A stretch of DNA of 64,000 nt from an uncultured Bacteroidota bacterium (GCA_963831005.1 CAWHOW010000045.1:9878-73877), one strand, 5' to 3'. Shown: positions 1 to 64,000, numbered from the stretch's first letter. A program made the numbers and translations. The notes: generated by a model from the sequence alone, not told the origin.

Positions 1-76
1 TTGAGACTGATGATGAAAGTATTCTTGTCAATATTAACACCAGAAAAGATTATCAAAAATATTTTAAATATAAATT

Positions 77-409
77 ATGAACATAGAAGAACTGCGTGAA
101 TACTGCATTTCAAAGAAAGGTGTTACTGAGAGTTTCCCTTTTGATAATGTAACTCTTGTATTTAAGGTTGTAGGGAAAATGTTTCTTCTCACCAATACAG
201 AAGGGGAGTTTTCAATAAATATAAAATGTGATCCTGAAAAAGCTATTTCCCTCAGAGAACATTATCCATGTGTGCTTCCCGGCTATCACATGGATAAGAA
301 ACATTGGAATACAGTGCTGATAGACGGAACAATTACTGATACGTTATTAAAAGAATGGATAGATGATTCGTATGATCTGATTGTAAAGAAGAATATAAAA
401 CGTAAATAG
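77..409 (+). CDS. MmcQ/YjbR family DNA-binding protein
   Basis: 110-aa ORF with ATG start. The N-terminal pattern EELREYCISKKGVTESFPF..LVFKV.GKMF and the overall length are typical of the YjbR/MmcQ family as I recall it. Confidence 0.75.
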   Translation: MNIEELREYCISKKGVTESFPFDNVTLVFKVVGKMFLLTNTEGEFSINIKCDPEKAISLREHYPCVLPGYHMDKKHWNTVLIDGTITDTLLKEWIDDSYDLIVKKNIKRK

Positions 410-434
410 CCCTGGATTGTTATTTGAATTTGGA

Positions 435-1700
435 ATGAAACGATTTCTTTTCATTATATTATTTTTGCCTTTACTTATTCATGCGAGTAGCAAAATCTAT
501 ACGCCTGAGCAAACAGATATAAAGCCCACCTTTATAGGAGGTGATACAGCTTTCTATAATTTTATAAATAATTTTACCGACGAAGAAGCTTACTTCGCAA
601 CGCCAAAAGGAGAGTATCCTCCAATTACTGTTTCCTTCATTATTGATTCAGTTGGTATTGTGCACAATTTAAAATGCATAAATAACCTGGGAAACTACTA
701 TGAAGGAAAAGTTTTAAATGCCTTGAACCACATGCCTAAATGGGTTCCGGGTAAAATAAATGGTGCAAATGTAAATGTAACAGAGATCATAGAAATTAAA
801 TATACCCTGCCTGGAACGGAGGTTTACAGGAATGAGTTTTGGTCACGTAAAACTTATCATAGCTTCGAATCGCAGAACGAACATGTTAATAATAACCATA
901 ACTCTTACTCAAATTCCTATTCAAATAATAATGCTTCAATACAATATACAAATACAAATCTTTTTGTAATGATGGTGGGATTTATCAGCCTGTTATTATC
1001 AGGTTCACTTGCCATACTGCCGGGTGTGCTTATCATTATGCTGGTGTTTTACTGGAGACGGAAAAGACCGGAACCTTTCAAAGTAATTGCAGCATATTTT
1101 ATTATGGGCGTTATCAGTATAGTTCCGTCAATTATGATTGAGAATTATTTTGACAGGGCGAATTATACTCTCATGGGAACCATTGCGGCATATTCAATAC
1201 TTGTTATCGGGCTTACTGAAGAAAGTTGGAAATTCCTTTTCCTGCGCACATTTGCTTACAGGAAGAAAAACCTTCGCGAACCTTATGATGGCATTCTTTA
1301 TTCTGTAATTATCGCTATGGGTTTTGCAACCGCCGAAAACATACTTTATACTTTTAAAGGTGGATCTAGCCTTGCTTTTATGAGGATGTTCACAGCAGTG
1401 CCCGCGCATGCCACATGTGCGGTGATGATGGGTTTCTTTTTAGGTATTGGTAAATTTAAGAAATTCTCATCTCTCTGGATGGTAGCAGGACTGGTCATTG
1501 CTGTTTTAACACATGGTATTTATGATTTCTTCCTGTTGCAAAAAGATTATCCTAACCTGAAATTGGCTACCTTTCTCTTCTTAATCGTATCTGTTATTTT
1601 CTCTGTAAGAGCTGCAATGATCGGTCGCAGGTATCATGTTCCCATACCTGTTGTGAATCAACTGGAGGAGCAAGAAGAATATACAAAAGACGGAATGTAG
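435..1700 (+). CDS. PrsW-family intramembrane protease with N-terminal TonB-C-like domain
   Basis: Signal/TM segment, then a TonB C-terminal-like module (KPTFIGGDTAFYNFINNF). The C-terminal multi-TM region carries EESWKF, ATAENILY, HATCAVMMGFF and HGIYDF motifs typical of PrsW proteases. ATG at 435 is preferred over TTG at 417. Confidence 0.7.
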   Translation: MKRFLFIILFLPLLIHASSKIYTPEQTDIKPTFIGGDTAFYNFINNFTDEEAYFATPKGEYPPITVSFIIDSVGIVHNLKCINNLGNYYEGKVLNALNHMPKWVPGKINGANVNVTEIIEIKYTLPGTEVYRNEFWSRKTYHSFESQNEHVNNNHNSYSNSYSNNNASIQYTNTNLFVMMVGFISLLLSGSLAILPGVLIIMLVFYWRRKRPEPFKVIAAYFIMGVISIVPSIMIENYFDRANYTLMGTIAAYSILVIGLTEESWKFLFLRTFAYRKKNLREPYDGILYSVIIAMGFATAENILYTFKGGSSLAFMRMFTAVPAHATCAVMMGFFLGIGKFKKFSSLWMVAGLVIAVLTHGIYDFFLLQKDYPNLKLATFLFLIVSVIFSVRAAMIGRRYHVPIPVVNQLEEQEEYTKDGM

Positions 1701-1728
1701 ATTATGTTAATTTTATTCTATGTCTTTA

Positions 1729-1794
1729 GATTGCTTCAGCCTCCTCTGTCGGCTTCGCAATGACGTCATTGCGAGGAGGAACGACGAAGCAATC
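1729..1794. repeat. REP-like imperfect palindrome (gattgcttc...cgcaatgacg / cgtcattgcgagg...gaagcaatc family)
   Basis: Inverted arms gattgcttc/gaagcaatc and cgcaatgacg/cgtcattgcg. The same element occurs again at 3970..4060. Intergenic, between convergent genes. Confidence 0.8.
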
Positions 1795-1846
1795 AATGTG
1801 TCTTCGTATTCTTTACTTATCAGTAGTTTATGCTTTTGAGGTAAAA

Positions 1847-2245
1847 CTATTTTTCGACTGTTACGAAAGTATTGAACTCCGGGGGGCTCATTACCTGCTT
1901 CTTCACTTTACATTTGCCTGCCACTTCGGCTAATGCATCCCTGTATTTTTCAGGAAAACTTTCAGGGACTATGATTTCAAGGCTTAATTTTGCTGCCAAT
2001 TGTGTGCTTTCATCGTATTCGGCTTTCTGAAATATCTTTATATTTTCTGTTGGCAGGTTCCTGTTATCGCAAAACGATTTTATGTAAATACCCGCACAGG
2101 TTGCCAGCGAAGCAAGGAACAGTTCGAAAGGTGAAGGCGCATCACTATTCCCGCCTGAATTAACCGGCTGGTCAGTCTTTACGATATAATCGCCAACTTT
2201 AGCATTTACGCCTTTCTTGCCTTCAAAAGAAACTTCAATTATCAT
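1847..2245 (-). CDS. OsmC family protein
   Basis: 132-aa ORF. The SPFELFLASLATCAGIY motif with its conserved Cys and the size fit the OsmC/Ohr fold family. Confidence 0.8.
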   Translation of the reverse strand: MIIEVSFEGKKGVNAKVGDYIVKTDQPVNSGGNSDAPSPFELFLASLATCAGIYIKSFCDNRNLPTENIKIFQKAEYDESTQLAAKLSLEIIVPESFPEKYRDALAEVAGKCKVKKQVMSPPEFNTFVTVEK

Positions 2246-2282
2246 GGTTTGAAATATTAAATTGCTTTATACTCTTTAAATA

Positions 2283-2645
2283 TCATTCTTCTGCTGTTCC
2301 CAGTAATATTTCGTTTATGGCCTGTATGAATGCTTCTTTAGGCAAAGCTCCGGCTGCCATTTGCGGTTTGCCTGATTTCGGAATAAAGAGTATGGAAGGT
2401 ATGCTTTGAATGCCAAATATTGCCGCCAGTTCCTGTTCTGCTTCGGTATCCACTTCAAATATGTCAACTTTTCCTTTGTATTCCTGCGAAAGTTCTTCCA
2501 TTATTGGAGCTACCATTTTGCATGGTCCGCACCAGTCGGCATAGAAATCCACTATGCAAGGTTTGTCGCCTTCAAATTTCCACTCTTTGTTTATTTCAAA
2601 ATTAAATACTTTTTGCTTGAATGTATCCAGCGTTAAATGTTCCAT
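2283..2645 (-). CDS. thioredoxin
   Basis: 120-aa ORF with the canonical WCGPC active site and thioredoxin-fold flanks (DFYADWCGPCKMVAP...IQSIPSILF). Confidence 0.9.
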   Translation of the reverse strand: MEHLTLDTFKQKVFNFEINKEWKFEGDKPCIVDFYADWCGPCKMVAPIMEELSQEYKGKVDIFEVDTEAEQELAAIFGIQSIPSILFIPKSGKPQMAAGALPKEAFIQAINEILLGTAEE

Positions 2646-2707
2646 TTCGTCAAGAGTTTTAGTTTAATAAATTCAATAATTGAGTATATGTATATTTTAA
2701 AAATTCA

Positions 2708-3352
2708 TTATTTTAATTGACTGGTAATGGCTCCGAGCAGATCCTCCTTTGAAGTGAAGCCTGTAAATTGTTTAACAATCCTTCCGTCTTTAAAAATGAT
2801 CAAAGCCGGGATATATTGGATATTGTATCTAGTGGCAATATCTTTGTTCTGATCAATATCCATTTTGCATATCTTCGCCCTGCTTCCAATCTCATTATTC
2901 ACTTCTTCCACTATCGGCGCTTCCATCCGGCACGGCTTACACCATGTTGCCCAAATATCAACCAGTGTAACGCCCGATTTTATTGTTGCATCAAAGGCAT
3001 CTGAATTAAGTGCAATTACTGAATTATGCACCGGCGATGAAGGCTGTGTTGTTTTTGACTGCTGCTGATTGGAAGTATTGCCTGTATTATTGCTGTTTTG
3101 CTGTGTGTTTTGTGTTGACTTTATTTGTTCTGTTGGTTTGTCTGCCGAAGCGGTATCTCCCGCGTTCTGATTATCAGTTTTAGCCGGGTTATCCTTATCC
3201 GATACTTTAGCATTGGAATTATTTGCAATTGTATCACCGGCTTGCTTTTCATTTTTATCGCCATTTCCGGCGCATGAAATATTAGCTGTAATCACTATTA
3301 CAGAAAAAAGGAATAATAAAAGGTACGCGATGCTTTGCTTTACTGATCTCAT
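2708..3352 (-). CDS. thioredoxin-domain lipoprotein with low-complexity N/Q/T-rich linker
   Basis: Signal peptide with lipobox-like ANISC, a long polar low-complexity linker, and a C-terminal thioredoxin fold with a WCKPC active site. Confidence 0.75.
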   Translation of the reverse strand: MRSVKQSIAYLLLFLFSVIVITANISCAGNGDKNEKQAGDTIANNSNAKVSDKDNPAKTDNQNAGDTASADKPTEQIKSTQNTQQNSNNTGNTSNQQQSKTTQPSSPVHNSVIALNSDAFDATIKSGVTLVDIWATWCKPCRMEAPIVEEVNNEIGSRAKICKMDIDQNKDIATRYNIQYIPALIIFKDGRIVKQFTGFTSKEDLLGAITSQLK

Positions 3353-3521
3353 TTTTTAGTTTTTATTTTTAATATTATAACTTGTTCTTTAACGAAGTTC
3401 TATGCTTTTATCCATTTAACTGTATTTGCTGAATACTTATGCAAAGTTAAGGATAAACAGGCAGGTGAACAAAATGATTATACCAATAATTAACAATAAT
3501 TTAGTAAATATTTAAGCAAAA

Positions 3522-3899
3522 CTGATGATTTGGTAGGCAATATTGAAGATAACTGAAACAACAATAATGATAATCTCTGCAAAAAGGATAACCCGACACT
3601 GATTGTTGATGATAACCACAGCTAATTTGATGATTACCGTAAAGTATTTGATGATAACCACCTGTAATTTGATAAATACCATACGGTAATTGATAAATAC
3701 TGTACGGTACTTAATGAATACTGTACGGTAATTGATAACAACCGTTCGGTACTTAATGAATACCGTTCGGTATTTGATGACAATAACTGCAAAAATGATA
3801 AATCGGCTTCAATTATTGATGACAACCGAAGCCGAATTGATAAATTACCACTGATTATTGATGACTATCGTTCGGTATTAAATAACAATAGCGCCATAC
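3522..3899. repeat. 21-bp-phased degenerate tandem array 1 (18 units, core TTGATGAtAAC)
   Basis: Units start at 3522, 3543 ... 3879 with exact 21-nt spacing and no indels. Examples: ttgatgataaccacagctaat, ttgatgattaccgtaaagtat, ttgataaatactgtacggtac. The core contains TGA TGA TAA, so all + frames are closed; the longest - ORF is 63 aa. Confidence 0.85.
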
Positions 3900-3920
3900 T
3901 TTAAAAATATGGCGCTATTG
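3886..3920. terminator. strong hairpin (13-bp stem), possible terminator
   Basis: caatagcgccata / tatggcgctattg around the loop ctttaaaaa, with modest T-rich sequence on both sides. It could terminate the minus-strand gene 4070..4741 or a plus-strand transcript of array 1. Confidence 0.45.
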
Positions 3921-3969
3921 TTTACGAATATATCTTAAAAAGAAATGAGTGTATTTAAACAGAAGCCTC

Positions 3970-4060
3970 CATTGCGAGCTTGAATCCGTCATTGCGAGGA
4001 GGAACGACGAAGCAATCTTATCAATGAATTAAAGATTGCTTCACTTCGTTCGCAATGACG
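3970..4060. repeat. REP-like palindrome, second copy of the cattgcgagg/gaagcaatc family
   Basis: cgtcattgcgaggaggaacgacgaagcaatc, a loop, then gattgcttcacttcgttcgcaatgacg. Shares about 30 nt almost exactly with 1764..1794. Confidence 0.8.
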
Positions 4061-4069
4061 ATAAAAAAT

Positions 4070-4741
4070 TTAGTTTACCCTTACATTAACACTTACTGTC
4101 CATGCAGTTCTGAGGCCATGGGTAAGCATCTGCCTGTTTTGAAAGTAATAAACAACTCCTGAAGTTAAGCCAGTCACGGTTTGTTTCTGTGTCCTGCTCG
4201 ATTCACATGGAATCCATGTTTTATTGTCCGTGCTCATTTGAAAATCATGAGGACCCGGGCCTTCGCCAACCAAATCAACAGTACCTGCAACAGTACCATT
4301 TTTAGCTGTACTCTTACGTTTACCTCCATTATTCTCATCTTTTGCTTTCATTCCCGCATCGTGGATTATTTCAAGTGCACTTGCCGGCGAAGCGTCAGCC
4401 AAAATCTGAACGTCGGCTTTCAATGCCCGAAGATTATCTTTAACATCATTCCATGAAGTGTTCCTGTCGGCAGTTGTCTTTGTCGGAGGCTTGGTTTTAG
4501 AAGCGGTCTGATTAGTAATAAGCGCTGCCAGGTTTGTTGCAAGCGTGGCAAGTTTAGCTGCCGAAGCCGAATAAACAGTGCTTGCCGACATTGAATTGTG
4601 AATGGTTCCGGCATACTCAATTAATGCCTGAACTTTTGTAGGCATATCAAGCACTACTATAACCCTTTTAATTACCACCTTAATTGGTTTCGAAATTGCG
4701 ATCAAAAAGATCACCCTGATTAATTTTGCTATTGTTTTCAT
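4070..4741 (-). CDS. hypothetical protein, N-terminal hydrophobic anchor and C-terminal FN3-like beta-sandwich
   Basis: 223-aa ORF. The C-terminus (MSTDNKTWIPCESS..QTVTGLTSGVVYYFQNR...WTVSVNV) looks FN3-like. An alternative ATG lies at 4645. The first about 33 codons are conserved with the small ORF at 39545. Confidence 0.6.
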   Translation of the reverse strand: MKTIAKLIRVIFLIAISKPIKVVIKRVIVVLDMPTKVQALIEYAGTIHNSMSASTVYSASAAKLATLATNLAALITNQTASKTKPPTKTTADRNTSWNDVKDNLRALKADVQILADASPASALEIIHDAGMKAKDENNGGKRKSTAKNGTVAGTVDLVGEGPGPHDFQMSTDNKTWIPCESSRTQKQTVTGLTSGVVYYFQNRQMLTHGLRTAWTVSVNVRVN

Positions 4742-5030
4742 GGTTTTTTGATTTAGAAATTTATAAATACTTTTTTTAATTATATCTTGCGCTTTCCAAA
4801 ACCCGTGCCAAAATATTTAGATGTTAAATATTTTAAGGATTTTTATAGTTTTGTTGAGAAAATAAAATTATTGATTACCAAAATAAGAAGCTAATAAGAG
4901 CGAGGTATATAAGCCTGTAGAAGGAAATTGTATATTTGCTTATATGAAATAAGTATGTTTGTATATGTATGCTTATCAGAAGACGAACGCTAATCAAAAT
5001 AATTTATTCAAATTGTGATTTATTGGTACA

Positions 5031-5849
5031 ATGACAAAGATTATAAACCTTCAATCGAAAATAGAACTAATAGAAAATTATAATCTTAAACTTCGCTTTA
5101 CAGTTGAAGATTTGGAGGAATTTAATGTAGTCTTGTTGCGAATGATTTCCGATCTGGCATTTAGTAATAAATTGGAGGAAACTGCTAATAAAATGATACC
5201 AGGTGAAGCAATAACAGTAACAAATGAAATGCTTTCAAGTACTGGAGACAACAACATTGACCAATTATTGGAAATTAGAGATTTAATAGATGAAACAACA
5301 AATCGCTTAAGACAAGAAAACAACATTAAATTTAAACATAGAGAAATTTATATTCCTGCACAAAATGTAAGATATGCATTGGGTAATTTGAGTTATAATA
5401 ATTTTGTAATATTTGGAATTAACCCAAGTAAAGCGACTAATGTTATACCCGATCTTACTATTTCAAAAATAAAAACATTTGCTGAAAATGAGCATTGTGA
5501 TGGATGGTTAATGCTTAACTTATATCCGCAAATTGCTACTAACCCTAAATGTCTGGATAATGAATTAAATGAGAGTTATCATGAAAGTAATCTTAAAATA
5601 ATTCATGACCTTTTCAAAGAACTTGGGCCTCAACCAGAAATATTTGCGGGTTGGGGAAATTTAATAAAATCAAGGAGTTATTTCAAGAAATGTTTAAAAG
5701 ATATTTATGAAATTACAAAGCAATATAATCCAATGTGGTTGCATTTCGATACTTTAACGAATGATGGACATCCAAAGCATCCTTCAAGATTAGGATATGA
5801 AGTTAAAAAATTTGAATTTGACATTGAGACATATATAAACAACCTTTAA
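5031..5849 (+). CDS. DUF1643-like domain protein with N-terminal extension
   Basis: The C-terminal half (FVIFGINPSKA...GWLMLNLYPQ...AGWGN...HPKHPSRLGY) matches my recollection of DUF1643. It lies in a visibly AT-richer island. Confidence 0.5.
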   Translation: MTKIINLQSKIELIENYNLKLRFTVEDLEEFNVVLLRMISDLAFSNKLEETANKMIPGEAITVTNEMLSSTGDNNIDQLLEIRDLIDETTNRLRQENNIKFKHREIYIPAQNVRYALGNLSYNNFVIFGINPSKATNVIPDLTISKIKTFAENEHCDGWLMLNLYPQIATNPKCLDNELNESYHESNLKIIHDLFKELGPQPEIFAGWGNLIKSRSYFKKCLKDIYEITKQYNPMWLHFDTLTNDGHPKHPSRLGYEVKKFEFDIETYINNL

Positions 5850-5863
5850 AGAAATTATTAAAT

Positions 5864-6601
5864 ATGAATGAAAATATGGTGATAACAATAGAACCTTATC
5901 TCAGTAGATTAACGGAGTTAGTTTGTATTAAAATTAATTCCTATTTCAAAGATAAAGAAGGTAAGGAAGAAGAAATGATTAAAAAGCATTTCATAGATCG
6001 TATTGATGATTCTAAGAATAAAAAACAATTTGCAAATTTTCAAAAATATTATTTTGAAACATTAGAAGATAAGAAAAACTTTTATTCAACTAATTTTTTG
6101 AAGAAATTTATACATCAATATAGAATACAGGGTATTGACGGAGGAACTATAAAACGACTTGATAACAATAAAGAAAAGAAAGATGAAATATTAAAACTAA
6201 TAGAATCGAATCAACTTTCGGATCTTTATTTTAATCACTTTGCAAATGTTGAAATCAATCGTAAAGATAAGATTAAAGAAAAAAACTTAGGTTCTTTTTT
6301 TACTAAAATTGTTCATACGTTTAAACCTGACGACTATACACCTTTGGACATTCCATTGAGAAAATATTTTGATTTAGAAGATGAAAGTTATTTAGTTTCA
6401 TTTATTGTCGTTAGTAATGCTTATAAAAAATGGGCTAATGAGATTGACAATAACGAAAGACTGAAAAGTCTAAGAAAAGAATTAAAAGATGCTGATAAAA
6501 ATAATTTAATACAACACAGTAGAGTTACTGATATGAAGCTTTTAAATCTTATATTTTGGTCAGTAGCAGATAATGAAATGAAAAAAAGAAAAGGCAGTTA
6601 A
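5864..6601 (+). CDS. hypothetical protein (K/E/N-rich)
   Basis: 245-aa ORF starting 15 nt after the preceding gene, so probably co-transcribed. No family recognised. Confidence 0.5.
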   Translation: MNENMVITIEPYLSRLTELVCIKINSYFKDKEGKEEEMIKKHFIDRIDDSKNKKQFANFQKYYFETLEDKKNFYSTNFLKKFIHQYRIQGIDGGTIKRLDNNKEKKDEILKLIESNQLSDLYFNHFANVEINRKDKIKEKNLGSFFTKIVHTFKPDDYTPLDIPLRKYFDLEDESYLVSFIVVSNAYKKWANEIDNNERLKSLRKELKDADKNNLIQHSRVTDMKLLNLIFWSVADNEMKKRKGS

Positions 6602-7004
6602 TAGGAACATTAAAATGGAAAGAAGAAATTTGTAATAGAATGGTTCAATCATAAGTTATCTACTTCTTCAATTTCTCTGTGTCCCTCCGTGCCTTCTCAA
6701 TGCCCTCTGTGGTTAAACTTATTTTACACTCGCCACATTAAGTTTTATCAGAAAACGCTAAAAGGCACATTCAGTAGATAAAACGTTCAAAATAAAATCA
6801 TCTAAATCATTACCCCAACGAATTACGAATCATGCACGAACTTACGATTTACGGGAGTGGCAAAGGATTCGTACTTCGTAAGTTCGTATTTTTATTCGTA
6901 CTTCGTTGTAATGCCCGGGCGAAGTTATATTAGGAGTTCTGCAAAATCAAAACAAAACATTGTTAAGTAGTTTATTCCCGCCTTGCATGGAATTAAATTT
7001 TATT

Positions 7005-7012
7005 TACATTTG
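7005..7012 (+). promoter_or_regulatory. candidate Bacteroidota -7 box (TAnnTTTG)
   Basis: TACATTTG lies 25 nt upstream of the ATG at 7037 and matches the published Bacteroidetes sigma-A -7 consensus. Confidence 0.4.
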
Positions 7013-7036
7013 CCCCACTAACTAAAAAACACAACA

Positions 7037-8467
7037 ATGATAGAAAAAACTAAAAGATTGTTCGTTCATACTGCCGGTGGCAGATGGCTTGCATTATTAT
7101 TTGTTTCCATAGCCATGTTTGCCGGGTATTTTATTGGCGATGTAATGTCGCCGCTTCAGGATGAATTATCAAAAGTACTATCATGGGATGCATCAGAATT
7201 CGGTTTGTTTAATGGAGCGTATGCATGGTTTAATGTGTTCCTATTCTTTTTGATATTCGGCGGTTTTATCTTGGATAAGAAAGGTGTGCGTTTTACGGGA
7301 ATAATGTCTATTCTTATTATGGCAATAGGTACTGTCCTGATATACTGGGCCATTACTACCCACTCACTCGACGGACAAAGCTGGAACCTGTTGTTTGGAT
7401 CCTTTAAAGCACAAGTGTGGATTGCATCTATAGGGTATGCTATTTTCGGTGTCGGACTCGAGATTGCAGGTATTACTGTTTCAAAAATTGTTGTTATATG
7501 GTTCGAAGGCCGATCCATGGCATTGGCTATGGGTTTACAATTGTCCTTAGCTCGCTTGGGAACTACTCTGGCATTGTCATCTCCCTTATATATTATCAGC
7601 TATACCGGCAAAATTTCATCGCCTGTTTTTGTCAGCATTATCATGTTGGCTTTAGGATTGATTACATTTATCGCGTTTGCCGTAATGGACAAATCATTAG
7701 AGAAATCCAAAGCTTCTGCTAAAGAAGGATCAGGTAATCCGGAAGATGAGTTCCGTATAAAAGATATATGGGATATCATGAGAAACAAAGCATGGTGGTA
7801 CATTTCAATCTTATGTGTGTTGTTTTATTCCACTGTATTTCCATTTTTAAAATATGCTACCAACTTATTTCATAACAAATATGGTTTCAATGATAGTGAT
7901 GGTAGTACTATTGCAAGTTTGGTAACTTTTGGCTGCATTCTTTTTACTCCTATTTTCGGTGGGATTTATGACAGAAAAGGGAAAGGGGCTACCATTATGA
8001 TCATTGGTTCTTTCATTGTATTCTTTGCACACATGATGTTTCGATTGCCTTTTATCAATATAGATTCCAGTGTCGCGCTAAAATGGATTACGGCTGTTAC
8101 CATGGTGGTGCTGATAGGTGTTGGCTTTTCACTTGTACCCTGCGCTATGTGGCCTTCATTCCCTAAAATAATTCCTCATAAACAATTAGGGACAGCTTAT
8201 GCCCTTACCTTTTGGCTGCAGAACCTGGTGGCTTTATGGGCATTGCCTACAGCCATTGGCGTTATTCTTGATAAATTTTGCAAAGCAGGATTCGAAGTTG
8301 TTGATGGCGCAAAAGTTCAGTTATATGATTATACGCTGCCAATGTATCTTTTCATGTCAATAGGTATCCTTGCGATTATATTTTCTTTCCTGTTAAAACG
8401 CGAAGACAGGAAAAAAGGCTATGGACTTGAACTACCGAATATAAAAAAGAAAGAAGTTCCTGCTTAA
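7037..8467 (+). CDS. MFS transporter (paralog 1)
   Basis: 476 aa with about 12 predicted hydrophobic segments. Clearly paralogous along its full length to 9769..11172. Confidence 0.85.
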   Translation: MIEKTKRLFVHTAGGRWLALLFVSIAMFAGYFIGDVMSPLQDELSKVLSWDASEFGLFNGAYAWFNVFLFFLIFGGFILDKKGVRFTGIMSILIMAIGTVLIYWAITTHSLDGQSWNLLFGSFKAQVWIASIGYAIFGVGLEIAGITVSKIVVIWFEGRSMALAMGLQLSLARLGTTLALSSPLYIISYTGKISSPVFVSIIMLALGLITFIAFAVMDKSLEKSKASAKEGSGNPEDEFRIKDIWDIMRNKAWWYISILCVLFYSTVFPFLKYATNLFHNKYGFNDSDGSTIASLVTFGCILFTPIFGGIYDRKGKGATIMIIGSFIVFFAHMMFRLPFINIDSSVALKWITAVTMVVLIGVGFSLVPCAMWPSFPKIIPHKQLGTAYALTFWLQNLVALWALPTAIGVILDKFCKAGFEVVDGAKVQLYDYTLPMYLFMSIGILAIIFSFLLKREDRKKGYGLELPNIKKKEVPA

Positions 8468-8488
8468 TTACATATAGCTAATATAGAA

Positions 8489-8520
8489 TAAGGCGTCAGT
8501 GATGACGCCTTATTTATTTA
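8489..8520 (+). terminator. rho-independent terminator
   Basis: aaggcgtca gtga tgacgcctt followed by T-rich sequence, about 20 nt after the stop codon. Confidence 0.7.
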
Positions 8521-8557
8521 TTGCAAATATTTAACTAATGTGATGCACATTTATTTA

Positions 8558-9531
8558 TAATTAATTCAAGTTGCTACTTATAAATACAGAGCCTTATTAA
8601 AAGTAAAGCTCCAAATAAATAATTTTAATTTCAATAAAAAACCTTTAATTGAAGTTGCATGAATTCGTTTAGGAAACCAAGCAGTAATCTGAGAGAAAGT
8701 GTTTTCAATTACTTTTCTCATTACATTTTTATAAAATGTTCTGTAAAACGGTTCTTTTCTTTTGCTGTTAGATTTTCTAACCACATCTATCCAAACATTC
8801 TCGCATTCCAACATCAAATCCTCTACAACATAATCCGTATATCCGCTATCACTAATATTTCTACTTCCTTCAGGAAGATTCATCGACAATGCTTTCATGC
8901 CTCTGCAATCGCTCCAACTTCCAGGAACAATGGCAAACTCAACAGGGCAACCATTAATTGTAGCAATGACTTGAATTTTAAAACCATAAAAATACTCTCG
9001 TTTCGAAACACATTTTCCATGATATTCTTTATCGTATGGAATAAGGTTATTTCCTGCTATACGTATATTATGACAAAGATTAACAGGAAAACTATCCATA
9101 ACATATTCCATGCTTGTATTAAATTCTTTAAAGGTATCTCCAACAGAAAGAAATATTTGGTGCATCAAATCTTCAATGGCATGCAAACGCCTGTTAAATC
9201 TGCTTTTCCCCAGTACAAATTTAAACAAGCCGCTTTCTTTTACGTATTGCAATGCTTTTTCGTAATGCCCACCAAAACTTTTTGCGGCTATAAAACCAAT
9301 AAGCATTATTTCAGCATCATTCATTTGTCTTTGTTTATCTTCTTTATGTTCGATTTTTTTCAAAAAATCATAAATAAAACAGTAAATTGCAATCGCATTG
9401 TCTATCATGGCTTCGATATGGTTTGGTTGGAACCACCATTATCGGAAGTTTCCGTTGATAGACTTTGCTCTTTTTAATATTTTTATCAATAATCATTTGT
9501 TGATATCATAGGTGGCAACTTAAATTAATTA
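8558..9531 (-). mobile_element. IS982-family insertion sequence (about 0.97 kb)
   Basis: Terminal inverted repeats taattaattcaagttgctac (left) and gtggcaacttaaattaatta (right) match at 18 of 20 positions. They enclose a single DDE transposase ORF. Confidence 0.8.
8578..9408 (-). CDS. IS982-family DDE transposase
   Basis: 276-aa ORF. The N-terminal IYCFIYDFLKK and the later DSGY.D...E and KVIENTFSQI patterns resemble IS982 transposases. Confidence 0.8.
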   Translation of the reverse strand: MIDNAIAIYCFIYDFLKKIEHKEDKQRQMNDAEIMLIGFIAAKSFGGHYEKALQYVKESGLFKFVLGKSRFNRRLHAIEDLMHQIFLSVGDTFKEFNTSMEYVMDSFPVNLCHNIRIAGNNLIPYDKEYHGKCVSKREYFYGFKIQVIATINGCPVEFAIVPGSWSDCRGMKALSMNLPEGSRNISDSGYTDYVVEDLMLECENVWIDVVRKSNSKRKEPFYRTFYKNVMRKVIENTFSQITAWFPKRIHATSIKGFLLKLKLFIWSFTFNKALYL

Positions 9532-9536
9532 ACTAT

Positions 9537-9704
9537 CTAATGTCACTCAGAGCCGGACAAAGCAAGCGATAGCTTGATATTGTCCGTGTCGAAGAGTGAT
9601 ATAGCGGTCGACTTCGACACGAATCTCATTCAACTATTGTTTCATGAGATTCGGCTCTGCCTGACCGCTATATTAAGAGCTTATTTTTTGTTTACATAAC
9701 ATCA
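9537..9704 (+). repeat. structured about 160-bp intergenic repeat, copy 1
   Basis: Shares both flanks with 17725..17883. Nested stems: tcactc/gagtga, cggacaa/ttgtccg, atagcggtc/gaccgctat. The central segment differs between copies. Confidence 0.8.
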
Positions 9705-9735
9705 GTCTATAAGGCATAAAAGTAATTTATATTAT

Positions 9736-9743
9736 TACTTTTG
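9736..9743 (+). promoter_or_regulatory. candidate -7 box (TAnnTTTG)
   Basis: TACTTTTG lies 26 nt upstream of the ATG at 9769. Confidence 0.4.
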
Positions 9744-9768
9744 CGGCACTAAATAAAGAATTAATAGA

Positions 9769-11172
9769 ATGACAGACACGATCCACAAATTACTAAGGGA
9801 TTCCAAAGCTGCCCGCTGGTCAGCATTATTGATAGTATCCTTTACCATGTTCACTGGTTACTATTTAACCGATGTAATGTCGCCTCTCGAAAGGATGCTC
9901 GATTCGGAATTGCATTGGTCAGCTACTGATTACGGCTGGTTTTCGGGTGCATACAGTTGGTTCAATGTATTCTTTTTCTTCCTCATTTTCGGAGGTATTA
10001 TCCTCGACAAAATGGGTGTCCGCTTTACGGGAATAACATCATGTATTGTTATGGTAATTGGTGCTGGTTTAAAGTACTGGGCTGTTTCCACTCATGCACT
10101 CGATGGACAATCATGGACCATAATATGGACTTTTCCTGCACAGGTTTGGGTGGCATCTATTGGTTTTGCGATATTCGGTGTGGGTTGTGAAGTTATATGT
10201 AATACTATTACTAAAGTGATAGTGAAATGGTTTAAAGGTCATGAAATGGCGCTTGCTATGGGACTTCAGTTAGCTATAGCTCGTTTAGGTACGGCGCTGG
10301 CTCTTTCAACATCTCTTCCCATTGCAAAGGCATTTGGACATGTTGCGGCTCCGGTTTTGATTTGTCTTATCATGCTGTGTATAGGTCTTCTTACATATTT
10401 TGTTTATTGTGTTCAGGATAGAAAACTGGATAAATCGCTAGCTGAAGCAGCATTAAAAGGCAATGACGAACCCGAAGAGGAATTCAGGACTAAAGATCTT
10501 GTGTCTATTATGAAAAACAAAGCATTCTGGTATATTGCCATACTTTGTGTACTATTCTATTCAGCTGTTTTCCCCTTCCTTAAATATGCCACTGAATTAA
10601 TGATAAATAAATTCGGCGTTGATGATTATTATGCGGGGTTAATTCCTTCTTTATTGCCTTTCGGTAATATACTGCTGACACCATTCTTTGGCAGTTATTA
10701 CGATCGAAAAGGAAAAGGTGCTACTATCATGATCATTGGTTCTGTATTGATAATACTGGTGCATTTGCTCTTTGCTATTCCTATTTTCAATAGTTATTTC
10801 TTTGCTATCTTTTTAATCCTGATACTGGGAGTTGGGTTTTCACTTGTTCCTTCTGCCATGTGGCCTTCCGTTCCAAAGTTTATTCCCGAAAATCAATTGG
10901 GAACAGCTTATTCGTTAATTGCATGGGTTCAAAATATCGGATTGTGGGGAGTTCCTTTTATAATAGGATTGGTTCTCGATAAATTTTGCGTTACCGGAAC
11001 AATAATAGTTGAGGGGCATACTGTCACCACTTATAATTACACATTGCCAATGATTATATTTATGTCGTTCGGCGTAACAGCATTGATATTTGCTATTCTC
11101 CTTAAGCGTGAAGACAAGATAAAAGGATACGGTCTGGAATTACCGAATATTAAAAAAGAAGTTGTTGCATAA
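9769..11172 (+). CDS. MFS transporter (paralog 2)
   Basis: 467 aa, collinear with 7037..8467. Shared blocks include FNVF.FFLIFGG.ILDK.GVRFTGI, KGKGATIMIIGS and KREDK.KGYGLELPNIKK. Confidence 0.85.
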   Translation: MTDTIHKLLRDSKAARWSALLIVSFTMFTGYYLTDVMSPLERMLDSELHWSATDYGWFSGAYSWFNVFFFFLIFGGIILDKMGVRFTGITSCIVMVIGAGLKYWAVSTHALDGQSWTIIWTFPAQVWVASIGFAIFGVGCEVICNTITKVIVKWFKGHEMALAMGLQLAIARLGTALALSTSLPIAKAFGHVAAPVLICLIMLCIGLLTYFVYCVQDRKLDKSLAEAALKGNDEPEEEFRTKDLVSIMKNKAFWYIAILCVLFYSAVFPFLKYATELMINKFGVDDYYAGLIPSLLPFGNILLTPFFGSYYDRKGKGATIMIIGSVLIILVHLLFAIPIFNSYFFAIFLILILGVGFSLVPSAMWPSVPKFIPENQLGTAYSLIAWVQNIGLWGVPFIIGLVLDKFCVTGTIIVEGHTVTTYNYTLPMIIFMSFGVTALIFAILLKREDKIKGYGLELPNIKKEVVA

Positions 11173-11190
11173 TCAAATTTAAACTAATTA

Positions 11191-11219
11191 AAAAAGGCGT
11201 CAAGTTTGACGCCTTTTTT
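11191..11219 (+). terminator. rho-independent terminator
   Basis: aaaaaggcgtca agtt tgacgccttttt. The stem sequence is nearly the same as in the terminator of the paralog at 8489. Confidence 0.8.
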
Positions 11220-11268
11220 ATAGGTAATTTATTTTCCTTTAACTTTGTAGATGATAAGAAATCAGGAA

Positions 11269-11949
11269 ATGAAAATTCTAGTCGTATCGGCAACATTCAA
11301 TGAGATCAAAGCTTTGGTTGATCTATTGGAATTGATTGAAAGGAAAGATGATTTTCTCTCTCGATATAAGCTGGATATTAATAAAGAAGTTGATGTGCTT
11401 GTGACGGGCATTGGTATTGCATCCACAGCATATCAATTAGGCAAGTATCTTGTTACGAATAAATGTGATTTTGCTTTCAATTTTGGTATTGCAGGTGCCT
11501 TTGATAAGTCTCTAGGCATAGGTGATGTGGTGAATGTAGATACAGATATTATTTCGGAACTCGGTGCTGAAAATGGTCAGTCTTTCCTGAATTTTGATGA
11601 GTTGAATATGGGAAAAGGCAGCATTGAAAAAACTATATGGAAAGTAAAGAATGATAGTAATATTTGTAATGTTGTATTACAGAAATTGCCAAAAGTAAAA
11701 GACATAACAGTTAATACAGTGCATGGCAATAACGATTCAATTAATAAAGTGATGCAAATCTATCATCCCGATATTGAGACAATGGAGGGGGCTGTATTTT
11801 TGCATATCTGCAATTCCGAGAAAATAAAATGTGCCCAAATTCGTTCTGTTTCAAATTATGTTGAAGAAAGAAATACAGGAAATTGGAATATTCGGTTAGC
11901 TATTGAAACACTTAATGAAACAGCTTTACGGATTATAAATTCTTTATAA
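11269..11949 (+). CDS. mqnB: futalosine hydrolase (nucleoside phosphorylase family)
   Basis: PNP/MTAN-like pattern (KILVVSATFNEI, GIGIASTAY, ETMEGAVF), directly abutting mqnD. The start at 11269 is favoured because TAACTTTG (11240..11247) lies just upstream. Confidence 0.65.
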   Translation: MKILVVSATFNEIKALVDLLELIERKDDFLSRYKLDINKEVDVLVTGIGIASTAYQLGKYLVTNKCDFAFNFGIAGAFDKSLGIGDVVNVDTDIISELGAENGQSFLNFDELNMGKGSIEKTIWKVKNDSNICNVVLQKLPKVKDITVNTVHGNNDSINKVMQIYHPDIETMEGAVFLHICNSEKIKCAQIRSVSNYVEERNTGNWNIRLAIETLNETALRIINSL

Positions 11950-12813
11950 ATGAGCTTTGGTAAATCTGAAATCGTAAATCGTAAATCTAAAATAACTCTC
12001 GGGTTTTCTCCTTGTCCAAACGACACATTTATTTTTGATGCGATGGTTCATGGGAAGATTGATACCGAGGGTTTGTATTTCGATTATATTTTAGCTGATG
12101 TAGAAGAGCTTAACAGGCGGGCATCCAATAATGAGCTTGATGTTACCAAATTGAGTTATTTTGCTTTCGCTTTTATTTCGGATAATTACCAATTGCTGAA
12201 TTCGGGTAGTGCATTGGGAAATAAATGTGGCCCTTTGCTGATCAGTAAAAATGAGATTCCGCTTTCAGAACTCAGAAATTATTCAGTTGCTATTCCTGGA
12301 AAACATACTACTGCTAATTTTCTTTTCAGCATCGCATTCCCTGATGCAGCAAATAAACAGGAAATGCTATTTTCCGACATAGAAAATGCTATTCTTCAGG
12401 ATAAAGTTGATGCAGGAGTGATCATTCATGAAAACCGCTTTACTTATGGACAAAAAGGTTTGGTGAAACTTATCGACTTGGGAGAATACTGGGAAACCCA
12501 AACAAAAATGCCTATACCTCTTGGAGGGATTGCAATTAAACGTTCATTACCTGATGAGGTTAAAAAGAAAGTTGACAGGGTTATTAGCCGCAGTGTGGAA
12601 TATGCTTTTGCAAATCCACGTTCCGCCTATGATTTCATAAAATCAAATGCACAGGAAATGAATGAGGAAGTGATGTATAAACATATTGAACTTTATGTAA
12701 ACAAATTTTCTATCGATCTTGGTGAAGAAGGGAAAAATGCAGTTAATACTATGTTTGAAAAAGCAAAGGAACTGAATATTATTCCTCTCATGCTGGAAGA
12801 CATTTTTGTTTAA
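11950..12813 (+). CDS. mqnD: 1,4-dihydroxy-6-naphthoate synthase
   Basis: LGFSPCPNDTFIFDAMVHGKID is the hallmark N-terminus of MqnD. The ATG overlaps the mqnB stop codon (taaatg). The first about 14 codons contain the odd repeat aaatcgtaaatcgtaaatc. Confidence 0.7.
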   Translation: MSFGKSEIVNRKSKITLGFSPCPNDTFIFDAMVHGKIDTEGLYFDYILADVEELNRRASNNELDVTKLSYFAFAFISDNYQLLNSGSALGNKCGPLLISKNEIPLSELRNYSVAIPGKHTTANFLFSIAFPDAANKQEMLFSDIENAILQDKVDAGVIIHENRFTYGQKGLVKLIDLGEYWETQTKMPIPLGGIAIKRSLPDEVKKKVDRVISRSVEYAFANPRSAYDFIKSNAQEMNEEVMYKHIELYVNKFSIDLGEEGKNAVNTMFEKAKELNIIPLMLEDIFV

Positions 12814-12853
12814 ACAGTAAAAATTTATTTTCATACTTTTACTAAAAAATATT

Positions 12854-13819
12854 ATGATAGTTGTAACAGGCGCAGCGGGCTTTATTGGAAGCTGCATGGT
12901 GAACAAGCTGAACAATAAAGGTTATCGGGAAATAGTAGTTGTAGATGACTTTTCCACTCCCGCAAAGAATAAGAACCTTGAAGGGAAAGCATTTGTTCAG
13001 AAGGTTCATCGCAATGATTTTTTCAACTGGTTAAAGGAAAACCATTCATCTGTTACTTTTGTTTTTCATCTCGGAGCACGCACGGATACTACAGAATTTA
13101 ATATTGAGATATTCAACAGACTCAACCTTAATTACAGCAAAACCATGTGGAATGCCTGCGCTGAATATAACATTCCGCTTATTTATGCATCGTCTGCCGC
13201 CACTTACGGTATGGGCGAATTCGGTTACAGCGACAATCATGAACTGCTTGAAAAATTAAAACCGCTTAACCCTTATGGCGAATCGAAAAATGATTTTGAC
13301 AAATGGATGCTACATCAGGATGGGAAACCTCCTTACTGGGCAGGTGTAAAATTCTTCAATGTTTACGGGCCTAATGAATATCACAAAGGGAGAATGGCAT
13401 CGGTTGTGTTGCATGCATACAAGCAAATTAAAGAAACTGGAAAAGTAAAATTATTCCGTTCGCATAATCCTGATTATAAAGACGGCGAACAACTTCGTGA
13501 TTTTATTTATGTGAAAGATATCATTAATCTTCTCTGGCTTGGAATGATGTACAAGCAAAACAGCAGCATTTACAATATGGGAACAGGCAAAGCCCGTACT
13601 TTTCACAGCCTGGCTACAGCAGTCTTCAATGCTTTAGGAAAACCTGTCAATATTGAATTTATTGATACCCCTGAAGACATCCGTGACAAATACCAGTACT
13701 TTACTCAGGCTGATATGAGCAAACTGCATTCACTTGATTACAATATTCCATTCTATTCGCTGGAAGACGGGATTGAAGATTACGTGCAGGGATATTTGAT
13801 GAGTGGAAATTATTATTAA
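12854..13819 (+). CDS. hldD: ADP-L-glycero-D-manno-heptose 6-epimerase
   Basis: Collinear with E. coli HldD/RfaD as recalled: MIVVTGAAGFIGS, YASSAATYG, FFNVYGPNEYHKGRMASV, YQYFTQADM. Confidence 0.9.
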   Translation: MIVVTGAAGFIGSCMVNKLNNKGYREIVVVDDFSTPAKNKNLEGKAFVQKVHRNDFFNWLKENHSSVTFVFHLGARTDTTEFNIEIFNRLNLNYSKTMWNACAEYNIPLIYASSAATYGMGEFGYSDNHELLEKLKPLNPYGESKNDFDKWMLHQDGKPPYWAGVKFFNVYGPNEYHKGRMASVVLHAYKQIKETGKVKLFRSHNPDYKDGEQLRDFIYVKDIINLLWLGMMYKQNSSIYNMGTGKARTFHSLATAVFNALGKPVNIEFIDTPEDIRDKYQYFTQADMSKLHSLDYNIPFYSLEDGIEDYVQGYLMSGNYY

Positions 13820-13833
13820 ACCATTTACCCTAA

Positions 13834-15190
13834 CAATAGTCCGTTAATTTATTTACAATATTCAACAAGCAATTTTGCCTAACCACAAGGCATCACGATA
13901 AACTCTTTTTATTTTTTTGCAACTCATATCAATTTCTAAGTTTGCAAAAATTCTATCTGCCATGATTTTATTGAGATGCATTGTTTTTATATCACACATG
14001 GAAAATGATTCAGTTTTAGCTTTTCTATACTTTAAAAAGTAAACCGCTTTGGCAATTGAAACAGCAGTCAAAGAGGCATTAAAATGAAAGTGCATTTTAC
14101 TTTCACTTCTTGCCTGGCATTCTGTTAATCCTGTATATTGTTTTGCATCCCTGAACAAAAATTCAATTTGGTACCTACCTTTGTAATACAGGTAAATTGT
14201 TTGTCCATCCAAATCTAAATCCGTTGAAAATAGTACCGCATATGCCCCATTGCTTTGTTCAATATAGGACAGTTTTATCTTTCGCTTTAATGACTTGCTG
14301 TAAACAACACCTTCATATATTTTTATTTCATCATCTTCATAGCAACATTTGATTCGTCGTTTATCGATCTGCTGCATCTTTAATTTGCCATCTAATGTTC
14401 TTGGTCTGCCTCGTAAACCAGTTGCTTCTCCTTTGTAAATATAATACAGGTTTGCATCACTCCGCATTTTGCTAACCACTTGTAGCTCGGTTTGATTCAT
14501 TATTGGATTTATGAATTCTTTTTTTGCAAAATATCCATCAACTGCCAAATACCGTGAAAAAGATATTAATCTTTCTTTTCGTTCAATTACCAAAGACACA
14601 TAGTGCGTCACCAATGTTTTACCTTCTGTTTTAAGTTCCTTCGTTGATGGTGTTTGAATGGCTTCCAAAGAAAAAGCTGTATTGTTTTCAACATCTATTA
14701 CGGCAAACCCACCTATCTCTATTCCCTTTAATACCTTTTGCGAACACCCGCTCCAAAATTTTCCAAGATGCTCCGTTTCTTTTCCGCTTTTTGGAATATA
14801 GCTCGGGTCGAATACATTTACCAAATGACGGGAACAGTTTGACTTTATCAGGTTCGTATTAAATTCAATAAAATCGAATGCCTTATCAAATTGATTCCTA
14901 TATGTCTGTTCTCCGTAATCCCCGTACCGTGCCATGTTTAGAAAATTATATCTGCCTCGTAATCCTAAATACAACATGAATATGCTTATCATAAACTTTT
15001 GCTTGGCTTTGTTCAATCCAGTCATTTTTCTTATTATTGCATCAATAAAAGCCTCGCTCTTATTATTAGCATCAAGTGTAATGTTCTTCATAAAACAAAG
15101 CTTGATGCTTTTTCTTTTGCACCTACATACAGTCCCTTTATGTTTTTTACATATCTCTGTTTATATCATTAAATTCTTACCGAACTATTG
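13834..15190 (-). mobile_element. complete IS element (1357 bp), IS4-superfamily DDE type, with 6-bp target duplication
   Basis: Inverted ends caatagtccgttaa (13834) and ttaccgaactattg (15177..15190). They are flanked directly by ccctaa at 13828..13833 and again at 15191..15196. Confidence 0.8.
13862..15091 (-). CDS. DDE transposase (IS4-superfamily-like)
   Basis: 409-aa ORF. The C-terminal YKGRYQIEFLFRDAKQ fits the Y-x2-R-x3-E-x6-K signature of IS4-type transposases. Confidence 0.8.
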   Translation of the reverse strand: MKNITLDANNKSEAFIDAIIRKMTGLNKAKQKFMISIFMLYLGLRGRYNFLNMARYGDYGEQTYRNQFDKAFDFIEFNTNLIKSNCSRHLVNVFDPSYIPKSGKETEHLGKFWSGCSQKVLKGIEIGGFAVIDVENNTAFSLEAIQTPSTKELKTEGKTLVTHYVSLVIERKERLISFSRYLAVDGYFAKKEFINPIMNQTELQVVSKMRSDANLYYIYKGEATGLRGRPRTLDGKLKMQQIDKRRIKCCYEDDEIKIYEGVVYSKSLKRKIKLSYIEQSNGAYAVLFSTDLDLDGQTIYLYYKGRYQIEFLFRDAKQYTGLTECQARSESKMHFHFNASLTAVSIAKAVYFLKYRKAKTESFSMCDIKTMHLNKIMADRIFANLEIDMSCKKIKRVYRDALWLGKIAC

Positions 15191-15244
15191 CCCTAATATT
15201 ACTATCATTTAAAAGCATTTGTTATTTTTTGCAAAAAATAAAAT

Positions 15245-17071
15245 TTGAAAAAATATTTCTATAGTCTATTATTATTTTGCTTTTTATTTGGAATAAGCCA
15301 TTCTTTTGCCCAGCAAAGAAAAATAGATAGCCTCCAATTACTTTTACATTCGGCTAAAGAAGATACGGTAAAAATAAACTTACTTAATGACTTATGCTGG
15401 GAATATAAATTTTCAAATCCATATACCGCACTGTTATTGGCAAAACAAGCATTATCACTATCTCAAAAAGCTCTTTACTCCAAAGGAATAATACAAGCTT
15501 ATTCGCGGACAGGAGTGATATATTCGAGCATGTCTGAATATAAAAAGGCTTTTGAAAACATGTTCAACTCACTAAAAATAGCTGAATTATGTAACAACAA
15601 AGATGGTATGGTAAGCGCGTATAACAATATTGGTATTCTTTATAAGGGACAAAAACAATACGATAAGGCATTAATTTATTATTTTAATGCCCTTAAAATA
15701 AATATAGAAGGCAAAGACAATACACGAATATCTGCTAATTACGATAATATTGGAAACATTTATTTTTTGTCAGGTTTATATCATAAGGCTCTTAATTATT
15801 ACATTATGGCATTGAGCATAGAAGAAATAAATAATAAATACGGTATGGGCAATTCGCTGAACAATATGGGAAATTGCTATTTGAAATTAGGAGATGATTT
15901 TAAGGCGGAAGAATGTTATCAAAAATCTTTAAAAATAAAAAGAGAAATTGATGATAAAAGAGGAATAACTTCCACACTGATAAACATTGCCGATATTTAT
16001 AAAAAGAATCGAAAATACAAAGAAGCAACAAAATATTATAATGATGGTCTCCCGATTGCAAGACAGATAAGCGCTAAATCAATAATAAAAATGTTGTATG
16101 GTCGTATTGCCACTATGGATTCTTTGTTTGGCGATTTCAAAAACGCATTTATTTACTATCAATTATATTATGCGATGAACGATAGTATTTATAATGAGAA
16201 TAGCCAAAAAGTTATTGCCGAAATGCAAACCAAATACGAAACAGAAAAAAAGCAAAGAGAAATTGAAATTCAGAAGTTAAAAATCGACAATATCAATGTG
16301 GTAAAAAGGAACCTGTGGCTGTTACTAAGCGTATGCATGTTACTTCTTTTATTGACACTATTGTTTTTTAATCGTTATCGTATTAAACAAAGAGAAAAAT
16401 TAAGCATATTGCAAATCGCACAACAGGAAACGCTTTTCAAAACCATCATAAAGATACAGGAAGATGAGCGCAATCGTTTTTCTAAGGATATACACGACGG
16501 AATGGGACAATATCTTTCTGCTTTAAAAATGAATATCAGCAGCTTAATGCCTAAATATAATCATCATACAAATGAAATGGAAAGCAGTGTTAATGATATT
16601 AATGAATTAGTTGATGAATTATACAAAGAAATACGAAATATTTCATTCAATATTATGCCTGCTGTTCTTGTAAATAATGGACTTTTTTCGGCGCTTGAAG
16701 AATTGACAGGAAAAATAAAAAAAACAAGCGGTTGTGATATAAAGCTGGATACATTTTATTGTATTAACAGGTTTGATTCGTTATTTGAAATAAACATTTA
16801 TCGTATTATCCAGGAATTGTTAAATAACATAATAAAATATGCAAAGTCGACAAATATAAATGTTCAAATTACTCAGCATGAAAATGAACTTAATATAATA
16901 ATTGAAGATAACGGGATTGGATTTGATACCGCTTTATTAGATAAAAACACCGGAAATGGCTGGCGCAATATAAAATCAAGACTGCAACTTCATAAAGGTA
17001 CAATTCATATCGACTCTGAACCTGGAAGAAGAGGTACAACTGCAATAATTGATATTTCATTAATCAACTGA
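15245..17071 (+). CDS. TPR-repeat sensor histidine kinase (NarL/HisKA_3 type)
   Basis: Signal peptide, multiple TPR-like repeats, one TM segment, an H-box (FSKDIHDGMGQYLSAL) and an ATPase domain (DNGIGF, GNGWRNI). TTG start. Confidence 0.85.
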   Translation: MKKYFYSLLLFCFLFGISHSFAQQRKIDSLQLLLHSAKEDTVKINLLNDLCWEYKFSNPYTALLLAKQALSLSQKALYSKGIIQAYSRTGVIYSSMSEYKKAFENMFNSLKIAELCNNKDGMVSAYNNIGILYKGQKQYDKALIYYFNALKINIEGKDNTRISANYDNIGNIYFLSGLYHKALNYYIMALSIEEINNKYGMGNSLNNMGNCYLKLGDDFKAEECYQKSLKIKREIDDKRGITSTLINIADIYKKNRKYKEATKYYNDGLPIARQISAKSIIKMLYGRIATMDSLFGDFKNAFIYYQLYYAMNDSIYNENSQKVIAEMQTKYETEKKQREIEIQKLKIDNINVVKRNLWLLLSVCMLLLLLTLLFFNRYRIKQREKLSILQIAQQETLFKTIIKIQEDERNRFSKDIHDGMGQYLSALKMNISSLMPKYNHHTNEMESSVNDINELVDELYKEIRNISFNIMPAVLVNNGLFSALEELTGKIKKTSGCDIKLDTFYCINRFDSLFEINIYRIIQELLNNIIKYAKSTNINVQITQHENELNIIIEDNGIGFDTALLDKNTGNGWRNIKSRLQLHKGTIHIDSEPGRRGTTAIIDISLIN

Positions 17072-17077
17072 AGCAAT

Positions 17078-17710
17078 ATGGAAAATGAACCTGACATAAA
17101 AATCCTTATCATTGATGATCACCAGATTTTAATTGACGGCATAAAAAAATTGTTGTTTCAATCAAAATTTAAAGTGATTGCCGAAGCTAACAACCGAGCC
17201 GAAGCTTTAGCTGTTATTTCAATCACGGATATAGATATTATTATATGTGATATTAGTATTCCCGACATAAATAACGGGATGTTGATTATTAAAGAAATCA
17301 GGAAAAAATTCCCTGAAATTAAAATTGTTGTTTTAAGCATGCACGATGAAAGAAGTATTGTTTATGATGCGATCAACTATGGTGTAAGCGCATATTTATT
17401 AAAAAATATAAACCAGGAACAATTAATATGTGCCCTGAAGAAAGTGCAAATGAATAAATTTTATATAAGTGAAGAAATTTCCGACTACCTGGTAGAAAAA
17501 TTTCGTAATGCCCCCGACCCATTTTTGTCTGATCGTGAAAGCGAAATACTCAAGCTTATCATAAGGGAATATTCTAATAAAACAATAGCCGAAACATTGT
17601 TCATAAGTGAACGGACTGTTGAAACGCACCGGAAAAATATTTACCGGAAAACAAATTCAAATACTATTGTCGGTTTAATTAAATATGCTATTGAAAACAA
17701 ACTCGGTTGA
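17078..17710 (+). CDS. LuxR/NarL-family response regulator
   Basis: Receiver domain (ILIIDDH, DIIICDISIPD) plus a C-terminal LuxR HTH (LSDRESEILKLI..NKTIAETLFISERTVETHRKNIYRK). Confidence 0.9.
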   Translation: MENEPDIKILIIDDHQILIDGIKKLLFQSKFKVIAEANNRAEALAVISITDIDIIICDISIPDINNGMLIIKEIRKKFPEIKIVVLSMHDERSIVYDAINYGVSAYLLKNINQEQLICALKKVQMNKFYISEEISDYLVEKFRNAPDPFLSDRESEILKLIIREYSNKTIAETLFISERTVETHRKNIYRKTNSNTIVGLIKYAIENKLG

Positions 17711-17724
17711 AGTCTTTTCTTACG

Positions 17725-17883
17725 CTAATGTCACTCAGAGCCGGGCAAAACAAGCGATAGCTTGATTTTGTCCGTGTCGAAGAGTGATATAGCGGTCGAC
17801 TTCGACGCGCTTCTCCTTCCACTGTCGAATCGGCTATGTCTGACCGCTATATTTAGCAATTATTTTTTGTTTGCGTAACATCA
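17725..17883 (+). repeat. structured about 160-bp intergenic repeat, copy 2
   Basis: Begins 15 nt after the response-regulator stop. Same flanks and outer stems as 9537..9704, with a different central hairpin. Confidence 0.8.
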
Positions 17884-17930
17884 TTTAATAATATCCGAAA
17901 GCCCATCGGACAGAATTGTTTTCCCCTGAC

Positions 17931-17974
17931 CCAAAATCCGTACTGCTACGGATAGAAAACACCAAGTTACCACA
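17931..17974 (+). repeat. about 45-nt direct repeat, copy A (left of TPR gene)
   Basis: ccaaaatccgtactgctacggatagaaaacaccaagttaccaca compared with 18720..18765. Contains the hairpin atccgta ctgc tacggat. Confidence 0.7.
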
Positions 17975-18068
17975 ACCAATAAAGCTTATTAGTTGCCATA
18001 TTTTTGCAAAATTATTCACAAGCAGGTTTTGAGATTAGTTTGTGAGTTTTCTTCATAGAGTTGAGTTT

Positions 18069-18112
18069 CCTTGCCAACCCTGTCTGCCAACCGGCAGACA
18101 GGGTTGGCAAGG
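18069..18112. repeat. perfect 20-bp-stem GC-rich hairpin
   Basis: ccttgccaaccctgtctgcc aacc ggcagacagggttggcaagg. Related ccttgcc/ggcaagg and ctgcc/ggcag palindromes occur at 21125..21155 and 24339..24357. Confidence 0.85.
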
Positions 18113-18171
18113 TGTTAAATCAGCAATTATTTATTGTTATTGATATTACCTAAAAAATACACACTAAAACG

Positions 18172-18675
18172 ATGAGCAAACTTACATTTTTAATTATTTT
18201 TTGTTTTGCTTGTACTTTTATTCAGGCACAAACAGCAGATGAATATGTAAAAAATGGTAATGCAAAATTATTACTAAATAATTATACGGAAGCAATAGAA
18301 GATTACAATAAAGCGATAGAAATTGATCCAGAGAATGCAAAGGCATACTTCGGTCGTGGTTATGCAAAGATAAAGTTAAGCGATTATACAGGTGCAATAT
18401 CAGATAACACCAAAGCAATAGAAATTAACCCTGAGGATGCATGGACTTACTGCTGTCGTGGTAATGCAAAAGTTAATATGGGCGATTACACGGGAGCAAT
18501 AGTAGATTTCGACAAAGCGATAGAGATAAGCCCGAATTTTGATGTGGCATACATCAATCGTGGTGTTGCAAAGTTTAGTCTTAGTGATAAAGAAGGTGCT
18601 TGTTTAGACTGGAATAAAGCAGAAGATCTTGGTTACAGCGCTGCTTATGATGTTATAAATAAATATTGCCGTTAA
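18172..18675 (+). CDS. secreted tetratricopeptide-repeat protein
   Basis: Signal peptide followed by four TPR units (Y..A..DY.KAIEI.P..A.AY..RG). Confidence 0.85.
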   Translation: MSKLTFLIIFCFACTFIQAQTADEYVKNGNAKLLLNNYTEAIEDYNKAIEIDPENAKAYFGRGYAKIKLSDYTGAISDNTKAIEINPEDAWTYCCRGNAKVNMGDYTGAIVDFDKAIEISPNFDVAYINRGVAKFSLSDKEGACLDWNKAEDLGYSAAYDVINKYCR

Positions 18676-18719
18676 AATTCACAAACAGAAAACACAACAA
18701 ACTGTTTTGTTTTTTCCAA

Positions 18720-18765
18720 CCAAAAAATCCGTACTGCCACTGATACTAAATACCAAGTTACCACA
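18720..18765 (+). repeat. about 45-nt direct repeat, copy B (right of TPR gene)
   Basis: ccaaaaaatccgtactgccactgatactaaataccaagttaccaca; roughly four-fifths identical to copy A by eye. Confidence 0.7.
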
Positions 18766-18876
18766 GCTATATTGTGCAAGGCAGAAGGTACTTTTGTACT
18801 ATTATTTAATACAGAAAAAACACCCACAAAAGTGTCCTTGTGCAATGAGATTTGTTGATATAATTTTACATTAAAC

Positions 18877-19110
18877 TTGGAAAACAAGAATCAAAAAAAT
18901 AAAACCAGGAAAGATATTACGCTTATTAATCATGTAGCTTGTAATATAAGAAAAAAAAGAAATGAGAAAGGACTTTCGCAGTTGGACTTAGAAAACACAA
19001 CAGGTATAAAAATTTCGCGCTGTGAATCAGGGAAAAAAGACATGACGCTTACAACCATCAGTATTTTAAGCAAGTATTTAGATGTGGAACCGTATGAATT
19101 GCTAAAGTAA
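18877..19110 (+). CDS. XRE-family helix-turn-helix transcriptional regulator
   Basis: IRKKRNEKGLSQLDLENTTGIKISRCESGKKDMTLTTISILSKYLDVEPYELL is a typical Cro/C1 HTH. TTG start, with no in-frame ATG nearby. Confidence 0.7.
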   Translation: MENKNQKNKTRKDITLINHVACNIRKKRNEKGLSQLDLENTTGIKISRCESGKKDMTLTTISILSKYLDVEPYELLK

Positions 19111-19211
19111 GTAAATTGAAACAAATAACAAAAGGATTTTTTCCTGAAAAACGAGTAAATCAACAAGATGCAACAAAAGAATCCCATACCAAAGCAAGAG
19201 TATTCCGTCGC

Positions 19212-19841
19212 CTCGTCTGACATCACGCTCAGCTTGTTTAGTAAATTGGCCGCCTCGTCTAGCGTAACGACCACTTCATTAAGTACGATGCCCACGTCAT
19301 ATAGCGAGACGACCAACACGTTTTGCAAGACGCCCACATCGTTTAGTACGGTGTCCATATCATTGAGCAAAATGCCCATCTTGTTAAGCACGACGCCGAA
19401 AACATTTTACATGATGCCCGCATCATTGAGTATAATGACCACTTCGTGGAGTACGATGCCCGACTTGTTCGGCTCAATGTCCGACTATTTGAGCATGATA
19501 CCTACGTTATTGGTTATAAAGCCCGCATCATTTAGTGTAACTATCAAGTCGTTAAGTACGATGCCCGCTGTGTTCAGTATGGCGACCACCTCGTTGAGTA
19601 TGACGCCGTTCGCGTTGGGCACGACACCCATCACGTTTAGCATGATGCCCATCACGTTTAGCACAATGCCGAACACGTTTAGCACGACGCCCATCACGCT
19701 GAGCACGACGCCCATCACGTTGAGTATGACGCTCATCACGTTGAGTATGACGCTCATCACGTTGAGCACGACGCTCATCATGTTTAGCACGACGCCCATC
19801 ACGTTGAGCATGATGCCGAACACGTTGGGCGCGATACTAAA
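19212..19841 (+). repeat. 21-bp-phased degenerate tandem array 2 (30 units, consensus cacgttgagcacgacgcccat), embedded in open ORF 19168..19926
   Basis: Units at 19212 + 21n with no indels. The right-hand units are near-identical (19716 and 19737 are identical) and the left-hand units are strongly diverged. One + frame is open for 252 codons from ATG 19168, with heptads such as TPITLST. Confidence 0.9.
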
Positions 19842-19911
19842 CGACCCCGCCGTCGGGAAAATAGTGCCGGGCAAGCGGAACATTAACCTGAATTATTATT
19901 CACGAGTTATA

Positions 19912-20056
19912 AAATCTAAATTCTAATTTCTAAACTCTAAATGAATTCCAATGAACCAAATGCTAAATTTAAAACAACTTCAATTAATACTGTTTGAAAC
20001 ATTGAAATTTTGAATTTTAATATTGTTTAGGATTTAGAGCTTCGTTCTTAGGATTT
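19912..20056. repeat. long AT-rich imperfect palindromic element (ctaaat...atttag family), copy 1
   Basis: Left arm aaatctaaattctaatttctaaactctaaat, right arm tttaggatttagagcttcgttcttaggattt. Related to the element at 31012..31130. Confidence 0.7.
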
Positions 20057-20097
20057 AATGAATAGATTAATTTAAATAATAACTAAAAATAAACAAA

Positions 20098-20865
20098 ATG
20101 GCAAAAAAAGTTTTAAGTAGAAAGCTGATATTAACAGCAGATTTCACGGGCTTGACCCTTGAAGAAAAATTAACCAAGCAAGCCAACATGGCAAAAGCAC
20201 AGACAAATAACCCCCTGTTGGTGCCGGGTTTAAATCCTACTGCAGCAGCAGTGGAGGCGGATATTACAGCCCTTACCGACCCCATTTCTGGGCTGATACA
20301 CGAACGCGGCGTGATAAGGGCACAGGAAGAATCGCTTACTTTGGCAATAAATAAAGCCGAAACGGCTATTAAGGATATTATTGTGAGCCAGTGGATGCCC
20401 CAGACACAGACAGCGCTTACCGGCACAACTAATGCCGAAGTTAATGCAGCATTACTGCTGTTTGGTATTAAAGGGCAAACTTCGGGGCATACCCCGGTTA
20501 CAGTGGCAAGTTTATCCAAAACGGCTTCGAGCGCCCCTGTTATAGTAAAAATTGATATTGACGTGCATGGGCAGCATATACTGCATGTGCATAATAATAT
20601 CACGGGCAAAATAGGGCACCCGAAAGATGTGCTGAGGGTAGATATTTATGCACAAACGGGTGGCACTGCCCCTGCCAACCTTGCTGCTTTGGTTACCAAT
20701 GGGGGAGGATGGCTTGGCACAACCAAGCGCGGTAAATACATTAACCAGTTTACGGTAACCGCCGCCAACCAGGGAAAGGTGGAATACTATATAGCGGTAT
20801 ATATAGAAAAAGCTACAAAGAAACCGGGTGCGCAAAGCGTGCCCGAAAGCGCTATGATTGAATAA
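20098..20865 (+). CDS. hypothetical protein (helical N-terminal half, beta-sandwich-like C-terminal half)
   Basis: 255-aa ORF with ATG start. No family recognised. The architecture loosely resembles 4070..4741. Confidence 0.6.
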   Translation: MAKKVLSRKLILTADFTGLTLEEKLTKQANMAKAQTNNPLLVPGLNPTAAAVEADITALTDPISGLIHERGVIRAQEESLTLAINKAETAIKDIIVSQWMPQTQTALTGTTNAEVNAALLLFGIKGQTSGHTPVTVASLSKTASSAPVIVKIDIDVHGQHILHVHNNITGKIGHPKDVLRVDIYAQTGGTAPANLAALVTNGGGWLGTTKRGKYINQFTVTAANQGKVEYYIAVYIEKATKKPGAQSVPESAMIE

Positions 20866-20885
20866 AAAACAGTAGGCCGGAAGCA

Positions 20886-21158
20886 ATGAAAAAAGAAGCA
20901 ATAATACAGCCCGCTTATAGCAAAAACGAAATTATTATTCTTTTGCAGAAAGCTCTCAATGATTATAATATGATCGACTGTAAAGTGAAAGAAATTTTAA
21001 ATGTTGAAAGCATTGAAAGCCGCGGAAAAGTTTTTGAGGAACGTAATGAATTTTTAACAATATGCTCAAGAAAAAGAAATATTAAAATAGAGGAATTAAT
21101 AGAAACAGTTGGCAAAGAAATCAACCTTGCCGACCTGTATGCCGGACAGGCAAGGTAG
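20886..21158 (+). CDS. hypothetical protein
   Basis: 90-aa ORF. Its last about 10 codons are encoded by a REP-like palindrome (21125..21155). Confidence 0.45.
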   Translation: MKKEAIIQPAYSKNEIIILLQKALNDYNMIDCKVKEILNVESIESRGKVFEERNEFLTICSRKRNIKIEELIETVGKEINLADLYAGQAR

Positions 21159-21170
21159 GCAGTAATTTTG

Positions 21171-21258
21171 ACTCATCCCTAAATCCCTTCTCTATAAATA
21201 AAGAAGGGACTTATAGCCTCCCCTCTTTGCTTGCAGAGAGGGGAGGGGGTGAGTCAGA
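21171..21258. repeat. imperfect long hairpin (tgactca...tgagtca) with inner cccctct/agagggg stem
   Basis: The outer arm tgactcatccctaaatcccttctc pairs imperfectly with gagaggggagggggtgagtca. Intergenic. Confidence 0.6.
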
Positions 21259-21291
21259 AAACGTAAAAAACCATTAAACAATTTTAAAATC

Positions 21292-21684
21292 ATGGCAACA
21301 TCCTTTACCACATTCAAACTAACTCTTACAGCAGCGCAGCTAAAAACCGCCAACAGCATGGCTATTGACATACCCCAAATGCCTGCCCCCTGCAAAGGAT
21401 ATGCATGGAGCATAGCAATGGCTGAACTGAGGTTTTTTGCCGGTAACGCAACATTTACCAGCACTACCCTTTTCATTATTACCGATACGGCTGCTGTGGA
21501 ACAAATGGTATCGGGTGTTATTCTGAACTCGGCTGCCGGTTCTTTCAGCAAATTTATTTCTACAGGCAGTTCCGATTTGGCTATAGTGGAAAATAAAAAA
21601 GTAACCATAGTAACCAATTCCGATTCAGCCACAGGCGATGGCTACTGCACTATTTACGGTATAGCGCGGAAAATCAAATTATAA
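21292..21684 (+). CDS. hypothetical protein, possibly phage-structural-like
   Basis: 130-aa ORF. The layout (LTAAQLKT..., a central variable part, a C-terminal TGDG...IYG) reminds me of small all-beta phage proteins. This is memory only, and no family name can be given. Confidence 0.5.
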   Translation: MATSFTTFKLTLTAAQLKTANSMAIDIPQMPAPCKGYAWSIAMAELRFFAGNATFTSTTLFIITDTAAVEQMVSGVILNSAAGSFSKFISTGSSDLAIVENKKVTIVTNSDSATGDGYCTIYGIARKIKL

Positions 21685-21705
21685 TTTAAACTAAAATAAA
21701 GTAAT

Positions 21706-23019
21706 ATGAAAACAAAAATTCAATTACTGCTTGCAACTCTAACTATAAACCGTAAACTTGTCCGCTTACTTTTAATTCTTTGGCTGGCAATCGGGCTTGA
21801 AACAGGAAACTGTTTCGCCCAATTCACTTTTGTTCATATCTCTGACCTGCATGTTTCATGGGATGTTTCGTATGTAAATGGTTGCGATTTAAACGGAGTA
21901 ATGGCTCAATGTTATTTAAAAGTGTTGGCTAACCTTAATCCCAAGCCTGCATTTGTGATAGCGACCGGAGATATTTCAAATGAAGGCAACAACTCCCCTT
22001 ATGGAATGTATCCTACCCTTTCCCAGTTTTTATACCCTGGCTTAGTTCTGAACCCGGGCATAGGTGCATATTTTATTGATTCGGCACATACAATTCCTAT
22101 TTATTTTACCCCGGGAAATCATGATTATCGTACAACAAACTTACCCCCACTTTCAACTCCTGATCTTACTTTTTATTCCGAATACATAGCCCCAGATACC
22201 GATTATGCAGTAACAACCCATGACGCAGTCATATTGTTTATGCGTTCGGGTTACGATACTCTCCTTCCCTGGCTTAATAATTTAAACCCATTGAGTCCGG
22301 AAGGTTCAGGGTTGTCGAATGCTCAAATCAGTTGGATAAGAAGTGAGTTAAGCGCTAACAGTACAAGAAGAAAAATTATAGTAATGCATCATCCTCCCGT
22401 TAATGCCGTAGGTACAAACTCTGACGGAACTCCCTTTACCGGAACTATTCAGGACACGGCTGACGCCTCTATAACAAGAAACAGAACTGTTTTTCTGAAT
22501 ATCTGCGATTCAAACCATGTGGACGTTATATTGGCAGGGCATGAGCATCAAAATGTAGTTGCCAACAGAGCGGGAAACGTTATTGATGAAAACTGGTCGG
22601 GGGGCACAAGGTATGTCCAAACAGGCGCAGCCGAAAATGGTTCCTACCGTGTTATAACTGTTGATTCGTCATTTGTTACAGTTAGCCCACCTTCGCTATG
22701 TTGTACCACGATAACAGATTTTAAAGAGTTAAGCAATTCATCATTCACCAACGTTTATCCCAATCCAGCGACAAATACGTTAACAATAGAAAACCTCAAA
22801 GCGGCAGTCGGCAGTATGCAGTCGGCAGTCAACAATATAGAAATATACAATTCGCTTGGAGAAAAGATATATTCGTCATTAGGAGTTTTACCAATGACTA
22901 ATGCCCCAATGACTAATACACCAATAACCATTAACATAACAGATATTCCAAGTGGAGTATATATTGTGAAAGTGAGAACCGAAAAAGGAGTGGCGATAAA
23001 GAAGTTTATAAAAGAATAG
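21706..23019 (+). CDS. metallophosphoesterase with T9SS type-A C-terminal sorting domain
   Basis: Calcineurin-like motifs (HISDLH, GDISNEG, GNHDY, VMHHPP, GHEHQN). The C-terminus (VYPNPATNTLTIE...SGVYIVKVRTEKG) is a typical Por secretion tail. Confidence 0.8.
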   Translation: MKTKIQLLLATLTINRKLVRLLLILWLAIGLETGNCFAQFTFVHISDLHVSWDVSYVNGCDLNGVMAQCYLKVLANLNPKPAFVIATGDISNEGNNSPYGMYPTLSQFLYPGLVLNPGIGAYFIDSAHTIPIYFTPGNHDYRTTNLPPLSTPDLTFYSEYIAPDTDYAVTTHDAVILFMRSGYDTLLPWLNNLNPLSPEGSGLSNAQISWIRSELSANSTRRKIIVMHHPPVNAVGTNSDGTPFTGTIQDTADASITRNRTVFLNICDSNHVDVILAGHEHQNVVANRAGNVIDENWSGGTRYVQTGAAENGSYRVITVDSSFVTVSPPSLCCTTITDFKELSNSSFTNVYPNPATNTLTIENLKAAVGSMQSAVNNIEIYNSLGEKIYSSLGVLPMTNAPMTNTPITINITDIPSGVYIVKVRTEKGVAIKKFIKE

Positions 23020-23058
23020 AGAAAGTCGTAAAAAGTAATCAAATTGAAAGGATTCAAA

Positions 23059-23310
23059 ATGAGCAAAGAAAAAAAAGTAAAAGAAGAAAATACAAAATTT
23101 GCCGAAATAGGCAAGGTAGAAATATCTGACAAAAAAAGCATAGTGGTTTCGTCGGTTGAAAGGGATGGCGTATTTGCAGGAATAAACATAAATGGCTTTA
23201 TCTCTACCCCGCGATATACGGGGTATTCCAAGGGCGTGTTTGTTCCTGCCGATAAAGTTGCAGCCTTTGCTTCATTAATAAACCTAAAAACGGAAAAGCG
23301 AGTTCTTTAA
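23059..23310 (+). CDS. hypothetical small protein (possibly PC4/YdbC-like)
   Basis: 83 aa from ATG 23059. Lys-rich N-terminus, then the pattern KVEISDKKSIVVS...GININGF...YSKGVFVP. The assignment is weak. Confidence 0.4.
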   Translation: MSKEKKVKEENTKFAEIGKVEISDKKSIVVSSVERDGVFAGININGFISTPRYTGYSKGVFVPADKVAAFASLINLKTEKRVL

Positions 23311-23319
23311 ATAAAATTA

Positions 23320-23499
23320 ATGCCTGAATTCAGTAAAGTTCACAGATTTAAAAAAACGGCAGAAGGCCATTTAAATAAAATAAAAAAACTTGGCGGTAAA
23401 GGCCACATAGTGATTGAAAAATCGAAAGGGAAAACAGCATATATTGTTGTTTATTCATATCGAGAAAAGACAATAAAAGAAAAGCAGTCAAAAAAATAA
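23320..23499 (+). CDS. hypothetical small basic protein (59 aa)
   Basis: ATG-initiated ORF just below the ORF-track cutoff, co-directional with its neighbours and tightly spaced. No homology recognised. Confidence 0.3.
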   Translation: MPEFSKVHRFKKTAEGHLNKIKKLGGKGHIVIEKSKGKTAYIVVYSYREKTIKEKQSKK

Positions 23500-23527
23500 C
23501 AGTAGCAGATGGCAGTGGAAGAAAAGA

Positions 23528-24886
23528 GTGAAAATGAAAATATCGCTTTACATATCAATCCTCTTATTTACAATGTTTCTAATAAGCAGTAATTTAGTTT
23601 TTGCACAATATCTGCTTGTTCTTAATAACAGTATTTATGCTGTTTTAAATGGAGGAACGAGTGCCAAACCTGTTAATTTAGTTATTAATGCAACCGGCAC
23701 AACGGGCATATCCGGCACGGGTAATATAATATCGGAAAGCGAGTTTAATTATGTGGAGTGGGTTATTAGCAATGGAACCGGCATATATAAGATTCCTTTT
23801 TACGACAAAACCAATTCCATTCAAATACCATTTTCGATGCAGGTTAGTACTGCCGGTACAGCAGGAGTATCGCACCATGTTCTGTTTTCAACATACCATA
23901 CGCCTGCTGCTCTTACACCTTATGCAACATATAATGGAACAACCGCCATACCTAATATAGACGAGGCATATACTTCGACGGTTACCAATGATGATGTAAA
24001 CATGGTTAACCGCTGGTGGATTGTTGATGCCGAAAGCTACGACGGCAGCTATACAACCCCGTCATCCAGCCGTCCTTCTAATGTAAGTTTTAATTTTGAG
24101 TTTTCTACTGCCGAACTAAACGGTCTTGCAATAGGAAGCCTGAAAGTCCAGCCGTTCGTCTATAATACAACATGGCAATGGAACCCTGCAACTGCATTTG
24201 CTGAGCTTTCTTATGCATCTGGCCCTCCCAGCCAGGTTACTGTTGCCAGTATCCCTGTCGCTGATTTTTTTCGCGACTGGGTTGTTGTTAATAAATCCAC
24301 GCCCCTTCCCATTGAATTGCTTTCGTTCAATGCAGTATGCCTGCCTGTCGGGCAGGCAAGTGAAGGTGATAATGTAAGTATTACCTGGGCTACCGCCAGC
24401 GAAACCAATAACGACTATTTTACTATTGAACGTTCTACAGATGCAACCGACTTCACTCCTGTAAGAACGGTAAACGGGGCGGGAAACAGCAATACTACTT
24501 TATATTATCAATTCACTGATAAAAACATTGAACAGGAAACTACTCTTTATTACAGGCTCAAACAAACTGATTATAACGGACAGTCGGAAACATTTGACCC
24601 TGTTGCAATAAGTTGCAACGATGCTCCTTTTGAATATATTAACATATATCCTAATCCCGCTTCCGATCATATTAATTGCGATATTTCATCAAATGAAAAT
24701 ACAGTTGCGGCTATAAGTGTCACAAATGTATTAGGGCAGCGAGTTTTTTCCGAAAAAGCCAATATCACAAAAGGCGAGAACCATTTGGTAATAAATGTTT
24801 CACCCTTGGCATCCGCACCTTATTATTTTAAGATAGAAACAATAAACGGGCTTTATAAAGACAGTAAACAGATTTTGGTTAAATAA
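23528..24886 (+). CDS. secreted protein with T9SS type-A C-terminal domain
   Basis: Signal peptide, an ELLSFNA...W.T.SE.NN.YF.IERS module, and the C-terminus IYPNPASDHI...YYFKIETINGLYKDSKQILVK. Confidence 0.8.
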   Translation: MKMKISLYISILLFTMFLISSNLVFAQYLLVLNNSIYAVLNGGTSAKPVNLVINATGTTGISGTGNIISESEFNYVEWVISNGTGIYKIPFYDKTNSIQIPFSMQVSTAGTAGVSHHVLFSTYHTPAALTPYATYNGTTAIPNIDEAYTSTVTNDDVNMVNRWWIVDAESYDGSYTTPSSSRPSNVSFNFEFSTAELNGLAIGSLKVQPFVYNTTWQWNPATAFAELSYASGPPSQVTVASIPVADFFRDWVVVNKSTPLPIELLSFNAVCLPVGQASEGDNVSITWATASETNNDYFTIERSTDATDFTPVRTVNGAGNSNTTLYYQFTDKNIEQETTLYYRLKQTDYNGQSETFDPVAISCNDAPFEYINIYPNPASDHINCDISSNENTVAAISVTNVLGQRVFSEKANITKGENHLVINVSPLASAPYYFKIETINGLYKDSKQILVK

Positions 24887-24979
24887 TATGAAGGAACCAT
24901 TTAAGAAACGAATTAAGAATTGAGATTTAAGATTTTCAAATAATAACGAATGACTAATGAAAATTGTAACAATTAAACA

Positions 24980-26713
24980 ATGAGGAAATTTATTTTTATA
25001 ATGCCATTTGCTTTATTGTTTGTGCCTCCATGTTTAAAAGCCCAAATGCAAATGTGGAATGACGGAGTTTCTACTTATGTAACTCCTAATGCCTCTGTTT
25101 ACATTGAAGGAAGCCTCAAAAATAGCAGCGCAGGGGGAACGGTAAATAATAATGGCAACATTATTTTAACCGGCAATTATGTCAACGATAGTATTTTTAA
25201 ATCGGGCGATAGTAGTTATGTAAGACTTATCGGGGCATCACAGAATATCGGTGGCAGTGTTTCTACCACATTTAATAACCTTGTTATTGATGGCACTGCA
25301 GATAAAACCATAAGCATTTCAACCAATGTTAGTGATTCTTTGATATTTAATGCCAATCATGTTAAAATTGGTAACAGTAATTTGGTTCTTCTTCAAAATG
25401 CTGTTCATTCAGGTACCACAAACAGCAGATTTGTAGTTACCAATGGAGGGGGCTCGCTTGTTAAAAAAAGTGTTCCGTTGGCAGTTCCTGGTTTCCTTTT
25501 TCCTGTTGGCGATTCAACAATAAGTTCAGGTTATAGTTATAAGCCTGCTATTCTCAATGACAGCAGTATAAGTACGGTTGATACATTTGCTGTAAAAGTG
25601 GCACAGGGGTTATTACCTACAACAGGAGCAGATCCAACATGTGTGCAATATACATGGTATGTTCAGGAGAGTAACCCTGGAAATAGTAATGTGTCATTAT
25701 CACTTGGTTGGAATCCAGCAGATGAAGGCGCATCATTTCATCGCGACACTGCTTATATGTGGCAATATAAAAACAGTATATGGAACTTAATGTCTGGTAT
25801 TCCCGGAGCCCCTAGTAACACGCCTGCAACTGCATATTGTCATAAAACAGCAGGAATAACAGATTTCTCGACCAATGATGACAGATTTATCGTAAGGAGT
25901 TATTCCAAAGCAATAATACATATACAAGACACTTCCCAATCAGTCTGTAAGAATAATAATAATTCTGTTACTTTCAGTGTTGAAGCAACGGGTTCGGATA
26001 TACAGTATCAGTGGCAGCAAAACTGCGGCAGCGGATGGACAAACCTTTTCGATAATACAACTTATTCAGGAACGCAGACCAGTTCTCTTACCATTATTGA
26101 TCCAGGCTTGGGAATGAACGGCTACCAGTACCAATGCATCATGGAAAACCTTTTGGATACTATAATATCTCAACCGGCAGTATTGACAGTACATTCCTTG
26201 CCTCAAACTTTTACATTAGATACAACAGTTGATGTGGGAAATCCTGTACAATTAAATGCATCAGGAGGCACCTCTTATCAATGGAGTCCTTCCACCTATC
26301 TTAATAGTACGGATATTCCCAATCCTGTTTCAACTCCGTTAAATAATATTTCATATATTATTACTGTTACTGATGGAAACGGATGTGCTATCGCAGATAC
26401 AATAAATATTATTGTTGATGAATCGACAAATATTTTTGTTCCTAAAGCTTTTGCTCCGGATGGCCCCACTATTAATCAAATATTATACGTCAGAGGAAAA
26501 GGAATAAAAGAGCTTGATTTTGTGATTTATGATCGCTGGGGTGAAAAAGTATTTGAAGCAGATAATGTTAAAGCCAATGATCCTGCAGCAGGGTGGAATG
26601 GTACATATAACGGCAAAGAATTATCTACTGCGGTCTTTGTATATTATGTAAAAGCTACCTATTACAGCGGAGAAAATGTTAACTTAAAAGGCGATGTTAC
26701 TTTGGTAAGATAA
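24980..26713 (+). CDS. gliding-motility-associated C-terminal domain (T9SS type-B CTD) protein
   Basis: Signal peptide and Ig-like repeats. The C-terminus FVPKAFAPDG...NQILYVRG.GI...IYDRWGEKVFE...GWNGTYNGKE....VFVYYVKA matches the CHU_C/type-B sorting domain. Confidence 0.85.
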   Translation: MRKFIFIMPFALLFVPPCLKAQMQMWNDGVSTYVTPNASVYIEGSLKNSSAGGTVNNNGNIILTGNYVNDSIFKSGDSSYVRLIGASQNIGGSVSTTFNNLVIDGTADKTISISTNVSDSLIFNANHVKIGNSNLVLLQNAVHSGTTNSRFVVTNGGGSLVKKSVPLAVPGFLFPVGDSTISSGYSYKPAILNDSSISTVDTFAVKVAQGLLPTTGADPTCVQYTWYVQESNPGNSNVSLSLGWNPADEGASFHRDTAYMWQYKNSIWNLMSGIPGAPSNTPATAYCHKTAGITDFSTNDDRFIVRSYSKAIIHIQDTSQSVCKNNNNSVTFSVEATGSDIQYQWQQNCGSGWTNLFDNTTYSGTQTSSLTIIDPGLGMNGYQYQCIMENLLDTIISQPAVLTVHSLPQTFTLDTTVDVGNPVQLNASGGTSYQWSPSTYLNSTDIPNPVSTPLNNISYIITVTDGNGCAIADTINIIVDESTNIFVPKAFAPDGPTINQILYVRGKGIKELDFVIYDRWGEKVFEADNVKANDPAAGWNGTYNGKELSTAVFVYYVKATYYSGENVNLKGDVTLVR

Positions 26714-26731
26714 TAAATAAAAAATGTAATT

Positions 26732-27811
26732 ATGAAAAAAATATTACATAAAAATTTCTTTTTCATTCAACTTGTATTATTAACCGGCATTTATTTGTTT
26801 TCGACTGAGGCAAAGTGCCAGGATGCACAATTTTCGCAGTTTTACAATTCTCCTCTTGCAATGAATCCATCGCTTACCGGTGCTTTTAACGGCAATGACC
26901 GCTTGTTATTAAATTACAGAAACCAATGGAGTAGTATATCAACACCATATAAGACATTCGCATTTTCTTGTGATATGGGATTAAACAAGAAAATTGGAAA
27001 TACAGGTTTTCTGGCTGCAGGGATTTCCTTTTTAAGCGACAGGGCAGGAACATCTCAGTTAGGACTGAACCAGGTCAATCTATCATTAGCTTATCATGCA
27101 CAAATATCGGATTACAATACTGTTTCAGCAGGAATTATGGGCGGATTTGCTCAACGCAGCATAGATTTTAATAAATTGTCATGGAATAGCCAGTATAATG
27201 GCAACAATTACGATCCAAATCTGCCCACTGATGAAACTGGGTATTCACAAAACAAGCCGTATGGAGATTTTGGCGCAGGATTAGAATGGACATATTCAAA
27301 AGGGGAAATGTATGCAACAGCAAATAATCAATTAAACATAAATGCGGGCTTTGCAGTTTTTCATATTAATCAACCAAATATTGCATTTTTTTCAACTGAA
27401 AAAGATCCATTGCCGATCAAACTTGTATTTCATGGAAATTCTCAAATAGGCTTTAGTAATTCGAAATGTTCTATAGTACCTTCTTTCCTGTATGTTCAAC
27501 AGGGCGCTTCGAAAGACATTATTGCCGGAGGTATGTTCCGAATCAAATTACAGGAAGAATCAAAATATACAGGTTTTATTAAAGGCGCAGCACTTTCTAT
27601 CGGAAGTCTATATCGGGTAGGCGATGCTTTTATTCCAAACATGGAACTGGAATTTTCTGGTTATGCAATGGGAATAAGCTATGATGTAAATACGACAGGA
27701 TTAACATATGCTACTTCAGGTAAAGGAGGTTTAGAAATCTCCCTACGCTGGATTAATCCCAATCCGTTTACTAACAAACCAGCAATAAAAACACCAAGGT
27801 TTTTTAATTAA
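26732..27811 (+). CDS. PorP/SprF-family T9SS membrane protein
   Basis: Canonical start of the mature protein, QDAQFSQFYNSPLAMNPSLTG. Its size, beta-barrel-like pattern and position directly after a type-B CTD gene also fit. Confidence 0.9.
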   Translation: MKKILHKNFFFIQLVLLTGIYLFSTEAKCQDAQFSQFYNSPLAMNPSLTGAFNGNDRLLLNYRNQWSSISTPYKTFAFSCDMGLNKKIGNTGFLAAGISFLSDRAGTSQLGLNQVNLSLAYHAQISDYNTVSAGIMGGFAQRSIDFNKLSWNSQYNGNNYDPNLPTDETGYSQNKPYGDFGAGLEWTYSKGEMYATANNQLNINAGFAVFHINQPNIAFFSTEKDPLPIKLVFHGNSQIGFSNSKCSIVPSFLYVQQGASKDIIAGGMFRIKLQEESKYTGFIKGAALSIGSLYRVGDAFIPNMELEFSGYAMGISYDVNTTGLTYATSGKGGLEISLRWINPNPFTNKPAIKTPRFFN

Positions 27812-27838
27812 ATTATGAAAAATATAACGAACAAATAA

Positions 27839-28762
<924 letters not shown>

Positions 28763-28800
28763 GTTCATTAAGTTATAATAACAATTTAACAATTAAAGAT

Positions 28801-30564
28801 ATGAAAACAAAAATCTTAATTATCGTATTACTGGTAACCGTTTACCGTTTACTGATTACCGATTACTGTTTTGCTCAAAACAACGTAGGTATCAATACAT
28901 CGGGCTCAACGCCCAACAGTTCAGCCATACTCGATTTGAACACGGGCAATACTTTTACAAGCCCTAATGGTAAAGGATTACTGATACCGTGTATGAACAC
29001 AGCAAGTATGAATGCCATCGTTTCGCCTGTTAACGGTCTTATAATTTTTAATACCGATTGCGAAACAATAAATTATTACAACGGAACCACCTGGATTGCC
29101 ATTGGCAATGGAAGCGGCATATCAGCGCCAGGAGCTATCACAGGCAGCACATCACCGGCTTGCAATGCTACAGGCATTCCTTATTCCATTGCAGCGGTTA
29201 CAGGAGCAACCGGCTATAACTGGACAGTACCAACAGGTGCAACAGTAGCCACAGGACAGGGTACTACCGCCACCACGGTAAACTTCGGGGCTGTTTCGGG
29301 CAATGTATGCGTATCAGCAAGCAATGCCTGCGGAACAAGCGCACCTTCATGCGTTACAGTTACTCTTCCGGGACCTGCCCAACCCAGCGCTATAACAGGC
29401 ACAAGCCCTGTATGCCAGGGTGATAACGGGGATGCTTATTCAGTAACTAATGTAGGCGGGGTAACATATACATGGACATATTCTGGCACAGGTTATACAC
29501 AAGCTTCCGGCGGAACCACCAACTCTATTACTGCCAACTTTTCCGCCTCTGCCACTTCCGGCACACTTACCGTTACCCCAAGCAATGCCTGCGGCAGTGG
29601 TACACCACAAACCTTGGCTATTACGGTGAACGCCGTACCCGCAGCCCCCACAGCAGGAACTAATACACCCTCACAAACCCAGGTTGTATGGAATTGGAAC
29701 ACCTCCAGCGGAGCAACAGCCTATTACTATAATACAGTGAATAATTTTGGTACAGCCACCAGCAATGGGGCAAGTACTTCCTACACCCAAACAGGACTGA
29801 CCTGCAATACAGCTTATACCCTATATATATGGGCTTATAATAGTTGTGGAAATTCCACTGCCACTACATTAACACAAACCACTTCTGCTTGTTGTACACC
29901 AAGTGTTGTAACAATAAGCACGCTCACTCAAACAACCACATGTAATGGGACAAACACTATTGTAGCGTGGACTGGTTATGGTTCTACCACTTGGACTGTT
30001 CCCACCGGTGTAACCCTGGTTAATTACCTTGTTGTGGGCGGAGGTGGCGCTGCTGGAACCAGCCCGCCATGTTACTATGCTGGTGGTGGTGGTGGACAGG
30101 TTCTATCAGGAACATTAGCAGTATCTGGTAGTATAGCTTTAACAGTAGGGGCTGGAGGAACCGGAACGTCTTACGCAGGAAACCCGGGCGGGGTAAGTAG
30201 TTTCAGTTCAATATCTGCTTCTGGCGGACAAGGCGGACTATCTGGAGGTGCTACGGGAGGGACATGTGGCGATGGTGTGCATATCGGCGGTTCAGGAACA
30301 TGTAACCCAGGTGGTGGTGGTGGTGGTGGTGGTGCAAGTGCTAATGGCTCTAATGCACCCGGTGGTGGTATAGGTGGAGCAGGTGGGAATGGAGTGGCTT
30401 CGTCCATAACCGGGAGTTCGATTTATTACGGTGGTGGAGGTGAAGGTATTGGATCTACAGTAACAGGGAACGGGCCTGGTTTAGGGAGTATTGGTGGCGG
30501 CGGGTTTGCCGGTTCTCCCGGTTCAGGTGTAGGAAATTCTGGTACTGTAATAATATCGTATTAA
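28801..30564 (+). CDS. PKD-like / FN3 / glycine-rich-domain surface protein
   Basis: ATG 28801 gives a signal peptide. The N-terminal VGINTSGSTPNS..LLIP module is homologous to that of 27848..28762. Two PKD-like modules follow (ITG...C....Y.....G.T.Y.W), then an FN3-like segment and a GGGG-rich C-terminal domain (W.VP.GV..V.YLVVGGGGAAG). Confidence 0.75.
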   Translation: MKTKILIIVLLVTVYRLLITDYCFAQNNVGINTSGSTPNSSAILDLNTGNTFTSPNGKGLLIPCMNTASMNAIVSPVNGLIIFNTDCETINYYNGTTWIAIGNGSGISAPGAITGSTSPACNATGIPYSIAAVTGATGYNWTVPTGATVATGQGTTATTVNFGAVSGNVCVSASNACGTSAPSCVTVTLPGPAQPSAITGTSPVCQGDNGDAYSVTNVGGVTYTWTYSGTGYTQASGGTTNSITANFSASATSGTLTVTPSNACGSGTPQTLAITVNAVPAAPTAGTNTPSQTQVVWNWNTSSGATAYYYNTVNNFGTATSNGASTSYTQTGLTCNTAYTLYIWAYNSCGNSTATTLTQTTSACCTPSVVTISTLTQTTTCNGTNTIVAWTGYGSTTWTVPTGVTLVNYLVVGGGGAAGTSPPCYYAGGGGGQVLSGTLAVSGSIALTVGAGGTGTSYAGNPGGVSSFSSISASGGQGGLSGGATGGTCGDGVHIGGSGTCNPGGGGGGGGASANGSNAPGGGIGGAGGNGVASSITGSSIYYGGGGEGIGSTVTGNGPGLGSIGGGGFAGSPGSGVGNSGTVIISY

Positions 30565-30634
30565 TAAAAATGGGAGGAAAGCTGTGCCTACCGGCAAGGC
30601 AGGCTTGTTCGATATTCGATATTAAACAGAGATG

Positions 30635-30661
30635 GCTTCGCAAAATGCGAAGCTTTTTTTT
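30635..30661 (+). terminator. rho-independent terminator between convergent genes
   Basis: gcttcgc aaaat gcgaagc followed by T8. Confidence 0.75.
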
Positions 30662-30998
30662 ACGATAGTTCTTCTTTTATCTCCAGCAGGAAATCTTTTA
30701 TTTCTTTAAGGCTTTTTACTATTTCAATATTCTGGATAAGTTCTTCTTTGTTATCCTTAAGTTTGTTCTTAGCACCCTGTAGAGTAAAACCACGTTCTTT
30801 CACCAGGTGATAAATGATATGGAAATTATCCACATCTTCCTGTGTAAAAAGACGGTTGCCTTTTTTATTCTTTTGCGGTTTAATAATTTCAAATTCCTTT
30901 TCCCAAAAGCGAATCAGCGAAGTGTTCACCTGGAACATTTTAGCCACTTCGCCAATGGTGTAATAAATCCGTCCTATTTCTTTTTCCTTTAAAGGCAT
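30660..30998 (-). CDS. MerR-family transcriptional regulator
   Basis: YYTIGEVAKMFQVNTSLIRFWEKEF is a MerR-type HTH; the remainder looks like a coiled coil. Confidence 0.85.
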   Translation of the reverse strand: MPLKEKEIGRIYYTIGEVAKMFQVNTSLIRFWEKEFEIIKPQKNKKGNRLFTQEDVDNFHIIYHLVKERGFTLQGAKNKLKDNKEELIQNIEIVKSLKEIKDFLLEIKEELS

Positions 30999-31011
30999 CT
31001 TTTTTAAAATA

Positions 31012-31130
31012 CTAAACTCGAAACTCTAAACAATTTCAAATGTCAAAATTATCAATGTTCAAAACGGTTTGATTCATTTGAATTTTTGTCATTGTAAATT
31101 ATTTAGGATTTAGAAATTAGATATTAGAAT
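31012..31130. repeat. long AT-rich imperfect palindromic element, copy 2
   Basis: ctaaactcgaaactctaaacaatttcaaatgtcaaaatt ... aatttttgtcattgtaaattatttaggatttagaaattagatattag. Related to 19912..20056. Confidence 0.7.
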
Positions 31131-31140
31131 TTTCTTTGCA

Positions 31141-32316
31141 TTATAATATTTTCTTTGCCAATAACACATTCCTCCCATAGCCATAACCATACTTAAAATC
31201 AAAAGGCTTGGAACCGTTTGAGAGAAAAGCGTTATTCAAATCACTTTGGAAACAATATTTAAAAACAGGAATGGGTCTGTCATATGTACCATAATACTGG
31301 AACTTCCATTTCTTCTGATCGAAGAAGCGATAAGCAACCCCTGAATCGTCCTGCAACAGAAATTTACTTTTACTCAGCACTGTACTTCTCATAAATGTAA
31401 AGTCAGAACCGTGAAGAAGATAAGAAGCGGATTTTATAAAAGTGGTAACATTGGAATCAATATTCTGTATATAGGTTTTGCAACCTGCATTCTTTGCCAG
31501 GCCTGCGTCGGAAATATCGGCTGAGAAATAATATAGCTTTTTGATAATGCTATCAGCTCCTGCCGGACTGAATGTTATTTCAACGCCTTTGTTAATACGG
31601 ATCTGACCTCTTGTGGATATGAAAGTATCAGCAACTGTTACTTTTCCATCATCTCCAATATTGGCGTTTTTAATGTTCTTTACCGTATTACCTGTCCGAG
31701 CCATAAATATCATTAATACCGGAAGAACACCATCAACATCCTGATTATTCAATTGCGACGACATATATGAAGTAATGAAAAAGCTTCTTTTAAGAATATC
31801 TTCAAGGGCTTTATTTATGGATACAAAAAGACTATTGATATTCCTGTCATTGATGCTTTTTACATCGGTAATAGAACCGGTTTTCTCCAAACCGAATAAA
31901 ATATATTTCTCAGCATTTGGGAAAAAAGTATTTGCATAAAGAAAATCAGGTCCGCTGAAAGGGTAAAAAAGTGTTTTTGTAACTTTATTAATATCCTTCA
32001 ACTCTGAATCTGACCATTTTTTCACCCTTACCAAACTACTGTCTCTAACTTTATTCCATGTAGTATCAAAGCTTCCTGAATATTTTATCCATTGTTGTTT
32101 TTTAACCAATGCATTAAATGGTGCAACAGTATCAGGTTTAATTCCGGCAAGGAATTTTGCCACTTCGTTGTAATAATATTTCTTAACCGGAAGTATCTTC
32201 TTAACAGTGGTGTCTTTTGTTGTGTCTGTTTTCGAAGGACCCTGCGAACAGGCAACAAAATGACAACATATTATAAGTGCCACTACAGGCTGGAATATCC
32301 ATTTGTGTTTTTGCAT
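31141..32316 (-). CDS. hypothetical lipoprotein (tandem paralog A)
   Basis: Lipobox (VACSQG). Collinear with 32398..33567, with shared blocks LFYPFSGPDFLY..TFFPNA.KYI.FGLE, YYFSAD.SD.GL, KSASYL.H, LLQDDSG and F.YGYG. Confidence 0.65.
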   Translation of the reverse strand: MQKHKWIFQPVVALIICCHFVACSQGPSKTDTTKDTTVKKILPVKKYYYNEVAKFLAGIKPDTVAPFNALVKKQQWIKYSGSFDTTWNKVRDSSLVRVKKWSDSELKDINKVTKTLFYPFSGPDFLYANTFFPNAEKYILFGLEKTGSITDVKSINDRNINSLFVSINKALEDILKRSFFITSYMSSQLNNQDVDGVLPVLMIFMARTGNTVKNIKNANIGDDGKVTVADTFISTRGQIRINKGVEITFSPAGADSIIKKLYYFSADISDAGLAKNAGCKTYIQNIDSNVTTFIKSASYLLHGSDFTFMRSTVLSKSKFLLQDDSGVAYRFFDQKKWKFQYYGTYDRPIPVFKYCFQSDLNNAFLSNGSKPFDFKYGYGYGRNVLLAKKIL

Positions 32317-32397
32317 AAGTTATTTTTTTACTAAAATATTTCGCCGGATAAGTTTACAATTTTCATCTTATCCGGCGATTTATGTTTTGAATTAATA

Positions 32398-33567
32398 TTA
32401 TTTCTTTTTAGCTAAAAGTAGTCCGCAATGAGCACCGTAACCATACTGGAAATTCAGAGGTTTTGGTTTAGCTTTTGCGTAGGCATCTTTAAGGTCTTTC
32501 TCAAATTTCTTAGCAAACAGTGGAATAGGGCCGGTGTACATGCCAAATAACTGAACATCCCATTTGGTCTCATCAATAAATTTAAATGAAATTCCTGAAT
32601 CATCCTGAAGAAGTGCTTTGCTCTTAGTAAGTACGGTATTTCTTACCGAAGAGAAATAATCATTGTGCATCAGGTATGAAGCCGATTTCACCATAGTGAC
32701 CACATTGTTTTCCAATGTTTCGAAGTATTTCGCACAATTCAGATTTTTCTTTAAACCGTCATCGGAAACATCTGCGGAGAAATAATATATCTTGCGGACA
32801 ACTGTATCACCTTTATTAACATAAGTGATCTCCGCTCCTTTATTATAACTGGCGTCAGCTCTTAGGTTTTTAAATGAATCGATATGAACGATCTTGCCAT
32901 CTTTATCTATTTCGGTAGGTTTAATGTCAACAATTTCATGGTTTGTTCTGGCAACAAAAAGAAGAATGATAGGCAATGCTCCGCTTACGAGTTCAGTGTT
33001 TAGTTCTTTCGACATTTCCTTAGTCTGGAAGAAAGTAAGGTTGAGTACATCGCCAATGGATTTATTGATAGCATTGAAGAACAATGGAAGTTTCTCTTTC
33101 GATAATTTCTTTACATCAGGAATGTTACCAACAGGCTCCAGTCCGAACATGATATATTTTTTTGCATTAGGGAAGAATGTGCAGGCATGCAAATAGTCAG
33201 GTCCGCTGAAAGGATAGAACAAGGTTTTTAAATCTTTATTCAGATCTGTCAACACTGTATCCGACCATTTTCTCATTTTAGAAAGGCGTCTTCTGTCTAG
33301 TTTGGCCCATGTAGAATCATTTGCTGAGGAAAAGTTTTTGAAATTAGCATCTTTTGTAAGTTCGAACAAGTCGCTCTTGCTGTCCACTGCCATACCTGAA
33401 ATAAATTTGGCGAGGTCGGTGTATGCTTTATTTATTTTAACAGTATCTTTCTTTACTGTTTTTACACTATCTTTTTTATCCTTGTTTTTGTTGCCACTGC
33501 CTCCGCATGATGCGACTATAAAAGCAACAGAAAGAATTGCTATTCCGAAAAATGATTTTTTAAGCAT
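32398..33567 (-). CDS. hypothetical lipoprotein (tandem paralog B)
   Basis: Lipobox (VASCGG). Same conserved blocks as 31141..32316. Confidence 0.65.
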   Translation of the reverse strand: MLKKSFFGIAILSVAFIVASCGGSGNKNKDKKDSVKTVKKDTVKINKAYTDLAKFISGMAVDSKSDLFELTKDANFKNFSSANDSTWAKLDRRRLSKMRKWSDTVLTDLNKDLKTLFYPFSGPDYLHACTFFPNAKKYIMFGLEPVGNIPDVKKLSKEKLPLFFNAINKSIGDVLNLTFFQTKEMSKELNTELVSGALPIILLFVARTNHEIVDIKPTEIDKDGKIVHIDSFKNLRADASYNKGAEITYVNKGDTVVRKIYYFSADVSDDGLKKNLNCAKYFETLENNVVTMVKSASYLMHNDYFSSVRNTVLTKSKALLQDDSGISFKFIDETKWDVQLFGMYTGPIPLFAKKFEKDLKDAYAKAKPKPLNFQYGYGAHCGLLLAKKK

Positions 33568-33579
33568 ATTGTATTTGAT

Positions 33580-34905
33580 TTAGTTATTTATTATCTCTGT
33601 TTTTGAATAATATTTACATATAAAGTATACTAATAACCCCAGCAAAACAGTGGCAAGGCCAGTTAAGGATTCATAAGGTCTAACAATCATTAATCCAATA
33701 AAAATCCAAAGCATTAAAATAAGAAAAATTATTGGAACTACCGGATAGCCCCAGGTTTTATATGGTCTTATTGTATCTTTAAATTTATGTCTATGTATGA
33801 AAACTCCAAGAACTGTCAAAAACGTAAATATATTCAATGTGAATCCAACATAAACAATAATAGCATCAAAAGATGCAGTTATAATTAAAATAAAGCTAAT
33901 TAAAGATTGGAAAAGAACTGCAACTAACGGAACTCCTTTTAAATTCTTTTTTGAGAGGAACTTTAATAAACTATAATCTTCTCCCATTACCTGGTTTACT
34001 CTGGGTCCAACAAATACCATAGAACTTATTGAAGATATTAATAGAATTGAAATTAGCAGTCCCATAATTTTGCCACCTGTTAATCCAAAAATATGATTGG
34101 CAGAAATAAATCCGATTTCTTTGTGTCCAATTAATTCAGAAACGGGTGTTGTATAAAGAAAAATATAGTTTAATAAAAAATAAAGTGCAGTGACAATTAA
34201 TGTGCCTCTTAATAAAGATTGTGGTAGTTTCTTTTGCGGATTATCCATTTCACCAGCAATATATGCTGATGCATTCCAACCCGAATACGCATAAGAAACA
34301 AACACTAATGATACGGCAAAAACAGGATTAATAATATCTTTCCATGAATCAGCTGATGGAAAAATGTTTATTTTCTGATGAACATCAATTAATGCAAAAC
34401 CACAAATAACAAAAATGATTATTAATAAAATCTTAAACAGTGTGAAAACATTTTGAAACCCGCTTCCAATGCGAACATCATAACTATGAATTCCAGTGAT
34501 AATTATTAAAACTGTCAATGCAATGTATAAAGAAGATAATCCGGGAAATACGCTAGATGTGTAACTTCCTAAAGCTATACATGCTGCTGCCACTGGTGCT
34601 GCAAATCCAATTGTAATTGAAATGAAGCCGGAAATAAAACCAATTGCAGGATGATAAATTTTTGACAAATAATGATATTCGCCACCAGATCTTGGCATTG
34701 CGGCACCTAATTCACCATAAACTAAACTACCACAAAATGCAAATATCCCTCCAATGACCCAAAGAAGCAATACGGCAAATATTGTCTTTGTACCAGCTAA
34801 CTGATATCCTATTGAAGTGAAAACGCCTGATCCCACCATGTTTGCAATAACAAACGAAGTGGCGGTAAGAACACCAATTTTAACAAGTTTATCTTTCGAA
34901 GCCAC
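33580..34905 (-). CDS. APC-family amino acid permease
   Basis: 441 aa with about 12 TM segments. The N-terminal VIANMVGSGVFTS and GELGAAMPRSGGEYHY motifs are typical of APC transporters. Confidence 0.85.
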   Translation of the reverse strand: MASKDKLVKIGVLTATSFVIANMVGSGVFTSIGYQLAGTKTIFAVLLLWVIGGIFAFCGSLVYGELGAAMPRSGGEYHYLSKIYHPAIGFISGFISITIGFAAPVAAACIALGSYTSSVFPGLSSLYIALTVLIIITGIHSYDVRIGSGFQNVFTLFKILLIIIFVICGFALIDVHQKINIFPSADSWKDIINPVFAVSLVFVSYAYSGWNASAYIAGEMDNPQKKLPQSLLRGTLIVTALYFLLNYIFLYTTPVSELIGHKEIGFISANHIFGLTGGKIMGLLISILLISSISSMVFVGPRVNQVMGEDYSLLKFLSKKNLKGVPLVAVLFQSLISFILIITASFDAIIVYVGFTLNIFTFLTVLGVFIHRHKFKDTIRPYKTWGYPVVPIIFLILMLWIFIGLMIVRPYESLTGLATVLLGLLVYFICKYYSKTEIINN

Positions 34906-35023
34906 GTATTCGGTATGAGTATAATGAATTTAGAGGGTGCAAAGTAACAAAAATTTACTACTCCGTTTTAATTCAGCTAATTTTTTTTTCAAGACTTAAT
35001 AAACAGTTGTAAATTGCTGATTA

Positions 35024-36004
35024 CTACATGGATTGTGTAATCTTCGAAGCTGATTCAATAACCTTTTGCCATTCATCAGGGCTAAGGTCATTGTAAAAAT
35101 AATTGATAGGGTTTACTTTAGTTCCATTCTTCCACACCTCATAATGAAGATGCGGGCCGGTTGCCATACCCGTGCTGCCAACATATCCAATTAGTTCACC
35201 CCGCTTTACTTTTTGTCCTTCGTTAACAACCTTACGGCTCATGTGACCATAAAGGGATTCATAGCCATAACCATGATTAATTACAACGACAATACCATAG
35301 CCTGAAAGTGCATTACCACCGGGTGTCTGCACCAGTCCATCTCCTGATGCATAAATTGGTGTGCCTCGGGGAGAAGTAATATCAACACCGGGATGCATTT
35401 GTAAAGTTTTATATATCGGATGTATTTCGTAACCAAATCCACAGATTATTTTATTTGCACCACCTTTAATAGGAATTATAGCCGGAATACTTGCCATCAT
35501 TTGCGACTTATTCTTCGCCATATCCAGCACCTCGTCGTACGACTTGGACTGCACATAAAGCCGGCGCGATAAAACATCCAGCTTTTTAGTGATCTCAATC
35601 AACAGTTGGGAGTTGTCGTAACCTTCTAGTTTTGCATATCTGTCGGCACCACCAAATGCGGCATTTCTTACTGTGCTGGGAATAGGTTCTGCTTCAAAAA
35701 TGGTGCGGTAGATATTATCATCACGATTCTCCATATCTTTCAGAACAAGGTTCACCCTGTCCATACGTTCATTTAAGATGTCATATTGCAACTTGTACTG
35801 ATCTATCTCCCGCTGCAGCATTTTTTCCTTAGGAGAACTGAAAAAGTTATATGCAAAAACCAACACCACTGATGCAAAAACAAAACCAGCCACCACAACA
35901 TAAAGAACCCGTTTAAACTTGTCCTTTATAGAAACACGGACCTTTTCGAAAGCCAGCGACTTTACGTTAAAATGATACTGATGTTTTTTCTTTTTCTTAA
36001 ACAT
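35024..36004 (-). CDS. M23-family metallopeptidase
   Basis: N-terminal TM and coiled coil. C-terminal HPGVDI, YGHMS and GSTGMATGPHLHYEV motifs. Confidence 0.9.
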   Translation of the reverse strand: MFKKKKKHQYHFNVKSLAFEKVRVSIKDKFKRVLYVVVAGFVFASVVLVFAYNFFSSPKEKMLQREIDQYKLQYDILNERMDRVNLVLKDMENRDDNIYRTIFEAEPIPSTVRNAAFGGADRYAKLEGYDNSQLLIEITKKLDVLSRRLYVQSKSYDEVLDMAKNKSQMMASIPAIIPIKGGANKIICGFGYEIHPIYKTLQMHPGVDITSPRGTPIYASGDGLVQTPGGNALSGYGIVVVINHGYGYESLYGHMSRKVVNEGQKVKRGELIGYVGSTGMATGPHLHYEVWKNGTKVNPINYFYNDLSPDEWQKVIESASKITQSM

Positions 36005-36096
36005 GAGGTGAAAGAATTGTCCTTTTAAACAGGATCAATAAATGCAAAAAATGGTCAAATTTGGACTGCCTTAAATGCAAAACTAACAAAATACCC

Positions 36097-36104
36097 TAAC
36101 TTTG
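36097..36104 (+). promoter_or_regulatory. candidate -7 box (TAnnTTTG)
   Basis: TAACTTTG lies 45 nt upstream of the alaS ATG. Confidence 0.4.
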
Positions 36105-36148
36105 CAAATCTCTTGTTCTAAAAAAATGTTAATTCAATTTACCCGGAT

Positions 36149-38764
36149 ATGAATGCTGCCGATATAAGGAGAACGTTCACAGGCTTCTTTGCCTCGAAAA
36201 ACCACGCAATTGTGCCTTCTGCACCTATGGTTATCAAGAATGACCCTACTTTGATGTTTACCAATGCCGGAATGAATCAGTTTAAGGATATATTCCTTGG
36301 TAACTCTCCTGCAAAACACCCAAGAGTAGCCAATTCACAAAAGTGCCTTCGCGTATCAGGAAAACATAACGACCTCGAAGAAGTTGGTCATGATACTTAC
36401 CACCATACCATGTTCGAAATGCTTGGCAACTGGTCGTTTGGGGATTATTTTAAGAAAGAGGCAATAGAATGGGCATGGGAACTGCTTACGGATGTGTATA
36501 AAATTGATAAGGACAGGATGTATGTTACCATATTTGAAGGTGATAAAACCGATGGTATTCCTGCTGACTCTGAAGCTAAAGGGTACTGGAAAAATCTGCT
36601 AGCCGAAGACCGCATCCTTAACGGTTCGAAGAAAGATAATTTCTGGGAAATGGGCGATACAGGTCCTTGTGGTCCCTGTTCGGAGATCCATGTTGACATA
36701 CGCGATGATAAAGAACGCAAAAAAGTTGACGGTAAAAGTCTCGTCAATAAAGGCGACCCACATGTAATTGAAATCTGGAATCTTGTTTTCATTCAATACA
36801 ATCGTCTTTCTGATGGAAAGCTGGTTCCTCTTCCAGCTAAACATGTTGACACAGGTATGGGATTTGAAAGACTTTGCATGGTTATACAGGGCAAGAAATC
36901 GAATTACGATACAGATGTTTTTCAACCCATTATTGCTGAAATAGCCAGACTATCGGGCAAAAAATATGGCGAAGATGTAAAAGCCGATATTGCTATGCGT
37001 GTTATTGCCGACCATCTGCGTGCTATTGCATTCGCCATTGCTGATGGACAGCTGCCTTCCAATAATAAAGCAGGCTATGTTATCCGCCGCATTTTAAGAA
37101 GAGCGGTTCGTTATGGTTATACTTTCCTTGGATTTAAAGAACCATTTATGCACGAACTTATGCAGGTTCTGGTAAGCCAGATGGGTGAGTTTTTCCCTGA
37201 ATTAAAGTCACAGCAGGAGTTGATAAGAAAAGTGATAGCCGAGGAAGAGCTGGCTTTCCTGCGCACACTTGCCACCGGCATACAGCGTTTTGAGAATTAT
37301 ATACTATCCAACCCCGGTAAAAATATTATTGAAGGAGCTTTTGCTTTTGAGCTTTTCGACACCTTCGGTTTTCCTTTCGACCTTACCCAGCTTATGACTA
37401 AAGAAAAAGGCTGGACTGATGATATAAATGGCTTTAATGAAAACATGGAGGAGCAAAAGAAACGTTCACGAAATGCCGCAACTGTTGACACCGAAGACTG
37501 GGTGGAGCTGAAAGCTGTTAAAAATACTGAATTCGTGGGTTATGACACACTGAGCTGCGATGCCACAATACTTAAATACAGGAAAGTTAAAGCAAAGGAT
37601 AAAGAATTCTTCCAGCTTGTTCTTGATAAAACACCCTTCTATGCTGAATCGGGCGGACAGGTGGGCGACCGTGGTTACATAGAGGCTAATGGCGAAAAAA
37701 TTTCAATTGAAGACACTAAAAAGGAAAACAACCTTACCATACATATCACCAAAAAACTGCCAAAGGATGTTAATGCCGTTTTACACGCTGTGGTTGATAG
37801 AAATAAAAGACTGCATACCGAAAACAATCATTCGGCAACACACCTGCTGCATTCTGCATTGAAGAAAGTTCTCGGAACCCATGTGGAGCAAAAAGGTTCG
37901 CTGGTTGATGACGAACATTTGCGTTTCGACTTTTCGCATTTTGCTAAAATGACAGGCGAAGAAATTGCAAAAGTGGAAGCGCTGGTAAATGAGAAGATCC
38001 TTGAGAATATCATCATTGAAGACCTGCGTAATATCCCTATTGCCGAGGCACAAAAGATGGGAGCCACAGCCCTGTTCGGCGAAAAGTACGGCGATCATGT
38101 GCGCGTGGTGGCATTCGACAGGAAATATTCCATAGAACTTTGCGGAGGTACACATGTGCATGCTACCGGGCAGATTGGGATATTTAAAATACTTTCAGAA
38201 AGCGCTGTTGCTGCAGGCATCCGAAGGATAGAAGCCATCACCGGACTGAAGGCAAAACAATTTTATAATATCCAGAGCGAAATTATATCTCAGTTATATG
38301 AGTTACTAAAGAACCCCAAGGATATTTTACAAAGCGTTACACAACTGCAGGAGCAGAACACTTCCCTGCAAAAACAAGTGGGTGAATTCCAGAAAGAAAA
38401 AGCCCTTGGATTAAAAGATGAATTGAAATCCAGACTGCAAAACAAAGGGGGAATAAATTTCCTTGCTGAGAAAATATTGCTTGATGCCTCAGGTGCAAAG
38501 GACCTTGCTTATGCGCTGAAAAATGACACCGAAAATCTTTTCCTTGTTTTTGCTTACGAAAGCGAAGGCAAACCCGGGCTTGCCGTGATGATATCGGAGA
38601 ACCTCGTTAAAGAAAAAAATCTTGATGCCGCTAAAATAGTTCGCGAACTTGCCAAAGAGATACAGGGCGGCGGTGGCGGACAGCCTTTCTTTGCAACAGC
38701 CGGAGGTAAGAATGCCGCCGGAATTGAGAAAGCGCTGGAAAAAGCAGTTGATTTTATTAGGTAG
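36149..38764 (+). CDS. alaS: alanine--tRNA ligase
   Basis: 871 aa, with [28 protein letters not shown], the editing-domain HSATHLLH...CGGTHV and a C-terminal DHHA1-like GGGGGQP. Confidence 0.97.
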
Positions 38765-38926
38765 AGCTTTTTATTTCTATTGGCATATGCCTGTCAGAGA
38801 ATGCCAGAAATAAGCTATATTATTAAGAAAAAAATCCACATCTATCCCATTTCTGAGGTGAATTTGTTCTTGTTGACAATCCAGTAAAGCTGCTCAAAGC
38901 CCGTACATCTATTTACCTCTAAAAGC

Positions 38927-39475
38927 GTTCACTCAGAAAAAGGGTACGTTCACCCAAAATTAGCATATGTTCACGAAGTTTAGTTGGTTTTCCTTGATTT
39001 CGCTGACGTTTTAATGTATTATTGTATCAAACAATCGTTCTTTAACATCCTGATGGTAGTACATTCCCCAAAGCAGGGAGCATTAATATCAGACGTACGT
39101 GTAGTAATTATATCCACGTGGGTAGTGTTTGTATCTACGTCTTCCTTTGCTGCTAGCACATCTTTCGTTACCAGAACTACGTTGTCAGTTACTGCAAAGA
39201 TAGCTTCATTAACAGGAGACAGGTCTTCAATAATGGAAGCTATGGCTTCAATAACTGCAGCTAAGGCTTCAGTAACTGCAAAGATGGCTTCAATAATGGC
39301 AGACAGGTCTTCCATAACTGATGCTACAACTTCAATAACTACAGCTATAATTTCAGTAACTGCGGCTATGACTTCAACAATTGCAGCTATGTCTTCAATC
39401 ACTGCCGCTGTACATACAACAACTGCCGCTATGGATAGCATAACTATTACGACCGCCAAAGATATTAATGTTGTG
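38927..39475 (+). repeat. 21-bp-phased degenerate tandem array 3 (about 26 units, consensus gcttcaataactgcagctaag)
   Basis: The best units lie at 39224..39412. Weak in-phase units run upstream as far as three GTTCAC motifs at 38927, 38948 and 38969 (spacing 21 and 21). The + ORF 38984..39502 (heptads ASITAAK, ASVTAKM) and a - ORF are both open. Confidence 0.85.
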
Positions 39476-39544
39476 ATTTACTGTAATATAACCATCGCTT
39501 AAGTAAAATTAATTAAAGTATTAACAATTAAAAAAACTAAAAAA

Positions 39545-39715
39545 ATGAAAGCAATTATGAAAATGAAGAAAGCCTGCGTAGCATGTGGGTTGGTGTTTGG
39601 TATAGTATTATTAACTATTGCCATAATACCAAAAGTAGTGATCAAAAGGGTCATAGCAGTACTGAATATGAAGAAGCTTAAGAAGGTAGGGGCTTTTGTT
39701 TACGATATCACTTAA
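39545..39715 (+). pseudogene. 56-aa ORF homologous to the N-terminal anchor of 4070..4741 (probable gene fragment or small membrane protein)
   Basis: IAIIPKVVIKRVIAVLNM compares with IAISKPIKVVIKRVIVVLDM in the 4070..4741 product. At DNA level gtagtgatcaaaagggtcatagcagtactgaatatg compares with gtggtaattaaaagggttatagtagtgcttgatatg. The ORF stops shortly afterwards. Confidence 0.5.
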
Positions 39716-39840
39716 CAAAGTTTTTAACTTTCACAATACTTCAGAGGTAAGATCGAAAAAAGTTATTTTTTTAGCAAAAGAGTATGATATCAACACAAAT
39801 ACTCTATATTATATCTAATTTATTGGTTTACAGTTTTTGT

Positions 39841-39848
39841 TAATTTTG
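39841..39848 (+). promoter_or_regulatory. candidate -7 box (TAnnTTTG)
   Basis: TAATTTTG lies 24 nt upstream of the ATG at 39872. Confidence 0.4.
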
Positions 39849-39871
39849 CGAACAAATTAAACTTCAATACA

Positions 39872-40822
39872 ATGAACAAAAGACTTATATTATTTTTTTC
39901 GATAATAATGATAAACTATTTTTCTTTCGGGCAAATAACAGATAAAGAGAAGGAGCTTCTTGCAAAAACTGCCGATACTCTTGATGGCTGGAAAACGGGC
40001 GGTACTTTTACATTTAATTTAAGCCAGCTTTCATTGACCAACTGGGCTGCAGGAGGGCAAAATTCTCTGGGAATTAATGCTCTGGTAAATGTCTTTGCCA
40101 ATTTAAAACATAAGAATTCGGAGTGGGACAATACGCTTGATATGGGTTATGGATTGATACACCAGGGCGGTAAATCCGAGACTTACCAGAAGAGCAACGA
40201 TAACTTCGAATTCAATTCCAAATACGGGCAGAAAGCTTCGAAAAGCTGGTTCTATGCCGCTTTGCTGAACTTTAAAACACAATTCGCACCCGGCTATAAT
40301 TACCCGAACGATAGTGTGAAGATATCCGATTTACTAGCTCCTGCTTACCTGATAGGTGCGTTAGGCATGGATTATAGACCAAATAATGTATTCGATTGTT
40401 TTATTGCGCCGGTTACGGGTAAATTGATAATTGTAAATAATACTACCCTTGCCAACACAGGCGATTTTGGTGTTACCAAGGCCGTTCTTAATGATTCAGG
40501 TAAAGTTATTACTCCCGGTAAGAAGACAAAATTTGAATTTGGCGGATACATTAGGACTTCTTTAACGAAAGACATTATGAAAAATGTTAATCTATATACA
40601 GAAGCAGACTTCTTCTCAAATTATTTACAGAACCCGCAAAACATTGTTGTCAACTGGCAAATGCTTATTTCAATGAAAGTGAATAAATTTATTGCAGCAA
40701 CTTTATCAGCGCAACTTATTTATGATGATAAAGCTAAAATAGTGATTGATTCGAAAGGTGATACAGGTCCCAGAACACAGTTTAAAGAATTGTTCGGAGT
40801 GGGATTTTCTTACAAGTTCTGA
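39872..40822 (+). CDS. DUF3078-like outer-membrane beta-barrel protein
   Basis: Signal peptide, W.TGG.F.FN.SQ.SL.NWAAGGQNS and a C-terminal aromatic residue (SYKF), as recalled for DUF3078. Confidence 0.65.
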   Translation: MNKRLILFFSIIMINYFSFGQITDKEKELLAKTADTLDGWKTGGTFTFNLSQLSLTNWAAGGQNSLGINALVNVFANLKHKNSEWDNTLDMGYGLIHQGGKSETYQKSNDNFEFNSKYGQKASKSWFYAALLNFKTQFAPGYNYPNDSVKISDLLAPAYLIGALGMDYRPNNVFDCFIAPVTGKLIIVNNTTLANTGDFGVTKAVLNDSGKVITPGKKTKFEFGGYIRTSLTKDIMKNVNLYTEADFFSNYLQNPQNIVVNWQMLISMKVNKFIAATLSAQLIYDDKAKIVIDSKGDTGPRTQFKELFGVGFSYKF

Positions 40823-40852
40823 TAATTATAAGCACTAATAAATTCATTGATC

Positions 40853-43102
40853 ATGACCAAATCAGCAAATATCATAGATAGGGTAAGCAATTTAAAAAGT
40901 CTTATTAAGCCCGAAGATAACAGACACATATGGCAATTTTCGCGTGTAGGTGGAGTTAACAGGGTGAACCTTGAAACAGGTATGGACCTTGTTTCGCTTG
41001 AACACCTTGACCAAAAACTATGGACTGCATTAAGCTGCCCTGTTCACGGAATGGAGATTGATTCAAAGACTCTTGAGTTAATTGATAAGGATAAGGACGA
41101 CAGAATAAGGGTACCCGATATACTTGAAGCAGTAAAATGGCTTACTTCGCTTGTTAAAAACCCTGACGATTTGGTTAAGGAAAACCAAAGCCTACCTCTT
41201 TCTGCCATTAACGACAGCGGTGAAGAAGGGAAGAAATTACTTACTTCTGCCCATCAGATATTGACAAATTTGGGAAGACCTGATGATGAAGAAATATCTG
41301 TGGAAGAAACTTCCGACAGGGATAAAATCTTTGCCAATACTAAATTAAACGGAGATGGCATTATAACAGAAGATTCGTCAGATGATGAAAATATAAAGAA
41401 ACTCATCAATGAAATTATTTCCTGCATGGGCTCGGCAACAGATCTCAATGGCAAACAGGGTATTTCAATTGACCATATCACTGACTTTTATCAGAACTGT
41501 GTAGATTATTCTAACTGGTATACAAAAGCAGAAGCCGATCTGAAAAAGATTTTGCCCTATGGCGATTCTACGGATGCTGCATATGCATCGTTCACTGCTG
41601 TTAAGTCTAAAATTGAAGATTATTTCCTGAGATGCCGTTTAGCTGATTTTGATGCGGATTCCGCAGGAATCTTAAATTCTCTCAATTCAAGATATGAAGG
41701 AATAATAGTTAAGGATCTAACTTCATGCATTGATGAAATTGCTGCTTTTCCGCTTACTAAGATCGAAGCCCAAAAGCCACTATCTCTTACCAAAGCCATT
41801 AATCCGGCATGGGAAAAAGCAATTGATGACTTCAAGGAATTAGTTGTTAAACCCGAATTTTTAGATAAGGCAAACCTTACAGAAGCTGATTTAAGTATTA
41901 TTATTGGCAGGTTTGTTGATTACTGCAAATGGCAAACTGAGAAGAGTGGTGTTGCTGTTGAAAAATTGGGATTGATGCGCATACGTGAATTATTGGCAGG
42001 CAATTCGAAAGAGATGCTTTGCTCATTGATAGAGCAGGACAAAGCGCTGGAGGATAACACAAATAATATTTTCCTGGTTGATAAATTAGTAAGGTATTAC
42101 CGCGACCTATATACTTTGCTAAAAAACTATGTTACATTCTATGATTTTTATAAGCCGGAATCAAAAGCGATATTTCAGGTAGGCAGCTTGTATATTGATC
42201 AGCGTTCCTGCGACCTTTGCATAAAAGTGAGTGATATGAGCAAACATAACTCACTTGCTGGTTCAAGTGGAATCTGCCTTATTTATTGCAACTGTTTTTC
42301 GAAGTTAAAGAATGAGAAAATGACCATTGTGGCTGCTCTGACCGATGGTAATATTGATAACCTTTCAGTGGGAAGAAATGCAATATTTTACGACAGGAAA
42401 GGCGACGACTGGGATGCTACTATTGTTAAAATTGTTGACAATCCGATAAGCATCAGGCAGGCATTCTGGTCGCCATACAGGAAGGTTTCCAAATTCATTT
42501 CTACGCAGATTGAAAAAGTTGCTTCGGCTAAAGAGAAGGAAGTGCATGCAACAACTACATCCCATATTGAAAAGACAAGCGATAAGGTAGATACCGGAAT
42601 AAAAGAATCTATGAAAGCAACTCCTGTGGAGGCAGCTCCAGCGCCACAGCAACCATTTGATATTGGAAAGTTTGTAGGGATATTTGCAGCTATCAGTCTT
42701 GCTCTTGGAGCTATTGGCTCCGTTGTAGCATCAATATTAACAGGCTTTTTCGGACTGGCATGGTGGAAAATGCCGCTTGCAGTGGTTGGCATTATCATTT
42801 GTATTTCAGGTCCGTCAATGATACTGGCATGGCTTAAATTGAGAAAAAGAAACCTTGCACCTTTATTAGATGCAAATGGATGGGCAATTAATGCACGTGC
42901 CACCATCAACATACCTTTTGGAAATACCTTGACTCATATTGCAGCCTTACCTGTTAATTCAAAACTAAACCTTGTTGATCCTTTTTCAAAAAAGAAAAGA
43001 CCGCTTTTCCCAATTTTAATAATTCTGATTATTGCACTGAGCATTGCCACATATCTGCTATGGCATTTCGGAATTTTAGATAAATGGGGGATTTTACGTT
43101 AA
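40853..43102 (+). CDS. hypothetical large protein with C-terminal transmembrane region
   Basis: About 750 aa. The soluble N-terminal part has an EF-hand-like DKDKDDRIRVPD, and 3-4 hydrophobic helices sit near the C-terminus. No family recognised. Confidence 0.6.
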   Translation: MTKSANIIDRVSNLKSLIKPEDNRHIWQFSRVGGVNRVNLETGMDLVSLEHLDQKLWTALSCPVHGMEIDSKTLELIDKDKDDRIRVPDILEAVKWLTSLVKNPDDLVKENQSLPLSAINDSGEEGKKLLTSAHQILTNLGRPDDEEISVEETSDRDKIFANTKLNGDGIITEDSSDDENIKKLINEIISCMGSATDLNGKQGISIDHITDFYQNCVDYSNWYTKAEADLKKILPYGDSTDAAYASFTAVKSKIEDYFLRCRLADFDADSAGILNSLNSRYEGIIVKDLTSCIDEIAAFPLTKIEAQKPLSLTKAINPAWEKAIDDFKELVVKPEFLDKANLTEADLSIIIGRFVDYCKWQTEKSGVAVEKLGLMRIRELLAGNSKEMLCSLIEQDKALEDNTNNIFLVDKLVRYYRDLYTLLKNYVTFYDFYKPESKAIFQVGSLYIDQRSCDLCIKVSDMSKHNSLAGSSGICLIYCNCFSKLKNEKMTIVAALTDGNIDNLSVGRNAIFYDRKGDDWDATIVKIVDNPISIRQAFWSPYRKVSKFISTQIEKVASAKEKEVHATTTSHIEKTSDKVDTGIKESMKATPVEAAPAPQQPFDIGKFVGIFAAISLALGAIGSVVASILTGFFGLAWWKMPLAVVGIIICISGPSMILAWLKLRKRNLAPLLDANGWAINARATINIPFGNTLTHIAALPVNSKLNLVDPFSKKKRPLFPILIILIIALSIATYLLWHFGILDKWGILR

Positions 43103-43411
43103 CTTTTATTTCAAGTGAATTTAGGTTATATTACAACAGCTGTTTCTTGGATGTTAGCTTTGTAAAATGAATTTGATTCAGATTTATTTAAAAAGCTAAA
43201 AGGGAAACATCTTTTTTCTTTGCAAGACATTTTAAAAAGAAAAAAGATTGGGTATAAGACATTCAAAAATGTATATCTGTCACTAAAGCCTAAGTGCTTC
43301 ATCCCTGATTTCAAGAGAAAGTATGAAAAAGAGAACTGATATTTTATAATGCATCCGTTGAAAACCCTTATTTTGAAATCTACAACAAGTTTCTGATGCG
43401 GTGGATGCAGC

Positions 43412-43456
43412 ATAAAGAAAAATCACACATTATGTGTGACACATTTTGTGTGATAT
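43412..43456 (-). terminator. probable rho-independent terminator of the xanthine-dehydrogenase operon
   Basis: Palindromes tcacacattatgtgtga and cacattttgtg. On the minus strand the hairpin is followed by tttttcttt, about 70 nt downstream of the stop at 43525. Confidence 0.5.
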
Positions 43457-43524
43457 TGTTTTGCTAAGTAAACTATGGGAAAGAACATTCTGAAAATTTA
43501 CTAGTGTAGTACACTGAAACTTAC

Positions 43525-43980
43525 TTATTCAACAACTGCTTTCACCGCATTCATTATAGGAATATACCCTGTGCAGCGGCAAAGATTTCCTTCAAGGGCT
43601 TCTTTAATTTCAGCTTCAGTTGGGTTGGGTCTCGCATCGAGCAAAGCTTTAGCACTCATCAGCATACCGGGTGTACAGAATCCACATTGTACAGCGCCAA
43701 ACTTCAAGAACGATTCCTGCAGTTTGGAAAGGACATCATTCTTTTCAATATTTTCAATGGTTTCAATAACGGCATCCTGTAACTGTCCTGCAAGCACCAG
43801 GCAGGAGCATATTGCTTCGCCATTCATAATTACTGTACATGCGCCGCATTCGCCAACACCACAGCCTTCCTTGGTTCCTGTTAATCCTAGTGTATCTCTT
43901 AAAACATCAAGCAGGCGGAGGGAATCATCAACATCAAGCTGGTGGATCTTATTATTTACAGTAATTTTTATTTTTGACAT
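43525..43980 (-). CDS. (2Fe-2S)-binding small subunit of a xanthine dehydrogenase-family enzyme
   Basis: GCGVGECGACTV (plant-type cluster) and CGFCTPG...CRCTGY (second cluster) motifs. Confidence 0.92.
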   Translation of the reverse strand: MSKIKITVNNKIHQLDVDDSLRLLDVLRDTLGLTGTKEGCGVGECGACTVIMNGEAICSCLVLAGQLQDAVIETIENIEKNDVLSKLQESFLKFGAVQCGFCTPGMLMSAKALLDARPNPTEAEIKEALEGNLCRCTGYIPIMNAVKAVVE

Positions 43981-43997
43981 AATGTTTTTCTTATTTC

Positions 43998-44179
43998 GTT
44001 CCTGACGGAACTTTTAATTAATAGGTTTATGTTTTCTACCGATGTTATGTTCCTAACGGAACAGCTTATAATTGACTTTATTAATTTTGAATCTTCAAAC
44101 TTTTATTCTTTTTGTCCCGTTAGGGACAAGATATTGGTAAAAAAGCAACAAATAAAAAATATTAAGTGCCGTTAGGCAC
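43998..44179. repeat. cluster of four REP-like 14-nt hairpins (GTnCC-NNNN-GGnAC)
   Basis: gttcctgacggaac (43998), gttcctaacggaac (44049), gtcccgttagggac (44114) and gtgccgttaggcac (44166). The first two and the last two are in opposite orientation. All lie immediately 3' of the Y1-transposase-like gene. Confidence 0.8.
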
Positions 44180-44186
44180 GAAATAA

Positions 44187-44652
44187 TTAATCCAAAACTG
44201 ATTTGAAAATAAAACGTTCATCATAATTTATTTCAAAACTTTCAAGCAGCTCTTTATATTCATCAATAAACTTTTTCTTTTTATGATGCTCTTTCTGATT
44301 CATGATGTAATTAACAACAGTTGGTAATTGTGATTTGCTATACGAAAATGCACCATAGCCTTCTTGCCATGAAAAATGTCCCCTGAAAACTTTCTTTTCA
44401 TTAATCCATTTTGAAGAGCTGCCCTTAATGTCTTGCAGCAGATCAGATAAAGATTGTACGGGTCGCATTCCAAATAATACATGAATATGATCGGTACGCC
44501 CTGTTTATTGCTAATGGTTTATGGTTATTTGTTTTAATTATACCCATGATATATTTGAATAACTCTTCTTCCAGACTTTGTGAAATAAGGCATTCTCTGT
44601 TCTGAACAGCAAAAACAGCATGTATATGAATTTGAGTGAAAGTGTTGGCCAT
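44187..44652 (-). pseudogene. IS200/IS605-type Y1 transposase (RAYT-like), disrupted by a 1-nt frameshift
   Basis: ORF 44443..44652 (MANTFTQIHIHAVFAVQNRE...AIN) and ORF 44187..44468 read as one protein. Shifting frame near 44499..44505 (aacaggg) restores ..DHIHVLFGMRPVQSLSDLLQDIKGSSSKWINE. Confidence 0.8.
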
Positions 44653-44661
44653 AAACCTTTC

Positions 44662-47600
44662 TTACCTTTTAATTTTTACTAAGATCTCTTTTAAGATATC
44701 CTTACAGATGTTAATGAAAACCGGTGTTTTATATTCCGACGACCAGCGAGTTCCAATAGCAGAATCAATAATGTTTTGCAGAGATGTTTCAATTTCATCT
44801 ATCAGTGATTCGGTAAGTTTTTTACCGATAAATAATTGTTCAATTTCATCAATGCGTTTTGGTTTGTCAAACAAGGAACCTGCTGCGATCCTGCATTCTT
44901 CGATATTATTTTCTTTATCGAATGCGATCATTGCACCCACGCTCATACGTGTAATATTTACGGCATTTCTTCTTCCCAATTGATAATAACTATGGTGAAA
45001 TTTCTTTTGAGGAAGAGGAATAACTATAGCAGTAAGTATCTCGCTTGGTTTTATCTGTGTCTGGTAATTTTTTACAATAAAATCTTTAATCGGAATTTCT
45101 CTTAGTCCATCTATAGATTGTAAAATAACTTTGGCATCATATATTACAAGAGGGGGTACGGAGTCGGCGCAGGGAGCGGCATTAACAATATTACCGCCTA
45201 AAGTCGCCCTGTTCCTGATCTGCTTGGAACCTATCAGAGAACAAGCTTCCACAAGTATAGGATAATTCTTTATTATTGCTTTATTCGATATAATTGAATT
45301 TACCGATGCTGCACTTCCAATTACGATAGATTCTTTTGTTTTCTTGATTTTTTTCAGCTCCTGCAATTGAGAAATGTCGAGTAATTTTTCAGCATCATTT
45401 CTTTTTCTTAATTCCACAATTATATCTGTCCCGCCCGAAATTAATTTATATTCTTCTGAAACCAGAGTAAGTGCTTTCTTTAATGTTTTCGGACTTAGCA
45501 TTGAAATGTTTGAAACGCGTGGTGCATTTTTCCTTTTACCTATACAAAGTCCGGCTTCGCTCTGCCTGCTTGGTTTTGACAGATGTTTCCCAAGGAACAC
45601 CCTTTCAAGTGTAAGAGGTATTTGATAAAAGTTTTTTCCGGTCGCAAATTTCACAGCATTGTTAATTGCTGCTGAGGCAAGTTCCAGTGTGGGTTCGCCT
45701 ATGCTCTTTGCGCCGAAAGGACCGTATTTATCCTCGTTTTCAACAAGTATTGCTTCTATAACAGGAATGTCTTTAATTGTTGGAAGCAGGTATTCATCAA
45801 GGTTAGGCGATTTTACAATTCCCTTTTGAATATTAAAATCCTCCAGTATTGCATAGCCGATTCCCTGTGCAATGCCGCCATAAACCTGTCCTTCAATGCC
45901 AAGTTTGTTGATCACCTTACCAACATCATGAGCAGCCGTAACCTTTAATACTTCCAGTTTTCCTGTTGAAGTATCAACTTTTATTTCAGCTACCTGGCAG
46001 GCATACACATAAGTGAAATAAGCATTTCCTTGTCCGGTTTCTTCGTGCCAGCTCACATCAGGAGCTTTGAACCAGCCATAAGCAGAAAGATTGACTCCCG
46101 CCCTGAATGATCTCTCAACAGCTTTCTCAAAGGATATCGGATATATTCCCGGTAGAGGTTCTTTAAGTGAAATCATTCCATTGCTCCATTCTGTTTCACT
46201 GGTTTCGGAAGCTTTCAGATCATCTTTTATAACTTTGAAAATGGCATTCTTAATTTTTTGTGCTGCATCAATCACTGCATTACCGCCAGTTAGGGTTCCT
46301 CTGGAAGCAACTGTCGGCCCACCATCTGGAACAGATGCTGTTTGAGGTTCCAGGAAAAGCACATTCTCAAATTTTACTCCCAATATTTCAGCTGCGATCT
46401 GACAAAAAGTTGTTCGCAGACCCTGTCCATTTTCGTTTAGTCCTGCTAATACATAAATACTGCCATCAGCCTGAACGGAAACAATGGCAGAAGTGGCATC
46501 TGTGCCTTCGGCGCCTAATGAGCATCCTCTGTAGCTGCAGGCAAAACCTATTCCGTATTTATATCTTTCACTTGTACTATTTAATTTCTTGAAATCTTCA
46601 AGTTTTTTTGCGTAAGCGGATCTTTCAATGGCAATATCTATCACTTCATCAAGAGCAACCTTATGTTCTGAAAGTACCTGTCCGCTTGCAGTAACACTGC
46701 CTTGCTTAAAACCATTGAGCTTGCGAATTTCAAGCGGAGATAAATTGCAAATAGCTGCAATCTCATCCATCAGCGATTCCTGTGCAAAAATGATCTGTGG
46801 AGAACCGAAACCCCTGAATGCTGCGGTATAAGTGTTGTTCGTATAAACGCTGCGAATATCTGTCTGAACGTTTTCTATTTCATAGGGGCCGGTAGCCTGG
46901 ACAACAGAGCGCCAGGTAACAAAAAAACTTTGAGATGAATATGCACCACTATCAGCAATGATATCAATCTTCATTGCTTTTAGCTTACCATTATTATTAA
47001 ATCCAACTTTATAATTTAAAATGTACGGATGGCGTTTATAGCTTTCCTTTATTGATTCCTCTCTTGTGTAGGTTAATTTTACAGGCTTCCCCGTGATCTT
47101 TGAAAGTAAGGCGCAACGACAGGCCATACAATTGATGATGTCATCTTTACCGCCAAAAGAACCACCAAGTGTAGAGCCAAATACATTCACCTGGTTTAAA
47201 TTCAAACCCATAAATGCAGCAACCATTTTTCTTGTGGTAAAAGGATTTTGTATAGAACCATACACTTTACATCCCTTTGATGCCGGGTCAGGCACAACTG
47301 TTATAGTTTCGGGTTCAATGTAAGCATGTTCGTGAAAACCTGTTCTGTATTCTTTTTCAATGATCTGATCTGATTCAGCAAAACCTTTTTCAACATCTCC
47401 TTTTACCAGAGGGTAATGATTTACAACATTGCTTTTAAAATCAGGATGTATCGGGCGCGCTGTTGGTTTGATAGCTTCTGCGGGATCGAATATTCCCTCA
47501 ATAGGGTCATAAGTAATGTCAATAGCATCAGCAGCTGCACAAGCCTGTTCCCTTGTTTTGGCGGCAACGATAGCAATGACATCTCCAATATAAAAAACCT

Positions 47601-47871
47601 CATCATCCACTAATACGTAATGATCCTGGCGGATTGGACCTATGCGTTTCTTCCCCGTAATATCCTTAAAAAGAGCAATGGCTTCAACCCCTTCCATTTT
47701 CTCTGCCTTGGATACATCTATGTTCTTGATCTTACCGGCAGGTATATCAGTATAGCGATTTGCAACATGCAATAATCCATGCAACTTGATATCGTCACCA
47801 TACAATGTTTTCCCAGTCACTTTTTCGTAACCATCAACGCGGGTTACTTCTTTCCCAATTATATTATGCAT
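44662..47871 (-). CDS. xanthine dehydrogenase-family protein, molybdopterin-binding subunit fused to FAD-binding subunit
   Basis: The N-terminal about 760 aa hold the a/b-hammerhead and MoCo domains (VDGYEKVTGK, GGSFGGK, GEPT). The C-terminal about 290 aa hold the FAD-binding PCMH domain (LISGGTDIIVELR, ATLGGNIVNAAPCADS) plus the CO-dehydrogenase flavoprotein C-terminal domain. Confidence 0.9.
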   Translation of the reverse strand: MHNIIGKEVTRVDGYEKVTGKTLYGDDIKLHGLLHVANRYTDIPAGKIKNIDVSKAEKMEGVEAIALFKDITGKKRIGPIRQDHYVLVDDEVFYIGDVIAIVAAKTREQACAAADAIDITYDPIEGIFDPAEAIKPTARPIHPDFKSNVVNHYPLVKGDVEKGFAESDQIIEKEYRTGFHEHAYIEPETITVVPDPASKGCKVYGSIQNPFTTRKMVAAFMGLNLNQVNVFGSTLGGSFGGKDDIINCMACRCALLSKITGKPVKLTYTREESIKESYKRHPYILNYKVGFNNNGKLKAMKIDIIADSGAYSSQSFFVTWRSVVQATGPYEIENVQTDIRSVYTNNTYTAAFRGFGSPQIIFAQESLMDEIAAICNLSPLEIRKLNGFKQGSVTASGQVLSEHKVALDEVIDIAIERSAYAKKLEDFKKLNSTSERYKYGIGFACSYRGCSLGAEGTDATSAIVSVQADGSIYVLAGLNENGQGLRTTFCQIAAEILGVKFENVLFLEPQTASVPDGGPTVASRGTLTGGNAVIDAAQKIKNAIFKVIKDDLKASETSETEWSNGMISLKEPLPGIYPISFEKAVERSFRAGVNLSAYGWFKAPDVSWHEETGQGNAYFTYVYACQVAEIKVDTSTGKLEVLKVTAAHDVGKVINKLGIEGQVYGGIAQGIGYAILEDFNIQKGIVKSPNLDEYLLPTIKDIPVIEAILVENEDKYGPFGAKSIGEPTLELASAAINNAVKFATGKNFYQIPLTLERVFLGKHLSKPSRQSEAGLCIGKRKNAPRVSNISMLSPKTLKKALTLVSEEYKLISGGTDIIVELRKRNDAEKLLDISQLQELKKIKKTKESIVIGSAASVNSIISNKAIIKNYPILVEACSLIGSKQIRNRATLGGNIVNAAPCADSVPPLVIYDAKVILQSIDGLREIPIKDFIVKNYQTQIKPSEILTAIVIPLPQKKFHHSYYQLGRRNAVNITRMSVGAMIAFDKENNIEECRIAAGSLFDKPKRIDEIEQLFIGKKLTESLIDEIETSLQNIIDSAIGTRWSSEYKTPVFINICKDILKEILVKIKR

Positions 47872-47886
47872 GTTTGCTTATTTTCT

Positions 47887-49128
47887 CTATGCTAAAAATT
47901 TATCAACGGAATCGATATCCGGTTTTACAGGAGCTGGTATATCAATGATCTTCTGTACTGCATTCAGGTCTTTTAAACCACTACCTGTAAGAAGAACAAC
48001 ATTTCTACTTCCTTTTTCAAATCGTCCGTCCCAGTAATAGCTGAGGAATCCAGCAAAAGCAGCACTAGCAGCAGGCTCTGCAAATATTCCTGTTCTGCTG
48101 CTTAGAACTTTTGATGCGGCAATTATTTCTTCATCACTAACCAAAATTGTTTCTCCATTGAAATCTTTAATATACTTTTTTGCCATCCAATAATTTCTTG
48201 GTATATCAACAGATATAGAATCTGCCAGCGTTTTGCTTGGCGTGGAAACGAAATTATTCTTGTGTATATTGTTAATGATATTACTGCTGCCAATTGCCTG
48301 AACGGCAACGATAGTTGGGAGCTTGTTAATTATTCCAAGGTTTAACAGATCTTCAAATCCTTTATAAACACCTGAAATGATCACACCATCACCAACAGGA
48401 ACAAAAATTCTATCTGGAATAGATTGCCCTAGTTGAGAATACAGTTCGTATGAAACAGTCTTCTTTCCTTCAATAGTTAACGGATTAAATGCTGTATTGC
48501 GATTATACCAGCCATATTTTTTTGTTGCTTCTATGCTTAAATCAAAAGCAGCATCATAGGTTCCGTCAATAGGAACTATTTGCGCCCCATACATCATTAT
48601 CTGTGTAAGCTTAGCTTTAGGAGCAGCAGCAGGAACAAAAATAATGGCTTTCTGTTTTTGGGCAGCACATATTCCGGCAAGTGATGAACCTGCATTACCT
48701 GTGGAAGCAGCAACAATCGTATCTATATTATGTTCTTTTGCATAAGCAGATACTATGGCTGAAGCTCTGTCTTTAAAGGAAAATGTAGGATTCCGAGAAT
48801 CATCTTTAAGAAAGAGATAAAATTCAAACGGATCTTCATCTAAGGATAAAACATGATAAAGCGGAGTATTTCCAACCTTTAAATAAGGTAAACTATTTAT
48901 AGTATTTAAGGGAAGAAGATCAAGAAACTTTGTTTTCTCAAGTTGAGAAAACAAATCACCGGATAAATGACTACTTATTCCTTTATAGTTGTATATAGTT
49001 TTTAGTACACCTTTTGGTGGAGTAGTAGGGTTATTGTGTATTGAACATTCTTTGCAGAGGTAAATAATATCCGAAGAGTCATAAGTCCTGCCACAATCAA
49101 TGCACTCATAAAAGAATTTATCCTTCAT
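47887..49128 (-). CDS. threonine synthase-like PLP-dependent enzyme
   Basis: N-terminal Cys4 zinc ribbon (CIDCG...CKEC), the PLP lysine motif PTFSFKDRAS and ASTGNAGSS. Confidence 0.75.
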   Translation of the reverse strand: MKDKFFYECIDCGRTYDSSDIIYLCKECSIHNNPTTPPKGVLKTIYNYKGISSHLSGDLFSQLEKTKFLDLLPLNTINSLPYLKVGNTPLYHVLSLDEDPFEFYLFLKDDSRNPTFSFKDRASAIVSAYAKEHNIDTIVAASTGNAGSSLAGICAAQKQKAIIFVPAAAPKAKLTQIMMYGAQIVPIDGTYDAAFDLSIEATKKYGWYNRNTAFNPLTIEGKKTVSYELYSQLGQSIPDRIFVPVGDGVIISGVYKGFEDLLNLGIINKLPTIVAVQAIGSSNIINNIHKNNFVSTPSKTLADSISVDIPRNYWMAKKYIKDFNGETILVSDEEIIAASKVLSSRTGIFAEPAASAAFAGFLSYYWDGRFEKGSRNVVLLTGSGLKDLNAVQKIIDIPAPVKPDIDSVDKFLA

Positions 49129-49175
49129 AAGAAATGAATAAAAAAGAAATCAAAGGTACTAATTTCTGTGGAATA

Positions 49176-49313
49176 CTCAATGAGCAAGACCCCTGCTAAC
49201 GTCGCTGTTATGAAATCTCATTCCCCTGCATGACTTATGACTTCTGCAGGAAATACCGGCGACAAGGAAAGACAGGAGTAAAATAAACATTGTTGCTTTA
49301 ACTAACTTTTTCA
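49176..49313 (-). CDS. possible 45-aa small lipoprotein/peptide
   Basis: ATG ORF MKKLVKATMFILLLSFLVAGISCRSHKSCRG... with a signal-peptide-like start and a lipobox-like Cys. Below the ORF-track cutoff, with no further support. Confidence 0.25.
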
Positions 49314-49529
49314 TGCAGTTCTTTTTAAAAGATTCTTGATTTACTTATTATAAAACGACACAAATATATTTCTTTTTTATTTTTTACCAAATTCATTTAT
49401 GCTCTCTTTTCTATAACATTTCACCTACATTTATTGTGCCATATTAAATTGTCTTAACATCTTCAATGCTTATATTAAATAATTGAATATTTACAGAACC
49501 TGAGACGCCCATTATTATTATAAAAAGAT

Positions 49530-51008
49530 TTACAAATTTTTCAACACCGCAGTTTCATCATTGAATTCGCTTATCATCTCATCCAGTTTTTCATTCTGGT
49601 TGAATATCTGTGGCCATAAATCTCTGTCAGACCACAATTGGTTCAGATCTTCTATTTCCTTGCCCTGTTGCTCAACCCATGTAAAATATTTAAGGTTATG
49701 GATGACTTTTCGGTCTGTGTAAGTTAGTTCTTTTATGTAATCAACTTTTGTACCGAACAAGCATTTCTCATGATCTTTTATCGCCTGTGTTGTGGTATAG
49801 CTTCCTCTTTCATGAGTGAGTTCTTCAAGTCGCGACTGGTACATTACAGCCGAATCAGTAGCAATAGTCATCAAAATATCATCTGATGTCATTTCAAAAA
49901 GTTTAGCTGTTTTGATTGCAGATAACATATTTGATATTCCTGAAATTCCAAGCAGTTCAAGAGAATCAATCATTGTTGCACTTAAACCTAAGGATTTTAA
50001 ATATGCTTTTCCCTCTTTTTCATTAAATAATCTAAAAACCCTCATGCAATCCTCATCATCAATAGCTGCAACAGCATCAGTATTCTTAATGTTATGAACC
50101 CATGGAACATGCTTATCGCCTATACCTTCGATACGATGACCGCCAAATCCATTCATTAAAAGAGTTGGGCATTGAAGTGCTTCGGATGCAACAACTTTAA
50201 TTTCCGGGTGAACCGTACGTAAATAATCGCCCCCTGCAATAGTGCCTGCAGAACCTGTTGCTGAAATATACCCGGCGAATTTTGATTTCGGACCTTTTAT
50301 TTTATTATATACTTCATTCAGCGCATAACCGGTTACATTATAATGCCAGCAGGGATTTCCGAATTCATCAAACTGGTTGAAAATGATACAGTCTTTCCTG
50401 TTACGGCGAATATCCCAACAAGCATCATATATCTCTTTCACATTCGATTCACAACCGGGTGTGGCAATAACTTCAGCGCCTATTTCTTTAAGCCATTCAA
50501 AACGTTCTTTGCTCATCTCTTCAGGAAGAATGGCAACAGCAGTGCAACCCATCAGGTAAGAATCGAAAGCGCCGCCACGGCAATAATTTCCTGTTGACGG
50601 CCATACCGCTTTATGATAAGTGGGATCGAATTCGCCTGAAATAATTCTTGGAGCAAGGCAACCATAAGCTGCACCCACTTTATGTGCTCCCGTGGGGAAC
50701 CATTTGCCGACAATCAGAACGATACGAGCATCAACACCACTTATTTCTTTTGGTATTTCAATATAATTCACTCCACCATACAAACCGCCTTTTTCCTTCG
50801 GCTCGTTATGCCAGTTGATACGGAAGAGATTAAGTGGATTGAGTTCCCACAGTCCTATAGTTTTTAATTTATTCTTTATCTTATCAGGAATAAGATCAGG
50901 ATTTCTCATCTGAGCAAATGTAGGTAACACTATTCCTTTTTCGCGAAAACGGTTGATGGCTTTCTTCCTTACATCAGGATTTACAACTTTGTTAACGATT
51001 TGTATCAT
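49530..51008 (-). CDS. PLP-dependent enzyme of the cysteine synthase/tryptophan synthase beta family (long form)
   Basis: 492 aa, with the PTGAHKVG lysine motif, SATGSAGTIAGG and IEGIGDKHVP. Function not assignable. Confidence 0.65.
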   Translation of the reverse strand: MIQIVNKVVNPDVRKKAINRFREKGIVLPTFAQMRNPDLIPDKIKNKLKTIGLWELNPLNLFRINWHNEPKEKGGLYGGVNYIEIPKEISGVDARIVLIVGKWFPTGAHKVGAAYGCLAPRIISGEFDPTYHKAVWPSTGNYCRGGAFDSYLMGCTAVAILPEEMSKERFEWLKEIGAEVIATPGCESNVKEIYDACWDIRRNRKDCIIFNQFDEFGNPCWHYNVTGYALNEVYNKIKGPKSKFAGYISATGSAGTIAGGDYLRTVHPEIKVVASEALQCPTLLMNGFGGHRIEGIGDKHVPWVHNIKNTDAVAAIDDEDCMRVFRLFNEKEGKAYLKSLGLSATMIDSLELLGISGISNMLSAIKTAKLFEMTSDDILMTIATDSAVMYQSRLEELTHERGSYTTTQAIKDHEKCLFGTKVDYIKELTYTDRKVIHNLKYFTWVEQQGKEIEDLNQLWSDRDLWPQIFNQNEKLDEMISEFNDETAVLKNL

Positions 51009-51204
51009 GATTATTTGATTTATTTCTATCTGGCAAAAGTAAATAAATTTTATTCTACGGACACGGCAAATACCTTTAAACTATGTTTTCTTTATGGATT
51101 TATGTTATGAAAAGTTAAATATGTTAACTTTTTTGTATTGAATATGTATAATGTCCTACATTTGCCAAATAATTGCTAATTTTGCATTATAGTAAAACAA
51201 AGTG

Positions 51205-51534
51205 ATGTTATTCCGCTTCCGTCAATATATTGCCGTATTTCTATTGATGACAATATCATTGTTTATTGTCCCGAAGGAATATATTCACGATACTTACGGA
51301 CACGAAGACACTAAGGATATTCAAAGCAAGGATGCTTCTCTTACAAATACCCACCATCACTGTCAAATATTAAATTATAATACTCCTAATTATATTTTTC
51401 ATCATAAAACTTTATTACTGCCTGTTTCCTTTATCGAACAATCCATTTTATCATACAGGCAATTTTCTTACATTATTCCATTCTTCACTTATTTTAACCT
51501 TAGGGCGCCTCCCGAAGAAAATTTCCACGTTTAA
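51205..51534 (+). CDS. hypothetical small membrane protein, His-rich
   Basis: One N-terminal TM helix, then H-rich segments (HDTYGHED, THHHCQ, FHHK). Lies upstream of a TonB-dependent receptor. TAATTTTG at 51177..51184 is a possible -7 box. Confidence 0.4.
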   Translation: MLFRFRQYIAVFLLMTISLFIVPKEYIHDTYGHEDTKDIQSKDASLTNTHHHCQILNYNTPNYIFHHKTLLLPVSFIEQSILSYRQFSYIIPFFTYFNLRAPPEENFHV

Positions 51535-51613
51535 TTATTACAATTCCATTTTTAATTTTTCATGCACGGTTCTGATGAAGAACGTGTGAATTTCAATAAT
51601 AATATTTAAAAAA

Positions 51614-54094
51614 ATGACAAAGAATATCATATTATCATTATTTATAATAATTGTGTCTGGCGGGGTGGCGATGTCGCAGAATGTGCTTAGCGGCAGGGTT
51701 AGCGACTTTCGAAGTGGAGAGTCACTTCCGGGAGTTACTGTTTACATTCCCGACTTGAAAACAGGAGCAATTACAGATACTACAGGGCTTTATGAAATAA
51801 CCAATCTCCCTAAAACAAAAGTGCTTGTCCAGGTAAGTTTTCTTGGATATAAAACTCTTAATCGTTTCATTGACTTAAAAAATACTAATTCGATGGACTT
51901 CAAAATGGAAGAATCTGTTGCGGAAATGAACACAGTGGTAGTTACGGGAATATCAAGCGCTACTGAAATGAAAAAAGAACCTGTTCCCATTGTTGCTATC
52001 GACAGAAAAGAAATAGATCAGGGTATCAGCACAAATATAATTGATGCTATTGCTAATCTGCCCGGAGTTAGTGCAGTTACTACCACGCCCAATGTTTCGA
52101 AACCTTTTATTCATGGTCTTGGTTATAACCGTGTGCTTACTTTGGTCGATGGTGTTCGCCAGGAAGAACAGCAGTGGGGCGATGAGCATGGCGTGGAAAT
52201 GGATGAGTATGCCACCGACAGGATAGAAGTGGTTAAAGGCCCGGCCAGTCTTATATATGGTTCCGATGCACTTGCCGGTGTTGTAAATCTTATTTCTGCA
52301 CCACCTGTACCTAATAATACTATAAAAGGAAATTTTCTTGCAGAATATCAAACTAATAATGGCCTGATTGGAAGCTCTGCTTCGCTTGCAGCAAATAAGA
52401 ATGGTGTTATCTGGGGAGGAAGAATATCTCATAAAGAAGCTACCAATTACCAGGACCCGATTGACGGTCGTGTGTTTGGTACAGCCTATAATGAATCGGA
52501 TGCAAACGGCTATGTGGGGTTAAATAAGAAGTGGGGTTATTCTCATCTTAACTTTTCTCTTTTTGATGACCAGCCTGAAATACCTGATGGCAGCCGCGAT
52601 TCAGCAACACATAAGTTTACAAAACAAATAACGGAAGCTGATACAGCAAGGCCAATTGTTTCCAATTCTGAATTAAAATCATACAAGATCACTCCCCTGC
52701 ATCAGCATGTGCAGCATTTCAGCATTGCATCGCTGAATAATTTTATTATTGGTTCTGGTAAGCTTGAGGTAAATGTTGGCTGGCAGCAAAGCGACCACAG
52801 GGAATACAGTCATCCGCAGGCAGCCGATACTCCAGGGCTTGACCTTACTTTGAATACGTTGACTTATGATATAAAGTATTTATTGCCTGAATCGAAAGGA
52901 TGGGAAACAACAGTAGGTGTAAACGGCATGGAGCAGATCAATAACACAGATAAAGCCACTGAATTCATTATTCCTGATTATAACCTTTTCGAAATAGGCC
53001 CTTTTGCACATGTAAAAAAGTCATTCGATAAATTGGAATTAAGTGCAGGAGCAAGGTACGACAATCGTTTCTTTAATAATAAACAAATGTTTACCAATAC
53101 AAATCCCTCAACAGGTTTTGACGAGCAGGTTGCCTTGCCTGATACTGCAGGAGCTAAACAAACTTTCTCGAATTACAAGCACACCTTTTCGGGCGCTTCG
53201 GGCAGCATGGGCGCTACTTATAATATTTCGGATAAATTCTTTATTAAAGCTAATGTTGCTCGTGGTTTCAGGGCGCCTAATATTTCCGAGTTATCGGCAA
53301 ATGGTGTGCATCCCGGAACAGCTATGTACCAGATCGGCAATCCCGATTTTAAACCTGAGTTCAGCCTGCAGGAAGATATTGGCCTTTTCTTTTCTTCAAA
53401 GTACGCTAATGGAAGCGTTGAATTGTTCAACAATAATATAGATAACTATATTTTCAACCAGCGATTACTTAAACACGATGGGCAGGATTCGAACTACACA
53501 AGCGAGATACCTTATTTTAAGTTCGAGCAATCGCATGCCGAACTTTATGGGGGAGAAGTAAGTTTTGATATCCACCCACATCCTTGGGACTGGCTGCATT
53601 TCGAGAATGAATTGTCGGTAATTTATGCTGAGAATTTAGGTGGAAATGGAATACATGTAACCGACAGTTCGAAGTATCTGCCGTTTATTCCACCTTTGCA
53701 CTGGCATTCTGAACTAAGAGCTAATGTGAAGAAAAAGTTTAAACATTTCTCTTCTTTTTATGCTAAAGTTGAAATGGATTATTTTGCAACGCAGAATAGG
53801 GCTTTTCTGGCCAACAATACCGAAACCGTTACGCCGGGCTACACATTGATAGGCGCAGGAATAGGCGCCGATATTACCAACAGGTTGGGTAAAGTGCTGT
53901 TCAGCTTTGATATTTCGGCAAATAACCTGGCTAATGTAGCTTACCAGTCGAACATGAGCAGGTTGAAATACATGGATTTTTATGTTAACCACGAAGGAGA
54001 ACCTGTAAGCGTATCCGGTCCTGGGAGTGGTATTTACAATATGGGAAGGAATATTGGCTTTAAAATTATTGTTCCTATCAATAGCAAATACTAA
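51614..54094 (+). CDS. TonB-dependent receptor with N-terminal carboxypeptidase-regulatory-like domain
   Basis: The pattern SGRVSD..SGESLPGVTVYI, a plug (VVVTG..., IEVVKGPASLIYGSDALAGVVNLI), a large barrel and a C-terminal aromatic residue. Confidence 0.9.
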   Translation: MTKNIILSLFIIIVSGGVAMSQNVLSGRVSDFRSGESLPGVTVYIPDLKTGAITDTTGLYEITNLPKTKVLVQVSFLGYKTLNRFIDLKNTNSMDFKMEESVAEMNTVVVTGISSATEMKKEPVPIVAIDRKEIDQGISTNIIDAIANLPGVSAVTTTPNVSKPFIHGLGYNRVLTLVDGVRQEEQQWGDEHGVEMDEYATDRIEVVKGPASLIYGSDALAGVVNLISAPPVPNNTIKGNFLAEYQTNNGLIGSSASLAANKNGVIWGGRISHKEATNYQDPIDGRVFGTAYNESDANGYVGLNKKWGYSHLNFSLFDDQPEIPDGSRDSATHKFTKQITEADTARPIVSNSELKSYKITPLHQHVQHFSIASLNNFIIGSGKLEVNVGWQQSDHREYSHPQAADTPGLDLTLNTLTYDIKYLLPESKGWETTVGVNGMEQINNTDKATEFIIPDYNLFEIGPFAHVKKSFDKLELSAGARYDNRFFNNKQMFTNTNPSTGFDEQVALPDTAGAKQTFSNYKHTFSGASGSMGATYNISDKFFIKANVARGFRAPNISELSANGVHPGTAMYQIGNPDFKPEFSLQEDIGLFFSSKYANGSVELFNNNIDNYIFNQRLLKHDGQDSNYTSEIPYFKFEQSHAELYGGEVSFDIHPHPWDWLHFENELSVIYAENLGGNGIHVTDSSKYLPFIPPLHWHSELRANVKKKFKHFSSFYAKVEMDYFATQNRAFLANNTETVTPGYTLIGAGIGADITNRLGKVLFSFDISANNLANVAYQSNMSRLKYMDFYVNHEGEPVSVSGPGSGIYNMGRNIGFKIIVPINSKY

Positions 54095-54252
54095 GATATT
54101 ATTTACACAAGGGAGTATATAATATAGAAGGCTGCCAGGCTGCCAGACAAGGGTTTTTTAACATTTCACGGCGAGGCCGAACAGAAGAACAAGTTTCCCT
54201 CTATGTTTTGGCCTCCTCTTATTGGAATAAATCTTTTGCACCGGGGTTCATT

Positions 54253-54924
54253 GAAGTTTCTTTGAACAGTTCAGCAGTTGCTGGGAAGAGCTACGCATGT
54301 GCGTGGAAGAGTTCAGCAGTTTCTGCGAAGAGTTTAGCAATTGCCGCGGATGTCCACGCATGTGCCGGGAACAGTTTGGCAGTTGCCGCGAAGAGTTTAG
54401 CAGTCTCCGCGAAGGTCGTGGCAGTTGCCGCGAAGATCGTGGCGGTTGCCGCGAACAGTTTGGCGGTTGCCGCGAAGAGTTTGGCTGTTGCCGCGAAGAG
54501 TTTGGCAATTGCAGCGAACAGTTTGGCGGTTGCCGCGAAGAGTTTGGCAGTTGCCGCGAAGATCGTGGCGGTTGCCGCGAACAGTTTAGCATGTGTGTGG
54601 AACAGTTCAGCAGTTGCTGGGAAGAGCTACGCATGTGCGTGGAAGAGTTCAGCAGTTTCTGCGAAGAGTTTAGCAATTGCCGCGGATGTCCACGCATGTG
54701 CGTGGAACAGTTTGGCAGTTGCCGCGAAGAGTTATCCCTGTGCGTGGAACAGTTTAGCAATTGCTGCGAAGAGTTATCCCTATGCGTGGAAGAGCTACGC
54801 ATGTGCGTGCAAGAGTTATCCCTGTGCGTGGAAGAGTTTGGCCGTTGCCGCGAAGAGCCACGCATGTGCGTGGAAGAGTTCCCCCTGTGCGTGGAACAGT
54901 TTGGCAATTGCCACGAGGAGTATT
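54253..54924 (+). repeat. 21-bp-phased degenerate tandem array 4 (32 units; subtypes gcagttgccgcgaagagtttg and gcatgtgcgtggaagagttca)
   Basis: Units at 54253 + 21n with no indels. The 102-nt block 54264..54365 is repeated exactly at 54600..54701, an offset of 336 bp or 16 units. Two + frames and one - frame stay open for more than 215 codons. Confidence 0.9.
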
Positions 54925-55181
54925 GCAGAGGACAAATTTTCTATACTTATATATTAAACTTTGCTTGGTTTTTCCTCAAAATTAGTTGCTTTGTCCTCAA
55001 AATTAATACCCGAAATGGATAAATAAACAGGCTTTCCTGATAAAGGGTATGCCAGTAACAATGCGGAAGGTGAAAAATGGAAAACCGGATATGCACGAAT
55101 GAATAGGAAGCAGGAGTCAGAAGGCAACGTTCAGTCAACAACGAAAATAAAATTGGAAACTGCGGACTGAAGACTGAAAAA

Positions 55182-55790
55182 CTATTTCTTCTTTATGCCA
55201 TAAAGTTCGAGCAGCTTTGCAACATATTTGCCGATGATATCAAATTCGATATTTACTACTGTATTCTTTTTGAAGTTGTGGAAATTGGTTACTTCCTGAG
55301 TAAAAGGAATAATTGCCACCGAAAAAGTATCCTTGCCGGAATCTACCACTGTAAGGCTTACACCATTTACAGATATTGATCCTTTGGCAACAGTGATGTT
55401 ACCCACTTTAGGGTTATATTTAAAGGAATAAGCCCAGCTGCCATCGGTTTCTTTAACGCCAATGCAGGTGGCGGTCTGGTCAACATGTCCCTGAACGATA
55501 TGCCCGTCAATCCGGCCTTCCATCTTCATTGACCTTTCAAGGTTAACTTCATATCCGGGTTTCCAGGTCCCGAGGTTTGTTTTCTTCAAAGTCTCATCAA
55601 CAGCAGTAACCACATATTGATTTTTCTTGGGAAACACTTTAACCACAGTAAGGCAAACGCCATCGTGGCACATGCTCTGGTCTATTTTCAAATCTTTGCC
55701 GAAATGGGCTTCGATAGTGATGTGAATATTTCCTTTTTCTTTTTCAATCTTTACAACCTTTCCGGTTGCTTCAACTATTCCTGTAAACAT
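55182..55790 (-). CDS. ribE: riboflavin synthase
   Basis: MFTGIVEATGKV start, an internal duplication with GDSI.VNGVSLTV-type motifs (GSISVNGVSLTVV), 202 aa. Confidence 0.92.
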   Translation of the reverse strand: MFTGIVEATGKVVKIEKEKGNIHITIEAHFGKDLKIDQSMCHDGVCLTVVKVFPKKNQYVVTAVDETLKKTNLGTWKPGYEVNLERSMKMEGRIDGHIVQGHVDQTATCIGVKETDGSWAYSFKYNPKVGNITVAKGSISVNGVSLTVVDSGKDTFSVAIIPFTQEVTNFHNFKKNTVVNIEFDIIGKYVAKLLELYGIKKK

Positions 55791-55895
55791 TTTCTTTTTA
55801 TTTTTTATTTATTACTATTTAGATATAAAGGTATAAGGTATAAAGGGTATAGGGTGTATAAGGAATAAAATGATATAAGGCATAAAAGTTACAGG

Positions 55896-56366
55896 TTATA
55901 CAGGTGAAGAGTTAAAATTGTCGGTGTCTTTTCGCGACATTACATATTTAATATAACCATTTAGAGTTACTTTAGCATCTTCTATTAATGAAATGCCTTT
56001 GTCATAAATATCTTTGCTTATATATTCAAAGTCATAACTGGAAATGAGGTGATCTTTTAATTCATAAATAGAACCTCTTGATATGCGATAAAACTGTATT
56101 CCTTCCTGATAATGATAACGACCGTAGCCTTCAGCAATATTTGCTGTTCCACTCACACTGGCTTTACGGATTTGTGGATTAAGATTAAACTTTTCTTCTG
56201 CAGGAAGATAAGGAATAACTTCTTTATAAAAAAATAATTTCGCCAATCTTGCTTTTTTCCACGCATCAAGAGTAGTAAAATCTTTTTGGGCATTATATTT
56301 AATTAAATCATCTTCAACCTTAGAATTATTATTTTGCTCAAAGGAATATTTATCATTCTTTTTCAT
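55896..56366 (-). CDS. four-helix-bundle protein (23S rRNA intervening-sequence protein family)
   Basis: The C-terminal 110 aa match the family pattern (QIRKASVSGTANIAEGYGR....E..QF..ISRGSIYEL..HL). Has an N-terminal extension. Confidence 0.8.
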   Translation of the reverse strand: MKKNDKYSFEQNNNSKVEDDLIKYNAQKDFTTLDAWKKARLAKLFFYKEVIPYLPAEEKFNLNPQIRKASVSGTANIAEGYGRYHYQEGIQFYRISRGSIYELKDHLISSYDFEYISKDIYDKGISLIEDAKVTLNGYIKYVMSRKDTDNFNSSPV

Positions 56367-56437
56367 AAAGTAATCTTTTTTTTAGCGATAGATTTCCTTA
56401 TACCCCTATTTCCCTATACCTATTTAATTACTCAATA

Positions 56438-59071
56438 TTATCTAAGCAATTGAACACACCCGGTAAGAGTTCTTTTCTTAATGCCATTAAGCCGGTATTC
56501 ATATACATCGCAAACATAAAAGTAAACGCCATCACTGCAATCAAGTTGTGTATATTTATCTTTTCCATCCCACATAATATGAGGGTTTTCAGTGGTAAAC
56601 ACTATTTTTCCCCAGCGGTTGAAAATCTGCATATTTACTTTCTGAACGAAATCGCAGCAAGGGGGAAAGAGAGGGCTGTCAAATGGGCTGAAATAATAGC
56701 TGGATCCGTTATAACCACCTGCGTGGGTTGGTGTAAACACATTTGGAAGATGATATAAACTGCAACTGTCTATATCAAGGCAAATCTTATTACTATACAC
56801 GCTTTCATTATTGAATGAATCCAACGCGGTAACAACATAACAACCGGCAATGGTATTTATGCCCTGATGAATAAATGTGGTATCAAGTGCGCTATTGATA
56901 GTCGCAATTAAGGTATAATCACCGCCCACAACATCTGTATAATAGATTTTATATTTAACTACATCGTTGGCGCATGAATGATTCGGATCATTCCATGTCA
57001 ATGTATTGGTAATATTATCGCAATTAGGTATCACGCTTAATAAATTGGGGGGGCAAGGTGCAAAGTCATCTAATGCTAACCCGCAATTTATCTGCGAAAA
57101 GTTAATAATAGGATTAATAAGTCCCGATGCAAAATAACTGCCGATACTTTTCACTTTATAGCAATAAGTGGTGCTGTCTTTCAGCCCTGTATCTGTATAT
57201 TTTGTTGTAAGAGAATATCCGATAGAATCGAAAACAGGAGGCGTTGCAGTATTTTTCCTGTAAACCACAAAAGTGTCATTCATCCAGGGGACATTGGGTT
57301 CAAAATTAAGCTCCAACTGATTGTTGCCAGGATGAGAAAAGGTAAGATATATAGAAGATGCTTTTTGAGTAGATCCTATCAGAAAACGGTTACCGGGCGT
57401 TTCATTCCATAAATCAATGCGATACGACCAGGGAGTTGCAACAGTATTTATAGAAGAATCAACCAATGTAGTATCATTTAGATTACTCAAAGAATCCATA
57501 AGTGTAAGGTGGCTTCCGGTAAAATCGTTTGAGTGATAAATAAGATATTTATATGGACCCGTAGCATGGGTTGTATCGAGGGCACTAGGCTTCGACCATG
57601 CAACATAAATAGAACCATTTACGGCATCGGTATTGTTCACGCTGACATTAGTAATTATAGGAACATCTTTAATAAGTGTAGCACAGGCTTCGTTCGAAGC
57701 ATAACTTTGGGCGCCATCGTTAAAATAAGCTACCACCATATAACAGTAATCAATGCCATGAATTAAGCCGTTTCCATCATTGTTATCAGTAAAAGTTGTA
57801 TCGCCTACACCTGAAACGTTAGCTATTTGAACATAACCGGTATAAGCAGGAACACCTGTTTGGCAAGGGCCGTGAATATATCCATAGAAACCATTTCTTC
57901 TATAAATATAATAGCCCACAGCTTTGGTGCAAGGACTTTCATCCCAAATAAGGTTAATGCTGTTGCCCATGGGCGAAGCAACGAGATTAGGAGGCGCCGG
58001 GGCAACAACTGTAATCATCATCGATTGTATAGCTGTAAGATTTATAGGGCTTGCATTATCAGTAGCAATGAATGTCATTTCATAAGGCTGCTCCCGAACA
58101 TGATCGCAATCAGTTTGCCAGCTGAAAAGAGATGTAGTGGAATTCAAATTTGAGGTACTGTCGAAAACAGCAGGGCTTGAAGAAAGTATTAGTGGTTCTC
58201 CGCTGGCTGTAAGCGTTACAATCTCACCCGGATCGCATTGCGCATGGACATTAAATTTTAGCAGAGTGCCCTCCAGCACACAAGTATCTCTAAGCGGATT
58301 AATAACCGGGGGATGATCATTACAGGAAATGATTGTAATCTGCATATCTAAAGTGAATTGACAGACCAATTGACCGTTTCGCCATTCCTGGATAAGTATA
58401 GCAACATTATATGCTCCTTGCTGTTCGGGACTATTCCAGAGAAGACTGCCTGTAACTGCATTTATTCCAAAAGAAGTACTGGCCGCGGGATATGTATATC
58501 CAGCAATATCAAGTCCGTCGGTAGTTTTGCAAGGAATCATTGAATAAGATAAACTATCGCCATTAGTGCTGTATGCACCGGGGTTATATATAAAAGGTTC
58601 ATTCAGGCAACCGCTTTCAATAGGAGGATTTAAAATTTGAGGCGAATTACCGGGAGTAACAAATGGATTTATTACAAGCACCGTTTGGACATAAAAAGGA
58701 ACATTAACGGAATTTGGAATGTTGATTATTCCAGCATTTCGATTGGGATCAGTTAAAGAAATTAAATAGGTGTCATTACCGGGAAATGTATGCGGAGTAG
58801 TTTGATATACATTAATGCTAACTTCATCTGAAGAAGGACCAACAGGCTGCTTGTATAGCCTGTTTATTACGGAAGTTGTACCGTCACCCCAATCGATTGT
58901 GTAGGTTGGTCTGTCCGCTGGACTTAAGGTATTCGTATAAGTTATTATAGTGAAATTATAGGTAAGACCACCTGCATAGGTATATGTTATATATCCGGCA
59001 CGCATGTGAGTGGCAAATGCTACAGTAACTAAAAAAATATTCAGGAAAAATAGTAAGAAATTCTTTTTCAT
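56438..59071 (-). CDS. large surface protein with gliding-motility-associated (T9SS type-B) C-terminal domain
   Basis: Signal peptide and multiple beta-rich modules. The C-terminus LPNVFTP....N..F.P........V.MQIFNRWGKIVF....P...WDGK......C.DGVYFYVC. Confidence 0.8.
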   Translation of the reverse strand: MKKNFLLFFLNIFLVTVAFATHMRAGYITYTYAGGLTYNFTIITYTNTLSPADRPTYTIDWGDGTTSVINRLYKQPVGPSSDEVSINVYQTTPHTFPGNDTYLISLTDPNRNAGIINIPNSVNVPFYVQTVLVINPFVTPGNSPQILNPPIESGCLNEPFIYNPGAYSTNGDSLSYSMIPCKTTDGLDIAGYTYPAASTSFGINAVTGSLLWNSPEQQGAYNVAILIQEWRNGQLVCQFTLDMQITIISCNDHPPVINPLRDTCVLEGTLLKFNVHAQCDPGEIVTLTASGEPLILSSSPAVFDSTSNLNSTTSLFSWQTDCDHVREQPYEMTFIATDNASPINLTAIQSMMITVVAPAPPNLVASPMGNSINLIWDESPCTKAVGYYIYRRNGFYGYIHGPCQTGVPAYTGYVQIANVSGVGDTTFTDNNDGNGLIHGIDYCYMVVAYFNDGAQSYASNEACATLIKDVPIITNVSVNNTDAVNGSIYVAWSKPSALDTTHATGPYKYLIYHSNDFTGSHLTLMDSLSNLNDTTLVDSSINTVATPWSYRIDLWNETPGNRFLIGSTQKASSIYLTFSHPGNNQLELNFEPNVPWMNDTFVVYRKNTATPPVFDSIGYSLTTKYTDTGLKDSTTYCYKVKSIGSYFASGLINPIINFSQINCGLALDDFAPCPPNLLSVIPNCDNITNTLTWNDPNHSCANDVVKYKIYYTDVVGGDYTLIATINSALDTTFIHQGINTIAGCYVVTALDSFNNESVYSNKICLDIDSCSLYHLPNVFTPTHAGGYNGSSYYFSPFDSPLFPPCCDFVQKVNMQIFNRWGKIVFTTENPHIMWDGKDKYTQLDCSDGVYFYVCDVYEYRLNGIKKRTLTGCVQLLR

Positions 59072-59263
59072 GAAATCGCCTGTCTGAAAGGAAACACTAA
59101 ATTATAGATATTATTATATATGCGAATTGAAATTTTGCTTTTTAACATAAGTTTAACGAAAGTTTCCTCGTATGTAAAATGTGTTATTGTTGTTTATCAA
59201 TTATCAGAAAACATCAATTATTATCAAAAAAGAAATAATGAATGCTAATCTAATAATTCTTAA

Positions 59264-61030
59264 TTAAAAATCAATCTCCAAATCGAATTTGTCTTTCAGC
59301 TTTTTAATGGCGGGGTTTTTCTCAGCCATCTTCTTGAACTTTTCCTGTGGCGTAAAAGGCTTAATGTTTTCGGGGTTCTTGTTAACAACCGTCTGAAATT
59401 GCAGCTTGGCGTTTTTCAGTTCGCCTCGCAGAAAAGTAAGCATATCCATTTTGCGGTCGGTAAGTTCCTTTTCCTGCACCACGTTATCGATGGTAAGTTC
59501 AATGGTAAAATCCTCTTTCAGCTCGGGCATGCGCGAGGTTAGCGTAATGTAGAAATCGGGGCTTTGCAGCTTAAAGGTTTCGGCATACGCCATCCACACC
59601 TTTTCGAACTGCTCCCGGGTAAATTCTTCCGAAGGCTTTTCATAAGCGGCATCGGCTTCCTCGGCTTTAATGATCTCGGTGCTGGTTTTTTTCTTTTCGG
59701 TCTCAGCCAGCGATTCATTAATGGAAATGGTGCCTGTCATTATCTTTTTAACCGGAGGCTTTGCAGCGGGTTCAGCAACAATATTGGCGGGAGGTTCTTC
59801 CTTCTTCACTTCAACTTTAGGTTCCTCTGTCTTCTTAACTGTTTCCTGCACTACTGGTTTGGGAGGTGTGGCGGCAGCTTTAGCAATTGGTTTAATAGCT
59901 TCCGTTTTAACCGTTTCTTTAAAAGGGTTATTGGCCGAAGTAATGGAGCACATCTGCATCAGCGCCAGCTCGATCATAAGGCGTTTGTTGTTGGCTGCTT
60001 TATAATTCACATCGCATTTGGCCACAAGGTCGAGGGAGCGAAGCAGGAAATCGGGAGGACAGCTTTGCGCCTGCTTGCCGTACTTATCGCGTATGTTTTC
60101 GCCCACTTCAAGCAGTTTAAGCGTAGAAGGATCGATGCAGACCAAAAGATTCCTGAAATGCTCGCCAAGCCCGTTAATAAAGTGGTGCCCGTCGAAACCA
60201 TGTTCAAGTATTTCGTTCAGTATAAGCAGGGTTTCAGGTATGTTTCCGGCAAGGAGATAATCGGTAACATTAAAGAAATAGTCATAATCCAGTACATTCA
60301 GGTTATCAATCACCGCTTTGTAAGTAACGCCGTCATCGCCGGCAAAGCTCACTATCTGGTCGAAGATTGACAAAGCATCGCGTAAAGCGCCATCGGCTTT
60401 CTGGGCAATGATGTGCAGTGCATCAGGTTCGGCCGAAACATGTTCGCTTTCGGCAACAAAGGCAAGATGCTTGGCAATATCATCAATAGTGATGCGGTTA
60501 AAGTCGAATATCTGGCAGCGCGAAAGTATGGTAGGAATTATTTTGTGTTTCTCGGTAGTGGCAAGGATGAATTTAGCGTAAGCGGGCGGTTCTTCCAGTG
60601 TTTTCAGGAAAGCATTGAAAGCAGAAGCCGACAGCATGTGAACTTCATCGATGATGTATATCTTGTATTCTCCCACCTGCGGCGGTATCCTGACCTGGTC
60701 AACAAGGTTGCGGATGTCGTCAACAGAGTTATTTGAAGCGGCATCCAGTTCGAACACATTGAACGAATTGGATGTATTGAACGACTGGCAGGGCTTGCAG
60801 GTGTTGCAGGCTTCCATGTTCGGTGAAAGGTTTTCGCAGTTGATGGTCTTTGCAAGTATGCGGGCGCAGGTAGTTTTGCCAACGCCACGAGGGCCGCAAA
60901 AAAGAAAAGCCTGTGCCAGATGATGGCTGCGGATGGCATTTTTAAGGGTAGAAGTAATAGCCCTCTGTCCCACTACCGTGTCGAATGTAACAGGTCTGTA
61001 CTTCCTGGCCGATACAATAAAGTTTTCCAT
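59264..61030 (-). CDS. dnaX: DNA polymerase III subunits gamma/tau
   Basis: ARKYRP..F..VVGQ, Walker A GPRGVGKTT, a Zn module C..C..C..C, DEVHMLS and SRCQ. Confidence 0.95.
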   Translation of the reverse strand: MENFIVSARKYRPVTFDTVVGQRAITSTLKNAIRSHHLAQAFLFCGPRGVGKTTCARILAKTINCENLSPNMEACNTCKPCQSFNTSNSFNVFELDAASNNSVDDIRNLVDQVRIPPQVGEYKIYIIDEVHMLSASAFNAFLKTLEEPPAYAKFILATTEKHKIIPTILSRCQIFDFNRITIDDIAKHLAFVAESEHVSAEPDALHIIAQKADGALRDALSIFDQIVSFAGDDGVTYKAVIDNLNVLDYDYFFNVTDYLLAGNIPETLLILNEILEHGFDGHHFINGLGEHFRNLLVCIDPSTLKLLEVGENIRDKYGKQAQSCPPDFLLRSLDLVAKCDVNYKAANNKRLMIELALMQMCSITSANNPFKETVKTEAIKPIAKAAATPPKPVVQETVKKTEEPKVEVKKEEPPANIVAEPAAKPPVKKIMTGTISINESLAETEKKKTSTEIIKAEEADAAYEKPSEEFTREQFEKVWMAYAETFKLQSPDFYITLTSRMPELKEDFTIELTIDNVVQEKELTDRKMDMLTFLRGELKNAKLQFQTVVNKNPENIKPFTPQEKFKKMAEKNPAIKKLKDKFDLEIDF

Positions 61031-61150
61031 TTTTTATGTTAGAAAGATGACAAATATAGAATAATTTTTAGAAAGTGAAAGGGGGAAAATGGCAGAAAGG
61101 ATTTCGATGCAAATAAAATTATTCTTCGTCAGAATATCTGAATAAAGCAT

Positions 61151-61158
61151 TATTTTTG
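61151..61158 (+). promoter_or_regulatory. candidate -7 box (TAnnTTTG)
   Basis: TATTTTTG lies 17 nt upstream of the ATG at 61175. Confidence 0.35.
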
Positions 61159-61174
61159 AAGAAATATTTCCACG

Positions 61175-61477
61175 ATGATTAAACATATTGTTTGCTGGAC
61201 ATTGAAGGAGAATGCCGACGGGTGTAGCAAAAAGGAGAATCTGGCAAGAGTTAAGACAACCCTTGAAGCTCTGAAAGGAAAGATCCCTGTTGTCCGTTCA
61301 CTTGAGATAGGCCTTAACTTTGACAATACACCCGATGCTTTTGATATTTCGCTTTACGCTGAATTCAACAGCAAAGAAGACCTGAAGGTTTACCAGGAAC
61401 ATCCCGAACATCTTGCCGTTGTGCAGCTTTTGCGAAAGGTTAGGGATAAAAAGGTAGTAGTGGATTATGAAATTTAA
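61175..61477 (+). CDS. Dabb-family stress-responsive alpha/beta-barrel protein
   Basis: 100 aa; MIKHIVCW.LKE start and ...Y..HP.H... pattern. Confidence 0.85.
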   Translation: MIKHIVCWTLKENADGCSKKENLARVKTTLEALKGKIPVVRSLEIGLNFDNTPDAFDISLYAEFNSKEDLKVYQEHPEHLAVVQLLRKVRDKKVVVDYEI

Positions 61478-61558
61478 CTTCTCCGAAGAAATAATAATAA
61501 TTATAAAAACGATTTTTTAATTTTGCGACTAAATTTCCGACATATAAATACTAAAGAT

Positions 61559-62191
61559 ATGGCACCAGAATCGTCAATACACATTCATAGTGAAAACAGA
61601 CTAGAACTTATTACAGGCCTACTAATAGCTGTATTTGCTGCGATACTCGCCATTGTTGAACTTGGCGCGGGCAAGTTCGGTAAAGAACAAATATTGGCTA
61701 ATAACCAGAAAACAGAAGCCTATCAGTGGTATCAGTCGAAATCCATCAAGCAAACCCTTACCGAATCACATCGTGATTTGATAAATACACTTATAGCAGG
61801 TGGAATTATTGATGAGAGCAAAAAGGGTGCTATTGACAAATACGAAACCACTCTTGATAAGAATATCAAGAAATATGACAAGGAAAAGAATGAAATCCTG
61901 AAAGGTTCTGATGTTGTAGGAAAAGACAACTGGATACAGGATAAAGATGGCAAAATGGGAGTAATTATAGGTGCTGACGAATGGGAAACCAAAGCACTTA
62001 AATTAGGCGAAGCCTGCGACACTTTTGAACTGGCCATATTGTTCTTGCAGATATGCCTTGTAATGGGCGCCATATCGCTTGTTATTAAGCAAGATAACCT
62101 AAAAAGGACTTTCCTTTTTGTTATGTCAGCACTTGGAATAATCGGGATGATCTATGGTACTTATGCCTTCATGCTTACCCATGCTGTTTAG
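61559..62191 (+). CDS. DUF4337-like membrane protein
   Basis: ATG 61559. An N-terminal TM, a central helical region (AYQWYQSKSIKQ) and two C-terminal TM helices, as recalled for DUF4337. Confidence 0.55.
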   Translation: MAPESSIHIHSENRLELITGLLIAVFAAILAIVELGAGKFGKEQILANNQKTEAYQWYQSKSIKQTLTESHRDLINTLIAGGIIDESKKGAIDKYETTLDKNIKKYDKEKNEILKGSDVVGKDNWIQDKDGKMGVIIGADEWETKALKLGEACDTFELAILFLQICLVMGAISLVIKQDNLKRTFLFVMSALGIIGMIYGTYAFMLTHAV

Positions 62192-62207
62192 CTATGGCAA
62201 CGATTAA

Positions 62208-62657
62208 ATGAAGAATTTCTCAGCTTACTTAGCTAACTCATTCAAAGGCATTATGATGCTTCTGGCGGCATCGCTTGTGTTCATTATTTTTATTTCGGTT
62301 TTTCCAATTATCGGGTCATTCACTACCAGCGATTTCCCGCTTAAAAATGTTTTGCTTGACAACCTGCATTTGCTTGTTATACTGTGTGCAATAAGCATCC
62401 CACTTGGTTTTTTTCTCGGCTTTCTTGCAGGTATGCTGAAGCGTAAACGCATTTTTTGGATGATAATGCTTGGACTCGTATTCTACTGGCTAATGTTGCT
62501 GCTTGTGATATTGGCCATGTCGAAGTTTTCACTCAAGGGAAACGATATAGTGGAGATACTGCAACTATCAGTATGGGCCATGCTTGCCTATTCCATGTTT
62601 GCTGTTCCACTAGTGATACTAGCCGTATTTCTGCTGGAAAAATGGACACGGAAATGA
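62208..62657 (+). CDS. hypothetical integral membrane protein
   Basis: 149 aa with four hydrophobic helices. No family recognised. Confidence 0.5.
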   Translation: MKNFSAYLANSFKGIMMLLAASLVFIIFISVFPIIGSFTTSDFPLKNVLLDNLHLLVILCAISIPLGFFLGFLAGMLKRKRIFWMIMLGLVFYWLMLLLVILAMSKFSLKGNDIVEILQLSVWAMLAYSMFAVPLVILAVFLLEKWTRK

Positions 62658-62719
62658 ACACCCTTATAGGGATTCATAAATATTTCATTATCAGTTATTG
62701 TTTTATGAATTATTTTTTA

Positions 62720-62836
62720 TACTTTTGCCGTCCGTTTAATACCGATACAGAACTGATTTGCAAAAAAAGTACTTTATATATGTTCCTATCGGCATAACTC
62801 GTTCTAATCACTTTTTGCAAAACTGATAAGAACGAG
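62720..62836 (+). promoter_or_regulatory. candidate promoter (-7 box TACTTTTG) plus structured 5' leader of the rpsF operon
   Basis: TACTTTTG at 62720..62727. A 9-bp stem actcgttct/agaacgagt at 62797..62837 lies about 40 nt upstream of the rpsF ATG, and the implied UTR is about 150 nt. Confidence 0.35.
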
Positions 62837-62878
62837 TATAAATCAATTATTAATTAACTTATTAAAAACTAACAAACA

Positions 62879-63229
62879 ATGGTAAATCAGTACGAAACCG
62901 TTTTCATAATGACTCCCGTTTTATCTGATGATCAGATGAAGGAAGCGGTAAGCAAATTCCATAAGCTGTTGACTGACAAAGGTGCAGAGATAGTTTTTGA
63001 GAACAACTGGGGACTAAGGAAATTGGCTTATCCAATTCAAAAGAAATCGACAGGCTTTTATTACCTGATCGAATTTAAAGCAGAAGGTGAAATCATAAAG
63101 GATTTCGAAATCGCTTACAAACGCGATGAAAGAATTCTACGCTTTATGACGGTGAAACTCGACAAGCATTCAATTGCTTACAATGCAAAGAAAAGAGACA
63201 AACCTAAAGCTGAGAAAGCAACAGTTTAA
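62879..63229 (+). CDS. rpsF: 30S ribosomal protein S6
   Basis: [15 protein letters not shown]...WG.RKLAYPI.K...G.Y. Confidence 0.95.
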
Positions 63230-63259
63230 ACCAATTCATTAATCCAAAAAGAGAAAAAA

Positions 63260-63529
63260 ATGAGTGCAGCAAATTCAGAAATAAGATATCTTACTCCTAT
63301 TAACGTTGACGTTAAGAAGAAGAAATATTGCCGTTTTAAGAAAAGCGGTATAAAATATATTGATTATAAAGATGCCGACTTCCTGCTGAAGTTTATTAAC
63401 GAGCAGGGAAAGATACTTCCTAAAAGATTGACCGGGACTTCTGATAAATATCAGAGGAAAATTGCCCAGGCTGTTAAAAAAGCAAGGCATATTGCATTAT
63501 TACCTTACGTTGGTGATTTATTAAAATAA
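63260..63529 (+). CDS. rpsR: 30S ribosomal protein S18
   Basis: [16 protein letters not shown]...L.KFI.E.GKILP.R.TG.S.KYQR....A.K.AR..ALLPYV. Confidence 0.95.
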
Positions 63530-63541
63530 GGAGGACTTACA

Positions 63542-63991
63542 ATGGAAGTTATACTAAAACAAGACATAAATAACCTCGGATATAAAAACGACGTTATCAA
63601 GGTAAAGAATGGCTATGGCAGAAATTACCTTATCCCAAAAGGATTGGCAATTACAGCTACTGAAACAAATAAGAAGATTGTTACAGAAACACAGAAGCAG
63701 AGAGCTTTTAAAGATGAGAAGATCAAGAAAGAAGCTCAGAAAATTGCTGATGCATTACAGAATATTTCATTGAAGATAGGCGCTAAAGCAGGAACATCAG
63801 GTAAAATATTCGGTTCGGTAAATGCTCTCCAAATAGCCGATGCTATTCAGAAACAATTCAATTATGAGATCGACCGTAAGAAGATAATCGTTGACGGTGA
63901 TGCAATAAAAGAACTGGGAATGTATACTGCAAAAGTTAACCTTCATAAAGAAATAAAACTTGAAGTGAAATTTGAAGTAGTAGCTGAATAA
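63542..63991 (+). CDS. rplI: 50S ribosomal protein L9
   Basis: MEVILKQDI.NLG.K.D...VK.GY.RNYLIP.G.A..AT; conserved S6-S18-L9 gene order. Confidence 0.95.
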   Translation: MEVILKQDINNLGYKNDVIKVKNGYGRNYLIPKGLAITATETNKKIVTETQKQRAFKDEKIKKEAQKIADALQNISLKIGAKAGTSGKIFGSVNALQIADAIQKQFNYEIDRKKIIVDGDAIKELGMYTAKVNLHKEIKLEVKFEVVAE

Positions 63992-64000
63992 TACTTATAA

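Follow-up and report, generated by a model that had tools for sequence, protein, structure and literature searches.

The REP/BIME repeats of enterobacteria can act on the 3' ends of mRNAs and can bind nucleoid proteins, and another kind of repeated DNA comprises the centromere-like and iteron arrays, for example sopC (12 x 43 bp), parC, and the plasmid iterons of 17-22 bp. Closest to the locus described here are the BrickBuilt elements of Porphyromonas gingivalis, in which a leader and a tail enclose a spacer-less array of 23-nt units (Klein et al. 2015, PMC4596501). These elements occur as 19 intergenic copies that share one unit and differ in copy number depending on the strain; long stem-loops are predicted for them, and they have no Rfam match and give rise to assembly gaps (PMC4596501).

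In this study, we report a computational analysis of array D, a tandem repeat in a 64,000-nt stretch of DNA (hereafter the window) from an uncultured Bacteroidota bacterium. Judging from T9SS sorting domains and PorP/SprF, the window belongs to a Bacteroidota chromosome; besides the TonB receptor gene and ribE, the neighbors of the array are T9SS cargo genes and a 23S-IVP-like gene. Together with its flanks, the array makes up a previously undescribed 21-bp minisatellite with a conserved leader and tail, the closest kind to which is BrickBuilt, and array D is probably fast-changing repeated DNA, the center of a non-coding element composed of leader, array, and tail, not a gene.

Array D consists of 32 contiguous units of 21 nt each (672 bp) in the register 54253+21n, with 0 indels and 0 spacers (Table 1). 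The register had been described in an earlier note on this DNA, and it was recovered by unit cutting, by TRF (period 21, score 305), and by autocorrelation, in which identity reaches 0.66 at lag 21 and stays at 0.16-0.28 at all other lags from 1 to 24. Also confirmed was the interleaving of two unit subtypes, GCAGTTGCCGCG and GCATGTGCGTGG, to which we add a third variant, CCCTGTGCGTGG; across the whole array the variable half of the unit takes only ~3 variants. Unit 0 (54253-54273) is degenerate and resembles the leader, and the terminal unit, unit 31, is diverged. The GC content of the array is ~0.56 vs ~0.37 for the window. Pfam assignments of the neighbors agree with the location given in the earlier note, between a TonB-dependent receptor gene and the convergent ribE, and no partition, replication, or regulator gene adjoins the array. 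The leader blocks each occur once, with no further copy in the 64-kb window. Just past the tail lies a two-copy 21-nt repeat (family D2), and it is uncertain whether this repeat is part of the element; its copies read TAATTTTGAGG on the minus strand, a putative match to the Bacteroidota -7 promoter consensus, TAnnTTTG.

Table 1. Features of array D, its flanks, and other period-21 arrays (positions counted from the first nucleotide of the window)
Feature	Coordinates	Strand	Remarks
Array D	54253..54924	+	32 units of 21 nt; unit 0 degenerate; GCAGTTGCCGCG, GCATGTGCGTGG, and CCCTGTGCGTGG mixed in units 1-5 and 16-31
Homogeneous run	54379..54588	+	Ten GCNGTTGCCGCGAAsAGTTTG-type units (units 6-15, GCAGTTGCCGCG type)
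102-nt exact block, copy 1	54264..54365	+	Identical to 54600-54701
102-nt exact block, copy 2	54600..54701	+	Offset 336 nt = 16.00 units
Units 20-31	54673..54924	+	Colinear unit by unit with the entire 12-unit array of L002/L198/L199/L200
Leader, non-repetitive	54157..54252	+	Conserved with the element of the other species
Leader conserved blocks	54157-54177 (TTTAACATTTCACRGCGAGGC) and 54222-54259	+	~45 nt between them diverged
Tail, short conserved flank	54925..54950	+	GCAGrggACAAATT..CTTAT.TAT.AA; homology with L002 stops after the tail
Two-copy 21-nt repeat just past the tail	54965..55005		Family D2, 90% identity
Open frame, AVAAKSL heptads	54208-54957	+	TTG start
Open frame, CVEEFSL heptads	54297-55022	+	ATG start
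Open frame, NSSRQLP heptads	54248-54907	-	Open
TonB-dependent receptor gene	51614..54094	+	Upstream neighbor, outside the element; Pfam Plug, TonB_dep_Rec_b-barrel, CarbopepD_reg_2
ribE (riboflavin synthase)	55182..55790	-	Convergent downstream neighbor, outside the element; Pfam Lum_binding x2
Array A	about 3585-3900		Period 21
Array B	19168-19840		Period 21
Array C	39101-39460		Period 21

Protein searches with the three open frames as queries pointed to one relative lineage only: the AVAAKSL frame retrieved two called ORFs, P0001 (carried by contig L002) and P0002, the sole match of the CVEEF frame was P0002, and the minus frame had no match. The same 12-unit element was found in three more assemblies (P0027-29 on L198-L200). 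In L002, the leader and unit 0 together measure 117 nt, as they do in the window, with 27 differences and 0 indels between the two; the 12-unit array is followed by the same short tail, and the DNA beyond the leader and tail is unrelated to that of the window. The locus in the other species is arranged as rpe, array, and hypothetical gene, and no link was found between the genes that follow the L002 array and array B. Each of window units 20-25, 27, 30, and 31 has one counterpart in L002 (units 1-6, 8, 11, and 12, respectively), with 24 differences over 189 nt, and identity of the element across the two species is 77-87%, while their other intergenic DNA is unalignable. Among the four assemblies of the other species, the element has an identical length, no long exact internal repeat, and one variable column in ~400 nt, vs eight in ~460 nt of the flanks (Fisher p = 0.03-0.04). 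This low variability within a population is a hint of constraint on the element, and taken with the identity between species it would fit a sequence-level function.

Two checks on relatives proposed in the earlier note had mixed outcomes. Copy number does differ by whole units between the species (32 in the window vs 12), but not among the four assemblies of the other species. The refuting condition of the note, absence or lack of conservation in close relatives, gives a mixed picture: the nearest relative found has a different 21-nt array at the locus, and the element itself is conserved at a different locus of another species. An element family old enough to be common, unit by unit, to two species at different loci has either moved or been maintained independently of its neighbors, and its mobility is putative. 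Further searches for the element were negative: the leader pattern was absent from JGI metagenomes and a two-unit pattern from viral contigs, plasmid and phage records had no similarity to the array, and a scan of genome contigs with the 16-mer TGTGCGTGGAASAGTT, a pattern that is too short, returned 115 isolated chance matches and 0 arrays.

The likeness to BrickBuilt extends over most aspects of the organization of the element. Both are hosted by Bacteroidota and consist of a spacer-less array of imperfect direct units of ~20 nt flanked by a non-repetitive leader and tail, which in the case of D are conserved in a comparison of two species rather than of copies within one genome. Both are intergenic, adjoin housekeeping genes, differ in copy number between lineages, have dyad symmetry with predicted stem-loops, and lack an Rfam match; in both cases short-read assemblies break and annotation pipelines call spurious ORFs. 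The differences are that the D unit has 21 nt vs 23 nt and does not match the BrickBuilt unit at <=3 mismatches, that one copy of D is seen in 64 kb, that it has two to three interleaved unit subtypes, and that the other arrays of its genome are unrelated in both units and flanks, while a single unit is common to all 19 BrickBuilt copies. In addition, the leader and tail of D are without detectable IS5-like terminal inverted repeats: the best inverted alignment of leader and tail scores 22 in the window (95th percentile of shuffles) and 17 in L002 (the median), and the two best matches are at positions that are not homologous. Near the element, GAGACCTTTGCA is absent and no target-site duplications were found. 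The absence of terminal inverted repeats and target-site duplications leaves mobility unproven, and as terminal inverted repeats were not found we do not file the element as a member of BrickBuilt.

Other described repeats resemble array D in fewer respects. With bacterial VNTRs and intergenic minisatellites it shares concerted evolution of units, whole-unit gain, loss, and conversion, and higher-order blocks, but its length (32 units, 672 bp) and GC content are unusually high for its genome, its flanks are conserved across species, and its clade has an excess of exact 21-nt periods. REP/BIME elements likewise consist of short palindromic units that cluster in intergenic DNA, in many cases where two genes converge; however, REP sequences form hairpins of ~35-40 nt that alternate in orientation and are partnered by a RAYT transposase, whereas the units of D are direct and 21 nt long and no RAYT gene was seen, and a REP-like reading fails on these defining features. 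Like iteron and centromere-like arrays, D is made of direct repeats in helical phase (21 bp) with internal dyad symmetry, but it is chromosomal, lies between housekeeping genes with no par or rep genes near it and no plasmid similarity, and has many more copies than iteron sets. A CRISPR or other repeat-spacer array was rejected, the units being contiguous, with ~3 variants of the variable half and no cas-like genes seen among the scanned ORFs of the window. A heptanucleotide, STRR-like substructure within the 21-mer was rejected as well, identity at lag 7 (0.23) and lag 14 (0.25) being at background.

The internal duplications of the array provided insights into how it changes. The 102-nt duplication reported in the earlier note is an exact match, in phase, and not extendable by one base on either side, and the edges of the block are unique unit variants. 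The homogeneous run contains a further exact repeat, 43 nt long (54419-54461 = 54545-54587, offset 6.00 units), and no out-of-phase exact repeats of >=38 nt were found within the array, all offsets being multiples of 21. Since the exact internal repeats are all in phase, unequal recombination or gene conversion is indicated, and the array probably evolves by recombination in register and by conversion. In such a mechanism, unequal in-register recombination would lead, along with slippage during replication and conversion of one unit by another, to growth, shrinkage, and reshuffling of the array, and the 102-nt copy 16 units away, the 43-nt copy 6 units away, and the ten-unit run would be the footprints of these events. 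Given that units 20-31 pair with the 12 units of the relative, the 20 additional units of the window, which comprise the duplicated five-unit block and the run of units 6-15, appear lineage-specific, and the run itself, missing from the 12-unit relative, is probably a lineage-specific expansion.

The units themselves have a potential for pairing. When they follow ...CCAC, units of the GCATGTGCGTGG type (b-type) are predicted to fold on both strands into a 6-bp hairpin with an energy of -9.8 to -11.6 kcal/mol, and the other subtype contains the loop-less palindrome GGCARTTGCC. The dyad cores GGCARTTGCC and CACGCA-TG-TGCGTG are present in 5-6 copies each, in the array only, vs a chance expectation of 0.1-0.25. 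As parts of a non-coding minisatellite, the unit cores GGCARTTGCC and CCACGC-ATGT-GCGTGG would heavily pair the 3' regions of convergent read-through transcripts and would also present phased palindromes on the DNA, and these effects on transcripts or DNA may be weak or neutral.

The same cores bring up the possibility that array D is a phased protein-binding array, each unit offering a dyad site for a dimeric DNA-binding protein. The predicted sites recur every two helical turns and would therefore all lie on the same face of the helix, and the array could act as a titration or nucleoid-structuring site, as an insulator of the convergent genes, or as a centromere- or iteron-like site. This deserves consideration, though we regard it as unlikely. 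In its favor, the palindromic cores are above chance and restricted to the array, the 21-bp register is strict through 32 units, period 21 is in excess in the clade among arrays unrelated in sequence, array A likewise has a conserved half-unit and palindromes, and the element varies less than its flanks within a population. Against these observations, no partition, replication, or regulator gene is adjacent and plasmids and phages have no similar sequence; the cores are absent from promoters elsewhere in the 64 kb, leaving no visible regulon; the relative tolerates a 22-nt unit, and one array of another relative (L130b) has a 1-nt register shift; and loop-less short palindromes can occur by chance in a 21-mer. 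In an exploratory wedge-model calculation, units of D were no more curved than shuffled units, which also speaks against phased binding. By eye, neither a DnaA-box nor a Bacteroidota-promoter reading of the units gave a convincing match.

The recurrence of the period itself was analyzed in the window and in related genomes. The window has four period-21 arrays (A, B, C, and D), whose units and flanks are unrelated, and none at neighboring periods; no flanks are common to arrays A-D. Of the 34 arrays in 80 loci retrieved via the TonB receptor (837 kb), 7 have period 21 and 10 have period 7; of the 28 arrays in 817 kb of unrelated genomes, a control set made up of the chance matches of the TGTGCGTGGAASAGTT scan, 0 and 4 do, respectively. 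True 7-nt arrays exist near array D and in relatives. The similarity of the nearest relative found (L118; TonB receptor 89% aa, 83% nt identity) to the window ends exactly at the receptor stop codon, at 54094, and ~110 nt past the stop a different 21-nt array with the unit GATTTTGCGGCATTTTCTACA begins and reaches the contig end. At the corresponding spot, L119-L121 (receptor 72-80% aa) have no array, and the 'period 42' feature that follows the TonB orthologue in L122 includes an inverted copy and belongs to another class of repeat. Four 21-nt arrays are present within 17 kb of L130, adjoining pheT, radA, and other housekeeping genes; three of them have a common tail of ~55 nt, 96% identical between two, while their units differ, and in one array the units grade from the type of another array near the tail to amplified derived variants. 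The common tail and differing units of the L130 arrays imply that arrays of common descent can quickly lose unit similarity and keep unit length. A shared ancestral 21-nt element would be the simplest explanation of the same period with different sequences, common ancestry being evident only for the three L130 arrays. Similarity of units between arrays is not significant after multiple testing, the units of D and L118 matching at 12 of 21 positions (p = 0.045 uncorrected).

An alternative is that a dedicated process or constraint in this clade gives rise to, or keeps, arrays with a period of exactly 21 bp (two helical turns) irrespective of how the unit reads, through a phased DNA-binding or DNA-wrapping protein or through templated duplication, with array D, whose leader and units are conserved across species, as a functional member of that system instead of drifting junk. 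The excess of period 21, the different array of L118 at the same spot, and the low polymorphism of the element would speak for such a constraint, to which we nevertheless assign only a small probability. No de novo two-copy 21-nt duplications were found outside the arrays at >=88% identity, and the array-B ORF, used as query in an exhaustive HMMER search, matched only unrelated ORFs of low-complexity heptads, some of them eukaryotic.

It is quite improbable that the leader, array, and tail are transcribed as a structured non-coding RNA or 3'-UTR module whose repeated hairpins stabilize the mRNAs of the neighbors or sequester an RNA-binding protein. The predicted fold of the plus-strand array RNA (-320.7 kcal/mol) lies far beyond its shuffles, with z = -6.6 compared with z = -3.1 for the minus strand (20 shuffles each), but any tandem array of partly palindromic units out-folds its shuffles. 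The stable 6-bp hairpins of the b-type units on both strands and the conserved leader blocks would suit such an RNA, as would two minus-strand boxes (54977-55005) that face the array and resemble the promoter consensus TAnnTTTG. On the other side, the fold of the leader is no better than that of shuffles and differs between the two species, one long stem of the window leader being degraded without compensation in L002, and neither a sigma-70-like promoter nor an intrinsic terminator was detected. Rfam 15 gave nothing at the gathering score in the window and, at E <= 1, a chance miRNA match only (22.5 bits vs a threshold of 197), and a tRNA search found none. For BrickBuilt, segments with promoter activity have been reported along with predicted long stem-loops (PMC4596501), a parallel that counts toward an RNA role.

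The full length of the array and its 102-nt duplication are based on one assembly, and the array could be real while its length, the ten-unit run, or the duplication stem from mis-assembly, which we judge very unlikely. The short-read contigs L001 and L118 do break inside their arrays, and the independent relatives have only 12 units without a long exact internal repeat. However, the Logan contig L001, which derives from another run, is identical to the window throughout ribE and the tail and in the last ~2.5 units before it breaks, and the independent assemblies corroborate the leader, the tail, and the last 12 units, units 20-31 being colinear with the 12-unit array that four other assemblies recovered independently. 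The duplicated block is flanked by unique unit variants and is perfectly in phase, and an expansion error would not normally yield diverged adjacent units.

Three long frames are open across the array, two on the plus strand and one on the minus strand, as the earlier note had stated, and the AVAAKSL frame has no ATG, only a TTG, again in agreement with it. The note had further taken the synonymous variation of the GCN codon as a hint of coding in the plus frame from 54208. This hint is not supported. In the colinear units, pN/pS is 0.65 for the AVAAKSL frame, in which 7 differences are synonymous and 17 non-synonymous, compared with 1.19 for the CVEEFSL frame and 1.08 for the open minus frame; over the three open frames the values are 0.65-1.3, with small counts (24 differences) and no frame distinctive, and the values of 0.42 and 0.96 belong to frames with stop codons. 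In the leader, pN/pS is about 0.3-0.8 with no distinctive frame, the AVAAKSL frame having 0.82 (27 differences). With a codon-usage log-likelihood trained on 26 long ORFs of the window that were taken as genes, the best frame of D scores -0.02 per codon, which is outside the range of 43 chunks of real genes (0.27 +/- 0.06, minimum 0.13) and within that of wrong frames (-0.60 +/- 0.29, maximum 0.06). No 3-nt periodicity is present in array D, its autocorrelation being flat at lags 3, 6, 9, and so on, whereas arrays B and C are periodic.

The start of the frame is not conserved either: the TTG of the window aligns with TTA in L002, and the ATG of the L002 ORF sits in DNA without a counterpart in the window, and the N-termini are unrelated. 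P0002 differs from P0001 by one residue over the first 104 residues and then passes inside the array from ...SYPCAWKS in the CAWKS frame to ...CEEFSLCVEQF in the CVEEF frame, a change explained by a 22-nt unit, one converted to the other subtype and bearing one extra base. At E <= 1, the AVAAKSL frame has no Pfam match and the other frames gave sub-threshold noise only. The one point favoring coding is a mild coding-like bias of third positions in the AVAAKSL frame, which hold 12 of the 24 interspecies differences; in the array, too, third positions of this frame have a summed column entropy of 7.3, compared with 5.5 and 4.5 for the remaining two, and columns 3 and 9, those of the GCN wobble, rank among the most variable. 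Under the non-coding explanation, the open frames would be an incidental product of a GC-rich unit that lacks stop codons.

A gene for an alanine-rich heptad-repeat protein in the plus frame from 54208 (AVAAKSL / ACAWKSS / PCAWNSL) is highly improbable, even though the frame is open for 291 codons (54085 to 54957), 21 nt equals seven codons, its wobble columns vary most, gene callers annotated it in five other assemblies (P0001 and P0027-29 among them), and array C of the same window looks coding by its codon usage: pN/pS of 0.65-0.82 from few changes is indistinguishable from 1, codon usage and periodicity are not those of genes, the start is not conserved and P0002 is frameshifted within the array, homologues without any Pfam match are confined to one lineage, and two further frames are equally open, as expected of a stop-free unit.

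In public assemblies, gene callers have annotated the array as a protein in several cases, and it also breaks short-read contigs; recognition of the locus as a non-coding minisatellite clears spurious 'hypothetical proteins' and makes it useful for strain typing. The case extends elements of the BrickBuilt type, with their leader, array, and tail, beyond Porphyromonas. Why arrays of unrelated sequence but with a period of exactly 21 bp accumulate in this clade is a testable question and the main point worth pursuing. If a protein or mechanism does set the 21-bp period, this would be new biology; if instead the arrays descend from one ancestor, they would be a case of concerted evolution that erases the sequence and keeps the unit length.

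The intergenic position downstream of the TonB-dependent receptor gene, which in the window holds the main 21-nt array D with its leader and tail, is occupied by a different 21-nt array in L118, the closest relative by this receptor, whose contig ends within the array. Strong curvature of the L118 array is predicted by an exploratory wedge model, the end-to-end/contour ratio being 0.15, and a ratio as low was obtained in 3% of shuffles. In another relative, L122, the repeat lies directly 3' of the TonB orthologue and differs in kind from both D and the L118 array; with it, three species carry repeats downstream of the same TonB receptor gene. Heptanucleotide-type repeats were also recorded in the window and in L118, L155 and L190. 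Arrays with a 7-nt period number 10 in the 837 kb from relatives, more than the 4 in 817 kb of control loci.

Coordinates of the repeats and associated features in the window and in loci of relatives
Sequence	Position	Strand	Feature
Window	3585-3900		Array A: 21-nt array, ~14 units, AT-rich
Window	3889-3925		Hairpin with 12-bp stem, after array A
Window	19168-19926		Array B: 32 diverged 21-nt units, perfect register
Window	39019-39502		Array C: 21-nt array, downstream of alaS
Window	39019-39459	minus	Array C ORF: IAAVIEA-type heptads, TTG start
Window	54965-55005		Two-copy 21-nt repeat, just past D tail
Window	55786-55903		GGTATAA-like heptanucleotide-type repeat, between ribE and 23S-IVP four-helix-bundle gene
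L118	3345-3420		Heptanucleotide-type run similar to the GGTATAA-like repeat, immediately after TonB stop
L118	3452-3698		21-nt array unrelated to D, GC 0.40
L122	4490-4800		Repeat of ~42-63-nt units (AAAAAACAGGCTGGTTTAAGTGCACTTTGCCGTTTTTCAC) with inverted copy
L130	3765-3820, 7795-7830, 11747-11800		Shared tail sites of arrays
L155	4728-5030		Heptanucleotide-type repeat
L190	16801-17146		CATTCAC heptanucleotide-type repeat

Each copy of the short repeat beyond the D tail reads TAATTTTGAGG on the minus strand, which fits the Bacteroidota -7 box TAnnTTTG, a putative promoter element; these boxes are directed into array D. The tail TGTCCTTTTTTTATTTCCCNGCATAAAAACCCNTTTTTGAGGCAATTTTCATC is common to three 21-nt arrays of the relative L130 whose units differ, and two of the three sit ~100-130 nt upstream of genes with a -7 box reading TATCTTTG; the motif at these sites is confined to the L130 genome. 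The units of array A combine a conserved half (TTGATRAnnAC) with a variable half that is frequently palindromic (e.g., TACCGTACGGTA and ACCGTTCGGT), and stop codons are present in all of its frames. From the hairpin region that follows, 17 bases (CCATACTTTAAAAATAT) were found again, exact, downstream of the D-like array of another species, L002.

Elsewhere in the window, the stretch 27848-30564 (local GC 0.55) holds a gene for a collagen-like GXY repeat protein (Pfam Collagen) and, after it, one for a PKD-like/glycine-rich protein. Both are neighbored by PorP/SprF and several T9SS-tail genes, and the repeats appear to be ordinary coding ones. The 102-nt tandem repeat of 2.4 copies within a TPR-repeat gene (Pfam TPR; 18281-18524) is ordinary.

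The first base of array B coincides exactly with an ATG, opening an ORF of 252 aa with xTFSTTP-type heptads. A 3-nt periodicity is present, but in codon usage (-0.04) the ORF does not resemble genes, and an exhaustive protein search with this ORF matched unrelated heptad ORFs only. In array C, 3-nt periodicity is clear, and codon usage is gene-like both in the minus-strand ORF (+0.46 per codon) and in the plus frame overlapping it (+0.31). The minus-strand ORF may be a real gene for a coiled-coil protein.
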